Source: a virus. Taken from it: 64,000 bases of DNA. Positions 1-64,000 of this stretch are shown here, one piece after another. Each line of letters begins with the position of its first letter. Position 1 is the first letter of the stretch. The stretch lies in UHGV virus genome UHGV-0037395, one strand, 5' to 3'. The notes under the pieces were generated by a model. That model was not told the DNA's origin. It did no database searches and saw only the letters and a list, made by a program, of their open reading frames with translations. A program made the position numbers and the translations under genes.

Positions 1-754
1 GCTGCACCTTCTAGAGTATTATTACGCATTGCTAGTGCTGATACCCCGGCTAACATGGCTAGATTACGTCTAAATACTTCATGTTCTTTCATCTCAATTG
101 AGAAGTATGGAGCAATATCTCCATTCAAATATTGCTGAACCTGTATGTTTGAACAGATAATGGATTTACCAGTACCACGCCAACCACCAAGCAGTAACGT
201 TTCTGTGCGAGCTAAACCAATTTGAGCGTCGAACTCATTACAAATACCAAGAGCGATTAAGTTCAGTTTGGTATCTTCTTCTCTCTGGAAAATACGCATG
301 TTATCTGCGTTGAATACTTTTCCAGTATTCGTTACTTTCTCTTCTAATTTTAAGTGAAGGGAGGCAACTCGGTTGAGAATTTCTCCCTGATCCAGCATTG
401 TTAAATCTTGAAGCACGTCTGTTTCTAGAAGCTTCAGGAATAAATCCTGTGTATATTCAGCCTCTAGGACTTCAAGTGCCTGTTCCATGCTCACTTCTGG
501 AATTTGAGTGTTAGCTAAGACGACTAGAGCTTGAGAAAGGCGGGCGTTCCTATTAGCTTCAAGCATAAGTGCGTCAATGGACGGCATTGTGTTATATTTT
601 TTATAATAATTCTGGACGGCTTGGTAAATTGAGGAGAAAGCGTCATTAAAATGATCTTTATGCAGTTTTGAGAATGTTTCCAATGCTATTTGCTTCTGTT
701 CGGAAGCTAGAAGCATCTTCAACACTACAGCTTGCACGTTAAACAAGGTCATTC
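1..754 (-). CDS. DnaB/RecA-fold replicative helicase-like protein, N-terminal 251 aa (gene continues beyond window start)
   Basis: Minus-strand ORF starting ATG at 754 with RBS AAGGAGA. Walker A GGWRGTGKS. Runs off window. Confidence 0.45.
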
Positions 755-834
755 TCCTTTGCACGCTTTCGTGCCTTCTAAATGCAAAAAGGGGAAGGAG
801 CATAGCCCCCTCCCCTTAGGTTTAATTTACCAGA

Positions 835-1602
835 TTATTCAGCAGCCGCAGCTTTTGCATCCAGTTTAGCACGCTTAGCGGCACCATCATAGTCCTTAGC
901 AACCAGACCACGACGAGACAGCATAGATTTAACACCGCGCTCAGACTTACCAGTTTTCTCAGCGATCTCGGCAACAGTCATGTTAACCAGATCCAGACCT
1001 TCTAACAGATCTTCACGAGTTTTAGCACTTGAAGTTTCCTGTACCGGCATAGCAGCGATACGACCTTCACGAAGCAAGCTCAGAGCTTTACCACGGATCT
1101 GCTTGATATTACGACCGAAGTGAGCAGCGATAGCTTCAATAGTAGCACCAGCAACAACCTGATTAACAAAATCAGTTTCTTCATCCGGAGTGAAGGAACG
1201 AACAGCAGCAGCTTTTTCAGTTGGTTTAACAGAAGCGGTCATTTCCAGACTCAGGATCTTACCCTGTACCTGTTTAGCACCGAACTGACCACCAGCTACA
1301 GCAGCAGCGATTTCAGCATAGGTATACTGACCAGCATGAGCGTTCAGGAAATCAACCAGTTCAGCTTCCTGCTCAGGAGTCCACGGGGATTTCTGTACTT
1401 CGTTAGCTTTCTGTACTTCAAAACCTTCTTTACGCAGTTTAGAGCCAACAGAGCGAGCAGTAACATCTTTGCCAGTTTCAGCAGCCAGTTCAGCAGCAAT
1501 AGCAGCTACTTGTTCTTGAGAGATTACAGAAACACCCAGAGCGGTGGCTTTTGCTTTCAGAGACTCGGTTACACCTTCTACGTTCCAGTTCAGTTTAGAC
1601 AT
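835..1602 (-). CDS. Putative DNA-binding protein with four tandem ~35-aa HTH-like repeats
   Basis: 255-aa ORF. Motif xAEIAxxxGxxxxxVxxKxxxLxxxG repeated 4 times. ATG overlaps ligase subunit stop. Confidence 0.45.
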   Translation of the reverse strand: MSKLNWNVEGVTESLKAKATALGVSVISQEQVAAIAAELAAETGKDVTARSVGSKLRKEGFEVQKANEVQKSPWTPEQEAELVDFLNAHAGQYTYAEIAAAVAGGQFGAKQVQGKILSLEMTASVKPTEKAAAVRSFTPDEETDFVNQVVAGATIEAIAAHFGRNIKQIRGKALSLLREGRIAAMPVQETSSAKTREDLLEGLDLVNMTVAEIAEKTGKSERGVKSMLSRRGLVAKDYDGAAKRAKLDAKAAAAE

Positions 1603-2368
1603 TATTATTTTTCTCCAATAGTTCTTTAATCGACAGGATTTCTATCCCATTCGTTTCGGCTTTCTTATAAGATGAGGAAGAACGTTTTGATTCATCCTCA
1701 CAGATCAGGTATTTGACGTCTTTGGTAACGGATTTCTTAACCGTATATCCTAGACCTTCTAAATAGTTTGTTGCATCCGTTCTATTTGCAAAATCTTGCA
1801 AAGATCCGGTAATACATACCGCGATTCCATTTGGCTGGGCAACTAAATCATCAGTAACGACGGTTTTAGTTTTAGCACCAGTTGAGAATTTCCATGGTAA
1901 TTCGATAACATCCTTGCCTTGTGGTGAATTTAGCCAGGCTTTATAATTTTCTCCAGCCTTGCCGTCAGCCTTCACATCGTGGAAGCTAGTGCAATTTTGG
2001 GATAATTTCTTTGCTGCAACCTCTCCAATTAGAGGGATTCCTAAAGAACCGAGAACTGAACCAAAGTCAATGTCTCCGCGAACTTTAGTATTTAATTCGC
2101 TAATTAACTTAGCGGCAACCTTGCTACCCACGGCTCTAACCAAATCTTCTTCGGTTAGGTAAAATAGTTCTGAAATCTTCGTCAGCTCCAGCTTCTCAAT
2201 AGTTTTCGGGCCAAAGCCCTTTAACTTCATTTTTGTACAGAAGTTCTCAATTAACTTACTTGATTGCGCTGGACAGTTGGACTTATTACGACAGAATAAT
2301 TGTCCATTGACAAGATCTAGCTTAGAACCACAAGAGGGACATTGTGTTGGAATTTCGATTTTCATCAA
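1595..2368 (-). CDS. NAD-dependent DNA ligase, C-terminal subunit (Zn-finger, HhH, BRCT portion)
   Basis: CPSCGSKLDLVNGQLFCRNKSNCPAQ zinc finger; HhH-like GFGPKTIEKL; BRCT-like C-terminus. Separate ORF from the adenylation part, as in T5's split ligase. Confidence 0.7.
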   Translation of the reverse strand: MMKIEIPTQCPSCGSKLDLVNGQLFCRNKSNCPAQSSKLIENFCTKMKLKGFGPKTIEKLELTKISELFYLTEEDLVRAVGSKVAAKLISELNTKVRGDIDFGSVLGSLGIPLIGEVAAKKLSQNCTSFHDVKADGKAGENYKAWLNSPQGKDVIELPWKFSTGAKTKTVVTDDLVAQPNGIAVCITGSLQDFANRTDATNYLEGLGYTVKKSVTKDVKYLICEDESKRSSSSYKKAETNGIEILSIKELLEKNNNV

Positions 2369-2395
2369 ATTTCTTCCTTATCAATTTATATAAAT

Positions 2396-2424
2396 ATTAT
2401 AGCAAGTATTTAAGCATTTAGCAA
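2396..2424 (-). promoter_or_regulatory. T5-type early promoter (TTGCTA-17-TATAAT) between ligase subunit genes
   Basis: Minus-strand match to the repeated promoter cassette, followed by ATAAATTGATAAGGAAG leader. Confidence 0.6.
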
Positions 2425-2567
2425 CTACAATTTTAACTAACTTTGCTTACCCTCGCCATAACTTTCTATCCCTCAACTGAATGATAATAGTATATACCTA
2501 AGCGGCGAAAATGTCAATAACCACTTTATAATTCCTATATGGTAGATGGGTAGCAAAGGGTTATGTA

Positions 2568-3539
2568 TTAATCGTATACTCGCTCTACTATGCACGGGAT
2601 TACACCACCAGCACGAATCACTCGAATCTGGCAACCGATCTCTAGATCAAGAGAGTTAATATAATCAACGTTATTAAGAGTCGCTTTAACAATTGTAGCA
2701 TCATCAATAATTACCGGTTCGAAATAACCAACTGGAGTTACTTTACCAGAAGCCCCTACCTGCCATTCAACTTTAGTAAGAGTTGTAATCTCGCCTTCTT
2801 CATCCTCTTTAATAGCGAACGCTCCACGAGGGAATTTATTAGTCCAGCCTTCACGGAAGAATTTGTTGTTATCATTAATACGAACAACTTTACCGTCCGT
2901 TGGAATCCATTTAAAGAAGGAACGCACATTAACAACTGTTAAGAAGTTCTCATTCTCCAGCCAAAGCATATCTTTTAAATATGCTTCTGTAATACCTACA
3001 GATTCAGCAGAACACTGGATACCATATGCAACGAAGATTAAACCACCTTCTCCGATACGTTGTACAAAATCATCACTATCTTTGAGGTTAATAGCACCAG
3101 AGGCAAAGTTACGTTTATTTTCTACTTCTTTTGTAATTAGAACTTCACCAGTGATTTGAGTAGGTACTTTTTGGGAAATCTTTTTAGGGATATTCAGCAA
3201 TCTTACGTTGCTTGTGACATCATTCCCTAGAATACCATTACCACGAGTTAGTGCTTGAACAAATTCGCCATTAATATATAACAGAGAAATTGCACAACCA
3301 TCTAACTTATCGGTTTCCACCTGGCCTAATGGGTTAAATGGAGGTTTATCTCCACGATTATAATAAACTTTCTGTAAAGAATACATACGATACAGATGTG
3401 GAATATCACCCTTAGGCCCGATCTCTTCTTCTAATGGAAATCTTTTAATCAGACGATCATATTCTTCGTCAGAGATTAAAGACATACCTTGATAATATGC
3501 TTCTTGACAGCGTTTAATAAAGTCTTTTACATTGGTCAT
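2568..3539 (-). CDS. NAD-dependent DNA ligase, N-terminal adenylation subunit
   Basis: KxDG active-site motif (ETDKLDGCAISLLY); LigA adenylation-domain architecture; own promoter upstream. Confidence 0.75.
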   Translation of the reverse strand: MTNVKDFIKRCQEAYYQGMSLISDEEYDRLIKRFPLEEEIGPKGDIPHLYRMYSLQKVYYNRGDKPPFNPLGQVETDKLDGCAISLLYINGEFVQALTRGNGILGNDVTSNVRLLNIPKKISQKVPTQITGEVLITKEVENKRNFASGAINLKDSDDFVQRIGEGGLIFVAYGIQCSAESVGITEAYLKDMLWLENENFLTVVNVRSFFKWIPTDGKVVRINDNNKFFREGWTNKFPRGAFAIKEDEEGEITTLTKVEWQVGASGKVTPVGYFEPVIIDDATIVKATLNNVDYINSLDLEIGCQIRVIRAGGVIPCIVERVYD

Positions 3540-3570
3540 TTATTTATATCTCTCATCAATTTATATAAAT

Positions 3571-3599
3571 ATTATATAATAATACTGAGTTGAAAGCAA
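3571..3599 (-). promoter_or_regulatory. T5-type early promoter (TTGCTT-17-TATAAT) for ligase adenylation gene
   Basis: Cassette match with downstream TAAATTGATGAGAGAT. Confidence 0.6.
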
Positions 3600-3626
3600 A
3601 TACATTTATAAAGAAAAAGCCAAGAA

Positions 3627-3935
3627 CTAGGCATTCTTGGCTTTGAGTTCTTCAGCTCGTTTCTGTACTTCATGTAAAACCTCAGATTCGCTAAGAATCT
3701 GTGTAAACGCATAGAAAAGCTGTGATGTTGTTTCTAGGGTGTAAGGAAAAGAGAAGCCAGATTTCGTTGGAAACCATTCATCATTAATATCAAGAAGCCA
3801 GTAACGAATACCCATGTATAGATTCCCACGAAATTCAGATACTGTTAATCTTACTTGTTCTCCCTCCTTCTCCCAAAGTATGATGGACTGGTCATCAACG
3901 TGTCCTTCATAGTTTTGATTTACCTGTTCGCTCAT
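3627..3935 (-). CDS. Hypothetical protein (102 aa)
   Basis: ORF in minus-strand gene array; terminator of upstream gene just before it. Confidence 0.4.
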   Translation of the reverse strand: MSEQVNQNYEGHVDDQSIILWEKEGEQVRLTVSEFRGNLYMGIRYWLLDINDEWFPTKSGFSFPYTLETTSQLFYAFTQILSESEVLHEVQKRAEELKAKNA

Positions 3936-3954
3936 TTACATATCCCAAATACAC

Positions 3955-3982
3955 AAAAAGCCCCATATAGGGGCTAATTGGT
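3955..3982 (-). terminator. Rho-independent terminator
   Basis: AGCCCC-ATAT-GGGGCT plus T-run on minus strand. Confidence 0.55.
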
Positions 3983-3985
3983 TTC

Positions 3986-4282
3986 TTATCGGCCTACTGG
4001 AGAAGCACGATCTAACTCTGATTGGAGGCTAGTCACACGGCGGACTTTCTCGACAGGAATAAAACGGAAGCTATCATTAGTACGAGAGAAGACAAGGATC
4101 TCATCATCTTTCGCTTTACGAATACGTTCACGTTTAATACGCTCAGCTAGATATTTATCTTGGGCTGGATCAAATTCCATCGTACCCTGAAGGTACGTGG
4201 TTCCTTTCTGACGAAGTTTCTCGTAATGAAGATAAAACTCACCAAATTTTTCACATTGTGCGATAATTTCAGCTTTGGTCAT
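3986..4282 (-). CDS. Hypothetical protein (98 aa)
   Basis: ORF followed by rho-independent terminator (3955-3982, minus). Confidence 0.4.
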   Translation of the reverse strand: MTKAEIIAQCEKFGEFYLHYEKLRQKGTTYLQGTMEFDPAQDKYLAERIKRERIRKAKDDEILVFSRTNDSFRFIPVEKVRRVTSLQSELDRASPVGR

Positions 4283-4319
4283 AACTGTAGTTCCTTTTGT
4301 TGGTGGATTTATCTAAAAA

Positions 4320-4730
4320 TTACTTAGTGATAGCTCGGATTGCTTCTGCCAGATGAGCGGCTGCTTTACCGGTCAGTTTGTCGATAATTGCATCATCCAG
4401 AAAATCCGGTGCTAAGCCAGCATCAGAGAATGCTGAACGAAGATCGGCATGGGCTTGAGCTTTGGAGGTACGAGAACCACCGGAAGCTTTTTCTCCAGTA
4501 GATGCGCTAGATTTAGAAGCAGAGCCAGCAGCTTTCTTGATATATACGCCTGCTTTGGTCAACTTCATACGAAAACCGTTCGGGGTTACACCATTTTCCT
4601 GGGCAATTTCGCTAACAATTTCCATGCTAACACCCGGACGTTCATCCTCTGGGAATTGCTCCATACGAGCAACGTATTCGGAAGACATTTTTTCGAACAG
4701 TTCATCAGTCCACTGAGTTGGAGTAGTCAT
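4320..4730 (-). CDS. Hypothetical protein (136 aa, Ala/Ser-rich)
   Basis: ORF directly downstream of a T5-type promoter (4788-4816, minus). Confidence 0.4.
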   Translation of the reverse strand: MTTPTQWTDELFEKMSSEYVARMEQFPEDERPGVSMEIVSEIAQENGVTPNGFRMKLTKAGVYIKKAAGSASKSSASTGEKASGGSRTSKAQAHADLRSAFSDAGLAPDFLDDAIIDKLTGKAAAHLAEAIRAITK

Positions 4731-4787
4731 ATTTTATATTTCCTTAATTAAGAATTAAACAGAATAGTTCTTTCAAACTATGAGAAT

Positions 4788-4816
4788 ATTATATCAAGAA
4801 TTATAGGATTAAGCAA
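4788..4816 (-). promoter_or_regulatory. T5-type early promoter (TTGCTT-17-TATAAT)
   Basis: Cassette match upstream of 4320-4730. Confidence 0.55.
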
Positions 4817-4833
4817 CTGAAATTTTTCTGTAG

Positions 4834-5109
4834 TTACTCCACCAGGCCAACAGCGAGCATATCATCAATGCTGGCAATCTCCCAATCGTCGGCAATAGCT
4901 TCGCATACTGTTAACGTAACAACCTCACTATAGGGATAATTACCAGCTACCCAGGTATGTTGGGTAGCTACATCTGAGTCAGCGTCTAAAGTTAGTAACA
5001 CTAAGCCATTATTATCATTATTCCAGCTTCTACGATACACGGTTTTTGTTTCACCATCTTTAAGCAAATCTGTTAGCTTACTCACGGCGTTTTCCTTTTT
5101 CTTTATCAA
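4834..5109 (-). CDS. Hypothetical protein (91 aa)
   Basis: ORF overlapping stop of upstream gene; same strand as its neighbours. Confidence 0.35.
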   Translation of the reverse strand: MIKKKENAVSKLTDLLKDGETKTVYRRSWNNDNNGLVLLTLDADSDVATQHTWVAGNYPYSEVVTLTVCEAIADDWEIASIDDMLAVGLVE

Positions 5110-5782
5110 GTTTCAAAGCGGCCTTAACAGCTTCGTTAATCAATGAGATTACTTCTTCACGAGTCCACTTATACCCTAGAGATTTTACGTCTACCCCTAA
5201 CTTTTCCAGATGTTTAACAGAAGCCAGCTCGTAATTCATATAATGAACGTTCTGTTGTTTGCCTTCTGATAGAAGCCATACACGGTAACAACCAACAGGA
5301 TTATCCATTGCTTTTTTGATTTCACCGATACACTGGTATCCAGGAACCCAAACAAGCTCACCAACTGCAAATTCTTCTGCTACAGCATCATCAGGAATAA
5401 TTGGAGGATTCAATGGATCTACAATATCGTTCAAACGAAGTAGAGCACCATAGCGTTCCAAAACAGATTTAACCATTGCTACAGAACGATAATTACGATC
5501 GGCAATTTCTTCAAAAGAATCACCAGATAAATACTGCTCAATAACGTTAGCTAACTCAATGCCTTCAATGAGTGTGCCACGTTTCTTTTTCTTCATTTCG
5601 GCAACTTGAATCTGGCGGTCTTGCCATTCTTCAATCATCCTTTCCATAGTTGGATTGGATGATACGCCGAGCATTTCACATGCTGCTTTCTTAGTACCAC
5701 CGTTCTCCAGATGCTCTATAACCTTTTTAAAGACTTCATCCGGGATTTCATGGATATGTTTCTTTCTACGAGAACCAGCCAT
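5078..5782 (-). CDS. Putative HTH transcriptional regulator (234 aa)
   Basis: N-terminal HTH (GTKKAACEMLGVSSNPTMERMI); PN25-like promoter and RBS GAGAGGAG upstream. Confidence 0.45.
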   Translation of the reverse strand: MAGSRRKKHIHEIPDEVFKKVIEHLENGGTKKAACEMLGVSSNPTMERMIEEWQDRQIQVAEMKKKKRGTLIEGIELANVIEQYLSGDSFEEIADRNYRSVAMVKSVLERYGALLRLNDIVDPLNPPIIPDDAVAEEFAVGELVWVPGYQCIGEIKKAMDNPVGCYRVWLLSEGKQQNVHYMNYELASVKHLEKLGVDVKSLGYKWTREEVISLINEAVKAALKLDKEKGKRRE

Positions 5783-5813
5783 ATTTAAACTCCTCTCTCA
5801 AATTTATGAATCT

Positions 5814-5842
5814 ATTATACAGAAATTTTTTGCACTATGCAA
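5814..5842 (-). promoter_or_regulatory. PN25-like T5 promoter (TTGCAT-17-TATAAT, then AGATTCATAAATTTGAGAGAGGAG)
   Basis: Near-identical to the canonical T5 PN25 downstream region; drives 5078-5782. Confidence 0.7.
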
Positions 5843-5850
5843 ATAAATTT

Positions 5851-6093
5851 TTACGATTCCTTGAGCAAAGAAGCAAGTTCAGCATAGACTTTATCTAACT
5901 CAAAGCCGATGCGAAGAGACACGTTTGTTTTCCGTTGTTTAAGTAACCATTTGGATATATTAGGGATGCCAGCTAATCTATGTGGTACCACCCTACATAG
6001 CTTTTCCGAAGTGTCATAAACAGGAACTTTACGTTCTTTTACTGGGAACTTCCTTGTTTCCCATTTTTTATTCTTCACTGTCATTTCTAGCAC
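5851..6093 (-). CDS. Hypothetical protein (80 aa)
   Basis: ORF overlapping stop of the large ATPase gene. Confidence 0.3.
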   Translation of the reverse strand: MLEMTVKNKKWETRKFPVKERKVPVYDTSEKLCRVVPHRLAGIPNISKWLLKQRKTNVSLRIGFELDKVYAELASLLKES

Positions 6094-8857
6094 CTAGCTC
6101 TGCCATTGCTTCATCATGCATATGTTTCTCCTCATCAGTCATAAACTTATATGGGATTGGCATACACTCGATTTTACAATAAGTTCTGTACCAGTCTACA
6201 ATATTCTCCGTGTTCATATCTTTACCAATACCCATCATACCAAGATACATTCTGGCATATTTTGGGTTAGCACTCTGACCTGTTTTAAGGAAGAAATCTT
6301 TCTTCTTACCTTTCAGAGCTTCTATGAATGGTTTGATAGTGACATTTGAACACTTCTTAATATCTTCCCAGAACATCTCGTGCATTTTATGGAAGAATGC
6401 AGCCCGATCATTAGGTTTATCCTTGATATATTGTTCAACATGCTCAACTGTTACATCTTTAATAGACTCAAGATGGTAATAGCGAACAAGAAGTAGTTTA
6501 GCTTCATACGCATCTGCATGTCGTGGAGCACAATAATCAGGAGTTGAATACAAAATGGCTTTGATTCGCTCTTCTATATACTCTTTTCCTGCACCTTCGA
6601 TAGTTCCCCAGCTTTCACTGAAAATATCAATAGTTGCACCCTGATCAAGCAAGTAATAACGTAAAGTACTAGTATAGTTCCTAGACTCCAGCTCCCTACG
6701 ACGTGCGTATAATTGCTGTGCTAATTCCAGCCAACCTTCATCAATGTTATATTGTTCAGAGCCTGCGGAGAATCCACTCGTAGATTTATCAATAAAATAA
6801 TAAATGTTCTGAGCACCACGGTCGCGCCTGATTGCTTGAAAACGCATGTTTGGCGCTTGGTTACTAGTTCTAGTAATAACGAATACGTTATCAAAATAGT
6901 TGAAGTCAACACCACTTGTTACGGATGGACTACATAATAAGCAATCAATTTGTTGGTCAATTAGCTCATTAGTTGTGTAATCCAGAATACGTCTAATATC
7001 CACATCAGACGTAGAGTTTGAGTGGATTTCCTTAACTAACGCACCCGTATTACGACGTAATGCCATGCCCTTCTCATTCAGCTCATCAGGGCCACAATCA
7101 GATACCAGAATAGATTTCTCACCCATCTCTAGAGAAGTCTGAAGTGCAACCCAAATACTGGATTCATCAGGGAACTCATAAGCATGAGCTTTTGACAACA
7201 TCTTACGGTGATGGTTATAAAATGCAACCGGTTTATCAAACTCAATCAAAGAACCATATGCTTCAATTGTTTCTGCACTAATATCACCATCGGATAATAT
7301 AATGATTTTTGCAGTTGCAAGAATATCCCGAAGAACCTGAATACATTCACGACGTTGTTTAACAACCGGGGCGAATAATAGGTCGTTCATTACTGCATCA
7401 CATTCATCGATAAAGATTGCATCAATTTGACCAATAAAACTCTTGAACTTATGCAAAGAGTGAATAGTTGTGGACATACGATCAATAGCACCACGCTTAA
7501 AATTAAGCATATCTACAGACTTATCGTATTGTCCTGCACTAAATTTCTTAGCATTTGAAGATACCAGTGCTCTAGTATTGGTAATTGCTAAAAAATTACC
7601 TTTAATAACTCCTGAATCTAACCAACGCACAACCGCCGTGGTTTTACCTGTACCTAGACTTGCTTTTACAAAAGTCATATAACCTTCTGGTGGCACAGTA
7701 TTTAATTTCAAGAAGTTATCAGTTTCTAGGGAGTTAGTTTCTAGCTTTTTAAGTGGAATACCTTTTAAAACATCAGGTATATCGCGTTTAGAATTATTAA
7801 CAAACGCTTTCAGAGCCTGTTTACGACCGTTATTAAAATAATCTTGAATATTACGACTATTATCTTTAGTTGCAATATATTCTGATAAGGCTGGACGGAT
7901 TTCTTTTTCTAGCCATGCAAAATCAACACCATCCTCTAATGCTCTATGGTATAGTTTGGGGATAATACGCAAGTACACCCCATCCTCAGCTTCTTCTAGT
8001 TCGCTGATAGTTTCCTCTACTTTATCAGAGGCAGCTTTTTTACCTTTAATTTGATCAAGTAAAGAGTAAAACTCCTCCTTAAACTCACCCCTAGTTGTTT
8101 CATAGTCAACTAGATTATTGGGTAAATTTACTTTAGAACCCTTAACAAATACCAGACGTGAAGCACCCTCCGCTTTAAATGGATCTACTATACCATCAGT
8201 AAATAACGGATCTGCAAAATAGTGGAGCTGTACGGAAGAGTAATAAGCTAAGTCGGCAATATCAAAGCCATACTTTTGTCTACTACTTTCATTGATAGAT
8301 GTAAATAAGAATTTGATTTGACCCTGAGTTACTCTAACATTAGATTCTAGTATTAAGTGCATTCGGATACCTGGTTTTAGCCCAGCCGAAGACGATGCAT
8401 GAGCGATAAACCCTGCATCAAGAGGAAACATATCCTCACTAATACTATTTAACATTCTAATAATATGTCGAGCCATGCCAACAAGATCAAACTTGTTACA
8501 ACCACCTGTATCTACAATACCATCCACGTCCATTGCAATTATATGACTTGGGTTAGATACATTAAAGTTGCCCTTCTTACGTCGCACATTATTTTTAGGT
8601 GCAAGACATCGACCTCGTACCGCAACGATATGAGGGTCAGACGTTAAACGTCTCATAAGAGGAAGCATTTCTACTAGGGTTTGAGGATCAACTTCATCAA
8701 TTACATCAAACTTGAAGGGCATTGAAGCTGGTTTACCTTCAGGATGCTTTGAGGAAAATCTTTTAGCAAAAAGATAGTCTTCTGCTTTAACTTCCCGCCA
8801 AATGCCTGTGGCTAAATCGCGATGAAATCCTGCATGACCTTGTAGGATTGAGAACAC
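6068..8857 (-). CDS. Large Walker A/B ATPase, putative replication origin-binding or helicase-like protein (~929 aa)
   Basis: Walker A SLGTGKTT and Walker B IFIDECDAV. Probable GTG start at 8857 with RBS AGGAG 7 nt upstream (ORF track starts at TTG 8935). Long leader upstream. Confidence 0.45.
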   Translation of the reverse strand: MFSILQGHAGFHRDLATGIWREVKAEDYLFAKRFSSKHPEGKPASMPFKFDVIDEVDPQTLVEMLPLMRRLTSDPHIVAVRGRCLAPKNNVRRKKGNFNVSNPSHIIAMDVDGIVDTGGCNKFDLVGMARHIIRMLNSISEDMFPLDAGFIAHASSSAGLKPGIRMHLILESNVRVTQGQIKFLFTSINESSRQKYGFDIADLAYYSSVQLHYFADPLFTDGIVDPFKAEGASRLVFVKGSKVNLPNNLVDYETTRGEFKEEFYSLLDQIKGKKAASDKVEETISELEEAEDGVYLRIIPKLYHRALEDGVDFAWLEKEIRPALSEYIATKDNSRNIQDYFNNGRKQALKAFVNNSKRDIPDVLKGIPLKKLETNSLETDNFLKLNTVPPEGYMTFVKASLGTGKTTAVVRWLDSGVIKGNFLAITNTRALVSSNAKKFSAGQYDKSVDMLNFKRGAIDRMSTTIHSLHKFKSFIGQIDAIFIDECDAVMNDLLFAPVVKQRRECIQVLRDILATAKIIILSDGDISAETIEAYGSLIEFDKPVAFYNHHRKMLSKAHAYEFPDESSIWVALQTSLEMGEKSILVSDCGPDELNEKGMALRRNTGALVKEIHSNSTSDVDIRRILDYTTNELIDQQIDCLLCSPSVTSGVDFNYFDNVFVITRTSNQAPNMRFQAIRRDRGAQNIYYFIDKSTSGFSAGSEQYNIDEGWLELAQQLYARRRELESRNYTSTLRYYLLDQGATIDIFSESWGTIEGAGKEYIEERIKAILYSTPDYCAPRHADAYEAKLLLVRYYHLESIKDVTVEHVEQYIKDKPNDRAAFFHKMHEMFWEDIKKCSNVTIKPFIEALKGKKKDFFLKTGQSANPKYARMYLGMMGIGKDMNTENIVDWYRTYCKIECMPIPYKFMTDEEKHMHDEAMAELGARNDSEE

Positions 8858-9354
8858 AACAATACTCCTGTATTGGAAATGAAATAAGTTTTCTTTAGGA
8901 CTATTCAGAAAGAATAGAACAACTGTTACTGTCAATTTCTCAACAAATTAATTGCAAATACTGAAGGGGGGTGGCAACTTCCCCTTTCACGCTACACTGC
9001 CGCTTCACTATACCGCACAAATCCTTGAGGATGGCCGCTAAGCCAGATTTGCTCACCTAATGCTTCATGTACTAGCTCATACTAGATGTAGTATACCTTA
9101 CGTCATCACTTCTCAGAGTTTTTCACTCTTCCCGTCTCACTTCACAACCACCTCACACTAGGTTGCTTCGAGGCCTTACCAGGGTTCCTACGGGATGTAG
9201 ATCGCTAAGTATTCTATTAACTATTTGTTTAAAAACTAACACGTAACAGTTAAAACAACCCTTAATGGGGCAGCCTAACTGTTCCGTATCGCGGATTGTA
9301 AACAAGAAAAATTAGCAAAATCAATTTTTACTAATGTCTCTCATTTATGGGAAT

Positions 9355-9384
9355 ATTATACTATAAAATAATACTCCCTTGCAA
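9355..9384 (-). promoter_or_regulatory. T5-type promoter (TTGCAA-18-TATAAT) heading a ~480-nt leader
   Basis: Cassette-like flanks; no ORF between it and the ATPase gene start at 8857. Confidence 0.5.
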
Positions 9385-9392
9385 ATGAAATT

Positions 9393-9899
9393 TTACTGGA
9401 TTGATTCCCTACCGTATAATTGACCTCTAAACATCTTGGCCATAGAACATGCAACCTCATAGTTGTCATATGTTCCTTTAACTATCCGTTTACGGTTAAT
9501 AGTAAATACTACTTGCCAGTTCTTACTACCAGAAGGGTAAACATGCATTCCTTTCTTATATTTGATATTTCTTAGATTACCAGATACTGTCTGCTCTCTA
9601 AGATTTTCAATACGATCATCACCTTTTATAGTGTTCACATGATCTACTAAATCAGGTAAGTATCCATGATGCATTAAAAATATTGCTCTATGCCGAAGCA
9701 TAGTCCTATTCCCTAGAGATATACGATAATATCCGTTACCCGTAGAAACACAACATTCTTTCCCTGCATTTCTTCCCGTAGTTCTAAATAACTTACCATC
9801 TTCATATCGGAAGTTATCTAAAAGTTCTTGCTGTGTGAATGACATCCTCACCTCCAATACATATATTATTACATAATCCATCCAAATTGTCAACGACAA
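9393..9899 (-). CDS. HNH homing endonuclease
   Basis: YYRISLGNRTMLRHRAIFLMHHGYLPDLVDHVN...RIENLREQT matches HNH/NUMOD-type free-standing endonucleases. Confidence 0.65.
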   Translation of the reverse strand: MSLTIWMDYVIIYVLEVRMSFTQQELLDNFRYEDGKLFRTTGRNAGKECCVSTGNGYYRISLGNRTMLRHRAIFLMHHGYLPDLVDHVNTIKGDDRIENLREQTVSGNLRNIKYKKGMHVYPSGSKNWQVVFTINRKRIVKGTYDNYEVACSMAKMFRGQLYGRESIQ

Positions 9900-9987
9900 T
9901 TTATTTTGACTATCAATCGACTGGAAAGATTAGGTAATAATCCGAGCACTAATAGCCCGGATTATAAAGTTCATCTAATAAAAATCA

Positions 9988-10377
9988 TTAGTCATTTAAT
10001 CCCGGAACATAGATCCCAACACGGTTTAATTGTTCTTTAGCTTCTTTGAGAATATCTGGAGTGTACTCCCAAATATCATCTTCCACCTGTAAAAGATGGG
10101 GCGAACAACCATCATCAGGCGCACGACATATGGCCAAGCCACGTGGATGGAATATAGAGAAGTTTAGGGCAACAATTAAACCCATAGCGGACAATTCATT
10201 CCAGTCCATCTCCCATTCCCCGGCGTAGCCGGATAGAAAAACACCAATACAGGGATCATCTGTTTGCTGCTCAGGAAAAGTGAAGGAGGCTTGTCTTACC
10301 CCTAACCAACGTTGTAGCAGCTTTTCCGCACGCTTCACCAAACTAGGGTCAATCTGACGCCAATATACTTGTTCCAT
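9988..10377 (-). CDS. Hypothetical protein, paralog A of tandem pair (129 aa)
   Basis: Shares PCIG..W.E.D.MGL..ALN...F.P...and C-terminal (Y/M)(V/I)PGL with the adjacent ORF. Confidence 0.45.
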   Translation of the reverse strand: MEQVYWRQIDPSLVKRAEKLLQRWLGVRQASFTFPEQQTDDPCIGVFLSGYAGEWEMDWNELSAMGLIVALNFSIFHPRGLAICRAPDDGCSPHLLQVEDDIWEYTPDILKEAKEQLNRVGIYVPGLND

Positions 10378-10386
10378 TCTGCCTCC

Positions 10387-10815
10387 TTAAGCAGTTAAAC
10401 CTGGGATCATATACCCGAAACGTCGAAGTTTCTGAATCCCCTCATTTACTTCTTCCGGTGAGTAAGACCAACCATAACGTTCATTAACCTGAAAACCAGG
10501 AGATTCACTAGTTTTATAGTTAACAACAAGGCGATGCTTAGCAGGCATAAACAGCTTATAATTTAACGCAAAAACTAAGCCCATTTCGTCTAACTCTTTC
10601 CAGCCCACAATCTCTTCAAGACCATCCTCTACCTGCACAATTAAACCAATACAGGGCCCCTCATCAATATCATCTTTAAAAGCAAAGGAGATTTCGTTAT
10701 TCTCACACCATATTTTCAAAGAGTTAATAGCCTCATTATACAGGCTAGCTGGGAGAGTACGCCAAAAGTTAACCAAAATTGGGTTAGCTTCTTTAGAGAA
10801 TACATTATTGAACAT
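10387..10815 (-). CDS. Hypothetical protein, paralog B of tandem pair (142 aa)
   Basis: Paralogous to 9988-10377 (same conserved blocks). Confidence 0.45.
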   Translation of the reverse strand: MFNNVFSKEANPILVNFWRTLPASLYNEAINSLKIWCENNEISFAFKDDIDEGPCIGLIVQVEDGLEEIVGWKELDEMGLVFALNYKLFMPAKHRLVVNYKTSESPGFQVNERYGWSYSPEEVNEGIQKLRRFGYMIPGLTA

Positions 10816-10817
10816 AT

Positions 10818-11324
10818 TTACACCTTAAATTGTTGTAAGGATTTACACATTTCAAGATCCGGACTAAATTCTAGCATATAGCTAACAGCTTTTAAATCCT
10901 GAAGATTTATCCCAGTCCTACCGTTGACTATAACCGTTGGATACTGATACATCATAGCACCCGCATCATCAAGCACACACCAATGTTTGAGCTTATGCTT
11001 TTCAACGAAGCGAAGAACAGAATTACCCCTAGATAACCCACCCCCAGTAAAATCCGTTGTACCAAGAAAACGATCGATAAGACCTAATCCGGTCATAATC
11101 TGAACGTTCTCCATCTCATTCCTGACAGAGAACCATGAGGATACTCCAACAATCATTATCGGAGAAGGACGAATAAAGTCCTGAAAAGCCTTGAGAAGCG
11201 GTTTGAAAACCCAGTCACTTCCAAAGAAAATCTTTTCATTATCAGGTGCATGATGGTGGGAGATGCTCGAATTGAGCACCCCATCAATATCTAGAAAAAT
11301 AATTGGAGTATTACTTATTTCCAT
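10818..11324 (-). CDS. HAD-superfamily phosphatase-like protein
   Basis: N-terminal IIFLDIDGVLN (DxDGxx HAD motif I), 168 aa. Confidence 0.5.
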   Translation of the reverse strand: MEISNTPIIFLDIDGVLNSSISHHHAPDNEKIFFGSDWVFKPLLKAFQDFIRPSPIMIVGVSSWFSVRNEMENVQIMTGLGLIDRFLGTTDFTGGGLSRGNSVLRFVEKHKLKHWCVLDDAGAMMYQYPTVIVNGRTGINLQDLKAVSYMLEFSPDLEMCKSLQQFKV

Positions 11325-11520
11325 TTTTGTTCCTTTCTAAGAACGTATCATACTCAACCGTATCAACATATATAACACCATAGTCATCGGATTTATAGTC
11401 CATTTCCCACAGCTCACAGCGATAGCACCAACTACCATCTGCCCATACAAATATATCATCGGGATGTGTATAAACAGATTTAACTATGGACATATCTGTT
11501 TCCCTTGCTTCTCGACACAT
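11311..11520 (-). CDS. Hypothetical small Cys-containing protein (69 aa)
   Basis: ORF overlapping neighbours on the same strand. Confidence 0.3.
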   Translation of the reverse strand: MCREARETDMSIVKSVYTHPDDIFVWADGSWCYRCELWEMDYKSDDYGVIYVDTVEYDTFLERNKNGNK

Positions 11521-12316
11521 AAGGTCTACCCTCTAAATGAGCTTCTACACGAGCAATAAAATCATGGTCACTAAAAGCATCTACCGCACCTTTACTCCAG
11601 TAAGGGATACCGCGTTCTTCCAACTGGTACATCTCACTACGAGTCATACCTTGATAGCCCGGTTCTGCTGCGAGGGCACTATCATAGTAGTTAACAACCA
11701 TAAGTTTCGCAGCAGTCAAATTAAGAACAGGAAATAATTCCCAGTAGAAGTTAATTACTTGGTTAGAGCAACCAACCACAATGATCATATCTTGACTGGT
11801 AATACCATCAAAAACATTATACATTTCTGCGTATGCAGGAGCATGTTCTCCAAAGAAGATTACATTAGGTTTAACCCATTTATAATCATCTGGATCAATA
11901 GAATTATACCCTACATCAATAATCCGTTTGTTGCTACTATTGTAGCTATCAGCTACAACAACCTCTTTTAAATATCCGTGAATGTGCAGAATGTCACTAT
12001 GTGGAACGCCAGCACGCTCAATAAGGTCATCAACGTTGGTAGTCAAGTTTACTACTTGACCTGGATATTGTTTATACCATTCACCAATACGCAAATGTGC
12101 AAGATTGGGTTCAACAGTTTTTAGCTCTTCACGACGTTTGTTGTAAAACATATGGGTTTTATGGTAAAAATTACCACGAAAGGCATGAATATTACATACT
12201 TCTTCTAGATCATAATCATCCCACAATGCTTTACCACTAGCAGTATCAGTACGAAAAGCTCGTACACCACTTTCAACACTCAAACCCGCACCACTAATAA
12301 TAATTACCCTACGCAT
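11480..12316 (-). CDS. Sir2 (sirtuin) family NAD-dependent protein
   Basis: Sirtuin motifs GAGLSVESGVRAFR, TTNVDDLIERAG, HIHGYL and KPNVIFFGE. Confidence 0.65.
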   Translation of the reverse strand: MRRVIIISGAGLSVESGVRAFRTDTASGKALWDDYDLEEVCNIHAFRGNFYHKTHMFYNKRREELKTVEPNLAHLRIGEWYKQYPGQVVNLTTNVDDLIERAGVPHSDILHIHGYLKEVVVADSYNSSNKRIIDVGYNSIDPDDYKWVKPNVIFFGEHAPAYAEMYNVFDGITSQDMIIVVGCSNQVINFYWELFPVLNLTAAKLMVVNYYDSALAAEPGYQGMTRSEMYQLEERGIPYWSKGAVDAFSDHDFIARVEAHLEGRPYVSRSKGNRYVHS

Positions 12317-12530
12317 TTTTCACCTGTTCTCTGAAGTTTTGCCCAATACTGTCTAATAGCTCAGCTAATTCTTTATTGCCTTTCTCCATTAAGGTATTAG
12401 CAATAACTTCTAGCATAGTAGCGCAGGATTCAACACCATCCTTATAGCCAGTTTCCCAGTGCTGCATTAATGCGTTTTCCAAAGCGGAGTTTAAACCCTT
12501 ATCTGGTAGCATCGGCTTCGAGAATGCCAT
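12309..12530 (-). CDS. Hypothetical protein (73 aa)
   Basis: ORF in operon array. Confidence 0.35.
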   Translation of the reverse strand: MAFSKPMLPDKGLNSALENALMQHWETGYKDGVESCATMLEVIANTLMEKGNKELAELLDSIGQNFREQVKNA

Positions 12531-12702
12531 AAAGTTTCTCCTCTAGTTCCATAACACGATTTTCATAAGAGGCACGCAACTTTTCAATTGCTAGCGCACG
12601 CACTGTAACCTCATTAGAATTAATAGCTAATTGGGCCAGATCTTCTGTTTCCATACGTCCGTTGTAAATTAAGCGATATTTAAGATGTTTTACGTTTTTC
12701 AT
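12499..12702 (-). CDS. Hypothetical protein (67 aa)
   Basis: ORF in operon array. Confidence 0.35.
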   Translation of the reverse strand: MKNVKHLKYRLIYNGRMETEDLAQLAINSNEVTVRALAIEKLRASYENRVMELEEKLYGILEADATR

Positions 12703-12711
12703 TCTTGTTCC

Positions 12712-12993
12712 TTAGTTCTGTACTGTAAATTCATTCTTATCACAGTGAGCATAATAATACCCGTACATACGATAAATTTTCACAGCCTTAGTAGACCCCT
12801 TCGATTCTTCATAATCGATCCAGAGCCACTTGTCTTTACCTACATAGTGTACCCGAAACTTCTTAACCTTCTTATCATTCCATGTTGCAACAACACGACG
12901 ATAATCAAATCCACCCAACCAATCTAGAGCCTTACGTTCTTCACTAGGCTCTCCAAGATGGGAGACATCTACTTTGGGAAGCAACTCGCTCAT
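12712..12993 (-). CDS. Hypothetical protein (93 aa)
   Basis: ORF directly downstream of T5-type promoter (13022-13050, minus) with RBS GAGAGGAG. Confidence 0.4.
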   Translation of the reverse strand: MSELLPKVDVSHLGEPSEERKALDWLGGFDYRRVVATWNDKKVKKFRVHYVGKDKWLWIDYEESKGSTKAVKIYRMYGYYYAHCDKNEFTVQN

Positions 12994-13021
12994 AGCTTTC
13001 TCCTCTCAAATTTATAAATCT

Positions 13022-13050
13022 ATTATATATAAATTTTTGGCTGAAAGCAA
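13022..13050 (-). promoter_or_regulatory. T5-type early promoter (TTGCTT-17-TATAAT)
   Basis: Followed by TAAATTTGAGAGGAG RBS region of 12712-12993. Confidence 0.6.
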
Positions 13051-13054
13051 ATAA

Positions 13055-13088
13055 AATAAAAGCCAGGTCGACTAGCAACCCGGCTGAT
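13055..13088 (-). terminator. Probable terminator after nrdD
   Basis: GC-rich imperfect hairpin followed by T-rich run on minus strand. Confidence 0.35.
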
Positions 13089-13092
13089 TAGC

Positions 13093-14967
13093 TTATTTAG
13101 CTCGAATATCCTGATGTTTCACCCTGCCCATAACCTCATGCTGTTTGCCTGGGTTAAATGGACGAGCACCAGGATTTCCAAGATACCCACAAACTCGACG
13201 AGTTACTTCAAGAGTTTCGGGGTCATGATTACCACAGATAGGGCACTTAAATCCATCTTCGGATGCTATTGTTTCACCTAAGAATCCACATTTACCACAA
13301 GAATCCACTGGAGTATTAATACCGAAGTAATGAACCTTACTAGCAGCATAATTAATAACCCATTCCAGTGCATCTGGGAATCGTTTCATATCCGGTAATT
13401 CTACATAGGAAATGCACCCACCAGAAGCAATAGGAGTAAAGTTAGACTCATAATCAAATTTCACATTGGGAGCAACTTTACGTTCCACATCAAGGTGGTG
13501 AGAGTTAGTGTAGTATCCTTTGGACAGAATATCTTCATGCTCCGGGAAATATTCACGGTCTAGACGACAAAAACGGTCACATAGGGATTCTGATGGTGTA
13601 GCATACAGGCTATAACCTAACTTAGTTTCTTCCTTCTTCTGATCGACTCTATCCCGCATGTACTGCAATACACGCTGAACAAACTTGATGCAGGTCTCGG
13701 ACATCGTGTCTACATCTTTGCCAAACATGAACTGTAGCATTTCATGGCAACCAATATACCCTAGAGATACAGAAGCACGGTTATAGAAATGATCGAATAC
13801 ATATTCATCAGGCTCCAAGCGCAGTCCAAAGGCTCCTGACATATAGAGGATGGGCGCAGCTTTAGCTTGAATGTATTTTAAGCGATCAACTCTCCACTCC
13901 AATGCTTTTAACGCTGTATCCACACGTAGCTCAAGTAAATCAAAGAATAGGTCAATATTTCCTTCAGCTTCGATAGCAATTCTAGGCAAGTTTACAGAAA
14001 CAACACCTAAGTTATTACGACCGGCAGTTTCACCATCTTCTGTAGCAGCTAGGAATGAACGACAGCCCATAGAAACTTTATAGTCTCCAGTAACTTCCAC
14101 AACCTTATCATAGCTGATATAATCTGGGTACATACGTTCAGCAGTACATTTCATAGCTAACTTCTTGATGTCATAATTAACATCCCCTGGTTTCATATTT
14201 ACGCCATCACGAAGTACAAATACCAGTTTCGGGAAGATAGCTGTACGTTTATTGATACCTAAACCATCCATGCGTACTTTCAATATTGCTTTCTGTACTA
14301 GACGTGCTTCCCAAGAAGTTCCTAGACCAAAACCAAAGGTAATAAATGGACTCTGACCATTAGAGTTGAACATGGTATTGATTTCATATTCTAAACCCTG
14401 ACAAGCGTCATAGACTTCTTTTTCAGTCATCTCCGTAGCCATTACTGATGCTTTGGCTTCATCCTTAGTCCAACGTTTTGCAAACGCATGATTTTTGTCA
14501 TAGGATTTACGAACATAAGGAGCTAATACTTCATCAAGGCGATCCACGGAAGTGCCACCATACTGATGGGAGCTAACTTGAGTGATAATCTGAGCAGTAA
14601 TAGCCGCTGCAGTAGTGATAGAGTTTGGAGTGCTAATTTCAGCATTACCAACCTTCATACCATTCTTCAACATATCTTCCAGAGCTACCAGACAACAGTT
14701 AGTCATGCCTAATGCAGCATAATCAGCATCATGGAAATGAATATCCCCAATCATATGAGCATTTCGAATCTGAATTGGCATTTCTTCTAGAATCAGATAC
14801 TTACTCAATTCACCTGCAAGCATATCCCTCTGTGTAGGGAAACGTTCTGAGGGTTTATTGGCATTATTAAACAGCAGCTCTTCATCTGCTGACCCTTCGA
14901 TAATCTCTTTGCAGTTTCTAATTAACGCCTGCATTTCTTTATACTTTAGTTCTTCATTGCGATTCAT
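13093..14967 (-). CDS. nrdD: Anaerobic ribonucleoside-triphosphate reductase (class III)
   Basis: 624 aa; C-terminal glycyl-radical motif RVCGYLG; Zn site CGKCGF...CPICG. Sigma70-consensus promoter upstream. Confidence 0.85.
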   Translation of the reverse strand: MNRNEELKYKEMQALIRNCKEIIEGSADEELLFNNANKPSERFPTQRDMLAGELSKYLILEEMPIQIRNAHMIGDIHFHDADYAALGMTNCCLVALEDMLKNGMKVGNAEISTPNSITTAAAITAQIITQVSSHQYGGTSVDRLDEVLAPYVRKSYDKNHAFAKRWTKDEAKASVMATEMTEKEVYDACQGLEYEINTMFNSNGQSPFITFGFGLGTSWEARLVQKAILKVRMDGLGINKRTAIFPKLVFVLRDGVNMKPGDVNYDIKKLAMKCTAERMYPDYISYDKVVEVTGDYKVSMGCRSFLAATEDGETAGRNNLGVVSVNLPRIAIEAEGNIDLFFDLLELRVDTALKALEWRVDRLKYIQAKAAPILYMSGAFGLRLEPDEYVFDHFYNRASVSLGYIGCHEMLQFMFGKDVDTMSETCIKFVQRVLQYMRDRVDQKKEETKLGYSLYATPSESLCDRFCRLDREYFPEHEDILSKGYYTNSHHLDVERKVAPNVKFDYESNFTPIASGGCISYVELPDMKRFPDALEWVINYAASKVHYFGINTPVDSCGKCGFLGETIASEDGFKCPICGNHDPETLEVTRRVCGYLGNPGARPFNPGKQHEVMGRVKHQDIRAK

Positions 14968-14996
14968 TATACTCTCCTTCTCTAACTAAGACTACT

Positions 14997-15023
14997 ATTA
15001 TAACTCATTCGAGGGCGGATGTC
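14997..15023 (-). promoter_or_regulatory. Sigma70 consensus promoter (TTGACA-17-TATAAT) for nrdD
   Basis: Perfect -35/-10 hexamers on minus strand; lacks the T5 cassette flanks. Confidence 0.6.
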
Positions 15024-15160
15024 AATATAATTTTTCTCTTAGATATCGTATTTTGATCTGTGCTAAGAAAATTGATCAGAATGTCAAAATTTTATTGACA
15101 CCACCATAACTTTTGTATAAGATATACACATAACTTAAGAAATTTGACAAGGAAATAAAA

Positions 15161-15652
15161 ATGAACACTGAAATAACCCAAGACCTACTAAGGACCTACT
15201 TTGACTATAAAGATGGAGAATTGTTTTATAAACCAACTTATAAAACCCCTGCGGGAAGAATATCCAAAAAAGCAGGTAAATCCGCCAGGCTAACTCCGTG
15301 TAATGGGTACTATCGTATAAATGTACCAAGAATAGGTGTACAGAAAGAACATAGGATGATTTTCCTATATCATGAAGGATACCTACCAGAAGTAGTAGAT
15401 CATATTGATAGGGATAAAGAAAACAATAGGATAGAGAACCTTAGGGCATCTAATCTTCAGGACAACGCTATTAATCGCTCCATAAGTAAAAGTAACACCT
15501 CTGGCATTGTGGGTGTCCATTATGATGAATCGTATGGTAAGTGGGTTGTAACGTACAGGGGTAAGTACTTTGGAAGATTTGATACCAAAGAAGAAGCTGC
15601 CGAAGTTAATGCTAATGTTCGTGCCCTTGATCAAACCCGTATAAATAGTTGA
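15161..15652 (+). CDS. HNH homing endonuclease
   Basis: GYYRINVPRIGVQKEHRMIFLYHEGYLPEVVDHIDRDKENNRIENLR; similar to the 9393 and 49367 endonucleases. Confidence 0.6.
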   Translation: MNTEITQDLLRTYFDYKDGELFYKPTYKTPAGRISKKAGKSARLTPCNGYYRINVPRIGVQKEHRMIFLYHEGYLPEVVDHIDRDKENNRIENLRASNLQDNAINRSISKSNTSGIVGVHYDESYGKWVVTYRGKYFGRFDTKEEAAEVNANVRALDQTRINS

Positions 15653-15735
15653 TTATCTAGTATCACACATCTCCCGTTAAAAGCAAGCAAATTTTTTATT
15701 TAAATGCAATATCATAGGCTTATTTAAAATTGTAG

Positions 15736-15764
15736 TTGCTTTTTACTGTATATATTGGTATAAT
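15736..15764 (+). promoter_or_regulatory. T5-type early promoter for phoH (TTGCTT-17-TATAAT)
   Basis: Cassette match. Confidence 0.55.
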
Positions 15765-15837
15765 ATATTTGTAAGTTGATAAACAAGATCTTTTTGTTGA
15801 TCCTCTGTTAGCGAAGTACACTATAGGAGTGTTATTT

Positions 15838-16590
15838 ATGGGAAAAGCACGTCAAAAAAGAGAGAACCGCAATGGTTCAAGAAAGCGTGGCAACAAATAT
15901 GAGAATAACGTAATTCAGGCTGATTTTTCTAATGATTACGCTAACCCAGTTGCTAAATCCCTAGTAGGTAAAAACCGCGAGCAAAAATCATATATCAATA
16001 TGATCAAGAACAACACAGTGACTGTGGGTATCGGTGAGCCAGGTACTGGTAAAACCTTTATTCCGTCCGTTCTTGCAGCTCAGGAACTCGTAGACATTCA
16101 CTCAGATATTGAGCAAGTGATCCTCGTACGTCCTAATGAACCTCTAGGTAAGTCTCTTGGTATGCTTCCTGGTGATCTAGCGGAAAAGCTAGAGCCTTGG
16201 TTGGAGCCAATAGCTGATGGTATGAAATGGGCCATCGGCGATCATGCATATAAAGGATATGTCGAACGTCAGAAAATTAAATTTTTGGCTGTCGAACATG
16301 CTCGTGGCAGAACTTTCAACAACTCCTATGTAATTGTCGATGAAGCTCAGAATATTTCCGTTGAGGCAATGATTTGTATCCTAACTCGTGTAGGACAAGA
16401 CTGCCGCTTAATTATCTGCGGAGATATAGCTCAGAAAGACATTAAAGGTGACTCAGGTCTAGCACTCCTTATGGAAGTATATGAGAAATACGAAAATGCC
16501 CCATTCTCAATGATTGAATTGATTGATAACGTTCGTTCTGTTGAGTCTAAAGCATTCTATGATATTTTCAAAGACATGGGGAAGGTGTAA
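15838..16590 (+). CDS. phoH: PhoH-like ATPase
   Basis: Walker A GEPGTGKT and Walker B VIVDEAQN. ATG at 15838 with RBS TAGGAG (ORF track starts at upstream GTG). Confidence 0.85.
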   Translation: MGKARQKRENRNGSRKRGNKYENNVIQADFSNDYANPVAKSLVGKNREQKSYINMIKNNTVTVGIGEPGTGKTFIPSVLAAQELVDIHSDIEQVILVRPNEPLGKSLGMLPGDLAEKLEPWLEPIADGMKWAIGDHAYKGYVERQKIKFLAVEHARGRTFNNSYVIVDEAQNISVEAMICILTRVGQDCRLIICGDIAQKDIKGDSGLALLMEVYEKYENAPFSMIELIDNVRSVESKAFYDIFKDMGKV

Positions 16591-16592
16591 TA

Positions 16593-16813
16593 TGGGAAAC
16601 GTCGTTCATCTGAGCCGTAAAACTAAAATACATCGTACTTCACTGAGTGCTGCTAATATGATTACACGTAAGGAAGGGGAAGAAAGTCCTAGGACAACCC
16701 TAGCGTGGAAAATTGTAACCTCAAATCCAAATAAACCATTCAATTATAACGAGCTGAGCACCTCCATAGATATTCTATTAAAAGAAGTAGCTAGAGCTAA
16801 AGTAATTGAATAA
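16593..16813 (+). CDS. Hypothetical protein (73 aa)
   Basis: ATG 3 nt after phoH stop, preceded by GGAAGG. Confidence 0.35.
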
Positions 16814-16888
16814 GCTAAAAAGCTAGACTGGTAATATACAGGGCCTGGGTATGAAAATACTCGGGCCTTTTCTATCAGAAAATTTTAT

Positions 16889-16917
16889 TTGCCTAATGAC
16901 CAATAATAAAGTAGAAT
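16889..16917 (+). promoter_or_regulatory. Promoter for nrdA (TTGCCT-17-TAGAAT)
   Basis: Hexamers with 17-bp spacer after a weak hairpin. Confidence 0.4.
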
Positions 16918-16955
16918 ATTCCTTAAATCCTGATAACTATAAAAAGGAAAACCAA

Positions 16956-19286
16956 ATGAGCCATCGCATTGAAAAAGTAATTAAACGTGACGGTACTATA
17001 GAAGACTTTGCTCCTGAAAAAATCAATGGTTGGGCAGAGTATGGTTGCAAAACAGTTGATGTAAGTTGGTCCGCCATTACTATGGCTGCTCAAAAAACTC
17101 TACCTAAAGGGGTTGTAGATTCCGACACTCTGATGGACGCATTAATTAAAGCTGCTGAAAGTCTTATCAAAGATAACCCAGCATACGATGTGCCAGCAAA
17201 GGAATTACGTCTTGCGCAAATGCGTAAACGCCTTTATGACTCTTTCGAACCACCTTCTCTGCGCTTCTTCCATGATCATATGGTTAGCGTAGGTGCATGG
17301 GAAGACATGAGTGCATGGATTACCGATGAGCAATTTGAAGCTCTGAATCAGGTTATCGATCATGATCGTGACCGTCTTTTTACTAGTGGTGGACTGAAGC
17401 AGTTCTTTGATAAGTATTCCCGTCGTAATATAGCCACTGGTGAAATTTATGAAACCCCGCAATTCGCCTACATGGGTATGGCAATGGCGATGCTATCTCA
17501 ACCTAACTGGACAATTCTAGATGCAATCGACCTCTACAACGCAATGTCGCTCCACAAAATCAACGTTCCTACGCCGCCATTGGTTGGTCTGCGCTCTAGT
17601 GACCGTGGATTTGCTAGTTGCTGCCTCGTGGATTCCACTGACACGTTGGATTCAATCGACACCGCCGAGCACATCGTCTTCAAAATGGTCGCAGCCAGAG
17701 CGGGAATCGGGTATCATCTTGAAAGCCGATCAATTGCTGATCCGGTGCGAAATGGGGCATTCCCGCATTCCGGAAAACTGCCATATTATCGACACATTGA
17801 CCGCTCAGTAAAGGCTAATACTCAGCAAACTCGTGGTGGTTCTGCTACAGTGTCTTATCCATACTTCGACCCTGAAATCATTCAATTGATGCAGGTTAAG
17901 CAACAACGTGCTACAGATGAGAATAAAATCGATAAGATGGATTATTCTCTGAGCTTTAACAATCTTTTGTTAAAACGTTATCTTAAAAACGAAGATATTA
18001 CGCTAATGTCATACTTCTATGCTCCAGAAGTTCATGAAGCGTTTTATAGTGATGACGAGGCTAAATTTGAAGAAATCTACGTGGCAGCGGAGAAACGTGT
18101 GGCATCTCTTACAAAGATCGACCACGAAGGAAAAACAGTTCCAGCAGCTCCTAAAGTCTCTGCAAAAGAAATCCTAGATACTTGGCTACGTATCCGAATG
18201 GAAACAGGACGTATGTATGCTCATCACATCGGGGAATCTAATCGTCACGGTAACTTCCTTGATCCGATCCGTATGACAAACCTTTGTGTTGAAATTACTC
18301 AGCCTACCCGCCCGTTCCATCACATTACAGAGCTGTACAAGACAAAAGAGCAGCTTGATCAGATGAAGCCGGAGGATATTGGTGAAGTATCCCTGTGTAA
18401 CTTAGGTGGTGTTGTACTTGGACGCATGGAATCTCTGGCTGAGTGGGAAAAAACTTGCTACATCCTTCTGAAGTTTGTTGATACAATTATTGAAATTCAG
18501 GATTATCCGTTCCCAACTATGGAATATACGGCCAAGAAACGTCGTAATGTTGGTATTGGCCTGATGAACGCAGCGGGTGCAATGGCAGCAGAAGGTCTGG
18601 CTTACGAAGGTATTGAAGCGCGTAACTGGATCCACCGTGAGGCTGAAAAACTGTCTTACTTCCTGCATAAAGCCTCTGTACGCCTGGCTAAAGAACAGGG
18701 TGCATGTGAGTGGTTTGATCGTACTAAACCATCTAAAGGAATTCTGGTAATCGATACGTACAAGAAAACTGTTGATGAACTGGTATCCGTAGGTCTAGAA
18801 ATGGATTGGGAGTCTCTACGTGCAGATATTCTGAAATATGGTATGCGTAACTCTGTTCTGACGGCTCAGATGCCGGGAGAAAGTTCTTCTGTTCTGTTAG
18901 GTGTTACTAACTCTATTGAACCGCCTCGTAAGATTGTATCTATCAAGGGTAGTGCAGTAAATAAAGTAATTGCAATTGCTCCAGGTGCAATCGATTGGGA
19001 AACGTTGATGAGCTATAAGCTGGCTTATGATGTAGATCGTATCGAGTGGATCAAATGGGTAGCAACTATGCAGAAATTCTTCAGTCAGTCTATCAGTACG
19101 AATATGTACTATGACTACACCAAGTTTGAGAATGAAATTATTCCTGGCCCAGTAGTAGTTCGTGATTTCATGACTGCTGTTAAGTATGGGTGGAAAACTT
19201 GGTATTATGCTAACTTCAATACCGCAAATGGTGGAGGTGCTGGAGAAGAAGCAGCCGGTTGTGCATCAGGCGGTTGTACTATTTAA
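16956..19286 (+). CDS. nrdA: Ribonucleotide reductase large subunit (class Ia)
   Basis: 776 aa with ATP-cone N-terminus and C-terminal CASGGCTI redox tail. ATG at 16956 after RBS AAGGAAA. Confidence 0.85.
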   Translation: MSHRIEKVIKRDGTIEDFAPEKINGWAEYGCKTVDVSWSAITMAAQKTLPKGVVDSDTLMDALIKAAESLIKDNPAYDVPAKELRLAQMRKRLYDSFEPPSLRFFHDHMVSVGAWEDMSAWITDEQFEALNQVIDHDRDRLFTSGGLKQFFDKYSRRNIATGEIYETPQFAYMGMAMAMLSQPNWTILDAIDLYNAMSLHKINVPTPPLVGLRSSDRGFASCCLVDSTDTLDSIDTAEHIVFKMVAARAGIGYHLESRSIADPVRNGAFPHSGKLPYYRHIDRSVKANTQQTRGGSATVSYPYFDPEIIQLMQVKQQRATDENKIDKMDYSLSFNNLLLKRYLKNEDITLMSYFYAPEVHEAFYSDDEAKFEEIYVAAEKRVASLTKIDHEGKTVPAAPKVSAKEILDTWLRIRMETGRMYAHHIGESNRHGNFLDPIRMTNLCVEITQPTRPFHHITELYKTKEQLDQMKPEDIGEVSLCNLGGVVLGRMESLAEWEKTCYILLKFVDTIIEIQDYPFPTMEYTAKKRRNVGIGLMNAAGAMAAEGLAYEGIEARNWIHREAEKLSYFLHKASVRLAKEQGACEWFDRTKPSKGILVIDTYKKTVDELVSVGLEMDWESLRADILKYGMRNSVLTAQMPGESSSVLLGVTNSIEPPRKIVSIKGSAVNKVIAIAPGAIDWETLMSYKLAYDVDRIEWIKWVATMQKFFSQSISTNMYYDYTKFENEIIPGPVVVRDFMTAVKYGWKTWYYANFNTANGGGAGEEAAGCASGGCTI

Positions 19287-19294
19287 TAAAAACA

Positions 19295-19320
19295 AGGAGA
19301 TCTTCGGGTCTCCTTTTTCT
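19295..19320 (+). terminator. Rho-independent terminator after nrdA
   Basis: GGAGATCTTCGGGTCTCC plus TTTTTCTTT. Confidence 0.6.
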
Positions 19321-19332
19321 TTGAAATTTTAC

Positions 19333-19361
19333 TTGCTAATCGCTACCAGATTTGCTATAAT
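19333..19361 (+). promoter_or_regulatory. T5-type early promoter for nrdB (TTGCTA-17-TATAAT)
   Basis: Cassette match after the nrdA terminator. Confidence 0.55.
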
Positions 19362-19392
19362 ATTCCTGAAATAGTGAGAAAGAGGAAAATCA

Positions 19393-20538
19393 ATGACTAC
19401 TTTACTAAACCTGAATTGGGATCATACTAACGCTGACCTTTTCCTGGGAGATTCTCTCGGTATCGCAGATTATGTACGTGTAGCACATCCAGAACTAGAA
19501 CGTCTGGCACTTCTGCAACGCTCTCAATTTTGGACTGAAACTGAAATCAGTCTGGAAGCAGATAAGAAACAATGGCCTAATCTCCCGCGTGAAATTCAGG
19601 AAATTACACTCCTGAACTTAGCATGGCAGACCCAAACAGATTCCTTTATCAGTCGTGCCCCTGAAGCAGCTATTATGCCACTTGTAAGTCGCCCAGAATT
19701 GGAAGGTATGCTCAAGCAGTGGAGCTACTTCGAAGATCTGCATAGCCGTGCTTATAGTAACATTATTCGTAATGTGCTGACTGATCCAGCAGAATTTATT
19801 GATTCTGTAACCAAAAACCAGGAAGCATTCGCACGAATCGCTGATTCTGTTGAGCTATTTGATGAGCTATATCAGTTAGGTCAGTATTTCATCGCAGTAC
19901 GTGATCATCGTGGTGACAATACATATCCAGAAACTGAGTTCCCTGAAGTTAAACGTGAAACTCAGGCTAAACTATTAGACGCTTACTTTGCGATCTATGG
20001 TCTGGAAGCAATGCAGTTTTACGCATCCTTTGCATGTACCTTTGCATTAGCAGAGAACGATATTCTGCAGGGTATTGCTAAAAATCTGCAATTAATCGCT
20101 AAAGATGAAGCTCTGCACACTCAGATGTCCAAAGCAATCATCCAGATTATGTTCCAGCAGTTTGACAAAGATCTGGTGGATGAAGCAGTGGCTAAAGCAC
20201 CAGCACAGCTCCTGAAAACTCTGAAAACTGAAATTGAATGGGGTCATTTCATTTTCAAAGGTCGTAGTCTGATTGGCTTGAATGCAGAACTTCTAGAAGA
20301 ATATCTGTACTTTGTGGGGCGTAATGCATTTATGCACATCGGTGTAGAATGGCCTAGTCATTTACCAGTAATCACCAAGAACCCCATTCCGTGGATCATG
20401 AACTGGCTGGATACCACTTCTTTACAGCCTGCTCCACAAGAAATCCAGATTGGTGCAGCATATCGTGTAGGTCAAGTCACCGAAACCTCTACTGATACTC
20501 TGAAAGATCTGGGTAATGAATTTGGAGATTTCTTATGA
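19393..20538 (+). CDS. nrdB: Ribonucleotide reductase small subunit
   Basis: 381 aa di-iron protein; own promoter and RBS GAGAAAGAGG upstream. Confidence 0.85.
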   Translation: MTTLLNLNWDHTNADLFLGDSLGIADYVRVAHPELERLALLQRSQFWTETEISLEADKKQWPNLPREIQEITLLNLAWQTQTDSFISRAPEAAIMPLVSRPELEGMLKQWSYFEDLHSRAYSNIIRNVLTDPAEFIDSVTKNQEAFARIADSVELFDELYQLGQYFIAVRDHRGDNTYPETEFPEVKRETQAKLLDAYFAIYGLEAMQFYASFACTFALAENDILQGIAKNLQLIAKDEALHTQMSKAIIQIMFQQFDKDLVDEAVAKAPAQLLKTLKTEIEWGHFIFKGRSLIGLNAELLEEYLYFVGRNAFMHIGVEWPSHLPVITKNPIPWIMNWLDTTSLQPAPQEIQIGAAYRVGQVTETSTDTLKDLGNEFGDFL

Positions 20539-21068
20539 TTACAGCAATGTATGCAGTTGGGCCGAATGGGGAGTTCGGCCTCCGCGGTAAACTTCCATGG
20601 GGTTCCTTCAAAGAAGAACTAGATGCTTTCTATTCTCAACTGGACGTGTTGAATCCGGATAACATCATCATTGGTGCTGGTACTTATTTAGCTCTTCCAT
20701 ACGCCGTTAGGGAACGTATGATTGGAGCTTCTGACCTATTTATTCGTGCTGATCGTCCACTGCCAGACGATATTACGCATGATATTTACACCACAATTTC
20801 TAAGATTGGGGATACATTGCCTACATTCTTAAAAGATCAACAGACAGTGGTTTTAGGTGGCGCAACATTACTGTATGAAATGTATATTCATGGACATATT
20901 GAAAGTGCTTTTGTATCCACAATCTTTAGTAATCAAAAACTAGAGGCAGATGTACATCTGGATAATACGATTCTAGATTACAATTATGAATCTACTCGTT
21001 TAGTTTACGCAACTGGCGCAAACAGTGATAACAGCCTGCGATTTGTACAGGAATTGGTTACTTATTAA
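20535..21068 (+). CDS. frd: Dihydrofolate reductase
   Basis: 177 aa between nrdB and thyA; N-terminal GPNGEFGLRGKLPW resembles the DHFR substrate-binding region; start overlaps nrdB stop. Confidence 0.65.
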   Translation: MITAMYAVGPNGEFGLRGKLPWGSFKEELDAFYSQLDVLNPDNIIIGAGTYLALPYAVRERMIGASDLFIRADRPLPDDITHDIYTTISKIGDTLPTFLKDQQTVVLGGATLLYEMYIHGHIESAFVSTIFSNQKLEADVHLDNTILDYNYESTRLVYATGANSDNSLRFVQELVTY

Positions 21069-21907
21069 TGCAACAATATTTAAAAATTCTAACAGATGTA
21101 ATTCTACTAGGCGAACCACGTAACGATCGTACAGGAACAGGCACAGTTTCAATTTTTGATTCCTATGCTAAGTTCGATCTACGTGAGGGGTTCCCTGCCG
21201 TAACCACTAAACGTCTAGCTTGGAAATCGGTAGTTGGAGAACTCTTATGGTTTTTATCTGGATCTACAAATCTCCATGATCTGCGAGTATTCACATTTGG
21301 GCGTGACGAAGGACAGTGGACTATCTGGACTCCAAATTATGAAGACCAAGCCATAAGCATGGGTTATGACAGGGGTAATCTGGGACCAGTATATGGTAAA
21401 CAATGGCGCAACTTTGGTGGACGAGATCAGATCACAGAACTCATTGAGGGTCTCAAGAATAATCCACATGGTCGTAGACACCTAGTATCTGCATGGAACG
21501 TTGCCGAACTAGATAAGATGGCACTACCACCATGTCACTATGGTTTCCAGTGTTACGTAAGTAATGATGGATACTTAGATCTTAAATGGACACAACGTTC
21601 TGTAGACTGTTTTCTAGGCCTACCTTTCAATATTGCTAGTTATGCTTTATTAACACATATCCTGGCAAAACTGACTGGGCTAAAACCTCGTTATCTCATC
21701 TTTAGTGGTGGAGATACACACATTTACAGTGATCATATAGAGCAAGTAGAGGAGCAACTGAAACGTAAACCACGTCCTCTGCCAACTCTAGTAATGCCAG
21801 AATTTGTAGACCTTTATGATTTATTAGAGAATAATACTGCGGCTTGGTCCTTCCAGCTTGAAGGATATGATCCGCATCTAGCTCTTAAAGCTAAAATGTC
21901 TTCTTAG
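21068..21907 (+). CDS. thyA: Thymidylate synthase
   Basis: Active-site LPPCH motif (ALPPCHYGFQCYV) plus conserved DLGPVYGKQWR-like region. Confidence 0.85.
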   Translation: MQQYLKILTDVILLGEPRNDRTGTGTVSIFDSYAKFDLREGFPAVTTKRLAWKSVVGELLWFLSGSTNLHDLRVFTFGRDEGQWTIWTPNYEDQAISMGYDRGNLGPVYGKQWRNFGGRDQITELIEGLKNNPHGRRHLVSAWNVAELDKMALPPCHYGFQCYVSNDGYLDLKWTQRSVDCFLGLPFNIASYALLTHILAKLTGLKPRYLIFSGGDTHIYSDHIEQVEEQLKRKPRPLPTLVMPEFVDLYDLLENNTAAWSFQLEGYDPHLALKAKMSS

Positions 21908-21912
21908 TTTAA

Positions 21913-21938
21913 ATAGCCCTTCGGGGCTATTATATTTA
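21913..21938 (+). terminator. Rho-independent terminator after thyA
   Basis: TAGCCC-TTCG-GGGCTA plus TTATATTT. Confidence 0.6.
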
Positions 21939-21946
21939 AATTTCAT

Positions 21947-21975
21947 TTGCTTATTTAGTGAAATTTAAATATAAT
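21947..21975 (+). promoter_or_regulatory. T5-type early promoter (TTGCTT-17-TATAAT)
   Basis: Cassette match after thyA terminator. Confidence 0.55.
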
Positions 21976-22001
21976 ATATTTTATAAATTGGAGATACACA
22001 T

Positions 22002-22265
22002 ATGGGACTCTTTAGAAAGAAAATTTATTTAACAGAAAGGCAAGAACACAAACTTCTTACTCTATCAGAATACTATCATTTACCTTATGACTACTTTGTA
22101 GATAGAGCAATAGAGGAATTCTTGGATAGGGAATTAGAGGTTATAAAACCTAAGCCTCCTGAGCCGTCTTTAGCATCAAATGGTCCACAAAGAGAGTACC
22201 CAAGAGTTCCACCAATGCCTCCTACTCCGCCAAAAACTAGAGTTGTAACAGAAGGTGAAAAATAA
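22002..22265 (+). CDS. Hypothetical protein with Pro-rich C-terminus (87 aa)
   Basis: ORF after promoter 21947-21975; overlaps RNase H start. Confidence 0.4.
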   Translation: MGLFRKKIYLTERQEHKLLTLSEYYHLPYDYFVDRAIEEFLDRELEVIKPKPPEPSLASNGPQREYPRVPPMPPTPPKTRVVTEGEK

Positions 22266-22741
22266 TGTCGGTTTTCCACATTTACACAGATGGTGCTTGT
22301 AAGTCTAACCCAGGTCCAGGTGCTTGGGGTTTTATTGTCTATGATGATAACGACGATCGTTTAGGTTCTAAATCTGGTTATAATCCTAAAACTACAAATA
22401 ATGAGATGGAACTCACAGCTATTGTAGAAGCTCTACGTTGGTCTGTTAAAAAAGATAATAGACCAATTGCTATCTATACTGACTCTGCTTATTGCAAAAA
22501 TGGTATGGAAAGTTGGATGTTTTCTTGGCAAAGGAAAGGTTGGAAGAAAGCAGATGGTGAAGTTCCTCTTAATCTAGAACTTTGGCAGGAAGCATTTAAA
22601 TTAACACAGCAATATATTAACTTTCATAATACTAACCCTACCTTTATTAAGGTTAAAGGACATTCTGGTATTAGTGGTAATGAAGCTGTAGATGCATTAT
22701 GTAACACAGTTATTACTGAAGCTGAAATGGCTGAGATGTGA
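22265..22741 (+). CDS. rnh: Ribonuclease H
   Basis: HIYTDGACKSNPGPGAWGF...ELTAI...YTDS matches RNase HI catalytic DEDD motifs. Confidence 0.8.
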   Translation: MSVFHIYTDGACKSNPGPGAWGFIVYDDNDDRLGSKSGYNPKTTNNEMELTAIVEALRWSVKKDNRPIAIYTDSAYCKNGMESWMFSWQRKGWKKADGEVPLNLELWQEAFKLTQQYINFHNTNPTFIKVKGHSGISGNEAVDALCNTVITEAEMAEM

Positions 22742-22761
22742 TAAATAAATTAAAAATTTTC

Positions 22762-22790
22762 TTGCTTAAAGCCCTCTAATTTAGTATAAT
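22762..22790 (+). promoter_or_regulatory. T5-type early promoter
   Basis: TTGCTT-17-TATAAT. Confidence 0.55.
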
Positions 22791-22817
22791 ATTCGTATTG
22801 AAAGTGAGGAGGGCTTT

Positions 22818-23102
22818 ATGCGTATTTATAACTCAAATTCACTAGGATTTAAACCATTGAGAAAACGTGCACAATCACCTCGTCAAATAAGAAAGGCTAA
22901 TATTGGTGAGCCAGAAACACGTCTTCCACCCCCTCCAGAACAACGTTTAGTTTATCTGGACGAAGAATTAGCTGAACGCGAAAGAAAAGCTCAAGAAGAG
23001 ATTGAGCGTAAGAAAATGTGTACTGCTCCGGCCTACTCCAAAGGGGCTTATCAGTATATCTATACAGCCGAGGAGGCTAAAGATGTGGGGCGTAAAAAAT
23101 GA
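22818..23102 (+). CDS. Hypothetical protein (94 aa)
   Basis: ORF after promoter 22762-22790 and RBS GAGGAGG. Confidence 0.4.
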   Translation: MRIYNSNSLGFKPLRKRAQSPRQIRKANIGEPETRLPPPPEQRLVYLDEELAERERKAQEEIERKKMCTAPAYSKGAYQYIYTAEEAKDVGRKK

Positions 23103-23548
23103 AGATTACCGAATTTAAAGGTACTTATAGTTTCTTATCTAACTTTTATTTATCACCAATTACTTTCGAATATCTAAACGAGATATGGCATGCTGATACT
23201 GTAGAACATGCTTTTCAGGCTATGAAATCCGACCAAAAAGATGATGTAGCTCATGTACTGCGCTCCCTAAATGCAGGAGTTGCCAAACGTAGAGGACGTA
23301 AATTAACTCTACGCTCTGACTGGGATAAGGTAAAAGATGATGTAATGCTAGAGCTTTTACGGTTAAAGTTTGCAATCCCTGATTTGAGAGACAAACTGTT
23401 AGCAACAAAAAATGCAACTTTGATCGAAGGAAATACCTGGGGAGATACATATTGGGGTGTTTGCCGAGGCATCGGGGACAATACTTTAGGTGTTCTTTTG
23501 ATGCAGGTAAGGTCTGAAATTAAAAGAAGCTTACAGTTAATAAATTAA
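23099..23548 (+). CDS. NADAR (YbiA/DUF1768) domain protein, putative N-glycosidase or ADP-ribose-removing enzyme
   Basis: YSFLSNFYLSPITFEYLNEIWHADTVEHAFQAMKS and W/G-rich C-terminal segment typical of the NADAR family. Confidence 0.7.
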   Translation: MKITEFKGTYSFLSNFYLSPITFEYLNEIWHADTVEHAFQAMKSDQKDDVAHVLRSLNAGVAKRRGRKLTLRSDWDKVKDDVMLELLRLKFAIPDLRDKLLATKNATLIEGNTWGDTYWGVCRGIGDNTLGVLLMQVRSEIKRSLQLIN

Positions 23549-23556
23549 AAATTCAT

Positions 23557-23585
23557 TTGCTAAACGCTTCAAATTCTCGTATAAT
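23557..23585 (+). promoter_or_regulatory. T5-type early promoter
   Basis: AAAAATTCATTTGCTA...TATAAT...CATAAATTGATAAAC cassette. Confidence 0.6.
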
Positions 23586-23623
23586 ATACTTCATAAATTG
23601 ATAAACAAAAAGGAAAATAAATA

Positions 23624-24139
23624 ATGGCTAAGCAGAAAAACGCAAAAACTCAAGCAGCTCCGGCAGTTAAAACTTTCCCAAAGACTGAGGCTAATCGCAA
23701 AGCTCGTCTGGAACGTCACCTGCGTAAGCATCCTACCGATGCTCAGGCTGCACAAGCACTGAATAACCCGGCTCCGATTCGTCAGAAGCCTAAAGCTAAA
23801 AATGCCACCCGTAAATCCTACAAAATGGTTATGTATGTAGAAAATTACGGCCACAAATCTGTCCCAGTTTCCCTGAGCTTCAACGCTGGGGCTGAATTGT
23901 TCCCTCGTAATGGTATGTCTATGAAAGACTATGAGAAGGCAGTTAACCAGAAGCGTAAACCAACAGCAGATGTATTGCGCGATACTCGTGGACAGTTTGG
24001 TTCTGTTAAGCCAAATATCTTTGGCGTAGAGTATAGTAAAGATAATGTTCGTGCTCTGTGTTACGGCGTAGGCATTAAGTTCACGGGTGATTCCGCTCGT
24101 AAATCTGCTAAACCAGCTCGCAAACGTAAAGCGAAGTAA
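23624..24139 (+). CDS. Basic Lys/Arg-rich protein (171 aa), possibly nucleic-acid binding
   Basis: ORF after promoter 23557-23585; highly basic N- and C-termini. Confidence 0.45.
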   Translation: MAKQKNAKTQAAPAVKTFPKTEANRKARLERHLRKHPTDAQAAQALNNPAPIRQKPKAKNATRKSYKMVMYVENYGHKSVPVSLSFNAGAELFPRNGMSMKDYEKAVNQKRKPTADVLRDTRGQFGSVKPNIFGVEYSKDNVRALCYGVGIKFTGDSARKSAKPARKRKAK

Positions 24140-24202
24140 TAGATAAATAGGGGCAGAAGCCCCTACAATCTACTGATTCTCTAACTAATCAAGGATATTT
24201 TT

Positions 24203-24418
24203 ATGTTCTCTAAGAAACCACGTTCTGTTACTGAAATCGTTGCTTCCTTTACCACTATCACTGATGAGCTTCAAGCTCGTATTGAGGCTGATCAAAAAAT
24301 CGCTGCTGATATTCAGAAACAGCAGGAAGAACTCGCTTTAAAGTTGGCTGAAACCAACAAGAGTGAAAAATCTGCCCAAACTATTATGGAAAATATTCTT
24401 AAACTGCTGGGCAAGTAA
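24203..24418 (+). CDS. Hypothetical coiled-coil protein (71 aa)
   Basis: ORF followed by terminator at 24427-24450. Confidence 0.4.
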   Translation: MFSKKPRSVTEIVASFTTITDELQARIEADQKIAADIQKQQEELALKLAETNKSEKSAQTIMENILKLLGK

Positions 24419-24426
24419 TTTAAATC

Positions 24427-24450
24427 AGGGGGCGAAAGCCCCTCTTATTT
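24427..24450 (+). terminator. Rho-independent terminator
   Basis: GGGGGC-GAAA-GCCCCT plus CTTATTT. Confidence 0.55.
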
Positions 24451-24459
24451 GGAGAAACT

Positions 24460-24696
24460 ATGCGTAATTTTGTAGCAAAGAATGATTTTAACCGTGCTAG
24501 CACTCATAAGTCCGCTAGGGATTATACACGACTTTCTAGTCATGAGGTAATGGATACCTGTTATGAAGAGCTGGAAGGTAGCTGGAATGAATGGCCCGAC
24601 TTCTCTATGGAAGAGAACTGGGATGTCAGTGAGGATATGCTTCCTGGTTTTAAAGACCCCAAGAAGTGGGAGTCTATTAAAGAGACAGCTCTTTAA
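24460..24696 (+). CDS. Hypothetical acidic protein (78 aa)
   Basis: ORF with RBS GGAGAAA. Confidence 0.4.
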   Translation: MRNFVAKNDFNRASTHKSARDYTRLSSHEVMDTCYEELEGSWNEWPDFSMEENWDVSEDMLPGFKDPKKWESIKETAL

Positions 24697-24724
24697 TAGT
24701 TTTCTACACAATAAAGGATAAGTT

Positions 24725-25426
24725 ATGAAAGTAAAACCATTTGGTATGCTAGATATTGAATCTCTAGGAACTCCAGGAGATTGTGGTACTACTCATATCG
24801 CAATGCCTTCATTCTCTTTTGTGGCTATGCATGGAATTGATAAAGACCCTGATCTAGTATTTGTTACTTTGGATGTGCAGGATCAGCTTAATTCTGGTGC
24901 CAAAGTTACAGCATCTACTCTAGCATTCTGGATGGATCAAGCTAAAAATAGCCCGTCTGCTATCCACATTATGGAAGCTATGAAGGAACGTAATCCAAAA
25001 CTGATTGCCTTCCAAAATGGTAAACATCATTGCACTAATAAATTAGGCTCAAACTATGCTGCCTTCTCTATGGCTCAAAATATTATGGAGTTGGCTCTAG
25101 GTGAAAATGCTTTGTATTACGGTAATGGCCCAGAGTTTGATATGACTATCTACTCTGCAAACACGTTCCATGCTGGAACCAATGAAGAGGTAGTTCCGTG
25201 GAAATTCTGGAATTTGGGCAATGTTCGATCTCTTCGTAATATCTGGATGCAAGCTGGATACAGTTATAAGGCTCTAGAGACCGAAGGTATTAGCTGGGCA
25301 ATAGCTAAAATGGAGAAGATGGACACTATTCGTTATGGGATCTATCCGGTTAAGCATGATCCTGCATTTGATGCCTTAGTTGAAAGCTATTGTGTTGCAG
25401 CTATGATCGAAAAAATGAAAATTTGA
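24725..25426 (+). CDS. Putative DEDDh-type 3'-5' exonuclease
   Basis: Exo I-like MLDIESLGT, Exo III-like HDPAFDALV. Confidence 0.45.
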   Translation: MKVKPFGMLDIESLGTPGDCGTTHIAMPSFSFVAMHGIDKDPDLVFVTLDVQDQLNSGAKVTASTLAFWMDQAKNSPSAIHIMEAMKERNPKLIAFQNGKHHCTNKLGSNYAAFSMAQNIMELALGENALYYGNGPEFDMTIYSANTFHAGTNEEVVPWKFWNLGNVRSLRNIWMQAGYSYKALETEGISWAIAKMEKMDTIRYGIYPVKHDPAFDALVESYCVAAMIEKMKI

Positions 25427-25427
25427 T

Positions 25428-25456
25428 TTGCTTCCGGCCCCAAAATTCTGTATAAT
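25428..25456 (+). promoter_or_regulatory. T5-type early promoter
   Basis: TTGCTT-17-TATAAT plus CATAAATTTGAG. Confidence 0.55.
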
Positions 25457-25496
25457 ATATTCATAAATTTGAGAAAACAATAAAAGGAAAACATAT

Positions 25497-25679
25497 ATGC
25501 CAGTATCTAAAAATGTTCGTAAAAATGGTAAGAAAGCTACTCGTAATCTGGGTATCCGTCGTATGGCTGAACGTCAATCAGGTATCCAGAAAATCTTTGA
25601 TCTGCTAAATCGTGCTAATCCTAAAATTGATAACAGTAATGATACTGTTCTACGCACTCTGCTGGCAATTGGTCTGTAA
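25497..25679 (+). CDS. Hypothetical basic protein (60 aa)
   Basis: ORF after promoter 25428-25456. Confidence 0.35.
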   Translation: MPVSKNVRKNGKKATRNLGIRRMAERQSGIQKIFDLLNRANPKIDNSNDTVLRTLLAIGL

Positions 25680-25732
25680 TAGGCCAACTTTAAACAAATT
25701 CAAATCTCAAACTTCATATAAGGAAGCAAATA

Positions 25733-26371
25733 ATGACTACTCGTATTTCTAAAACTCGCGCTCTGGCAACTATCAAATCTCTGGAAGCTAAAATCCGTAA
25801 AGCTACTGAACAGCAGCTTCTGATCGCTGTTGGTGAAGGTAAGGATAAAAACCAAGTTGTAGTTGGCGCTGCAATCGAAGTAGCTGATCTGTCTACTCGT
25901 ATTAAGACTGATTTCCAGTCTCTGCTGGATATGATGTCCCAGCGTGATCGTATCAAAGCTGCTCTGATTAAAAGCAATGCGGAAACAATCGTTGAGATTG
26001 GCCCTCGTAAGATGACTGTTGCGGAAGCAATTGAAGCTAAGCGTTCTATGGAACTTAAAGCCCAACTGCTGGCTAACATGCGTAAGCAGTTCCATGCCGC
26101 TACGGTTAAGTTTAATACGCAGAAAGCACAGTTTGATGCTAAATATGAGCGTTTGCAGGATAGCATGGCTACCCGCGATAAGAAAACTTCCGAAGATGAA
26201 GTTAAAATGCAGCTCAACCTGCTGGAACTCAAGAATACTCCATTCTTGATTGATCCGCTGGAACTGGAAAAGCTGATTAAGCAGCATGACGAGGAATATC
26301 AGGACTTTGCAACAAATGTTGACTTTGTTCTGTCCGAGTCTAACGCCTCTACCTTCATTGAAGTAGAGTAA
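25733..26371 (+). CDS. Hypothetical coiled-coil protein (212 aa)
   Basis: ORF with RBS AAGGAAG; antisense ORFs on the opposite strand judged spurious. Confidence 0.45.
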   Translation: MTTRISKTRALATIKSLEAKIRKATEQQLLIAVGEGKDKNQVVVGAAIEVADLSTRIKTDFQSLLDMMSQRDRIKAALIKSNAETIVEIGPRKMTVAEAIEAKRSMELKAQLLANMRKQFHAATVKFNTQKAQFDAKYERLQDSMATRDKKTSEDEVKMQLNLLELKNTPFLIDPLELEKLIKQHDEEYQDFATNVDFVLSESNASTFIEVE

Positions 26372-26754
26372 TAATTTAAAAGCTAGTAAATCGGTAGACG
26401 AAAGCCCAAGCATCTTACCTCGCAGCAGCGGTTGAAATACGAGGTTAAATAAGACCGCTGACCATACTATAAAGTATAATCTATTGGAGATTATGTTTAT
26501 TACACCAGCCTTTTAAGCTGACACGTAAGAACAAAGCGTCGTTGATATTACCGACACAACTTCAAAGATCAACATTTAAGTATGAAAGCTGAAAAGTTTA
26601 AAGAACTCAAACTTCTAAACTTCTAAAGCTAAAAGATGCAAAGTATTCGTTGATGATTCAAATCCTAGATCAAAGGTACATGGCTCATAAGATATGGCCA
26701 GTGGCGCCTCTAGGCTGTTTATCGGTTTACTAGTTTCACAATTTAAAAATGTAT

Positions 26755-26783
26755 TTGCTAATTTACTAAGTTATCTGTATAAT
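26755..26783 (+). promoter_or_regulatory. T5-type early promoter
   Basis: TTGCTA-17-TATAAT plus TAAATTGATGAAACGAGG. Confidence 0.55.
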
Positions 26784-26813
26784 ATATTTTTAAATTGATG
26801 AAACGAGGCTATT

Positions 26814-27131
26814 ATGACTTTTCATATTTTGATTGATGATGTGCGCAATCTTCACGGAATGGACATTATCATTCGAACCCCAGAAGCCGCTGTAGAGTTT
26901 CTGAATAAAACTGATACCACAGGCCACTTCGTTTATATGGATAATGACTTGGCTGTAGATGGTATGGAAGGTTATCAAATTCTTCGTTTACTCTTAGAAT
27001 TTGGGCAGAGACCAAAGAAAGTGGTACTAGTAACCTCGAACCCAGTAGCTAAGCAAAATATGCGTAATGATTTGCTTGACTTAGGGTATAAAGAAAATCC
27101 CAATCGTGTTGAATATGATTGGCAGGAGTAA
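26814..27131 (+). CDS. Stand-alone response-regulator receiver (REC) domain protein
   Basis: CheY-like landmarks HILIDDV (acid pocket), YMDNDL (phospho-Asp), VVLVTSNP (Thr) and GYKENP (Lys), 105 aa. Confidence 0.5.
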   Translation: MTFHILIDDVRNLHGMDIIIRTPEAAVEFLNKTDTTGHFVYMDNDLAVDGMEGYQILRLLLEFGQRPKKVVLVTSNPVAKQNMRNDLLDLGYKENPNRVEYDWQE

Positions 27132-27136
27132 AAAGA

Positions 27137-27586
27137 ATGAAGGCAGCTTTGCTTTTAGTAGCTGCCCTTACCTTCAGCTTTAGTAGTCAGGCATCGCACG
27201 ATGCAAAAGAAATAGATTGCATTGCTAAAAATATCTATTTCGAAAGTCGTGGTGAGGGCATAAAGGGAATGACGGCGATTGCACATGTTACTAAAAACCG
27301 TGTAAACTCCGGTAAATTCCCAGATTCCTACTGTAAAGTAGTATATCAGTCTAACCAGTTCTCTTGGGTATCTAAGAGACCAAAAGTTGATAAAACTGAT
27401 GAGGCTTGGCAAACCGCTAAGAATTTAGCTAGAGTGATATACTACGTTGATTTACCACAAGATCCTACACATGGAGCACTATACTTCCATAGTGGTAAAG
27501 ATAAACCTTACTGGACAAAGAAATTTAAGAAAACAACTAAGATTAAGGGACATACATTCTATAAACCTGTTGTCACTAAAACTTAA
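27137..27586 (+). CDS. Secreted SleB-like cell-wall hydrolase (Hydrolase_2 family)
   Basis: Signal peptide MKAALLLVAALTFSFSSQA, then CIAKNIYFESRGEGIKGMTAIAHVTKNRVNSGKFPDSYCKVVYQSNQFSW. ATG 27137 after RBS GGCAGGAG. Confidence 0.7.
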   Translation: MKAALLLVAALTFSFSSQASHDAKEIDCIAKNIYFESRGEGIKGMTAIAHVTKNRVNSGKFPDSYCKVVYQSNQFSWVSKRPKVDKTDEAWQTAKNLARVIYYVDLPQDPTHGALYFHSGKDKPYWTKKFKKTTKIKGHTFYKPVVTKT

Positions 27587-27594
27587 AAATTTAC

Positions 27595-27623
27595 TTGCTT
27601 AAATACTTAAATTTCCGTATAAT
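27595..27623 (+). promoter_or_regulatory. T5-type early promoter
   Basis: TTGCTT-17-TATAAT plus CATAAATTAATGAGAGG. Confidence 0.55.
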
Positions 27624-27654
27624 ACTTCCATAAATTAATGAGAGGAAGCGAAAT

Positions 27655-27825
27655 ATGAAATCAGTTGTAATTATTGGTGTTAACACTCGCGGTATTCGTA
27701 CTACGAAAACTGTTAAAACTTCTAACGTTGCTGAGATCACTACGAACCCTAAAAAGTTTGATTTCGCCAAAGTCTCAGCAGTTATGACAGAACAATCTTT
27801 TAACCAGGCGTTAGGAATGAAATAA
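27655..27825 (+). CDS. Hypothetical small protein (56 aa)
   Basis: ATG after promoter 27595-27623 and RBS GAGAGGAAG; stop overlaps next ATG (TAATG). Confidence 0.3.
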   Translation: MKSVVIIGVNTRGIRTTKTVKTSNVAEITTNPKKFDFAKVSAVMTEQSFNQALGMK

Positions 27826-28268
27826 TGGAAGAGAATATTTTAGATGTTTTGCGTAGAGCTTTGCAGGATTCTAAGTTTAATGGTTCTGATAAAGAAATAG
27901 CTAAAAGCTATCAGACCATAATCGGGGATCTTCAGCGTATTGATAAAGATTTCATCACTTCTGAACAATTTGTGTCTTATCTCAAAGCTCAACTAAAAAG
28001 CATTAACCAGATGAAAGCTAAACTTCATGGTCAAGATCTTGATAGTTATAGCTTGCAGTCTGCTCAGTATGAATACATTCTAAATAAGTGGTTGCAGGAG
28101 TATCTGCCTCCCCAGTTATCTGATACTGAGATTCGTAAATACTTTGCAGAATTAGTTAAGCTAAACCCTGGAATTACAAAAGGTACGCTGATGAAAGCGA
28201 TTAAGGAAGAATTTCCTGGGCGTTATGATGGTGGTACTGCTGCTCAGATTGCTGGCGAATTTAATTAA
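27825..28268 (+). CDS. GatB/YqeY-domain-like protein (147 aa)
   Basis: Size and helical pattern resemble YqeY-family proteins; weak call. Confidence 0.35.
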   Translation: MEENILDVLRRALQDSKFNGSDKEIAKSYQTIIGDLQRIDKDFITSEQFVSYLKAQLKSINQMKAKLHGQDLDSYSLQSAQYEYILNKWLQEYLPPQLSDTEIRKYFAELVKLNPGITKGTLMKAIKEEFPGRYDGGTAAQIAGEFN

Positions 28269-28276
28269 AAATTTAT

Positions 28277-28305
28277 TTGCTAAATGCTTATAAATTCTGT
28301 ATAAT
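28277..28305 (+). promoter_or_regulatory. T5-type early promoter driving non-coding/tRNA region
   Basis: TTGCTA-17-TATAAT plus CATAAATTAGGG. Confidence 0.55.
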
Positions 28306-29102
28306 ATATTCATAAATTAGGGAACAGCGAGCCGATTACGCTGAGTGCAGAATCCCAACCGGAGCGCATTGAATAGAGTCGGTGGGTTAGTTGTAAAACT
28401 AGTACACAGGGGGCGGCAATCCCGGTTAGTGGCTAGAACGTGTAAAATGAGGCGTCTGAAACCTCTCCCCTAAATTCTTCTCTAATTTATAAATAGTGGG
28501 GTGTGGAAATCACTTATGTAGTAACACTGCCGTCCTAGTATAATTGGTATTATCAAGCCGTAACTGGTGGAAGATGTAGGTTCGAATCCTACGGTCGGTA
28601 AGAACTGGATAACTGATGCTTTTAACGTAAAAGCTTCCGAGGTTAGTTGCGCACTGCCTAAACCACGCGGTAGTTGGTTCCAGACTAACCAACCAGTCTG
28701 CTGAATAGTTTTATTACGATTTAACTATGTCCAGGCTAAAGAAGAACTTTAGAAGGTATTCTAGGATAGTGAAGTTCTTTCTCCATATCGGAGTAGTTTT
28801 TCAAGCTATCCACAAAGTGGGAAATGCTGACATGAGAGATGTCACTAATGGTGCACAATAGCACAGGTAATTCGCGATAATTCCTGTTGAGTAGCAGCAA
28901 AAGGCGGGAAGTCATGACCCCAAGCCTAACCGAGTCCTCAATATACCGCAGGACATAACCACTAAGTCACCCTGACTTAAACTGGAAAATAATAGACGTT
29001 ACTGTATTTTGTCTTGAAATACTTAATGAGTGAGACTTATGACTCTCCCGGTATCGTCTGTATTTTTAAGAGTTTTTACGAGAGTTCTTAAAAATACTTA
29101 AA
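28306..29102 (+). ncRNA. ~800-nt non-coding transcribed region with tRNA-like fragments (includes T-arm GTAGG-TTCGAAT-CCTAC at 28576-28592)
   Basis: Strong promoter at 28277-28305. No ORF over 15 codons. Hairpins at 28683-28700 (CAGACT...AGTCTG) and elsewhere. Ends at tRNA-Arg. Confidence 0.3.
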
Positions 29103-29177
29103 CGGGGTGTAGTCTAAGGGAGAGGCAGGAGTCTTCTAAATTCCTTTATGCAGGTTCGAATCCTGTCACCTCGGCCA
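29103..29177 (+). tRNA. tRNA-Arg(TCT): tRNA-Arg (anticodon TCT)
   Basis: Acceptor CGGGGTG/CACCTCG, T arm GCAGG-TTCGAAT-CCTGT, anticodon loop CTTCTAA, encoded CCA. Confidence 0.6.
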
Positions 29178-29211
29178 ATTTTATTAACTGTAACTAAAAC
29201 AAAGGAAATAT

Positions 29212-30159
29212 ATGTTTAATACTAAAAATATGAAAGAACTGACTTCTGAGCAGAAAGTAATTCGTACTATTAAACGTTGGGGGATTGGTGCTGTAGTTGG
29301 TTTAGCAGGTTTAATCCTAGCTTTTAATTCATATACTATTGTTTCTGATGGTACGGTTAAAACTCAAACATTCCTGGGTAAAGTAGACCCTAATCCAGTA
29401 TTGCCCGGTTTCCATCTTGTAAACCCATTTGCATCTTTCGATACTTTTAGTACAAAAGATATTGCTGTAAAATTAGATAAACTTCAGGTTCCTAGTCAGG
29501 ATAAGTTTAAATCCACTGTTGACCTGACCGTTATGTTGCAGTTTGATGGTTCTAAGGCACCAATTAACCGTATTAATGCAGGTACTCAGGATCAAGCGTT
29601 AGACAAATATGTAACTGAAAAATTACTGTCTACTATTCGTGAGTTTGGTAAGTCTGTACCTAAAGCACAAGATTTGTTTGATGCTAAAATTCAGGCTCAA
29701 TTGCAAACTGCAATTCAACAGGAAGTTGAAGAGTATGCACGCCCATATGGTTACACAGTTAAGCAGGTGTTCCTTCAGGATATTACTTTGCCACCAGTAA
29801 TCATGGAACAGGTACAGAATACCAAAGTTCGTGAAGAGCAAGTTAACGCTGCAAAAGCTGAATTAGCTCGTGTTGAACAGGAAGCACAGCAAAAAGTTAA
29901 ACAAGCAGAAGCAGATCGTGAAGCTCGCAACAACCAAGCTATTGCTAACGAACGTGACGCAGATGCTAAGCTGTATGCAGCTAAGAAAGAAGCTGAAGCT
30001 AACGCCGCACTGCAACGTACCATTACTCCTGAGATGATTCGCTGGAAGCAACTGGAAGTTGAAATGATTCGTGCTCAGAAGTATCAAGGTGGTGTACCGC
30101 AGACTGTGGTTGGCACTGGCTATGATGGCCAAATGATTATGGATATGCGTAACAAGTAA
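29212..30159 (+). CDS. SPFH/band-7 (prohibitin/HflC-like) membrane protein
   Basis: N-terminal TM helix, SPFH core, Ala/Glu-rich coiled coil; terminator downstream. Confidence 0.65.
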   Translation: MFNTKNMKELTSEQKVIRTIKRWGIGAVVGLAGLILAFNSYTIVSDGTVKTQTFLGKVDPNPVLPGFHLVNPFASFDTFSTKDIAVKLDKLQVPSQDKFKSTVDLTVMLQFDGSKAPINRINAGTQDQALDKYVTEKLLSTIREFGKSVPKAQDLFDAKIQAQLQTAIQQEVEEYARPYGYTVKQVFLQDITLPPVIMEQVQNTKVREEQVNAAKAELARVEQEAQQKVKQAEADREARNNQAIANERDADAKLYAAKKEAEANAALQRTITPEMIRWKQLEVEMIRAQKYQGGVPQTVVGTGYDGQMIMDMRNK

Positions 30160-30182
30160 TAGTTACACGTAATCTTCGAACC

Positions 30183-30222
30183 AAGCCCGCGTTTTCTCCG
30201 AGAGCGCGGGCTTTTCTGTATT
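30183..30222 (+). terminator. Rho-independent terminator after SPFH gene
   Basis: AAGCCCGCG...CGCGGGCTT plus TTCTGTATTT. Confidence 0.6.
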
Positions 30223-30230
30223 TAAGGAAA

Positions 30231-30272
30231 AAGAAAAAGCCCCTGCCGAAAGGTAAGGGGCTTTTGTTTTTG
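30231..30272. terminator. Bidirectional terminator between convergent units
   Basis: A-run, GCCCCT-...-AGGGGC hairpin, T-run. Confidence 0.6.
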
Positions 30273-30478
30273 GTTTAGAACCATATACTCTTGTTACAGC
30301 AACCACCCATACGGGAGGCCAATCTTGACTGAAAATCTACTCTAGGGGGCAGGATAAGAGTAGGCTTAAAGGCAAACGGATTGAACGCCGGTATTTGCGT
30401 AAACATTGCTGGAGAGCAACAACGTGCTACAGGCATTGGGCAGCACGAAACAGATTTTCTGCAACACATAATTCCTCC

Positions 30479-30895
30479 TTAGGAGTTATTACCACTATTT
30501 TGAGCTTTTGCAATTTGGCTTTGGCAGAAGCTATTAAACTTACCCATAAGTGATACGAGCTGTTTCCCATCCTCTGTCTTTGCGAAGTCTTCGAAAAGGG
30601 CTAGTACTGCCTGTCCTTCCGCAGAAACCTGCGGTTGTTGGGTTTGTTGCTGAACTTGCTGCTGCGGCATCTGTTGCTGCATTTGTTGAGGCATTTGCGA
30701 CTGCCCGCTTATTTGCTGCATCATTTGCATAGGACTCACACTTCCAGGGTTTTGCTGGAGTTGTTGCTGCATCTGTTGCGCTTCTGCTAAACGCTGTTGC
30801 AACTGTTGTAAGTAGGGGTTATCCAGACCCGGAATGGGCTGCTGGGAGCCCATACTTTGATTAAGTCCGTTATTTACAAAACCATATTTACTCAT
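30479..30895 (-). CDS. Gln-rich hypothetical protein (138 aa)
   Basis: Minus-strand ORF with RBS AAGGGGAGGAG, second gene of a convergent two-gene unit. Confidence 0.45.
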   Translation of the reverse strand: MSKYGFVNNGLNQSMGSQQPIPGLDNPYLQQLQQRLAEAQQMQQQLQQNPGSVSPMQMMQQISGQSQMPQQMQQQMPQQQVQQQTQQPQVSAEGQAVLALFEDFAKTEDGKQLVSLMGKFNSFCQSQIAKAQNSGNNS

Positions 30896-30916
30896 AATGG
30901 GCTCCTCCCCTTAATA

Positions 30917-31910
30917 TTAAGCCGGCAGTTTAGCCTGCAGACCAGCCAGAGTCTGAGTGATAGCACCAAGACTTAAAGCGATTTGATTAATTACCTGACC
31001 GTTAGCACCGCTACCCGCAGCGATTGCTTCACGTAGGCGACATGCATCTAACTCATCCTGGATACGCGCAGTAGTTACACCAGCGATCGCAGTCTGAAGT
31101 TCACAGCAACATTCAGCGATCTGACGTTCCAGAGAGTTCTGGTTAGCACACATCTGAGCCTGAACAGCGGCAAACTGGTTATTAGTTTGTAAAGTCTGCT
31201 GGAAAGCGATCTGTGCAGAATCAAACTTATCTTGTGCACGAGCTATCTGGTTAGCTGCGAAAGATTGATCAATCTGGCGAGAAAGATCGAACTGACCCTG
31301 AATAACGTTGCGGGTTTCCTGGCAGATCTGATTAGACAGATTAGCACCTGTACCATAGATCGTAGTTAGTACAGACTGAGTATCACGACTCTGGTTTTGG
31401 GATGTCTGGCTAAAACCATTGTTAACTGCGCTTAAAACAGCTCCAGTACCCTGGTTAGCTTCTGTACGGGTAGTGTTGATAGCTGCTAGAATACTAGCGG
31501 TATCTTGGTTCTGAAGTACTGCATCAACTGCGGTACCTTCACCAACTACACCACGTCCACCGAATCCACCGAAACCACCGAATCCGCCTGTTAATAGAGC
31601 ACCGATTAGGATAGCTCCGAATAGCCCCATACCTTCACCACCGAAAGCACCTACGTTTGCTGGGTAACCACCTAGTAGGCCAGGGAAGCCATTAGTAAAT
31701 ACGTTTACTGGTTCTTGCATTTTATGTTTTCCATATTTATGACAATGTTCATCATCGTCATCTTCATCGTCTTCATCATCGTGTTCACGATGTTTTTCTT
31801 CGTAGGCTCTGACCTTCTCCCACTTTTTCTTATCTGATTCCTCGTGACGGTGCAGTTCTGCCGCAACGCTAGAGACGGTCTCAGGACTCTTAGCTACTTC
31901 TTCTGTCATT
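30917..31910 (-). CDS. Membrane protein with acidic/His-rich N-terminus, TM helix, GFGG repeats and Q/N/T-rich C-terminal half (~330 aa)
   Basis: Start ATG at 31910 after RBS AGGAGG (ORF track starts earlier); sigma70-like promoter (TTGACA-17-TAAAGT) upstream on the minus strand. Confidence 0.45.
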
Positions 31911-31989
31911 TTTTGACACCTCCTAGTATATAGAAAATATGTGTCTCTTTGATCACTCATCCATAACATATACTTTACACTACCCCAGC

Positions 31990-32018
31990 GAAAATGTCAA
32001 GTGGTCTTTAAAAATTGC
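31990..32018 (-). promoter_or_regulatory. Sigma70-like promoter (TTGACA-17-TAAAGT) for minus-strand operon 31910-30479
   Basis: Approximate coordinates; host-type hexamers without cassette flanks. Confidence 0.35.
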
Positions 32019-32116
32019 CCCCGGATTTTTAGTGGGGTCACAAATTTTGGTCCTCACCACTTATCTGCTACCCTTAAGCGCCCTATGATTTTCCTCTAAA
32101 AAGTTAAAAAATTTGA

Positions 32117-32145
32117 TTGCTTGAATGCTAAATTCTCTGTATAAT
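32117..32145 (+). promoter_or_regulatory. T5-type early promoter for Toprim gene
   Basis: TTGCTT-17-TATAAT plus CTATAAATTTGAGAGAGG. Confidence 0.55.
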
Positions 32146-32175
32146 ATATCTATAAATTTGAGAGAGGAACCAAAT

Positions 32176-32694
32176 ATGAATGTTGATGAGCTAACACAGC
32201 ACCTCTTATCTAGGGGATTTGATGTAGATAAATATCATTGCTGGTTAAGTCCAGAAGGGTGGCTAACAGTCCCGTTGTATGACTTCTCTGGGATGTTGAG
32301 AGGCTATCAGACTTATAATCCTTCTGCTCCAAAAGGGCATGGTAAGTGCCCCTTTGAAGCTAAATATTTTACCTATTCTACTACACAGTGTGTATGGGGA
32401 CTAGAAACTCTCAATGGAGATGAAAAAGTAGTATTGATTGCTGAATCTGTATTTAAGGCAGTTGCGTTACATAACGCTGGTTATCCAGCCCTGGCAATGC
32501 TGGGTTCTTCTCCAGGAAAAGCCTTATTAAAGCAACTGAAATTATTACCTTTTAAATTGGTAGCTGTCGGGGACAACGATCCTGCGGGTGAAAAATTTGC
32601 TAGAAAATTAAATGGATTTGTTTCTCCTGTAGATGTGGATGAGATGTCTACCGAAAACTTGAAAAATTTTCTTGCTATGAAGCTAAATTTCTAA
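32176..32694 (+). CDS. Toprim-domain (DnaG-primase-like) protein
   Basis: Toprim Glu (VVLIAESVF) and DxD (VGDNDPAGE) motifs; ATG 32176 after RBS GAGAGAGG. Confidence 0.55.
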   Translation: MNVDELTQHLLSRGFDVDKYHCWLSPEGWLTVPLYDFSGMLRGYQTYNPSAPKGHGKCPFEAKYFTYSTTQCVWGLETLNGDEKVVLIAESVFKAVALHNAGYPALAMLGSSPGKALLKQLKLLPFKLVAVGDNDPAGEKFARKLNGFVSPVDVDEMSTENLKNFLAMKLNF

Positions 32695-32700
32695 TATAAT
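32672..32700 (+). promoter_or_regulatory. T5-type early promoter overlapping 3' end of Toprim CDS, driving tRNA-Ser/Met
   Basis: TTGCTA-17-TATAAT. Confidence 0.5.
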
Positions 32701-32715
32701 ATATCTTATAAATTC

Positions 32716-32804
32716 GGAAGAATAGCATAACGGTATTGCAGCAGATTGCTAATCTGTCGGTTTGAAATATAGCCTTGTGGGTTCGATTCCCACTTCTTCC
32801 GCCA
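32716..32804 (+). tRNA. tRNA-Ser(GCT): tRNA-Ser (anticodon GCT), long variable arm
   Basis: Acceptor GGAAGAA/TTCTTCC, T arm GTGGG-TTCGATT-CCCAC, loop TTGCTAA, 89 nt. Confidence 0.65.
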
Positions 32805-32810
32805 GATTTT

Positions 32811-32888
32811 GGTTCTCAAGCTCATATGGTATGAGCACCCGGCTCATAACCGGAAGGTACGTAGGTTCGAATCCTCGGGGAGCCACCA
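32811..32888 (+). tRNA. tRNA-Met(CAT): tRNA-Met/Ile2 (anticodon CAT)
   Basis: Acceptor GGTTCTC/GGGAGCC via G-U pairs, D stem GCTC/GAGC, loop CTCATAA; T stem imperfect. Confidence 0.5.
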
Positions 32889-32908
32889 ACTTAATTAGGG
32901 GATTACAA

Positions 32909-33097
32909 GTGGATCTATATATAGTTTATGTTGTGTTTATCCAAGATAGAGAATACCCGGATGAATATAAAAAAGGATATAGATTAGCCAGAGCTACCTC
33001 TGAAGCCCAAGCTATGGATAAAGTGGCAGATTATATGATTACGGTAGAAAACGTACACTATATCGACTACCTTGAAGCCTCAAAAGTAATTGACTAA
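32909..33097 (+). CDS. Hypothetical small protein (62 aa, GTG start)
   Basis: ORF following tRNA at 32888; AGGGGA RBS 6 nt before GTG; start uncertain. Confidence 0.25.
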   Translation: MDLYIVYVVFIQDREYPDEYKKGYRLARATSEAQAMDKVADYMITVENVHYIDYLEASKVID

Positions 33098-33106
33098 GGA
33101 GACTAT

Positions 33107-33292
33107 ATGTCTAAGTTTCAAGAACTCAAGCAAGAGCTAGAAGAATGTGCCTGCCCTGGGTGTAGGGGGATCGGTGAAAGTTCTGATGCAGAAGCAGGAG
33201 ATACTTTTTGCAATATCTGGGTTTGCCCAAATTGCAAGGGTACAGGTATTAATCCTAGCTGTGCTATTTCTCTAGATATTGAAAGAGGATAA
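33107..33292 (+). CDS. DnaJ-type zinc-finger mini-protein (61 aa)
   Basis: Two CxxCxGxG repeats (CPGCRGIG, CPNCKGTG). Confidence 0.45.
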   Translation: MSKFQELKQELEECACPGCRGIGESSDAEAGDTFCNIWVCPNCKGTGINPSCAISLDIERG

Positions 33293-33297
33293 TACCT

Positions 33298-33387
33298 GTG
33301 AAACTAAAAGATTATTATATTGGTTGGTTTGTGGGACTAGTAGTAGGATTTTCACTAGGCTATAATATGTATCAACTAATAAACTGA
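33298..33387 (+). CDS. Possible 29-aa hydrophobic peptide (GTG start)
   Basis: Short ORF between gene stop and tRNA; single TM-like stretch. Confidence 0.2.
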   Translation: MKLKDYYIGWFVGLVVGFSLGYNMYQLIN

Positions 33388-33393
33388 TTACAT

Positions 33394-33470
33394 GGGGGTG
33401 TAATCGAATTGGCATAGGTACTGGACTTAAAATTCAGGTTTTGTGGGTTCGAATCCCACCACCCCTACCA
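33394..33470 (+). tRNA. tRNA-Leu(TAA)?: tRNA with anticodon TAA (Leu-type) but short variable arm
   Basis: Acceptor GGGGGTG/CACCCCT, T arm GTGGG-TTCGAAT-CCCAC, anticodon arm CTGGA-CTTAAAA-TTCAG, discriminator A, CCA. Confidence 0.5.
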
Positions 33471-33485
33471 ACTTAAGGAAATAAG

Positions 33486-33650
33486 ATGTATAGACATCCA
33501 CCTCCGCCAACACGTCGTTCTAGGGAAGTCATCCTTATGGAATTGACTAAAAACTTCAAGGCAACTCTTGAAGATAGAGATCTAGGCACGGATGAAGACA
33601 TTGATTTTATTTGTAGACTATTAAAGATGAAACTGGAGAAACAACATGGC
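33486..33650 (+). CDS. Hypothetical small protein (54 aa)
   Basis: ATG with RBS AAGGAAATAAG just after tRNA 33394-33470; overlaps next start. Confidence 0.3.
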
Positions 33651-33852
33651 TAATCCTGAAATTACCGCACAACGTTTCATGCTTAAAGGCATGATTGCTG
33701 AGGCAGGTATGACTCAAGAGGTTGCAGACTTTCATAAGCAATTTCTTGATATTATAACTCTAGCTAAAGAGACAGGAGAAAGAGAACACGGAGCAGCAAT
33801 TATGGCTATATCTCTTATTAGCCTAGACTTAGCTGAAGAATCTGGAGTTTAG
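33646..33852 (+). CDS. Hypothetical protein (68 aa)
   Basis: ORF coupled to the upstream small ORF. Confidence 0.4.
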   Translation: MANPEITAQRFMLKGMIAEAGMTQEVADFHKQFLDIITLAKETGEREHGAAIMAISLISLDLAEESGV

Positions 33853-33882
33853 CTCCTCCAAACAGAATTTTTAAAAATGTAC

Positions 33883-33912
33883 TTGCCTTTTGCTTTAAAT
33901 TTCTGGTATAAT
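33883..33912 (+). promoter_or_regulatory. T5-type early promoter (18-bp spacer)
   Basis: TTGCCT-18-TATAAT plus TATAAATTGATGAAGGAG. Confidence 0.5.
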
Positions 33913-33942
33913 AGTTATATAAATTGATGAAGGAGTTAACGA

Positions 33943-34218
33943 ATGCAAAATCGTGTTATAGCAACTGGTATTGAAAGTGCAATCTGTAAATCCTGGGAAG
34001 GCTGGGAAGGTGAGATTGAATGGCTTTATTTCTACGATGTAGAACTTCTGCCGGAAGTTAAAGCTAAATGTGTTGAAGCTGGCATGGCTCCAGATGCAAA
34101 AGCTGATATTGATATTTCAATGTCTGAACTTAAAGGTCGTGTAATTACTGTTAGTGATGAGGGCGAAGAAGTTTTCGAACTTCCATTCTCCTTAACTGTC
34201 GCTCCTAAGTTCGACTAA
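33943..34218 (+). CDS. Hypothetical acidic protein (91 aa)
   Basis: ORF after promoter 33883-33912 and RBS GAAGGAG. Confidence 0.4.
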   Translation: MQNRVIATGIESAICKSWEGWEGEIEWLYFYDVELLPEVKAKCVEAGMAPDAKADIDISMSELKGRVITVSDEGEEVFELPFSLTVAPKFD

Positions 34219-34254
34219 CTAATACAGCACTGAGCAAGTTCTTTAAAATTTGAC

Positions 34255-34283
34255 TTGCTCAGTGCCATAAAACTTGATATAAT
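34255..34283 (+). promoter_or_regulatory. T5-type early promoter driving tRNA-Tyr/Glu cluster; -35 lies within an 8-bp hairpin stem
   Basis: TTGACTTGCTC...17...TATAAT; hairpin TGAGCAAG/CTTGCTCA spans 34231-34266. Confidence 0.5.
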
Positions 34284-34346
34284 AGTTATCTAATTTGGAA
34301 ACATATCTAAAAGTGTTTAAACTAGTATTTGAATACTTTTAAATAT

Positions 34347-34437
34347 GTTGGATTAGTATCGTAGAGGTAGCGAAGCAGACTGTAAATCTGCCGACTCGGA
34401 AGGGTCTCGGGTGGTTCGACTCCATCATCCAACACCA
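34347..34437 (+). tRNA. tRNA-Tyr(GTA): tRNA-Tyr (anticodon GTA), long variable arm
   Basis: Acceptor GTTGGAT/ATCCAAC perfect, anticodon arm GCAGA-CTGTAAA-TCTGC, T arm GGTGG-TTCGACT-CCATC, CCA. Confidence 0.7.
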
Positions 34438-34444
34438 AATTTAA

Positions 34445-34521
34445 GTCCTGTTAGACAAACTGGTAAAGTCACTACCCTTTCAAGGTAGGATTTGCGGGTT
34501 CGATCCCCGCACAGGACGCCA
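34445..34521 (+). tRNA. tRNA-Glu(TTC): tRNA-Glu (anticodon TTC)
   Basis: Acceptor GTCCTGT/ACAGGAC perfect, anticodon arm CTACC-CTTTCAA-GGTAG, T arm GCGGG-TTCGATC-CCCGC, CCA. Confidence 0.75.
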
Positions 34522-34530
34522 ATTTCTGCA

Positions 34531-34606
34531 TTCCTAGAGTGTTACTGGACAGCATGTCGGTCTCCAAAACCGTACGGTCTAGGTTCGAGTCCTAGTAGGT
34601 TTGCCA
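34531..34606 (+). tRNA. tRNA-like element with CCA (Trp) anticodon loop, poor acceptor pairing (possible pseudo-tRNA)
   Basis: T arm CTAGG-TTCGAGT-CCTAG, loop CTCCAAA, 3' GCCA; acceptor stem not reconstructible. Confidence 0.3.
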
Positions 34607-34612
34607 AAATTT

Positions 34613-34687
34613 GCACCTTTAGCTGAGATGGATTAGCGCTTGCCTGAAGAGCTTGAGAGGTTCGTTCGATACGAACAGGGTGCACCA
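34613..34687 (+). tRNA. tRNA-like element (anticodon stem unresolved)
   Basis: Acceptor GCACCTT/AGGGTGC with one G-U, T arm GTTCG-TTCGATA-CGAAC, D stem GCTG/TAGC, CCA; no canonical anticodon arm found. Confidence 0.35.
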
Positions 34688-34704
34688 AATTGAGGGAGCT
34701 GCTG

Positions 34705-34977
34705 ATGCATCCTGAAAACTTCTTTATTTACTGCGCGGATAAGTCGCTGAAACGTAGAATTAACAAAGTCTATCATTATCGTGCTAGTCAACAGCCTTAT
34801 GTATACGCTTTTGACGGTGATCACATCCCATTAGAACAACTATCTTGTGATTACATGATATTGAAGAACTTTGACGAGACAAAGATCTCAAGCGTTCATA
34901 ATCGACAGAATCCCTTAACGTGGAAATATAAGAAGAAAAAGAAAGGCATCAAATTCTTAAAAAATGTAGTTGCTTAG
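34705..34977 (+). CDS. Hypothetical protein (90 aa)
   Basis: ATG at 34705 after GAGGGAG; lies directly after a tRNA-like element. Confidence 0.35.
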   Translation: MHPENFFIYCADKSLKRRINKVYHYRASQQPYVYAFDGDHIPLEQLSCDYMILKNFDETKISSVHNRQNPLTWKYKKKKKGIKFLKNVVA

Positions 34978-34998
34978 TTTCCAAAAGTTCTGTATAAT
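34970..34998 (+). promoter_or_regulatory. T5-type early promoter overlapping 3' end of CDS 34705-34977
   Basis: TTGCTT-17-TATAAT plus CATAAATTGAACTGGAG. Confidence 0.5.
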
Positions 34999-35026
34999 AA
35001 TTACATAAATTGAACTGGAGAAGCAA

Positions 35027-35218
35027 ATGAAACGATTAGTTAGATTTAAGTGTTGTGGTTCTGAACATATTTTCACACATCTTCGTGAATTTAAAATGTG
35101 TGATTGTGGTAAATCAGGCTATGACTCAGGAGATGGGTTCTACATCCGTACTCTAGGGAACTTCAATGATCTAGAATTTGAAGATCTCGAAAAACAATAT
35201 AAACCGACCGTTGGCTGA
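35027..35218 (+). CDS. Cys-rich Zn-ribbon-like mini-protein (63 aa)
   Basis: CCGSEH...CDCGKSG; 3' end overlaps tRNA-Cys by ~14 nt. Confidence 0.35.
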   Translation: MKRLVRFKCCGSEHIFTHLREFKMCDCGKSGYDSGDGFYIRTLGNFNDLEFEDLEKQYKPTVG

Positions 35219-35279
35219 ATGGCTTAGGCGAAGGATTGCAAATCCTTTTTATGTGAGTTCAAATCTCATGCGGTCGTCC
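35205..35279 (+). tRNA. tRNA-Cys(GCA): tRNA-Cys (anticodon GCA)
   Basis: Acceptor CGACCGT/GCGGTCG, anticodon arm AAGGA-TTGCAAA-TCCTT, T arm GTGAG-TTCAAAT-CTCAT, CCA; 5' end overlaps CDS 35027-35218. Confidence 0.6.
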
Positions 35280-35282
35280 AAT

Positions 35283-35423
35283 TTGCTGAAAGAATTGTTA
35301 AATCAATTCAGGCACGCGTAGGAACACTGTCTCCGTAATTGAAAGATGAGGCACGGTTTGGAGAGGTATGCCGCTACACGCTACGGTGCTAACTCCGTCT
35401 AGGTGAAAATCCTAGTCAGCAAT
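35283..35423 (+). ncRNA. 141-nt structured element with tRNA-like acceptor (TTGCTGA/TCAGCAA) and T-arm-like hairpin CTAGG-TGAAAAT-CCTAG
   Basis: Perfect 7-bp terminal complementarity; no ORF; lies between tRNA-Cys and tRNA 35433. Confidence 0.25.
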
Positions 35424-35432
35424 ACAAATTCA

Positions 35433-35515
35433 GGGTCGTTAGCCAAGCGGTTTGGCGGTGGACTGTTAATCCATGTCGAAAGACAACGTAGGTTCGAATC
35501 CTACACGGCCCGCCA
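35433..35515 (+). tRNA. tRNA-Asn(GTT)?: tRNA with anticodon GTT (Asn-type) and 13-nt variable arm
   Basis: Acceptor GGGTCGT/ACGGCCC, D stem GCCA/TGGC, anticodon arm GTGGA-CTGTTAA-TCCAT, variable GTCGAAAGACAAC, T arm GTAGG-TTCGAAT-CCTAC, CCA. Confidence 0.5.
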
Positions 35516-35617
35516 AATTCTGTGTAGAGTTAAGTAAACCGGTAGCCAACCAGCTATCATTGCTGACATCGAATTCAGCCACAGATACCATTTTCATTAA
35601 TAACTGAGGAAACAAGC

Positions 35618-35803
35618 ATGTCCAAGAATGTAATTGCGCAGCTAGAAGTTCATCGTGATAGCACTCTCAACAATATTGAAGTTGAGAAGAAATACATCGA
35701 AGAACTTAAACATGATATACTAGTAAGTCTCAATCGTCTTAATGTACGAAAAGAGTTTCTTAAAGAACTTAATGCAGCTATTGAAAAACTCAAAGCTGAA
35801 TAA
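35618..35803 (+). CDS. Hypothetical coiled-coil protein (61 aa)
   Basis: ORF with RBS GAGGAAA between tRNAs. Confidence 0.35.
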   Translation: MSKNVIAQLEVHRDSTLNNIEVEKKYIEELKHDILVSLNRLNVRKEFLKELNAAIEKLKAE

Positions 35804-35812
35804 ATGAATTAT

Positions 35813-35889
35813 GCGACCGGGGCTGGCTTGGTAATGGTACTCCCCTGTCACGGGAGGGAATGTGGGTTCAAATCCCATCGGTCGCGCCA
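35813..35889 (+). tRNA. tRNA-Asp(GTC): tRNA-Asp (anticodon GTC)
   Basis: Acceptor GCGACCG/CGGTCGC perfect, anticodon arm CTCCC-CTGTCAC-GGGAG, T arm GTGGG-TTCAAAT-CCCAT, CCA. Confidence 0.65.
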
Positions 35890-35965
35890 ATTTTTGCAGG
35901 ACGCTGGTATAGATAACCACCGCGTGGGAAGTATCTATATTTAGAGCACTGCAAAGCATAATAAT

Positions 35966-36041
35966 ACATCCATAGCTCAATGGTTAGAGCTACCGCCTCT
36001 TAAGCGGAGGGTTCTAGGTTCAAGTCCTAGTGGGTGTACCA
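35966..36041 (+). tRNA. tRNA-Lys(CTT): tRNA-Lys (anticodon CTT)
   Basis: Acceptor ACATCCA/TGGGTGT, D stem GCTC/GAGC, loop CTCTTAA, T arm CTAGG-TTCAAGT-CCTAG, CCA. Confidence 0.65.
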
Positions 36042-36226
36042 AATTTAAAGAGTAAAGGCTACAGTAGGTGCACCCTTACGGACTGCTACACCGGACTCTT
36101 TAAACAAAATTTCAGTGCAGAACACGGAGCTAGCAATTCGGAAGTGCTGACTCATGATAAGCTGCCTATGTACTTGCAAAGCGGTCGTGTCCAAGACTCG
36201 GACTCTTGCACTGAAAACAATCAAAC

Positions 36227-43787: not shown

Positions 43788-43897
43788 AGAACTCGCGTAG
43801 GACCGAGTTGCGTCACCTGCAATTGTTACGGATAAGGGAGTCGTGCCCCTTAGTGCGGTAAGTGGTGAGGTGGCTGCTAGCCCTAACTGGAGATAAT

Positions 43898-44242
43898 ATG
43901 ACTATATTACTAATTCTTGTTACAACTTGGTTTTTAATCGGTGCTGGATATGCGATAGCTATTATTAGACATCTGGACGAATATTCTGCTGAATGGTTTG
44001 TTAAGTATCTACGTATTGATGATCAAGAACAGAAGTTTAAAGATGAAAAGCAGAAAAAAGCAGTAAATAATATGACAGCCAAAGAATGCTTGTTCTACAT
44101 GCGTATTGTAGGGTTCTTTGGACTATTAGTTGCTGGCCCAATTGGTTCTACCATTGCCCCATATAAAGAAACAGTTGCTGACATCAAATTGTGGAGAAAT
44201 GCAGGGGTACTACGCAAAGCTAGAGAAACTAATATTACATAA
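43898..44242 (+). CDS. Membrane protein (114 aa)
   Basis: ATG after GGAGATAAT; two hydrophobic helices; terminator at 44286-44322. Confidence 0.35.
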   Translation: MTILLILVTTWFLIGAGYAIAIIRHLDEYSAEWFVKYLRIDDQEQKFKDEKQKKAVNNMTAKECLFYMRIVGFFGLLVAGPIGSTIAPYKETVADIKLWRNAGVLRKARETNIT

Positions 44243-44285
44243 GATTGATATTAAATCAACTTACTAGCAAAAGCAAATAATGACA

Positions 44286-44322
44286 AAGCCCAGCCTGCAA
44301 AGTTGCGACTGGGCTATTTTTA
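44286..44322 (+). terminator. Rho-independent terminator
   Basis: AGCCCAG...CTGGGCT plus ATTTTTAT. Confidence 0.6.
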
Positions 44323-44336
44323 TAATAAAATTTTAG

Positions 44337-44365
44337 TTGCTTAGATGCCCAAACTTTTGTATAAT
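44337..44365 (+). promoter_or_regulatory. T5-type early promoter
   Basis: TTGCTT-17-TATAAT. Confidence 0.55.
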
Positions 44366-44396
44366 ATGTTTATAGATTGAGGCAAGAGGATTAAAT

Positions 44397-45095
44397 ATGA
44401 GGATTATTTCTAAGTTCGCCGATGTGTATGATTTGCAGAACAGTTTGTTCGACCCAGATCGTGTTTGGGAACGTAAAACTGAAGAGTTGCTGGTTAAAGT
44501 AACCGATGATGCAGAAAAGAACATTGTGCATACTCGCCAGGTATTTCGTGATGGTTCGCTATCTTTCCGTGGTGATTTCGAATATTTTGTAAACCCACTA
44601 TTTGTTGCAGGTGAAGTTTACTGGTTACACGAGCTGTACTGCTGGCATCCAGAGTTTAGCTTCAAAACGTTCGACCTCGACACTATGTTCGATAAAATGG
44701 AAGAGATGGGATTGCATGCTCGCTCTTATTTAATGGATAAGAGTCGCGGAGATGTTCGTGAAACAATGCGTGATTTGCTCGCGGAAGCAAAACCTAAAGC
44801 AGAACGTATCTTATCCGAACTGCGTGTACCAATTGCATATGTGAAAGGTATTAAAAAGAACGATAACGATGATGTTCGTAACTTCGTGATTCAGACTAAC
44901 ATTCGTTTCCATCAATCAGGTATTCCGTGGCAGGAAATTGAAAGTAACTTATACCGTTTACACCAAGTTCTCGAACAGTATATCTTTGGGGTACTAGGAA
45001 CTGGTGAGCCTGATATGATTAAAGTATCAGATAAAGACAGGTTAGCAGCGCATGGATTTGATACAAAAACTTCTTTCAGGAATATGGCACGGTAA
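44397..45095 (+). CDS. Hypothetical protein (232 aa)
   Basis: After promoter 44337-44365 and RBS AAGAGGA. Confidence 0.45.
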   Translation: MRIISKFADVYDLQNSLFDPDRVWERKTEELLVKVTDDAEKNIVHTRQVFRDGSLSFRGDFEYFVNPLFVAGEVYWLHELYCWHPEFSFKTFDLDTMFDKMEEMGLHARSYLMDKSRGDVRETMRDLLAEAKPKAERILSELRVPIAYVKGIKKNDNDDVRNFVIQTNIRFHQSGIPWQEIESNLYRLHQVLEQYIFGVLGTGEPDMIKVSDKDRLAAHGFDTKTSFRNMAR

Positions 45096-45501
45096 GTGGT
45101 ATATCCTGGGAGCAGGTCTAGCGATAGGCATCGGGTTTGGTGCTTATCACTTAGTAGATAAAGTGGAGACTCTAGCAGGTGATCTTGCAGTAGCTACTAA
45201 AAAGATCTCTTCTCTAGAGACTTCGCTTAATAAGGTGAAAGCTGAAAGTGAACTTCGTGAGACTAGAATGAATCAGTATTTCACGATGAATAATATTTCT
45301 CAAGCAGATCTAGACAAAAAGATTAAGCAGTTAGATAAAGCACTTAGTCGCCAAGATATTATAGCTGCAAAGCCTGGATTGGTAACATTAATTGCTAAAA
45401 AGCAGAGTAAAGAGTTCGAGGAAAGATTAGCGTGTTTAACTGGAAACTTGGAATACTGCTCGCAGCCGCAATCACAATCACAGGCTGTGCAGAAGAAATA
45501 A
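45052..45501 (+). CDS. Putative i-spanin (Rz-like: N-terminal TM helix plus periplasmic coiled coil)
   Basis: WYILGAGLAIGIGFGAYHLV TM followed by coiled-coil sequence; downstream lipoprotein gene overlaps its 3' end. Confidence 0.45.
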   Translation: MDLIQKLLSGIWHGKWYILGAGLAIGIGFGAYHLVDKVETLAGDLAVATKKISSLETSLNKVKAESELRETRMNQYFTMNNISQADLDKKIKQLDKALSRQDIIAAKPGLVTLIAKKQSKEFEERLACLTGNLEYCSQPQSQSQAVQKK

Positions 45502-45785
45502 AACCAGAGCCATCTCATGAGTTAAAGCAAGCTCATGTAGGCTGGCCTAAAGGACTTCAACCTTGTAGCTTTGACTTTAAGTTTGAAAAGAAATTAGCTA
45601 CAAATGGAGAAGATGGCGTAGTAGTTGTTGTACCATATAAAGATTGGAATATGTTGGCAAAATGCCGTGAGGCAGAATACTCATATATTTCACGACTGAC
45701 AAGTATGGTTTGCTTCTATCGTCAAGATTTACAAGAAAAACGTTGTTTAGTATATTATCCACCAATTAACAATAGGAAAGATTAA
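45432..45785 (+). CDS. Putative o-spanin (Rz1-like outer-membrane lipoprotein)
   Basis: Lipobox LAAAITITGC; start (GTG) lies inside the preceding gene, 70-nt overlap. Confidence 0.45.
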   Translation: MFNWKLGILLAAAITITGCAEEIKPEPSHELKQAHVGWPKGLQPCSFDFKFEKKLATNGEDGVVVVVPYKDWNMLAKCREAEYSYISRLTSMVCFYRQDLQEKRCLVYYPPINNRKD

Positions 45786-46537
45786 TGTCAGTATTAGTCG
45801 GTTTACATGGTGAAGCTGGTTCGGGAAAAGATACCGTTGCAAAATTAATTATCGATTGGTGTAATGACACGTATCCAACGTGCTTATCTCGTCGTTATAG
45901 TTTTGCTAAGCCCGTTTATGAACTTGCATCCGTAATCCTCGGTGTAACTCCAGAGTTTCTAGGAGAGCGCAGGGGAAAAGAGATTGACCAATGGTTTACG
46001 GTCACACAATCTCAGTTGGAGCGAGCCAGGGATGTATGGTTTAAGTACGGTATCGATAAGTTCGAAGACTTCTCGTACGTTTGGCCTATTTTTGAGGAAA
46101 AATATCTTAATCCTCAACAACTTATATCAGAGAATAAAGAAGACGGTCTTTATAGCTTATTTATTTCTCCGAGAAAAATGTTACAGCTCGTAGGAACAGA
46201 GCTAGGAAGGCAGCTGGTGCATGAACGCATTTGGCTCATAATTCTGGAGCAATCCATCGCTAAAGACGACCCAGATGTCGCCGTAATAACAGATGTTAGA
46301 TTCCCCAATGAAGGAGAGCTACTCAGAGAAACAAACCATTTAGATATGGATTCTTTGATAGTAAATGTAGTACCAGCTGAGCAGAAGTTCACTATTAAAT
46401 CAGATCATCCATCTGAAAGTGGTATTCCTGCAAAATATATTACTCACGAATTAGTTAATAAATTCGATGGTATCAATAACCTTAAACTAGAAGTTTATAA
46501 CTTCTGTGACTTAGAGCTAGAACCACTAGTTGGATAA
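45785..46537 (+). CDS. dnk: Deoxynucleoside monophosphate kinase
   Basis: P-loop GLHGEAGSGKDT, 250 aa, consistent with the T5 dNMP kinase. Confidence 0.6.
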   Translation: MSVLVGLHGEAGSGKDTVAKLIIDWCNDTYPTCLSRRYSFAKPVYELASVILGVTPEFLGERRGKEIDQWFTVTQSQLERARDVWFKYGIDKFEDFSYVWPIFEEKYLNPQQLISENKEDGLYSLFISPRKMLQLVGTELGRQLVHERIWLIILEQSIAKDDPDVAVITDVRFPNEGELLRETNHLDMDSLIVNVVPAEQKFTIKSDHPSESGIPAKYITHELVNKFDGINNLKLEVYNFCDLELEPLVG

Positions 46538-46549
46538 TCAAGGATCGCT

Positions 46550-47149
46550 ATGACTAATAAAAAAGAAGAAAAGACTAACCTGTTTCACTCCATTCGCCAA
46601 TCTAATGAGTATACCTTTTTCTTTGATGAAGAATTAGGCCCGCCGGATGAATACCGTGATTTATCAATGGTACTTATGCAAGCAAATGAGGACGACGAAA
46701 TTAATCTGATGATTAATGGTCCAGGTGGTTATGTTGATACTGCTGCACAATTATCTAACTTAATTGCTAATTGCCGTGGAACAGTTATAGGACATCTGGT
46801 TGGTCCTAGTGCTTCTGCTTACTGCACAATTTTCCTATCCTGTCATGGATGGGTAGTACATCCACATGCTACGCTAATGGGACACACGTTCTCTGGCGGA
46901 TTCTGTGAGAAAGGTCAAGAAATCAAGAAAGCCTATGAATCTTACAACAAGTTCGTAGAAGATATGATGCTAGATGTCTACTATCCGTTCTTCTCAATAG
47001 ATGAGATCGACGAGATGGTAAAAGACAACAAAAATATCTATCTAGATAGCAAGGAAATCCATAAGCGTATTGAAATCTTGGCGAAATATCGATCTGAGCA
47101 ATATAATAAAGCCCAGTTACCTCAATCCGAGGAGCACAACGAAGAGTAA
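46550..47149 (+). CDS. ClpP-like serine peptidase family protein
   Basis: INGPGGYV and GPSASAY...HATLMGH resemble ClpP INSPGG/GxAAS/His elements. Confidence 0.5.
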   Translation: MTNKKEEKTNLFHSIRQSNEYTFFFDEELGPPDEYRDLSMVLMQANEDDEINLMINGPGGYVDTAAQLSNLIANCRGTVIGHLVGPSASAYCTIFLSCHGWVVHPHATLMGHTFSGGFCEKGQEIKKAYESYNKFVEDMMLDVYYPFFSIDEIDEMVKDNKNIYLDSKEIHKRIEILAKYRSEQYNKAQLPQSEEHNEE

Positions 47150-47156
47150 GTAATTT

Positions 47157-47190
47157 TAAGCCAGGGTTTAACGACCCTGGCTTTTCTTTT
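47157..47190 (+). terminator. Rho-independent terminator before lysis cassette
   Basis: AAGCCAGGG...CCCTGGCTT plus TTCTTTTA. Confidence 0.6.
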
Positions 47191-47255
47191 ATCTAAAATT
47201 CTTCTTGACAACGACAAAATTTTATGCTCCAGAAGTGATCTTTAAAAACACATTG

Positions 47256-47278
47256 TAATTTTCCTCCAAAATTAGTAT
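47256..47278 (+). promoter_or_regulatory. Promoter for holin-endolysin (TTGTAA-17-TATAAT)
   Basis: -10 TATAAT at 47273-47278; weaker -35; RBS GAGGAGG follows. Confidence 0.4.
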
Positions 47279-47305
47279 AATGGTAATGGTTAGAGGAGGT
47301 TACAA

Positions 47306-47962
47306 TTGGAAAAGTTCTTACAATTATTAACAGTACTGCTCCAAGAAGCGAAAGATCCAGCATCGCTTCTTAAACGTCTGCTAACTATCTTAGTTGCTGT
47401 CATTATTTTCTTATTTGTTAGTAATACTAGCGAGGTGATGTCATTCTTAAAGACTTTCTCCACGTCTGCGGTTCTACAGGATGTTCAAACTCAAAGGATA
47501 GATAACTTTCCTAATGTAGCTAGAGAAAAGAGCATGGTACTCTTTTCTCAAACGGGTGCGGATGCTGTTTTTGTCGTCAAGTATAAACCCGATGCCATTA
47601 ATGATTATTCTAACATTATTGCATGGGAAAGCAATGCGCAATTAGATAGGGCTGACTTGGCCGATAAAGCGGTAAATAAAACGTCTGAGCTATATAGACG
47701 TCACTTGGAAGGCTTTAACTACGCATCGGATTTAAGTGTAAAAGTAAATAAATACATGGGGTTAAATATACCTGCGTTTAAGAACGTTACTTTTAATTAC
47801 ATATACACTTGTCCGTATTTCAATCTAAACAATATCTATGCTGGATATATTGGTATTGCTTGGAAAGATAATCCTGTAGATGCAGCCGATTCTGAGAAAT
47901 TTAATGAGTATTTAACAAAGCTCTGTTCCCCACAACAGAGATCTTTAGGTAGATCAATATGA
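47306..47962 (+). CDS. hol: Holin (218 aa, TTG start)
   Basis: TM helix LLTILVAVIIFLFVS; immediately upstream of and overlapping the endolysin gene; RBS GAGGAGG; TTGTAA-17-TATAAT promoter upstream. Confidence 0.5.
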   Translation: MEKFLQLLTVLLQEAKDPASLLKRLLTILVAVIIFLFVSNTSEVMSFLKTFSTSAVLQDVQTQRIDNFPNVAREKSMVLFSQTGADAVFVVKYKPDAINDYSNIIAWESNAQLDRADLADKAVNKTSELYRRHLEGFNYASDLSVKVNKYMGLNIPAFKNVTFNYIYTCPYFNLNNIYAGYIGIAWKDNPVDAADSEKFNEYLTKLCSPQQRSLGRSI

Positions 47963-48372
47963 GTTTTAAATTTGGTAAAAACAGCGAAAAACAATTAGCT
48001 ACAGTTAAGCCAGAGCTACAAAAAGTAGCTCGTAGAGCTTTAGAATTATCCCCATATGATTTCACAATCGTACAGGGTATTCGTACAGTAGCACAAAGTG
48101 CCCAGAATATTGCTAATGGTACTTCATTTTTAAAAGATCCTAGTAAAAGCAAGCATATTACTGGGGATGCGCTTGATTTTGCTCCATATATTAATGGCAA
48201 AATTGATTGGAATGACTTAGAAGCATTTTGGGCGGTTAAAAAGGCTTTTGAACAAGCGGGTAAAGAACTAGGTATTAAACTTCGTTTTGGTGCTGATTGG
48301 AATAATTCTGGAGACTATCACGATGAAATAAAACGTGGTACCTATGATGGCGGTCATGTCGAACTAGTTTAA
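47959..48372 (+). CDS. lys: Endolysin, L-alanyl-D-glutamate peptidase (M15 family)
   Basis: 137 aa matching the T5 endolysin (MSFKFGKNSEKQLATVKPELQKVARRALELSPYDFTIVQGIRT...GGHVELV); terminator follows. Confidence 0.85.
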   Translation: MSFKFGKNSEKQLATVKPELQKVARRALELSPYDFTIVQGIRTVAQSAQNIANGTSFLKDPSKSKHITGDALDFAPYINGKIDWNDLEAFWAVKKAFEQAGKELGIKLRFGADWNNSGDYHDEIKRGTYDGGHVELV

Positions 48373-48382
48373 TTAATAACTG

Positions 48383-48408
48383 AGGCGGGAATATTCCCGC
48401 CTTTTTAG
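48383..48408 (+). terminator. Rho-independent terminator after endolysin
   Basis: GGCGGGA-ATAT-TCCCGCC plus TTTTT. Confidence 0.65.
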
Positions 48409-48449
48409 GCAAAGGGGGCTTTAATAATTTTTGAAGATAGGAGAAAGCC

Positions 48450-48866
48450 ATGTTTGCAGAACTATTCACTATGATGCTGCTAGGTATCTGGAAAATAAGT
48501 CTAGTAGTATTCGTTTTAATGATAGTCTTTACTATCATTGCATTAACTACCCGAAATAGCTTATTAATAAAGGTTATTCACGGACTAGAGTATATAATTA
48601 TGGGTTCATTCGGCGTTTGTAAATGCAATTGCCATAGAGATACGAAATATTGTTGGTTATGGATGGAACTAGAGAATCCTATATCCATAACTTTGGCTGT
48701 TTCATTCGGTATGATTCTTATGGCCCTTACTCTAGCATTAATACCTTTGATGTTAGCTGGGGGAGTTACAGCGTATTTCACCCTTTTCTCCCCGATACTT
48801 ATGTACTCAATATACCCAATAACTATGTATCTAGTTAGGAAAAAATTTATACATGCAGTAGATTAA
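48450..48866 (+). CDS. Multi-pass membrane protein (138 aa)
   Basis: Four hydrophobic helices. Confidence 0.4.
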   Translation: MFAELFTMMLLGIWKISLVVFVLMIVFTIIALTTRNSLLIKVIHGLEYIIMGSFGVCKCNCHRDTKYCWLWMELENPISITLAVSFGMILMALTLALIPLMLAGGVTAYFTLFSPILMYSIYPITMYLVRKKFIHAVD

Positions 48867-48879
48867 GATAAAAAAGTAG

Positions 48880-48908
48880 TTGACTTTTAGCCCTAGTTAT
48901 TATATAAT
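48880..48908 (+). promoter_or_regulatory. T5-type early promoter (TTGACT-17-TATAAT)
   Basis: Cassette match. Confidence 0.55.
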
Positions 48909-48941
48909 ATATACATAAATTAGTTAAGAGAGGTATATATT

Positions 48942-49370
48942 ATGTCTGATCGTTTCTATACTCAAATGGCGGAACATTTTCGTATACCACATTACGAGCT
49001 AAACATTGCACTCCGTGATCATGACTCTCCTGAGTACAAAAAGCTCGAAAAGAAAGCGGAAAAATCTATTGATACAAAGGTAGGTGCATCTATGTCTAAG
49101 GGCAAAAAGTTAACTCGTCTTGATCTTAATAAAATTTTAACTGAACTTTTGGGTACTGATATTGAGGGTGCTAAATTACCACTTCTTGTATTAGAGACTA
49201 TGATTAAAAAGGTCAAAAATAAAGAATATAAGAAAGTAGAAGTCCCGGAAGGCAGATTAAAGGCTCCTTATCAGGAAGCATTAACCGAGTGTTTGGGTGT
49301 AAATCTTGATCTGAGCACCGCAACCGTAAAAACTATGAAAAACTTCTTAGAGGCCATTAATAAATTGTGA
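48942..49370 (+). CDS. Hypothetical protein (142 aa)
   Basis: After promoter 48880-48908 and RBS AGAGAGG. Confidence 0.4.
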   Translation: MSDRFYTQMAEHFRIPHYELNIALRDHDSPEYKKLEKKAEKSIDTKVGASMSKGKKLTRLDLNKILTELLGTDIEGAKLPLLVLETMIKKVKNKEYKKVEVPEGRLKAPYQEALTECLGVNLDLSTATVKTMKNFLEAINKL

Positions 49371-49873
49371 TTACTAGGGAAAGATTATTAGAGGTACTAG
49401 AGTATCACGAAGATGGTACTCTAACCTGGAAACCTAGACCAGAGGGTACAAGAGGTTGGAATACTAGCCTTAACAATATGCCTGCTGGGTCTATTAATGC
49501 TGATGGCTATCTAATGCTCTCTATTGATGGAGAACGAATACTTGCGCATAGGGCAATCTTCTTTATGCACAAAGGCTATTTACCTGATATAGTAGATCAT
49601 GATGATACCAATACTCTAAACAATCGTATTGGTAACTTAAGAGAAGCTACAAAAGCTCAAAATGCTTTTAATAGGAAATCGGCTAATAAAAATAACCTAT
49701 TGGGATTAAAAAATATATCTCAAAGAGGGAAGTCTTTTAGAGTAAAAATCTCTAGGGCAGGAATCAATTATATGAAAACGTGCAGTTCTTTGGAAGAAGC
49801 AATTGCATGGAGAGATGAAAAACTAGAAGAACTCCACGGTGAGTTTGCCAGCAAAGGAAATAAAAATGTCTAA
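49367..49873 (+). CDS. HNH homing endonuclease
   Basis: GYLMLSIDGERILAHRAIFFMHKGYLPDIVDHDDTNTLNNRIGNLREAT; paralogous to 9393 and 15161 ORFs. Confidence 0.6.
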   Translation: MITRERLLEVLEYHEDGTLTWKPRPEGTRGWNTSLNNMPAGSINADGYLMLSIDGERILAHRAIFFMHKGYLPDIVDHDDTNTLNNRIGNLREATKAQNAFNRKSANKNNLLGLKNISQRGKSFRVKISRAGINYMKTCSSLEEAIAWRDEKLEELHGEFASKGNKNV

Positions 49874-50156
49874 ATTAGTCTATCTATTAAAAGGTTCCAC
49901 TTGTAACCCATGTAAACTTTTCGAGCCAGTATTTGATAAAGTAGTCAATGACTATAATTTGGAAGTCCACAAAGAGACTGATAATACAGAATTAATGCAG
50001 AAATTTGGTGTGCGCCAAGTTCCTGTAGTAGTTCTGGCAGATCGCTTACCTAATGGTCGAGTAGAAGCTAATCATATTTTGATTGGACGTCAGCTTCGTA
50101 AAGAAACTATGCACGAAGCTATTAAAAATTTCCTGGATGATAATCCAGAGGACTAA
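49866..50156 (+). CDS. Thioredoxin/glutaredoxin-like protein
   Basis: CNPC redox motif (GSTCNPCKLFEP); ATG overlaps HNH stop. Confidence 0.5.
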   Translation: MSKLVYLLKGSTCNPCKLFEPVFDKVVNDYNLEVHKETDNTELMQKFGVRQVPVVVLADRLPNGRVEANHILIGRQLRKETMHEAIKNFLDDNPED

Positions 50157-50162
50157 TAAACA

Positions 50163-50196
50163 AAGCCTGATCTTAGCTGATCAGGCTTTTATTTTA
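50163..50196 (+). terminator. Rho-independent terminator
   Basis: AAGCCTGATC...GATCAGGCTT plus TTATTTT. Confidence 0.65.
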
Positions 50197-50197
50197 C

Positions 50198-50226
50198 TTG
50201 CTTTTTGCTAAAAATTTTGGTATAAT
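50198..50226 (+). promoter_or_regulatory. T5-type early promoter
   Basis: TTGCTT-17-TATAAT. Confidence 0.55.
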
Positions 50227-50257
50227 ACTTATATAAATTGATGAAAGAGATATTAAT

Positions 50258-50341
50258 ATGACTACGCCACCTATCTTTGTATGGATTTTAGTCATATTAA
50301 TGGTTATCTTTGCCCTCCAAGAAATAGGAGTATTACGATGA
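50258..50341 (+). CDS. Possible 27-aa hydrophobic peptide
   Basis: ATG after promoter 50198-50226 and RBS GAAAGAGA; ATGA overlap with next gene. Confidence 0.2.
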   Translation: MTTPPIFVWILVILMVIFALQEIGVLR

Positions 50342-50715
50342 ACTATGCATATCTAATTATTAATAACAATGTAGTTTGTGGTACTCGTGCTGTTGAGATG
50401 GGTATTACAGAAGAAAAGTATAAGTCACTTACAGAAAAGGAACAACAATATTATGTTGAAGAAGCTGCTTGGGAATATGCTGATGTTTATCCCGAACAAC
50501 GTGAAGATCGCGTTACTATTGTTGTTTCTTTGGGGCTGGTTGGCTGTGATACCGAAGTTGATACAGACCTAGAGACTTTAGAAGAGTGGGGAGAATTAGA
50601 CATTTCAGCTAAAAACTCTTTAATCCGTGAGGCTTTTTGGGAAGCAGTTGACTGCCATGTTGTCTTTGAGCCTAACGATGAGGAAGCTGAGAAGCATACT
50701 AACCACTGGAGATAA
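50338..50715 (+). CDS. Hypothetical acidic protein (125 aa)
   Basis: ATG 50338 coupled to upstream peptide. Confidence 0.4.
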   Translation: MNYAYLIINNNVVCGTRAVEMGITEEKYKSLTEKEQQYYVEEAAWEYADVYPEQREDRVTIVVSLGLVGCDTEVDTDLETLEEWGELDISAKNSLIREAFWEAVDCHVVFEPNDEEAEKHTNHWR

Positions 50716-50719
50716 TTAA

Positions 50720-50965
50720 ATGTTAGCGGAACAAGCAAAACGTTTAGCCAGGATAAATAGAGCTGCACTCCTTAAGAGCAAGAAGAAAACGTATAAGTAT
50801 GTTAAAAAGAGAATAGTTTCTTCTGTGGAGATTGGAGGTTCTTTTGTACAGTTTAATCGTGATGAAATTAGTTATGAAGCTATAAAAGCCATCTATAAAG
50901 AGGGATATACTCTCCAACTATCTAATGAGTATGGCACAACTATTTTAACTGTTATTTGGGAATAA
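50720..50965 (+). CDS. Hypothetical protein (81 aa)
   Basis: ORF between neighbours, same strand. Confidence 0.35.
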   Translation: MLAEQAKRLARINRAALLKSKKKTYKYVKKRIVSSVEIGGSFVQFNRDEISYEAIKAIYKEGYTLQLSNEYGTTILTVIWE

Positions 50966-51831
50966 TTATGAAAAAAGAATTTAATATACATAAAACTCTA
51001 GTAGTGCCGGATGACGCCAACTTGTTTTTCGTCGGTGATATTCATGGATGCAATGATTTGCTGGAAGATGCGTTGAAATTAGCTGGGTATAATAGCAAGA
51101 AAGATTGCTTAGTATGTGTTGGTGACTTAATTGACCGAGGCACACAAAACCTACAAGTTTTAGCCAAATTCCTGTATAATCCACATTTTATCAGTGTCCG
51201 TGGTAATCACGACCAATTTATGATTGCAGGAGATTGGGCTAATTGGATGTATAACGGTGGTATATGGGCTATGGAAGAGCTGGATGCAGACACCATTAAA
51301 AATATCGCCGAAGATATGGCTGAAAAAATGCCAGTATTCCTAACTGTTAGACATCGTGGTAAGAAGTATGGTGTTGTTCACGGTGGTGTACCTTTTACAT
51401 ACAAAGAATGCGGTAATGAGGTAGAAACCCCAGTATGGGATAATCTTATTGCACAAGTAGAAGCAGCTAAGGAAGACCCACATGACCATCCTGGGTACCA
51501 TATTGAACCATATTTATGGGATCGAGATGTAATCCAAGAAATAGGCTTCTACTTGTCCAAAAATGGTGAGGAACACCCGTATTTCCAGCGTTATGCAGGA
51601 TTTAAAGAAAAATACGTGGTAGAAGTGCCAGAAGTTAAAGGGATAGATTTCGTGTTTCATGGACATACTGGAGTACCTTACCCACTTCTTTATAAAAACC
51701 GTGTTTATCTTGATACTGGCGGTGTTTTCAACGGGCAGTTGACGGTTGCGCAAGTTAATGATGAAACTGGCAAAATCACCACATTTACCACAGACAAAAA
51801 TAATAGCTGCGGTGTACAGAGGATTCTTTAA
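50956..51831 (+). CDS. Ser/Thr protein phosphatase (calcineurin-like metallophosphoesterase)
   Basis: GDIHGC, GDLIDRG and GNHD motifs. Confidence 0.75.
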   Translation: MGIIMKKEFNIHKTLVVPDDANLFFVGDIHGCNDLLEDALKLAGYNSKKDCLVCVGDLIDRGTQNLQVLAKFLYNPHFISVRGNHDQFMIAGDWANWMYNGGIWAMEELDADTIKNIAEDMAEKMPVFLTVRHRGKKYGVVHGGVPFTYKECGNEVETPVWDNLIAQVEAAKEDPHDHPGYHIEPYLWDRDVIQEIGFYLSKNGEEHPYFQRYAGFKEKYVVEVPEVKGIDFVFHGHTGVPYPLLYKNRVYLDTGGVFNGQLTVAQVNDETGKITTFTTDKNNSCGVQRIL

Positions 51832-52364
51832 TGAAAGTTTTCTTTTGGAGTGATCTCCACTTAGGACATGCAAATATTACTAAATTCAGACCAATCTTTT
51901 CTACTATGGAAGAGCATGACGAATTTATTATGGATACTGTTACATCCATGAAAGATAAGCGTACAGTATTCTATATTTTAGGAGATGCATTTGTATCCAG
52001 AAATGGTTTGGAGAAGTTTGAAAAACTCTTTGGCAATGTTAGAACTACGTTGGTTTTGGGGAACCACGACTTAGAACGAGAAGGATTATCTTTCAAAGAC
52101 TTAATAGGAGTTGTAGATAACATACAATCACTAGTTAAGTATAAAAACTTCTGGCTTTCCCATGCTCCAGTACATCCGGGAGAGCTGAGAGGTAAAAAGA
52201 ACTTACATGGGCATACTCACTTTGAGTTAATGGGAGATCCTCGTTATATCAACGTTTGTGTTGAATATGCTAAATCACCAGTACGACTGGAAGACATCAT
52301 GAGTGGTAAGTACACTTCGCATGATAAAACTAGCTGGATGTCAAATGTCGAAGTATATAGCTGA
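51831..52364 (+). CDS. Metallophosphoesterase (second, 177 aa)
   Basis: SDLHLGH, GNHD and HGHTH motifs; ATGA overlap with preceding phosphatase. Confidence 0.6.
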   Translation: MKVFFWSDLHLGHANITKFRPIFSTMEEHDEFIMDTVTSMKDKRTVFYILGDAFVSRNGLEKFEKLFGNVRTTLVLGNHDLEREGLSFKDLIGVVDNIQSLVKYKNFWLSHAPVHPGELRGKKNLHGHTHFELMGDPRYINVCVEYAKSPVRLEDIMSGKYTSHDKTSWMSNVEVYS

Positions 52365-52460
52365 GGCTATTATTAAACGAATCATACAGGCGATAGCAAT
52401 ACTTATAATCATTTGTATTGCTATTGGTACAGGATTAGGCATTTTAATTAAAAGTTTTAT

Positions 52461-52489
52461 TTGCTAAAATGCTTAAGTTTCTGTATAAT
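52461..52489 (+). promoter_or_regulatory. T5-type early promoter
   Basis: TTGCTA-17-TATAAT. Confidence 0.55.
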
Positions 52490-52519
52490 TACTTTATAAA
52501 TTGATGAGAAGGAATCAAA

Positions 52520-52951
52520 ATGAACAAAGTTGATAAAGCTCTAGTTTTCGCAGCAGCAGATAAGTTTGAACAAGTTAAGGCAACTTTCCGAACCTTGTTC
52601 CAGTCTTACGTTCAGGATAAGTCTAATCCTATTTCTGAACGTTTGATGGTCTGGGAATGCCATGCTTGCAATGCCCTATTAATTGCGGATTATCGTAGCG
52701 ATATAGATAAAGATCTGTGCGAAATTCTTATCCCTGAGGAGGCAGAACGTTATCAGTTAATCTCTTTCCAAGATTTGGCGGAACATATCATTCCTGATGA
52801 TCTTTGGGATAAATACTATGGTGATCCTGAAGATGAAGGAATGACTCCAGAAGCCTGTATTGAGTTGATCTGCAAAGATCATCCTGAAATTGCAGAGAAA
52901 TTTGAAAAAGTTTTTGCTTCTGAGTTCTCCGGCGTTGTTAACGATTGGTAA
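52520..52951 (+). CDS. Hypothetical acidic protein (143 aa)
   Basis: After promoter 52461-52489 and RBS GAGAAGGAA. Confidence 0.4.
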   Translation: MNKVDKALVFAAADKFEQVKATFRTLFQSYVQDKSNPISERLMVWECHACNALLIADYRSDIDKDLCEILIPEEAERYQLISFQDLAEHIIPDDLWDKYYGDPEDEGMTPEACIELICKDHPEIAEKFEKVFASEFSGVVNDW

Positions 52952-52968
52952 GTAATTAAAAAATTCAG

Positions 52969-52997
52969 TTGCTTTAAACCTTAAAATTCTGTATAAT
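52969..52997 (+). promoter_or_regulatory. T5-type early promoter
   Basis: TTGCTT-17-TATAAT. Confidence 0.55.
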
Positions 52998-53029
52998 AAG
53001 TTCATAAATTAATGAGAGAGGAAATTCTA

Positions 53030-53281
53030 ATGGAAAACATGACTAAAAACGAAATGGCTAACGTTCTGGCAATTCTCCTCGACATGCAGGGTTTTGAGGG
53101 TCAGCTCATGAAGATGTCTATTCCGGCAATGAAAAAGATGTATGATTCTCTGAATAAGAATGCTATGGCGTTCAACCTCGCAAAACAGGAAGCACGTTTT
53201 GCAAAAGAACATCAGGCAACTGCCGAACGTCGCGCAGCATCTTTTGAGCGTGAAGTTAAGCAACTGAAAGGTAAGAAATAA
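53030..53281 (+). CDS. Hypothetical protein (83 aa)
   Basis: ATG 53030 after promoter 52969-52997 and RBS GAGAGAGG. Confidence 0.4.
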   Translation: MENMTKNEMANVLAILLDMQGFEGQLMKMSIPAMKKMYDSLNKNAMAFNLAKQEARFAKEHQATAERRAASFEREVKQLKGKK

Positions 53282-53445
53282 TGGAAAGAGTATCAATTTC
53301 AATACTGTCATTCCTTATAGGAGTACTAATATATAATATGGTTGCTCTTAACATACACTTAACTGAGGTAGACAAGTCTCTCCATGAGCTAAATGTAGAG
53401 ATTTGCAACGTAACTCCAAATAACGAAAAATGTAAGGGTATTTAA
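53281..53445 (+). CDS. Small membrane protein (54 aa)
   Basis: ATG overlapping upstream stop; one TM helix. Confidence 0.3.
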   Translation: MERVSISILSFLIGVLIYNMVALNIHLTEVDKSLHELNVEICNVTPNNEKCKGI

Positions 53446-53726
53446 TGTTAATTGAAATTCTTATTGGACTGCTAGTGCTTATGACACTAGCAGCGATTGG
53501 TGGAATTATTGGTATTGTAAGCATACGAAAAAATATGGAAGGTATGCTCATTACTAACAGCGGGTTGCACCACCGTTTACTAGAGCAAGAACAAGATATT
53601 GAACTGGCCCAAAGACGCTCAGATATTCTTAAAGAAAAGTTAAATAATATTGAAGTAATAGTTGGAAACAATAAATTGCCTGCTAAAGTAATGCGTGCGC
53701 AGATAATTACGGAGATTAAAAAATGA
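53445..53726 (+). CDS. Small membrane protein (93 aa)
   Basis: TAATG coupling; N-terminal TM helix plus coiled coil. Confidence 0.4.
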   Translation: MLIEILIGLLVLMTLAAIGGIIGIVSIRKNMEGMLITNSGLHHRLLEQEQDIELAQRRSDILKEKLNNIEVIVGNNKLPAKVMRAQIITEIKK

Positions 53727-53968
53727 TGATGTTTATTCTCGCATTTTATTTAGTTGTGGTTGGTGTACTAGTTACTAAATACCACACATGGACGCCAAAG
53801 AATGTAGCTAAGGTGGCATTATTTGTTATTCCAGTACCTTTTATTATCTTTTCTATGTTACTGGTAATGCTAATTGGTAAAGTAACAAAAACCGATGTTA
53901 AACGTATTGCTGATGAATTGCAGCAGTCTTGTGATATGGTAGAGGATATTATTAAAGATGAAGCTTAA
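53723..53968 (+). CDS. Small membrane protein (81 aa)
   Basis: ATGA coupling; two TM helices. Confidence 0.4.
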   Translation: MMMFILAFYLVVVGVLVTKYHTWTPKNVAKVALFVIPVPFIIFSMLLVMLIGKVTKTDVKRIADELQQSCDMVEDIIKDEA

Positions 53969-54284
53969 TTTTAATGAATTAAATACCTTACATGAGATAT
54001 TACAGTTTGTAAATAATAATATTAGTATTCCGGATGATACATTAGAAGTTCTCATGATAATTGATAAAAAGGTAGGAATTGAGATTGAGGACTCCTGGAA
54101 GCCACTTTCTGTATTAACACCTCTTAATATGAAAGTGATAGTTAAAAATATTGATACTGGTGAAGAGTGTGAAATGATTCGTAAAGAACTAGCTGATAGC
54201 TATTCACCAAAGTCTGTAGTAATGTACCATGATGATACTCCTAAGATTCTACAGACAGCTAATTACGTATGGCGTCTCCCATGA
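53958..54284 (+). CDS. Hypothetical protein (108 aa)
   Basis: Overlapping start within operon. Confidence 0.4.
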   Translation: MKLNFNELNTLHEILQFVNNNISIPDDTLEVLMIIDKKVGIEIEDSWKPLSVLTPLNMKVIVKNIDTGEECEMIRKELADSYSPKSVVMYHDDTPKILQTANYVWRLP

Positions 54285-54383
54285 TTGATTTAGTACCAAT
54301 TACTGCGGGGCTAATAGCACTATTAGTGCTTGCAGTTTTTATTATTGTGGAGCAGGCCAAAGTAATAAGGAGACTTAAAAACA

Positions 54384-54584
54384 ATGATTGATTTTTATAA
54401 CCCTAACATTCCCACAGCAGCAACAGAGTATTGTGTATTGCTCCCTTTTGCCGCTCTGTTAGCAGCACTCTTTAATATAGTTTTTAAAACAATAGGTCTA
54501 GATGTTCCTCCATATTATATTTCTGACCTCATTCCTTATATGTATGAGATGCTTCCAATAGCGTTTAATGGAGTTCGTAAATGA
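54384..54584 (+). CDS. Small membrane protein (66 aa)
   Basis: RBS AGGAGA; hydrophobic. A further 35-aa TM ORF (54281-54388) lies just upstream. Confidence 0.35.
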   Translation: MIDFYNPNIPTAATEYCVLLPFAALLAALFNIVFKTIGLDVPPYYISDLIPYMYEMLPIAFNGVRK

Positions 54585-55042
54585 CAGCACTACAACAACT
54601 ACAGAATTACTGGTTTGATAATCAATTTAACGATCTCTTTATCCAGTTATTTGTCGAAACGAACGGACGCTTCAACTACCGATTCTTTAATAAGTTTCAC
54701 GAAACAAAATTCTCTCATACAGAAATTAATGCAGCGATCCAAGACCTAACTGGTTCTAAAGTAATTCAATATCGTGAAGTAGACTTTACACCAGATTGTT
54801 TTGGATTTGAATTGTTTAAAAAAGCGTATAAATTTGGTAAGTTTGAGGATGCTCGTCAATGGGTTCACGATTTCTGGTACAACACTGATATTGTTCCTAG
54901 TCGTGTACTGATTCTTAACTGGATTGCTAAACAACATCCACCTAAAATGCAATCATCCTTCTTACCAACTGACACAGGAAACCTCTACCATGACAGAAAA
55001 GAAAAATCCATTGCTGGAGCAGATGAAGGAATGGGAGAGTAA
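54581..55042 (+). CDS. Hypothetical protein (153 aa)
   Basis: ATGA coupling. Confidence 0.4.
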   Translation: MTALQQLQNYWFDNQFNDLFIQLFVETNGRFNYRFFNKFHETKFSHTEINAAIQDLTGSKVIQYREVDFTPDCFGFELFKKAYKFGKFEDARQWVHDFWYNTDIVPSRVLILNWIAKQHPPKMQSSFLPTDTGNLYHDRKEKSIAGADEGMGE

Positions 55043-55361
55043 TATTGAATCTGGTCTAGTAGACGGAGAAGATATTGTTAACTCTATGCTAGAAATAACA
55101 ATAGATAATGTTAACCCTATCTTGGCCAGTGAAACCTCAGATCTTATAGGACTTTCTAGTACTTTCGATTCTTTAGCTAAATTAGCTTTAGATAATGAAG
55201 AGATAACCAAAGAAGATCTCGCCTCGGCTATGAATATGGCTATTAACGCTTACATTGGTAAACGTACCGATGAACTCGACAAACAAATCAAAAAGCGTGA
55301 TACAACGTTAAATCTTATGGAAACGGCCACTATTTTAAGAAGTGGTAAACAACTTCATTAA
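55023..55361 (+). CDS. Hypothetical acidic protein (~112 aa; start uncertain, 54990 or 55023)
   Basis: ORF track ORF 54924-55361; internal ATGs with RBS-like GGAG; terminator at 55368-55400. Confidence 0.35.
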   Translation: MKEWESNIESGLVDGEDIVNSMLEITIDNVNPILASETSDLIGLSSTFDSLAKLALDNEEITKEDLASAMNMAINAYIGKRTDELDKQIKKRDTTLNLMETATILRSGKQLH

Positions 55362-55367
55362 TTCTAG

Positions 55368-55400
55368 AGGCCAGGACTTAATTGTTCTGGCCTTTTGTGT
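55368..55400 (+). terminator. Rho-independent terminator inside the late small-gene run
   Basis: AGGCCAG...CTGGCCT plus TTTGTGTTT. Confidence 0.5.
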
Positions 55401-55415
55401 TTCAAGGAACTTCAA

Positions 55416-55619
55416 ATGCAAGTATATGTCCTTACTAGAGATATAAATGAGTATAATCAGGATGGCGAATATTTTGTAAAGGTATTCGCTGAAAAGCCAA
55501 GTAAACAACAGTTATTAGATGCTGGAGTACCAGAAGACCAGGCTAAGTGTATACTACAAGATAAAGAGTTTACTGGAGACGCTTACGAATGTTTCCACCT
55601 TAGTTGTGAGAGTATCTAG
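55416..55619 (+). CDS. Hypothetical protein (67 aa)
   Basis: ATG after AAGGAAC. Confidence 0.35.
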   Translation: MQVYVLTRDINEYNQDGEYFVKVFAEKPSKQQLLDAGVPEDQAKCILQDKEFTGDAYECFHLSCESI

Positions 55620-55620
55620 T

Positions 55621-56067
55621 ATGAGAGAAAAAGTAAATGAATTATTAATCGAGGAAGCTAACAACTTTCCGATAAATAGATTCATCAAATCGGATGGATC
55701 TATTAATAGAACTAAGATTAAGCAGCTACATCCCGACTTTCAACAAGAAGCGCTAAACCTCATATTTATCAAGAAAGCTGTTGCAGCTCATGGAGCTTTC
55801 TTTGGGTATGAGCGTGTAAATTATAAAACAATGCAACAGCAAGTCGAGATCTATTGTCCCGACCATGGTGGTTATTACTGGCAAACTGCTAGATCTCATT
55901 TAGAAGGGCATGGTTGTCGACTGTGTGCACACAAGGTTGTGCAGCGTGTCACGGATTATGGAACTTATACCGTACCAGCATGTTATCATAAATTTGTAAT
56001 TGACGATAATCATATAGTTTGGTATAATAAGTTTTCAAAGTTAAGAATGGAGATAAATAGTGAGTAG
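55621..56067 (+). CDS. Hypothetical Cys/His-containing protein (148 aa)
   Basis: ATG directly after upstream stop; CPDHGG...HGCRLCAHK. Confidence 0.4.
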   Translation: MREKVNELLIEEANNFPINRFIKSDGSINRTKIKQLHPDFQQEALNLIFIKKAVAAHGAFFGYERVNYKTMQQQVEIYCPDHGGYYWQTARSHLEGHGCRLCAHKVVQRVTDYGTYTVPACYHKFVIDDNHIVWYNKFSKLRMEINSE

Positions 56068-56350
56068 CTATATTATATGGTCAAATCCATTAGCAGCACT
56101 TAGTAACAAACTGTTTAAATCAACATGGGGCTATAATGAAATAGAATTAAGCAGCCGCCCCATATCAAATACATGCTCTCTAGTCCCAGATCTGTATAAA
56201 GTAGTAATAAATAACGTAGAATATTTGGTTGACGAATTTGACAGAAGGTATATACTAGAGTGCATTTATGATAACAATACATCAATGAATGAACTGATAG
56301 ATCATGCCCAAATGTGTGATAAAAGCTGGATGTTAATATGGAAGTCATAG
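56060..56350 (+). CDS. Hypothetical protein (96 aa, GTG start)
   Basis: Overlapping ORF in the same operon. Confidence 0.35.
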   Translation: MSSYIIWSNPLAALSNKLFKSTWGYNEIELSSRPISNTCSLVPDLYKVVINNVEYLVDEFDRRYILECIYDNNTSMNELIDHAQMCDKSWMLIWKS

Positions 56351-56571
56351 CAATTATTTTAGTAGTTATGTTATTCATAGTAGTACTTGTATCTTTTGCT
56401 ATTATGCGTAGAGCTAGAGAATTAGCAGAAGATGTAGTAAAATTGCGTGGTGAGGTAGCGAGTCTCAAACTACAACGTGAAGCTCTCAAGCTATTCGTAA
56501 CTCAAGGTAGCGTAGCGCATACAGCGGAAGACTTCATAGTATATCTTAAACGTTACATGGGAATCAAATAA
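56338..56571 (+). CDS. Small membrane protein (77 aa)
   Basis: N-terminal TM helix. Confidence 0.4.
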   Translation: MEVIAIILVVMLFIVVLVSFAIMRRARELAEDVVKLRGEVASLKLQREALKLFVTQGSVAHTAEDFIVYLKRYMGIK

Positions 56572-56756
56572 TGGAAACTCTTTTTCTTTTAATGCTCGTA
56601 GGTTCTCTATTATTAATACTAGCACTTCTACTAATCTGCAACATTCTTAATAATAAGAATCTAGAGCTAAAGTGTGAGAACCAAATCCTTAATCGTGAAC
56701 TCAAACAATATAATCTAGCAGCCCATAAACTGTTAGACAAACTGGAGAATAAATAA
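56571..56756 (+). CDS. Small membrane protein (61 aa)
   Basis: TAATG coupling; TM helix. Confidence 0.35.
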   Translation: METLFLLMLVGSLLLILALLLICNILNNKNLELKCENQILNRELKQYNLAAHKLLDKLENK

Positions 56757-57364
56757 TGACTTTTAATGCACAACGATCTATTCAAGTAGTACCGGATCAT
56801 GAACTGAATACGTGGGATTATAGCTTTAAAGATTTAACTGCTACTGTACAATTCAAATCTATGAAACTAACATTTGCACATACCGACCTTAGAGCGTGTA
56901 AAGATTTTGAAGGTAAGCTTGAAGACGCTCGTAAGATTTTTGGTAAAGCTCGCATCCCAGCGGATAATCTTATTAACTCATTAATCGATGCAGGGTACAA
57001 ACTTGTGAAGACTGAGGTGAATCGTCCCAGTACCACTGTTAGTGATCCGTGGTCAAAAGGTGGTATTGCACTGTTAAATAATCCTAAAATAACGTCGGAA
57101 CTGCACAATGTTCCATGCGGGGGTACGCTGTCGTCTAATCAGTCCTATCGAGTTGGTGAAGATTATGGTCCTTCTGTACAGTTGAAACATACTCAAGAAG
57201 CTTTTGAATCTGATATGCGAAGCGCAGCACCTGCGGATTCTGGAGTTTCTAGGAGTTCTGTTTGTACTATTCATTTTAATAATCCTAGTAAACATGGAAG
57301 TTTAGAAGATGCTATTATGGAGGCATTGGGAGCTGCCATTAATGAAGATAAGAGAGGTAATTAA
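56756..57364 (+). CDS. Hypothetical protein (202 aa)
   Basis: ATGA coupling. Confidence 0.4.
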   Translation: MTFNAQRSIQVVPDHELNTWDYSFKDLTATVQFKSMKLTFAHTDLRACKDFEGKLEDARKIFGKARIPADNLINSLIDAGYKLVKTEVNRPSTTVSDPWSKGGIALLNNPKITSELHNVPCGGTLSSNQSYRVGEDYGPSVQLKHTQEAFESDMRSAAPADSGVSRSSVCTIHFNNPSKHGSLEDAIMEALGAAINEDKRGN

Positions 57365-57711
57365 TGATATTTGGTAAAACAAAAATAGCCCCTGCTGGGG
57401 AAAATTTAATTACTCTTAGCCTCTACTATAAGGATGAAAATGTAGAAATAGAAACATTAGAGTATGTTCTTATAAATACTAATAAGCCTAAAATAGGAGA
57501 GTTACTTGGTGTAATCTCTAATATCTCTGATAGGGAAGATATTCCAAGTATAACACCAAAGAATATAGCTCACTTAGCACAACAATTAGGAATCCTGTGG
57601 TACAAAGTAGATCTTCCAGCTAAAGAAAGAACTAAAGGAACCTTTGCAGAGGTTGCAAGAAAACCTAAGCCAGAAAAGAAAGAAACAGGGGAGCAAGCGT
57701 CTGATATATGA
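57364..57711 (+). CDS. Hypothetical protein (115 aa)
   Basis: TAATG coupling. Confidence 0.4.
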   Translation: MIFGKTKIAPAGENLITLSLYYKDENVEIETLEYVLINTNKPKIGELLGVISNISDREDIPSITPKNIAHLAQQLGILWYKVDLPAKERTKGTFAEVARKPKPEKKETGEQASDI

Positions 57712-58421
57712 TTAAAGAAGCTGAAAAATTAAAACGTCTTATCCAGTTAGCACGTGGAGCTACACAAAAGAGCCTTTCCCAGCTAACTGATGAAGAAAAA
57801 TATGCAGTAATGTTTTTAGGAGATCATTATCCTGCAAAGTGGGATAAAGGAAAGATCAAGTATGATCGGGATGCAAAACAAGTTGTTTGGTCAGGTTCAT
57901 ATGTGGAGGTAAATAAAGCGTTAAAGGCTTTAGATCCTGAAGCAAAAGGTTTCTCTTCCAATGCTATTCATATTCTAATTGATGAAGATCTCCCAAGATT
58001 TAAGGAAGCATCATTTAAAGAAGCATTAGCTAGCGAAGATCTTATTCCTTTTAAACACGGTAAGTATGCACATCTTCCTCCACTAGAAAAAGAGAAACCT
58101 ACTCTAGTTAAAGATGAAGTTTATCGTGGAATTGGCACAATGCTAGCGAGTTTGACTGTAGCTCTCCATAAAGATCTAGAGTTAACGCCCCTAGAAAACG
58201 CTGTGCATTTCATGTGCCATAAGTACGAGGACACATTTAAAGAACTATGTAAATCGCTAGGAATGCCAAGTTACACGATATTAAACTATGCTCCTGAGTA
58301 TACTAGAGCAGCACGCGGAACTATGGATTACGATGATACAGGATCCACTGCTTCCTATTTAGCAACTTATATCTACTTCGCATCTTTAGGTATCAAACTC
58401 AAATCCAAGAGGGAGGAATAA
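57708..58421 (+). CDS. Hypothetical protein (237 aa)
   Basis: Last plus-strand gene before the iteron region. Confidence 0.4.
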   Translation: MIKEAEKLKRLIQLARGATQKSLSQLTDEEKYAVMFLGDHYPAKWDKGKIKYDRDAKQVVWSGSYVEVNKALKALDPEAKGFSSNAIHILIDEDLPRFKEASFKEALASEDLIPFKHGKYAHLPPLEKEKPTLVKDEVYRGIGTMLASLTVALHKDLELTPLENAVHFMCHKYEDTFKELCKSLGMPSYTILNYAPEYTRAARGTMDYDDTGSTASYLATYIYFASLGIKLKSKREE

Positions 58422-58445
58422 AAGTTAGCAAAAAGTTCTTGCATT

Positions 58446-58476
58446 CTCATACCCAAACATGTTATAATAATCTCAT
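58446..58476 (+). promoter_or_regulatory. Sigma70-like promoter (TTGCAT-18-TATAAT) at start of iteron region
   Basis: Hexamers seen; no ORF downstream. Confidence 0.3.
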
Positions 58477-58887
58477 AGATTAACAACTACTCTAGTTGAT
58501 TAACTCTAGGGGCGATGATTATTACACGAATGTCTCGTATAGCTTGCGGCCTAGCAACAGCGGTATGACGGCATGAGTACTCACGTAATTAATCACGCGC
58601 CCCCAGGAGAGACTCTCATGAAATGGGGGTCTCTTTTTCTTTATATTATTTAAATATTTTTAATGGCAATATCTGTGTTCAAGATGATACACCTATTGCC
58701 GCTCATCTGCTAGGATGGCACAACACTTTCCTAGAAACTCCAGAGTTCTCACGAAATACTCACTCTTTCTAGGGCGGTTCTCCTAAGTTTCTAGGAACAT
58801 ATACTAGGCGGTTTAATACAGGGCGGTTATTGGGAGGGCGGTTATTTCTAGAAGACATTTTTTGAAAACACATTTCCAGAAATTACT

Positions 58888-59487
58888 GTCGGATTTGCAC
58901 ACTGACATAAGTTTAAAAACTGGTCGGATTTGCACAATCGCCTAAGTTTTTAGGAACACATAATCTCCTGAAAATGGCAGCATTATTTCGGGCCGAAGGC
59001 CCATGATTGCCTGAGTTTTTAGAGCCACAGAAATTTTCACTTGTCAAGCTATTTTGCTCCATTTAGCTAATAAAATTTTACTTTTTCTGCACTTATCTCA
59101 AATTAACCCAAATCTTCTCAACTCTTCCCCAAAATCCCCGCAAATCAGGTGCTCCGCACCAAACATGCACCCCTCCCGCAGTTCCCCCAAATTTCTCTCA
59201 CTCTCTCAACTTCTCCCCAAACTCATACAATCACACACCCTCTAATCGAAGTCACAAAAATCTTGTCGGATTCGCACAAATAAATCCATGTCGGATTTGC
59301 ACATATTCTAGTTAATTCCACAGGATTGATGCGCAGCATCAGATTGCTGGAGTTTTTAGGAAAATTCATTGTCGGATTTGCACACTATAAAAATTTTTCG
59401 GGTCGGATTTGCACATTACCAAAAATTGTCGGATTCGCACATACACGCCCGCACGTAACCCGTGGGGGCAAATGTCGGATTTGCACA
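58888..59487 (+). repeat. Array of eight direct 15-bp iterons TGTCGGATT(T/C)GCACA
   Basis: Copies at 58888, 58923, 59265, 59290, 59371, 59402, 59428, 59474; same orientation, irregular spacing, no ORF. Confidence 0.8.
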
Positions 59488-59516
59488 AAAGCGCAGGGCA
59501 ATTGCCCTGCTAGCCT

Positions 59517-59705
59517 GAATGCGAATGATAATGAGAATCATTCGCATTTAAAAAGCGGAATGAGAATGATAATGATTCGCATTTAAGAATGGAAGTGAGA
59601 ATTATTCAGGAAGTGAAACGATTCTCATTTAAAAAGTGGAATGATTATTAGTTAGATAGTGAAATGCGAATGATAATGATTCGTATTTAAGAATGGAAGT
59701 GAGAA
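59517..59705. repeat. Cluster of dimer-type palindromes (AATGCGAATGAT-N-ATCATTCGCATT family) and a ~45-bp direct repeat
   Basis: Perfect palindrome 59517-59548; related half-sites at 59557-59585 and 59661-59690; repeated GAATGGAAGTGAGAA. Confidence 0.7.
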
Positions 59706-59710
59706 ACACT

Positions 59711-59823
59711 ACTATTTAAGTTATCCACAGACTTATCAACAGCACGATTTGACTTGACAAAATCCTAGCCATTTTGAGGCGTTATCAACAGACTTATCAA
59801 CAGCTTATCCTACTGTATAAATA
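59711..59823 (+). repeat. Left arm of inverted repeat: DnaA-box cluster (TTATCCACA, TTATCAACA x4) plus CAGCTTATCCTACTGTATAAATATACAG
   Basis: 28-bp core is the exact reverse complement of 63888-63915; contains -10-like TATAAAT reading rightwards. Confidence 0.75.
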
Positions 59824-60026
59824 TACAGTATTCCTATGCAGTGAATAATTCTAATATAGCGTTAAAACGTCCTAGATCGCATTCTAACGCGTTTAATTTT
59901 GGTGGGGATACTAAAACAGGGGCAAAATTGGAGGAGGCTTGAAAATTAGTTAGCTCGCTAACGATCACACAAGGCGACACGTAACACCCTAACCATTAGC
60001 AGGCTAACCATCGCGGGCGCGGTCAA

Positions 60027-60047
60027 ATGAGAATCATTCTCATTTGA
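60027..60047. repeat. Perfect 21-bp palindrome AAATGAGAATCATTCTCATTT (operator-like)
   Basis: Same half-site family as 59.5-kb palindromes; sits at distal end of module operon. Confidence 0.6.
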
Positions 60048-60085
60048 GAATTGGGGGCACTTCCTGATAGTTGCGCCCCGTGATT
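60044..60085. terminator. GC hairpin plus T-run at distal end of minus-strand module (possibly bidirectional)
   Basis: GGGGC-ACTTCCTGATAGTTGC-GCCCC followed by GTGATTATTATT on plus strand. Confidence 0.4.
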
Positions 60086-60086
60086 A

Positions 60087-60281
60087 TTATTCTGGTAGTC
60101 GGTGCGTGATTTTTTCCTCTTCCCCGTAGGAATCCACCAAATGCTGATAATAACCATCGTGATCATAAATCACTTTATCATACTCCCCACGCTCGACCGC
60201 TTGTCGGTTTTCCAGCGTATCGGGCACGTAAAAAACATCAACCATTGTACTGATTTTGGTTACAACAATTTTATTGCTCAT
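60087..60281 (-). CDS. Hypothetical protein (64 aa), distal gene of GC-richer minus-strand module
   Basis: ORF followed on the minus strand by a hairpin terminator and a palindromic operator. Confidence 0.4.
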   Translation of the reverse strand: MSNKIVVTKISTMVDVFYVPDTLENRQAVERGEYDKVIYDHDGYYQHLVDSYGEEEKITHRLPE

Positions 60282-60296
60282 AGTAACGCCCCGTTA

Positions 60297-60521
60297 TTAG
60301 TTGACTATCTCAAAAATAGCGTTCTCAAGTGTCGCCCTTAGAATCCTCTCGCGCCCTACTACGGAATACTTGAGATCTGGTATTTTGTAACGCTCAATTG
60401 TTTTGAGTAGTTGATCTTTTTGGGCTTTATATTTTTGCCCTTCCTGCACTATCGTGTCGCCTTCGGCTTTAACGCAAATCAGTGTAACCATATAACCCCC
60501 TAGTAAATATATTTTTGCCAA
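60297..60521 (-). CDS. Hypothetical protein (74 aa)
   Basis: ORF in module operon. Confidence 0.4.
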   Translation of the reverse strand: MAKIYLLGGYMVTLICVKAEGDTIVQEGQKYKAQKDQLLKTIERYKIPDLKYSVVGRERILRATLENAIFEIVN

Positions 60522-60618
60522 TAGTGGCGAACTTTATCGCCACCAGCGGAATCATTCGCAGCCTCAACATTACCCGCGAAAATATATAATCTCATTGTAA
60601 TACATCAAAATTATATAG

Positions 60619-60834
60619 TTACTCGTATTCTAGATCGAAAATATCCTCACCATATAATTTGATTAAATCAATTAAATAAAACGCTGCACCCGTATTGTTA
60701 TTTCTCCTTATAAATCTATGATGAGAATCCTTAAATACTTTGAATATATCCCCTGTTTTACCTATGCCCCATAAATCTTGCTTTAATTTTACCCGTTTAA
60801 CGTCTAGCAACATAGTCCAAGTAATTTCACTCAT
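60619..60834 (-). CDS. Hypothetical protein (71 aa)
   Basis: ATGA overlap with upstream gene. Confidence 0.4.
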   Translation of the reverse strand: MSEITWTMLLDVKRVKLKQDLWGIGKTGDIFKVFKDSHHRFIRRNNNTGAAFYLIDLIKLYGEDIFDLEYE

Positions 60835-61175
60835 TGCGCCACCTTTCGAAACGCTGTTTCAATACTATCAGCAGTGGATTGAATATATGCGCCTTTCATT
60901 ATCAGGCGCTCGGTGCATACCTTGCGGAAAATATTAATAAAATCATCTTCATTTTCTGCAATTAACGCTTCCCCCATAACCTGAACGTCACAAGATGCAA
61001 AGGTCAAAAATTGAAACGCTAGTTCACGGGCAACGACCGCATTGATTTTATAGTGCGCCTTGCCCTCATAAATATTAATAACGCCCTTATAGGCTGGGGA
61101 AAGCTGATTTAAATAGTTTGCTAATAATGCCGGACGGCAATTAGCAACAAAACGATTGCCCTCATAAATAACCAT
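60831..61175 (-). CDS. Hypothetical protein (114 aa)
   Basis: ORF; start overlaps the small TM ORF. Confidence 0.4.
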   Translation of the reverse strand: MVIYEGNRFVANCRPALLANYLNQLSPAYKGVINIYEGKAHYKINAVVARELAFQFLTFASCDVQVMGEALIAENEDDFINIFRKVCTERLIMKGAYIQSTADSIETAFRKVAQ

Positions 61176-61302
61176 TTGACAGCCTCCCGATTAGATAGCC
61201 AGATAAAAGCATAAAAATCCCCAATGATATGGGGTCATATTTAAATAATGTGGCGGTAAAACCGCCAACCATTGCAAGGATAATAACAATAACGCTTTTC
61301 AT
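61162..61302 (-). CDS. Hydrophobic 46-aa peptide (single TM)
   Basis: ATGA start/stop overlap with upstream gene; MKSVIVIILAMVGGFTATLF...; not in ORF track (<60 aa). Confidence 0.35.
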   Translation of the reverse strand: MKSVIVIILAMVGGFTATLFKYDPISLGIFMLLSGYLIGRLSNGYL

Positions 61303-61511
61303 AGGACACCACGAAACGCAGCATAAAAGGTGGCAAAGTGTTTAACCGTTTCAGCTATCACGTTGCCGCGCTTATCGAATTTTTTCTCGGTAACACGAAA
61401 GGCATTTTTGTTACGTGCTACATATTCGATTTTACAATCTTCCCGCTCGAACGTGTTAACGTCCACCAGCTTAAAGCCTTTCGAACGTGCAAGAGAAACG
61501 TTGCGGATCAT
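61299..61511 (-). CDS. Hypothetical basic protein (70 aa)
   Basis: RBS AAAGGAGAA inside the 3' end of the upstream peptide gene. Confidence 0.4.
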   Translation of the reverse strand: MIRNVSLARSKGFKLVDVNTFEREDCKIEYVARNKNAFRVTEKKFDKRGNVIAETVKHFATFYAAFRGVL

Positions 61512-61513
61512 TT

Positions 61514-61663
61514 TTATTCTCCTTTACTAGTCATGCAGCCCAGCAGATAAGAAAATGCGGCGATACCCGCGCCGATAATAACGGCGTGAACACCGAAAGC
61601 TATTGCAAACAACGATAAAATAGCGCCCAAGATACCCGCCAGAATAGCTCGAAAAATAACCAT
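61514..61663 (-). CDS. Hydrophobic 49-aa peptide (two short TM segments)
   Basis: MVIFRAILAGILGAILSLFAIAFGVHAVIIGAGIAAFSYLLGCM...; not in ORF track. Confidence 0.35.
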   Translation of the reverse strand: MVIFRAILAGILGAILSLFAIAFGVHAVIIGAGIAAFSYLLGCMTSKGE

Positions 61664-61711
61664 TTGTAATACTCCCTAGTTAGTGGGGCGAAAGTAACGC
61701 CCCGTTATTAA

Positions 61712-61942
61712 TTACATTAAAACAATTTTTGCAGCTTGTTTTTTAGTACAGTGTTCCGCTTTCAGCGTGTCCAGCAAAAAGCCCGCCGTTTGCTGATCGA
61801 TTTTATCGGCGTTGTATAGTTCTTGGATGGTGTTATAAGTTTTAGCAATGCCGAACTCCTGCACCATTTCATGAATAATGGCGCGGTTAGATACCCAGCC
61901 TTGAGCGGTGAAAAGATGAGTAGCAGAAGAGTAAGCAACCAT
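61712..61942 (-). CDS. Hypothetical protein (76 aa)
   Basis: ORF in module operon. Confidence 0.4.
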   Translation of the reverse strand: MVAYSSATHLFTAQGWVSNRAIIHEMVQEFGIAKTYNTIQELYNADKIDQQTAGFLLDTLKAEHCTKKQAAKIVLM

Positions 61943-62046
61943 TTTAAGCCTCCAAATTTTTGGGAAATTTTCAATCCACCGTTTTGGTGTAAAGGCATTA
62001 TAACAAAAAAGGCCACCATAAAAGGCGACCTTTACAAAACTTTACA

Positions 62047-62541
62047 TTAAACTACTTGTAAGGATTCAACATTGAAACATCGTTTTAATTCATCATGTAA
62101 AACAGCGTATTCCTCCCATCGGGTATTATCAGGAATATAAACAAGCTGTTTTAATCGATTTGCGTATATTACCGCTTTATTATCAATTATTTCGACGCCA
62201 CCATATTTAATAATTAATTTCATGACGGAATTAATAGGATCGCCGCCATTTACATATGTGCCGGATTTACTTAGCTGATAATGATAAAGGCTTGCATATA
62301 CGTTTTCATTTTCATACCATTCGCCAGTTTCTTCGTCTTCATAGCCATCACTACCAAAACGAGAAGCATTATCAACAGCCATTTCATGAGCGAAAGCGTC
62401 TAGATCCGTACCAGCAGGAACAAAATATTCCTCGGTATTCCCTTCCCCGCAATAGCCAGTATGACAATCGACTAAAATGATCATATCATGTTTAGCCGTG
62501 CTCACTTCTCCTAGCGAGAAGCCGTATTTTTCCTCAGCCAT
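62047..62541 (-). CDS. Hypothetical acidic protein (164 aa)
   Basis: ORF with RBS AGGAGG. Confidence 0.45.
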   Translation of the reverse strand: MAEEKYGFSLGEVSTAKHDMIILVDCHTGYCGEGNTEEYFVPAGTDLDAFAHEMAVDNASRFGSDGYEDEETGEWYENENVYASLYHYQLSKSGTYVNGGDPINSVMKLIIKYGGVEIIDNKAVIYANRLKQLVYIPDNTRWEEYAVLHDELKRCFNVESLQVV

Positions 62542-62606
62542 TTATTAGCCTCCTATTAATTAACAAGGGAATAGTAAAGCGGGGAAATAATCCCCGCTAG
62601 ATATTA

Positions 62607-63599
62607 TTACTCGCTTTCGGTGTTAGTGGTAAAAGTAGAAATATCGATACCTTTTACCATTTCATCAATCATCTCAGCGATGTTAAAACTTTGCACCATT
62701 TCCAGCATTGCCGCTTCCATAGCCGCCCCCACTACCGCTTTCGCCTTTTGGTTACTCGGTGCGTACTGGTCAACCGCTACACTCAGCAGGTTAGCAATCA
62801 CTACTCGACCAATAGGCGTATCGATATAACCTTTGATCATGAACGGTGCTTTTTTAGCCGCTACTTTCGTAATTTGAGTCAATGCAATTTTACCCGCTTC
62901 CAGTTTTGCAGCGTTTACAACAGCGGATTTATTAGCGGCAACGATGTTAGTAATCTTGGTCATGGTATTTTTTCCTTTGTTTTCAGTAGTTTGAGTATTA
63001 ACGCTTTGAGTGTTAGAATTTACAGCATGGTTTTCTACGCTGCCAATAATCTGATTCTCATCTTTCCAGAAAGAAAAGCCCGCGCTTTCTATATCCCCAT
63101 CATATACGTAGGGGTATATTTCCGACGGTAGCAAAAAGTTACCGTTATCATCAAAGGCCATTATAGCCGCAAAACGATACCCATCAGAATCCGACCGATT
63201 CCAGCCAACTGATAAATAACGCCAAAATGAATCAAGAAAATTTTCTACATCATAAAGATCCTTATCATAAGGCTCATAATTTTCTATTGTGAAAACTTCT
63301 AAGCCCGCCCCCGCATCGTAGGCCTTTACTGTGTTGCCTTTTACGATTATGAAATCAGTATCCGGCCCCCTACTAGTAAGCAGGTGATTATCCCGATTAT
63401 ATAAGACAATGGTTGCCCCTTGCTTATATAGTTGCAAAAAACTACTCATATCATAGGCGTCGAAATCATCAAAAAAATTTTGGTGAATATCTTCGGCCTT
63501 GTTAACAAAGTGCTTAATGCTGGTTGTTCTGCTACCGTCCAGCAGGTTACGCAGCGCACCTTTTAAGACGGTTGCGTTATCCGGTTTATATAGCCTCAT
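62607..63599 (-). CDS. Hypothetical protein (330 aa), first gene of module operon
   Basis: ATG with RBS GAGGAGG; ~290-nt GC-rich leader from the IR/DnaA-box promoter region. Confidence 0.45.
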   Translation of the reverse strand: MRLYKPDNATVLKGALRNLLDGSRTTSIKHFVNKAEDIHQNFFDDFDAYDMSSFLQLYKQGATIVLYNRDNHLLTSRGPDTDFIIVKGNTVKAYDAGAGLEVFTIENYEPYDKDLYDVENFLDSFWRYLSVGWNRSDSDGYRFAAIMAFDDNGNFLLPSEIYPYVYDGDIESAGFSFWKDENQIIGSVENHAVNSNTQSVNTQTTENKGKNTMTKITNIVAANKSAVVNAAKLEAGKIALTQITKVAAKKAPFMIKGYIDTPIGRVVIANLLSVAVDQYAPSNQKAKAVVGAAMEAAMLEMVQSFNIAEMIDEMVKGIDISTFTTNTESE

Positions 63600-63887
63600 T
63601 TGTCGGCCTCCTCGTTAATCGGTGAGTGAATGATAAAGGTATTTTCTTTCTAGGGGCAAATATTATTTTACTTTTTTATTTTCCTTGCCTAACGCCTAGT
63701 TTTATGCTAACCGCGCAGCGGTGTAATAAAGAGCAAACCACGGCGAAGCCACCAGGGCGCCGCACTGAAGCCACCTGGCCAACGTGTTGGGTCTTTACTT
63801 TAATACTACCCCGCAGCGTTTAGCTCGTTAGAAAGCGATTTAGGCCGCTTAAAATTGATTGCAGTCGTTAACACTGCCTTTCTACCC

Positions 63888-63997
63888 TGTATATTTATAC
63901 AGTAGGATAAGCTGTGGATAAGTCTGTGGATAAGTCCTTATATCGCCGCCTATCGTGTCAAATTATTTTGTGCTGTGATTAATTCTGTGGATAACTT
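63888..63997 (-). repeat. Right arm of inverted repeat: CTGTATATTTATACAGTAGGATAAGCTG followed by tandem consensus DnaA boxes (TTATCCACA x3 on minus strand)
   Basis: Exact inverted copy of the left arm core; promoter-like TATAAAT reading leftwards into the module operon. Confidence 0.75.
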
Positions 63998-64000
63998 AAA

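Follow-up and report, generated by a model that had tools for sequence, protein, structure and literature searches.

In bacteriophage T5, two 131-bp inverted repeats, IRC-spacer-IRD (Repeat Region 2) and IRD'-spacer-IRC' (Repeat Region 3/iss), carry DnaA boxes, eight in total (Heusterspreute, 1987, Wang, 2005, Davison, 2015, Davison, 2020, bioRxiv 10.1101/866236). The published boxes form four 3-bp-spaced pairs, and descriptions of the repeats on either flank, with DnaA boxes in pairs, go back to 1987 (Heusterspreute, 1987, Davison, 2015, Davison, 2020). The T5 annotation (NC_005859) includes the terminal repeat, genes 011-017, a promoter, terminators, iss and the nick. The 011-017 gene set is dispensable for T5 in the laboratory, and a mutant with a hegG-to-017 deletion is viable with small plaques. 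Phages without IRC/IRD and losses of boxes from IRC were reported by Davison, whose model also assigns DnaA a role in the injection stop. Two other kinds of system resemble the locus described here: Escherichia coli oriC, datA and DARS share its clustered 9-mer boxes (TTWTNCACA) in head-to-tail pairs at short, fixed spacing, and the Mu G/Gin, P1 C/Cin and Salmonella Hin segments, like it, consist of genes enclosed by inverted repeats and found in both orientations among relatives.

Identity of the locus and its operon

The window analysed here, a 64,000-nt stretch of virus genome UHGV-0037395, is a Tequintavirus (T5-like) genome in reverse orientation, with an early region 96-97% identical to those of known Tequintavirus genomes. 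Its 59.7-64.0 kb segment is colinear with 6115-9526 of the T5 left terminal repeat (LTR), and colinearity of the region extends over T5 LTR 6115-10608. The 4.6-kb region is matched by 460 phage records, among them Kenya-K16 with its annotated DTR; inverted repeats and module are both conserved in the T5 family and, by homology, the locus is inside the terminal repeat. We are confident that it represents the right half of the pre-early DNA delivered in first-step transfer, which would be the first DNA to enter the cell, and that it holds an accessory takeover operon together with the inverted arms (Table 1). A preliminary description of the window had offered, among other candidates, a T5-like pre-early region adjoining an injection-stop-signal locus; this proved correct, and the iteron/palindrome hub that it placed next to the module is real and corresponds to the T5 injection stop signal. 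What it observed is largely real, yet already known.

Table 1. Coordinates of features in the arm-bounded unit and the adjoining injection-stop-signal repeats
Feature	Position	Strand	Basis or remark
Injection-stop-signal repeat region (T5 Repeat Region 3)	58888..59712	+	maps to annotated T5 iss
Eight GTCGGATT[TC]GCACA units	58888-59487		
T5 LTR end	~59022		by mapping
T5 major nick position (AAAAGCGCAGGG)	59490/59491		adjoins hairpin 59493-59510
67-nt DRE-type repeats	59535-59601, 59639-59705		
iss-proximal arm	59713..59845	+	homologous to T5 IRD'-spacer-IRC'; maps to T5 9526-9394
DnaA-type box TTATCCACA, iss-proximal arm	59721-59729		
DnaA-type boxes TTATCAACA, iss-proximal arm	59733-59741, 59782-59790, 59794-59802		
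Invariant TTGACA, iss-proximal arm	59754-59759	+	
Palindrome CTGTATAAATATACAG, iss-proximal arm	59813-59828		
Weak hairpin GTTAGCGAGCTAAC then TAATTTTC	59949..59962	-	
T5.017 orthologue, 64 aa, phrog_6973	60087..60281	-	89% identity; operon's last gene
T5.016 orthologue, 64 aa	60297..60491	-	92% identity over 64 aa
71-aa ORF, GC 31% (low)	60619..60834	-	rare accessory gene, just 14 T5-like phage records
T5.015 orthologue, 114 aa, phrog_4379	60831..61175	-	94% identity
46-aa hydrophobic ORF, phrog_19184	61162..61302	-	without T5 annotation
T5.014 orthologue, 70 aa, phrog_4227	61299..61511	-	100% identity to T5
T5.013 orthologue, 49-aa hydrophobic peptide	61514..61663	-	
T5.012 orthologue, 76 aa, phrog_5145	61712..61942	-	84% identity
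Terminator-like hairpin after 164-aa ORF	62008-62033		
164-aa ORF, phrog_6741	62047..62541	-	not in T5; in many T5-like phages
Terminator-like hairpin after gene 011	62578..62598	-	T5 terminator annotated at same place
Gene 011 orthologue, 330 aa, DUF7566/phrog_4263	62607..63599	-	79% identity to T5.011; Pfam E = 5e-111
Gene 011 operon promoter	63630..63691	-	consensus scan; conservation; T5 annotation
A2-proximal arm	63872..64000	-	homologous to T5 IRC-spacer-IRD; aligns to T5 6115-6228
Palindrome, A2-proximal arm	63887-63902		
DnaA-type boxes, A2-proximal arm	63986-63994, 63925-63933, 63913-63921	-	
TTGACA, A2-proximal arm	63956-63961	-	
Variant box TTAATCACA, A2-proximal arm	63974-63982	-	

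Between the arms lie ten minus-strand ORFs, mainly tightly packed or overlapping, among them two small hydrophobic peptides, as the preliminary description had outlined the operon; eight of the ten are preceded by a visible Shine-Dalgarno sequence. Comparison with T5 and with the PHROG and Pfam families indicates that the ten products are largely ordinary T5 pre-early proteins, since seven are T5.011-T5.017 orthologues (67-100% identity, order kept) and the remaining three are found in other T5-like phages. Promoter and post-011 terminator are shared with the T5 operon, whereas gp013 is 10 residues shorter here and three small ORFs (164, 46 and 71 aa), common to other T5-like phages, are extra; because of these three ORFs the arms are 4.0 kb apart, compared with 3.2 kb in T5. 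The T5.016 orthologue probably starts at the downstream ATG, where AGGGGG provides a ribosome-binding site; the mechanical ORF, with a TTG as its start, reaches 60521. At the end of the operon the weak hairpin is a possible terminator, T5 having one at the same position (9275-9296).

The gene 011 promoter comprises an A-rich upstream element, a -35 TTGCCC (63659-63654), an 18-nt spacer and a -10 TATCAT (63635-63630). It aligns with the annotated T5 promoter (6411-6489) and hardly varies among six T5-like phages; the promoter upstream of 011 has been given as experimentally characterised (Annor, 2026). Host sigma-70 RNA polymerase would start here on the minus strand and transcribe the ten-gene operon, the products of which would be small accessory host-takeover proteins. 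T5 gp011 is toxic and disturbs nucleoid organisation (Mahata, 2021, Annor, 2026), and the DUF7566 protein encoded here would likewise disturb the nucleoid; T5 gp013, with two predicted transmembrane segments, causes lysis when expressed alone (Annor, 2026), and the small membrane peptide of gene 013 would damage the envelope. Although RefSeq and phrog_4227 name T5.014 'endonuclease nicking abasic sites generated by Ung', the Ung-dependent AP-site nickase, itself toxic, is T5.015 (Mahata, 2021, Annor, 2026), an activity that the gene 015 product would be expected to share.

Architecture and putative role of the arms

The inverted arms pair over 129 nt (59715-59843 and 63872-64000) with 76% complementarity, the A2-proximal arm losing about 3-5 nt at the window end. 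Their longest exact inverted match is 29 bp (59800-59828 and 63887-63915), so that the exact repeat proposed earlier is real and its right-arm coordinates hold, while its length of 28 bp and its left coordinates, about 4 nt off, needed correction. In each arm, DnaA-type boxes form two head-to-tail pairs that lie 61 nt apart, accompanied by an invariant TTGACA and by a palindrome of 16 bp. A search of the whole window for TTATCMACA-NNN-TTATCMACA, with up to 2 mismatches allowed, returned four pairs against 0.07 expected, all four inside the arms, and perfect TTATCCACA occurs four times in 64 kb, every time in an arm. About half of the boxes depart from consensus (TTATCAACA), three of this type being in the left arm; the tandem boxes and left-hand variants noted before are real.

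The iss-proximal arm is found in 542 phage records and is 92-97% conserved in relatives. Arms of ten phages align without gaps, the best kept elements being boxes 1 and 4, TTGACA and the palindrome stems. The arms occupy the same genomic position as those of T5, to which the iss arm is 93% identical, and share with them the four box pairs, the 3-bp separators, one register for both arms, the inner-end palindrome, and the adjoining DRE and DRD repeats and major nick. Differences are allelic only; all eight boxes are present in this phage, whereas T5 is without one in IRC.

On the likeliest reading, the arms would act in cis as arrays that bind host DnaA, and possibly further proteins, and would help to keep the injected DNA in place or organised through the pause that precedes A1/A2-dependent second-step transfer, as in Davison's model. 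We put forward this role for the arms, as putative DnaA-binding arrays acting in the injection pause, tentatively. A head-to-tail, short-spaced layout such as that of the E. coli arrays favours cooperative DnaA binding. Boxes are spaced by 3 bp here, whereas in low-affinity arrays of oriC the spacing is typically 2 bp, and there is no sign of the unwinding element, initiation or DnaA-ATP/ADP regulation of the E. coli arrays. A contiguous hegG-to-017 deletion would, on our reading, take out the A2-proximal arm; if this is correct, the arm pair is not essential. The non-consensus boxes also count against this role, as do the phages reported by Davison that are without IRC/IRD or have lost boxes from IRC.

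Orientation of the unit between the arms

Relative to A1/A2, homologues of 011 and of the 164-aa protein are encoded on the opposite strand in T5, Kenya-K16, ende, T5_ev212, UTK0009 and Serratia phage Kamaji, and on the same strand in Klebsiella phages IME260 and Sealy and Pectobacterium phage My1; Klebsiella phages Roth39 and Spivey agree with IME260, provided that their records begin at the natural left end. The unit between the arms is inverted in Sugarlandvirus and My1, a small addition to the known picture; arm-to-arm recombination would be compatible with it. The arms might be mainly recombination substrates or anchors, between which the cassette flips and accessory genes are swapped, with DnaA binding secondary. 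The orientation differs by lineage between the same two arms and, in Sealy, a promoter-like site adjoins the iss arm and a terminator the A2 arm. At least two orientation changes are implied by an A1 tree, which is a neighbour-joining tree of one protein with no support values; Davison's Dmp-based grouping of Slocum with IME260 also implies at least two, if Serratia phage Slocum is taken to share Kamaji's orientation. What lies between the arms varies in its genes and in its extent (arm-to-arm distance 1.8 to 4.1 kb), while the arms themselves are well conserved. However, no inversion was seen within Tequintavirus or Epseptimavirus, where 19 of 19 sampled loci have one orientation. In a breakpoint search the inner flanks proved to carry weak inverted repeats of their own and the control, Kamaji, resembled the test cases, and recombination leaves the four box pairs, their 61-nt register and the conservation of TTGACA unexplained. 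We regard such a primary role as rather unlikely. Compared with the Mu, P1 and Hin segments, the locus has no invertase gene and no recombinase among its ten products, and its arms are far longer and imperfect. Both orientations occur between genera only, not inside one population; inversion here is therefore an evolutionary event and not a switch.

Promoter, origin and foreign-island readings of the arms

The preliminary description had proposed that an inward-pointing TATAAAT -10 element in each arm drives transcription into the module, with DnaA on the neighbouring boxes gating both sides. TATAAAT is indeed present in both arms, 3' of the box pairs and pointing inward, with a weak -35-like TTATCA 16 nt upstream as read off the sequence, and DnaA is a repressor at certain promoters. 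The motif is, however, half of the palindrome CTGTATA-NN-TATACAG, and its reading direction is not conserved because the centre switches between AA and TT from phage to phage and from one arm to the other. The consensus scan does not pick it up, giving instead an outward TTAACA-16-TATATT on the other strand of the right arm, nor does the region hold an excess of promoter-like sites (22 versus 15.7 +/- 4.8 expected in that scan). Moreover, the left-arm element would be antisense to all ten genes, the annotated and conserved gene 011 promoter lies ~200 bp inward of the right arm, and the Sugarlandvirus unit is flipped with its own promoter and terminator while the arms are unmoved. The arms are probably not promoters, and DnaA-gated inward transcription appears very unlikely.

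The clustered, phased boxes also recall oriC and datA-type arrays, and viral contigs unrelated to this one contain the same 23-nt box pair, in some cases with 8-9 boxes inside 1 kb, which could suggest an auxiliary origin of replication or a control region of partition type using host DnaA, as had been suggested. This is highly improbable: T5 origins map near the genome centre and its replication genes are on second-step DNA (Davison), PHROG and Pfam searches found no replication or partition protein encoded here, and the region is deletable except for the iss side.

The module had also been described as GC-rich (45-50%) and possibly acquired horizontally. The GC figure proved wrong: computed GC between the arms is 40.7% versus 39.1% for the whole window, a value that 14% of equal-sized windows equal or exceed; third-codon GC is mildly up (0.39 versus 0.32 in early genes, Mann-Whitney p = 0.0013) and codon usage is modestly different, its distance from the early genes ranking within the highest 0.6% when set against random gene sets. 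A horizontally acquired island or transposon-like element with terminal inverted repeats, for which the arm-bounded gene block and these codon-level departures would speak, is effectively refuted, as overall GC lies inside the window's own spread, PHROG and Pfam searches of the ten products gave no transposase, integrase or defence-protein match (in keeping with the preliminary description), the GC3 rise in Kenya-K16 spans the whole pre-early region and is equal in the A2-A1-dmp operon outside the repeats, and the arms stand at one genomic position in hundreds of T5-like genomes.

The T5-type first-step-transfer region

Positions 64000-58678 are collinear, in reverse orientation, with positions 6115-10608 of T5 (NC_005859) at 79-91% identity. 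In T5 the matching stretch is annotated as left terminal repeat and first-step-transfer DNA carrying genes T5.011-T5.017, a promoter (6411-6489), terminators, the injection stop signal (iss, 9140-10149) and the major nick (9748/9749). A megablast search with 59400-64000 matched 460 phage records, nearly all of them T5-like Salmonella and Escherichia phages (80-93% identity), and the match in phage Kenya-K16 falls within its annotated terminal repeat. Known Tequintavirus genomes share 96-97% identity with the window's early region at 20-44 kb, and the cluster of 23 tRNA genes at 29-41 kb is usual for T5-like phages. Collinearity, the two arms of the inverted repeat and the repeats adjoining the left (iss-side) arm all place the locus in the T5-type first-step-transfer region with its injection stop signal. 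The window stops at 64000 inside the right (A2-side) arm with one copy visible, and the placement in a direct terminal repeat of ~10 kb is made by homology; in relatives, A2, A1 and dmp are found past this arm.

Sequence and homology show the locus to be pre-early DNA that comprises a ten-gene operon with its sigma-70 promoter, terminator-like hairpins within it and two arms bearing the boxes; the injection-stop repeat region starts with the outer arm. A pre-early region of a T5-like genome was one of three explanations offered in the preliminary description, and T5 collinearity together with the 460 matching records shows it to be the right one. The structure is an allele of an element on record for dozens of T5-like phages rather than a new kind of element, and the original observation is largely correct and already known. 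A pause in DNA entry until A1 and A2 have been made is reported for T5 and BF23 (BF23 paper, 2023; Annor 2026); how injection stops and restarts has gone unanswered for over 50 years, with the arms as the foremost cis-acting candidates.

In Kenya-K16 (locus L002, 6313-6445) the annotated DTR stops right where the iss-side arm has its outer edge, the T5 repeat extends about 700 bp further, and several other records begin no more than a few hundred bases away from this arm. These differences may reflect the calling of termini instead of biology.

Features of the arms, the operon between them and the adjoining repeat region
Feature	Position	Remarks
T5 LTR end, mapped position	~59022	By homology to T5
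T5 major nick, mapped position	59490/59491	In AAAAGCGCAGGG; by homology to T5
Perfect hairpin	59493-59510	GCAGGGCAATTGCCCTGC; adjoins the T5 major single-strand interruption site
Repeat region adjoining left arm		Eight GTCGGATT[TC]GCACA units and 67-nt DRE-type repeats; DRE/DRD repeats, palindromes and nick all present
Left arm	59715-59843	129 nt
Right arm	63872-64000	129 nt
Longest exact inverted match	59800-59828 / 63887-63915	29 bp
DnaA-box pairs, left arm	59721/59733 and 59782/59794	Starts
DnaA-box pairs, right arm	63994/63982 and 63933/63921	Starts; minus strand
TTGACA hexamer	59754-59759, 63956-63961	In spacer
Palindrome CTGTATA-NN-TATACAG	59813-59828, 63887-63902	
Weak inward extension of the repeat	~59829-59945, ~63770-63886	About 100 nt
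T5.015 (gene 015) orthologue	60831-61175	114 aa
T5.014 orthologue	61299-61511	70 aa, 100% identical to T5
71-aa ORF	60619-60834	GC 31%, GC3 0.29
Gene 011 promoter	63659-63630	A-rich upstream element, then TTGCCC-18-TATCAT; conserved; matches T5 annotation
22-nt tandem duplication	~63730-63790	In GC-rich hairpin region (...CCAGGTGGCTTCAGTGCGGCGCCCTGGTGGCTTCGCC...)
Promoter-like match	63868-63895	Plus strand; TTAACA-16-TATATT, 10/12

Inverted arms and their DnaA boxes

The inverted repeat is real, although the coordinates first assigned to its left copy were about 4 nt off, and the full arms are 76% alike, with the window ending a few bases short of the outer end of the right one. The tandem DnaA boxes likewise hold up: the pattern TTATCMACA-NNN-TTATCMACA, allowing at most two mismatches, has four matches in 64 kb where 0.07 would be expected, each of them in an arm, and the four perfect copies of TTATCCACA in the window all lie within the arms. 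The distance from pair to pair is 61 nt in both, in agreement with the T5-type layout of two ~131-bp arms whose box pairs have 3-bp separators and a fixed register. The same arrangement has been described as a 131-bp IRC-spacer-IRD in Repeat Region 2 with an inverted partner, IRD'-spacer-IRC', in Repeat Region 3, bearing eight DnaA or DnaA-like boxes that are paired with 3-bp separation and conserved in 25 T5-like phages (Davison 2020, citing Heusterspreute 1987 and Wang 2005). We aligned both arms from ten phages, which required no gaps and reproduced the published picture. Each arm is conserved from phage to phage, the iss-side one at 92-97% identity, whereas the two arms within one genome are only ~75-80% alike, sharing boxes 1 and 4, the palindrome and the spacer's invariant TTGACA. 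Arm sequence is present in 542 phage records, including those of Klebsiella, Serratia and Vibrio Demerecviridae.

Davison (2020) proposed that membrane-bound DnaA on the boxes stops injection, with both arms involved. In keeping with this proposal, the arms would bind host DnaA, and the DnaA-bound arms would help to hold the first-transferred DNA during the pause; from sequence we regard this role as plausible, with rather less than even confidence. Against it, the A2-side arm is missing from some phages (Davison 2020) and seems dispensable, since a T5 hegG-017 deletion mutant, which would presumably have lost this arm, is viable, with smaller plaques. Experimental tests of the putative DnaA sites have been described as lacking (BF23 paper, 2023). 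The replication origins of T5 are placed mid-genome (Davison 2020).

Several smaller features of the arms were also recorded. The TTGACA hexamer is invariant in 20 of 20 aligned arms and is without a properly spaced -10 partner. Similarity between the arms runs on weakly inward of both palindromes, with shared motifs resembling CTAGAACG...CGCATTCTAACGCG...TTTAATTTT...GGGGATACTAAA; similar ones can be made out by eye in the inner flanks of phages Kamaji, IME260 and My1. A search of 58-64 kb for structured RNA gave no Rfam match at E <= 0.1. The exact 23-nt box pair TTATCCACAGACTTATCCACAGC is found in ~33 viral contigs (IMG/VR loci L004, L025, L028, L032, L034, L046 and ~27 others) with flanks unrelated to T5, suggesting that tandem 12-bp-phased DnaA boxes recur in phage genomes; several of these contigs carry 8-9 consensus DnaA boxes inside 1 kb.

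The ten-gene operon, its promoter and its composition

All ten minus-strand ORFs reported between the arms were confirmed; a ribosome-binding site can be recognised for eight, and most overlap the next gene or are separated from it by a short gap. Seven are orthologues of T5.011-T5.017 (67-100% identity), and two others, of 164 and 46 aa, fall into PHROG families of T5-like phages. The 71-aa ORF is without a PHROG family and occurs in only 14 T5-like records, within this cassette wherever checked. The sole Pfam match among the ten products is DUF7566, in gene 011. The products are ordinary T5-family pre-early proteins. Genes 011, 013 and 015 are toxic when expressed singly (Mahata 2021; Annor 2026): in the T5 literature, 011 disturbs the nucleoid and 013, with two TM segments, causes lysis, while 015 is an Ung-dependent AP-site nickase (Mahata 2021; Annor 2026). 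According to the literature, the operon encodes dispensable accessory proteins for host takeover. RefSeq NC_005859 and phrog_4227 place the label 'endonuclease nicking abasic sites generated by Ung' on T5.014, which looks like an off-by-one annotation that has spread to other phage records.

It had been suggested that DnaA gates promoters pointing into the module from each arm. Both arms do carry the TATAAAT element in inward orientation, but its reading as an inward promoter is not supported: it is half of the palindrome, is not matched in a consensus scan and has no conserved direction. At its centre the palindrome has AA in some phages and TT in others, and the two arms of a single phage can differ in the same way; the centre is TT rather than AA in one arm of T5 and of three other phage loci compared (L007, L010 and L051), so that the reading direction of TATAAAT varies and the conserved part is the stems. 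Promoter-like sites in the region number 22 against 15.7 +/- 4.8 expected in the scan, not above chance, and a promoter reading from the left arm would be antisense to all ten genes. The conserved gene 011 promoter lies ~200 bp further in than the right arm; Annor et al. count the promoter upstream of 011 as one of three pre-early promoters that have been characterised experimentally. At the sequence level, neither scan nor conservation supports a DnaA-regulated promoter in the arms or the gating.

The best promoter-like match near the arms points outward, toward the A2 side, and uses the other strand of the palindrome; its TTAACA is kept in most relatives, T5 excepted. The 22-nt duplication, located where the right arm gives way to the 011 promoter, is absent in T5 and three other relatives, and Kenya-K16 is rearranged differently there.

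A transposon, insertion sequence or genomic island can be dismissed, since the locus holds a fixed position in hundreds of genomes, its products include no recombinase in Pfam, PHROG or PADLOC, and its GC content is close to that of the phage. The last point overturns the preliminary figure of 45-50% GC: the inter-arm segment has 40.7% against 39.1% for the window, and in the windowed GC profile 14% of windows of that size equal or exceed the segment. In agreement with the accompanying statement that no transposase, integrase or defence domain is recognisable, PADLOC returned no match to defence or mobile-element proteins. There is a small but real signal at synonymous sites, with a module GC3 of 0.39 against 0.32 in early genes (p = 0.0013) and a codon-usage distance in the top 0.6% of random gene sets. 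In Kenya-K16, GC3 is 0.42 in the A2-A1-dmp operon and 0.40 in the 011-017 operon against 0.29 in neighbouring early genes (p = 1e-5); as the shift covers both pre-early operons, it gives no evidence of module acquisition, and the idea of a horizontally acquired GC-rich island is not supported. The rise is not seen in Klebsiella phage Sealy (L061). Raised GC3 characterises the pre-early DNA of this genus and does not mark an acquired module, a modest side result for Tequintavirus; a possible cause is that pre-early mRNAs would be translated before the phage's 23 tRNA genes enter.

Orientation of the operon between the arms

Davison (2020) noted that the distance between the arms varies and that the genes between them are poorly conserved. 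In every phage examined, the same pair of arms encloses the homologues of 011 and of the 164-aa ORF, but the strand that carries them differs. We compared Klebsiella phages IME260 (L058) and Sealy (L061) and Pectobacterium phage My1 (L062), in which they lie on the same strand as A1/A2, with loci L001, L002, L055, L056, L057 and L060; the opposite strand is used in T5, Kenya-K16, ende, T5_ev212, UTK0009 and Serratia phage Kamaji. Klebsiella phages Roth39 and Spivey share the orientation of IME260 if their records begin at the natural left end. The unit is divergent from A2/A1 in T5, Epseptimavirus and the Serratia phages and co-directional in Sugarlandvirus and My1. In Sealy a promoter-like site adjoins the iss arm and an annotated terminator the A2 arm, which indicates that the entire transcription unit is flipped. 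Relative to T5-type phages, the unit is inverted in Sugarlandvirus and Myunavirus, while the arms and outer flanks stay in place.

At least two orientation changes are implied both by a neighbour-joining tree of A1, a weak tree of one protein without support values, and by Davison's Dmp grouping, an argument that assigns Kamaji's orientation to Slocum. A site-specific invertible segment of the Gin/Hin/Cin kind is not supported, as no invertase is found among the products and all 19 loci sampled from close relatives show one orientation, with no inversion. As a side observation, the presence of both orientations across genera fits recombination between the inverted arms. It is possible, though we think it less likely than not, that the arms are at once part of the injection stop, recombination substrates that turned the whole unit from promoter to terminator around by at least one inversion, and probably two, in the evolution of Demerecviridae, and anchors for the exchange of accessory pre-early genes. 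No description of cassette inversion was found in the accessible literature; Davison (2020) makes only an ambiguous 'opposite strand' remark and never uses the word 'inversion'. The occurrence of the cassette in both orientations across genera is a modest side result and no discovery. In a search for inversion breakpoints, the 140 nt lying inward of each arm in the window were set against those of IME260, Sealy, My1 and Kamaji; these inner flanks themselves proved to be weak inverted repeats, and Kamaji, the same-orientation control, did not differ in pattern from the phages with the inversion.
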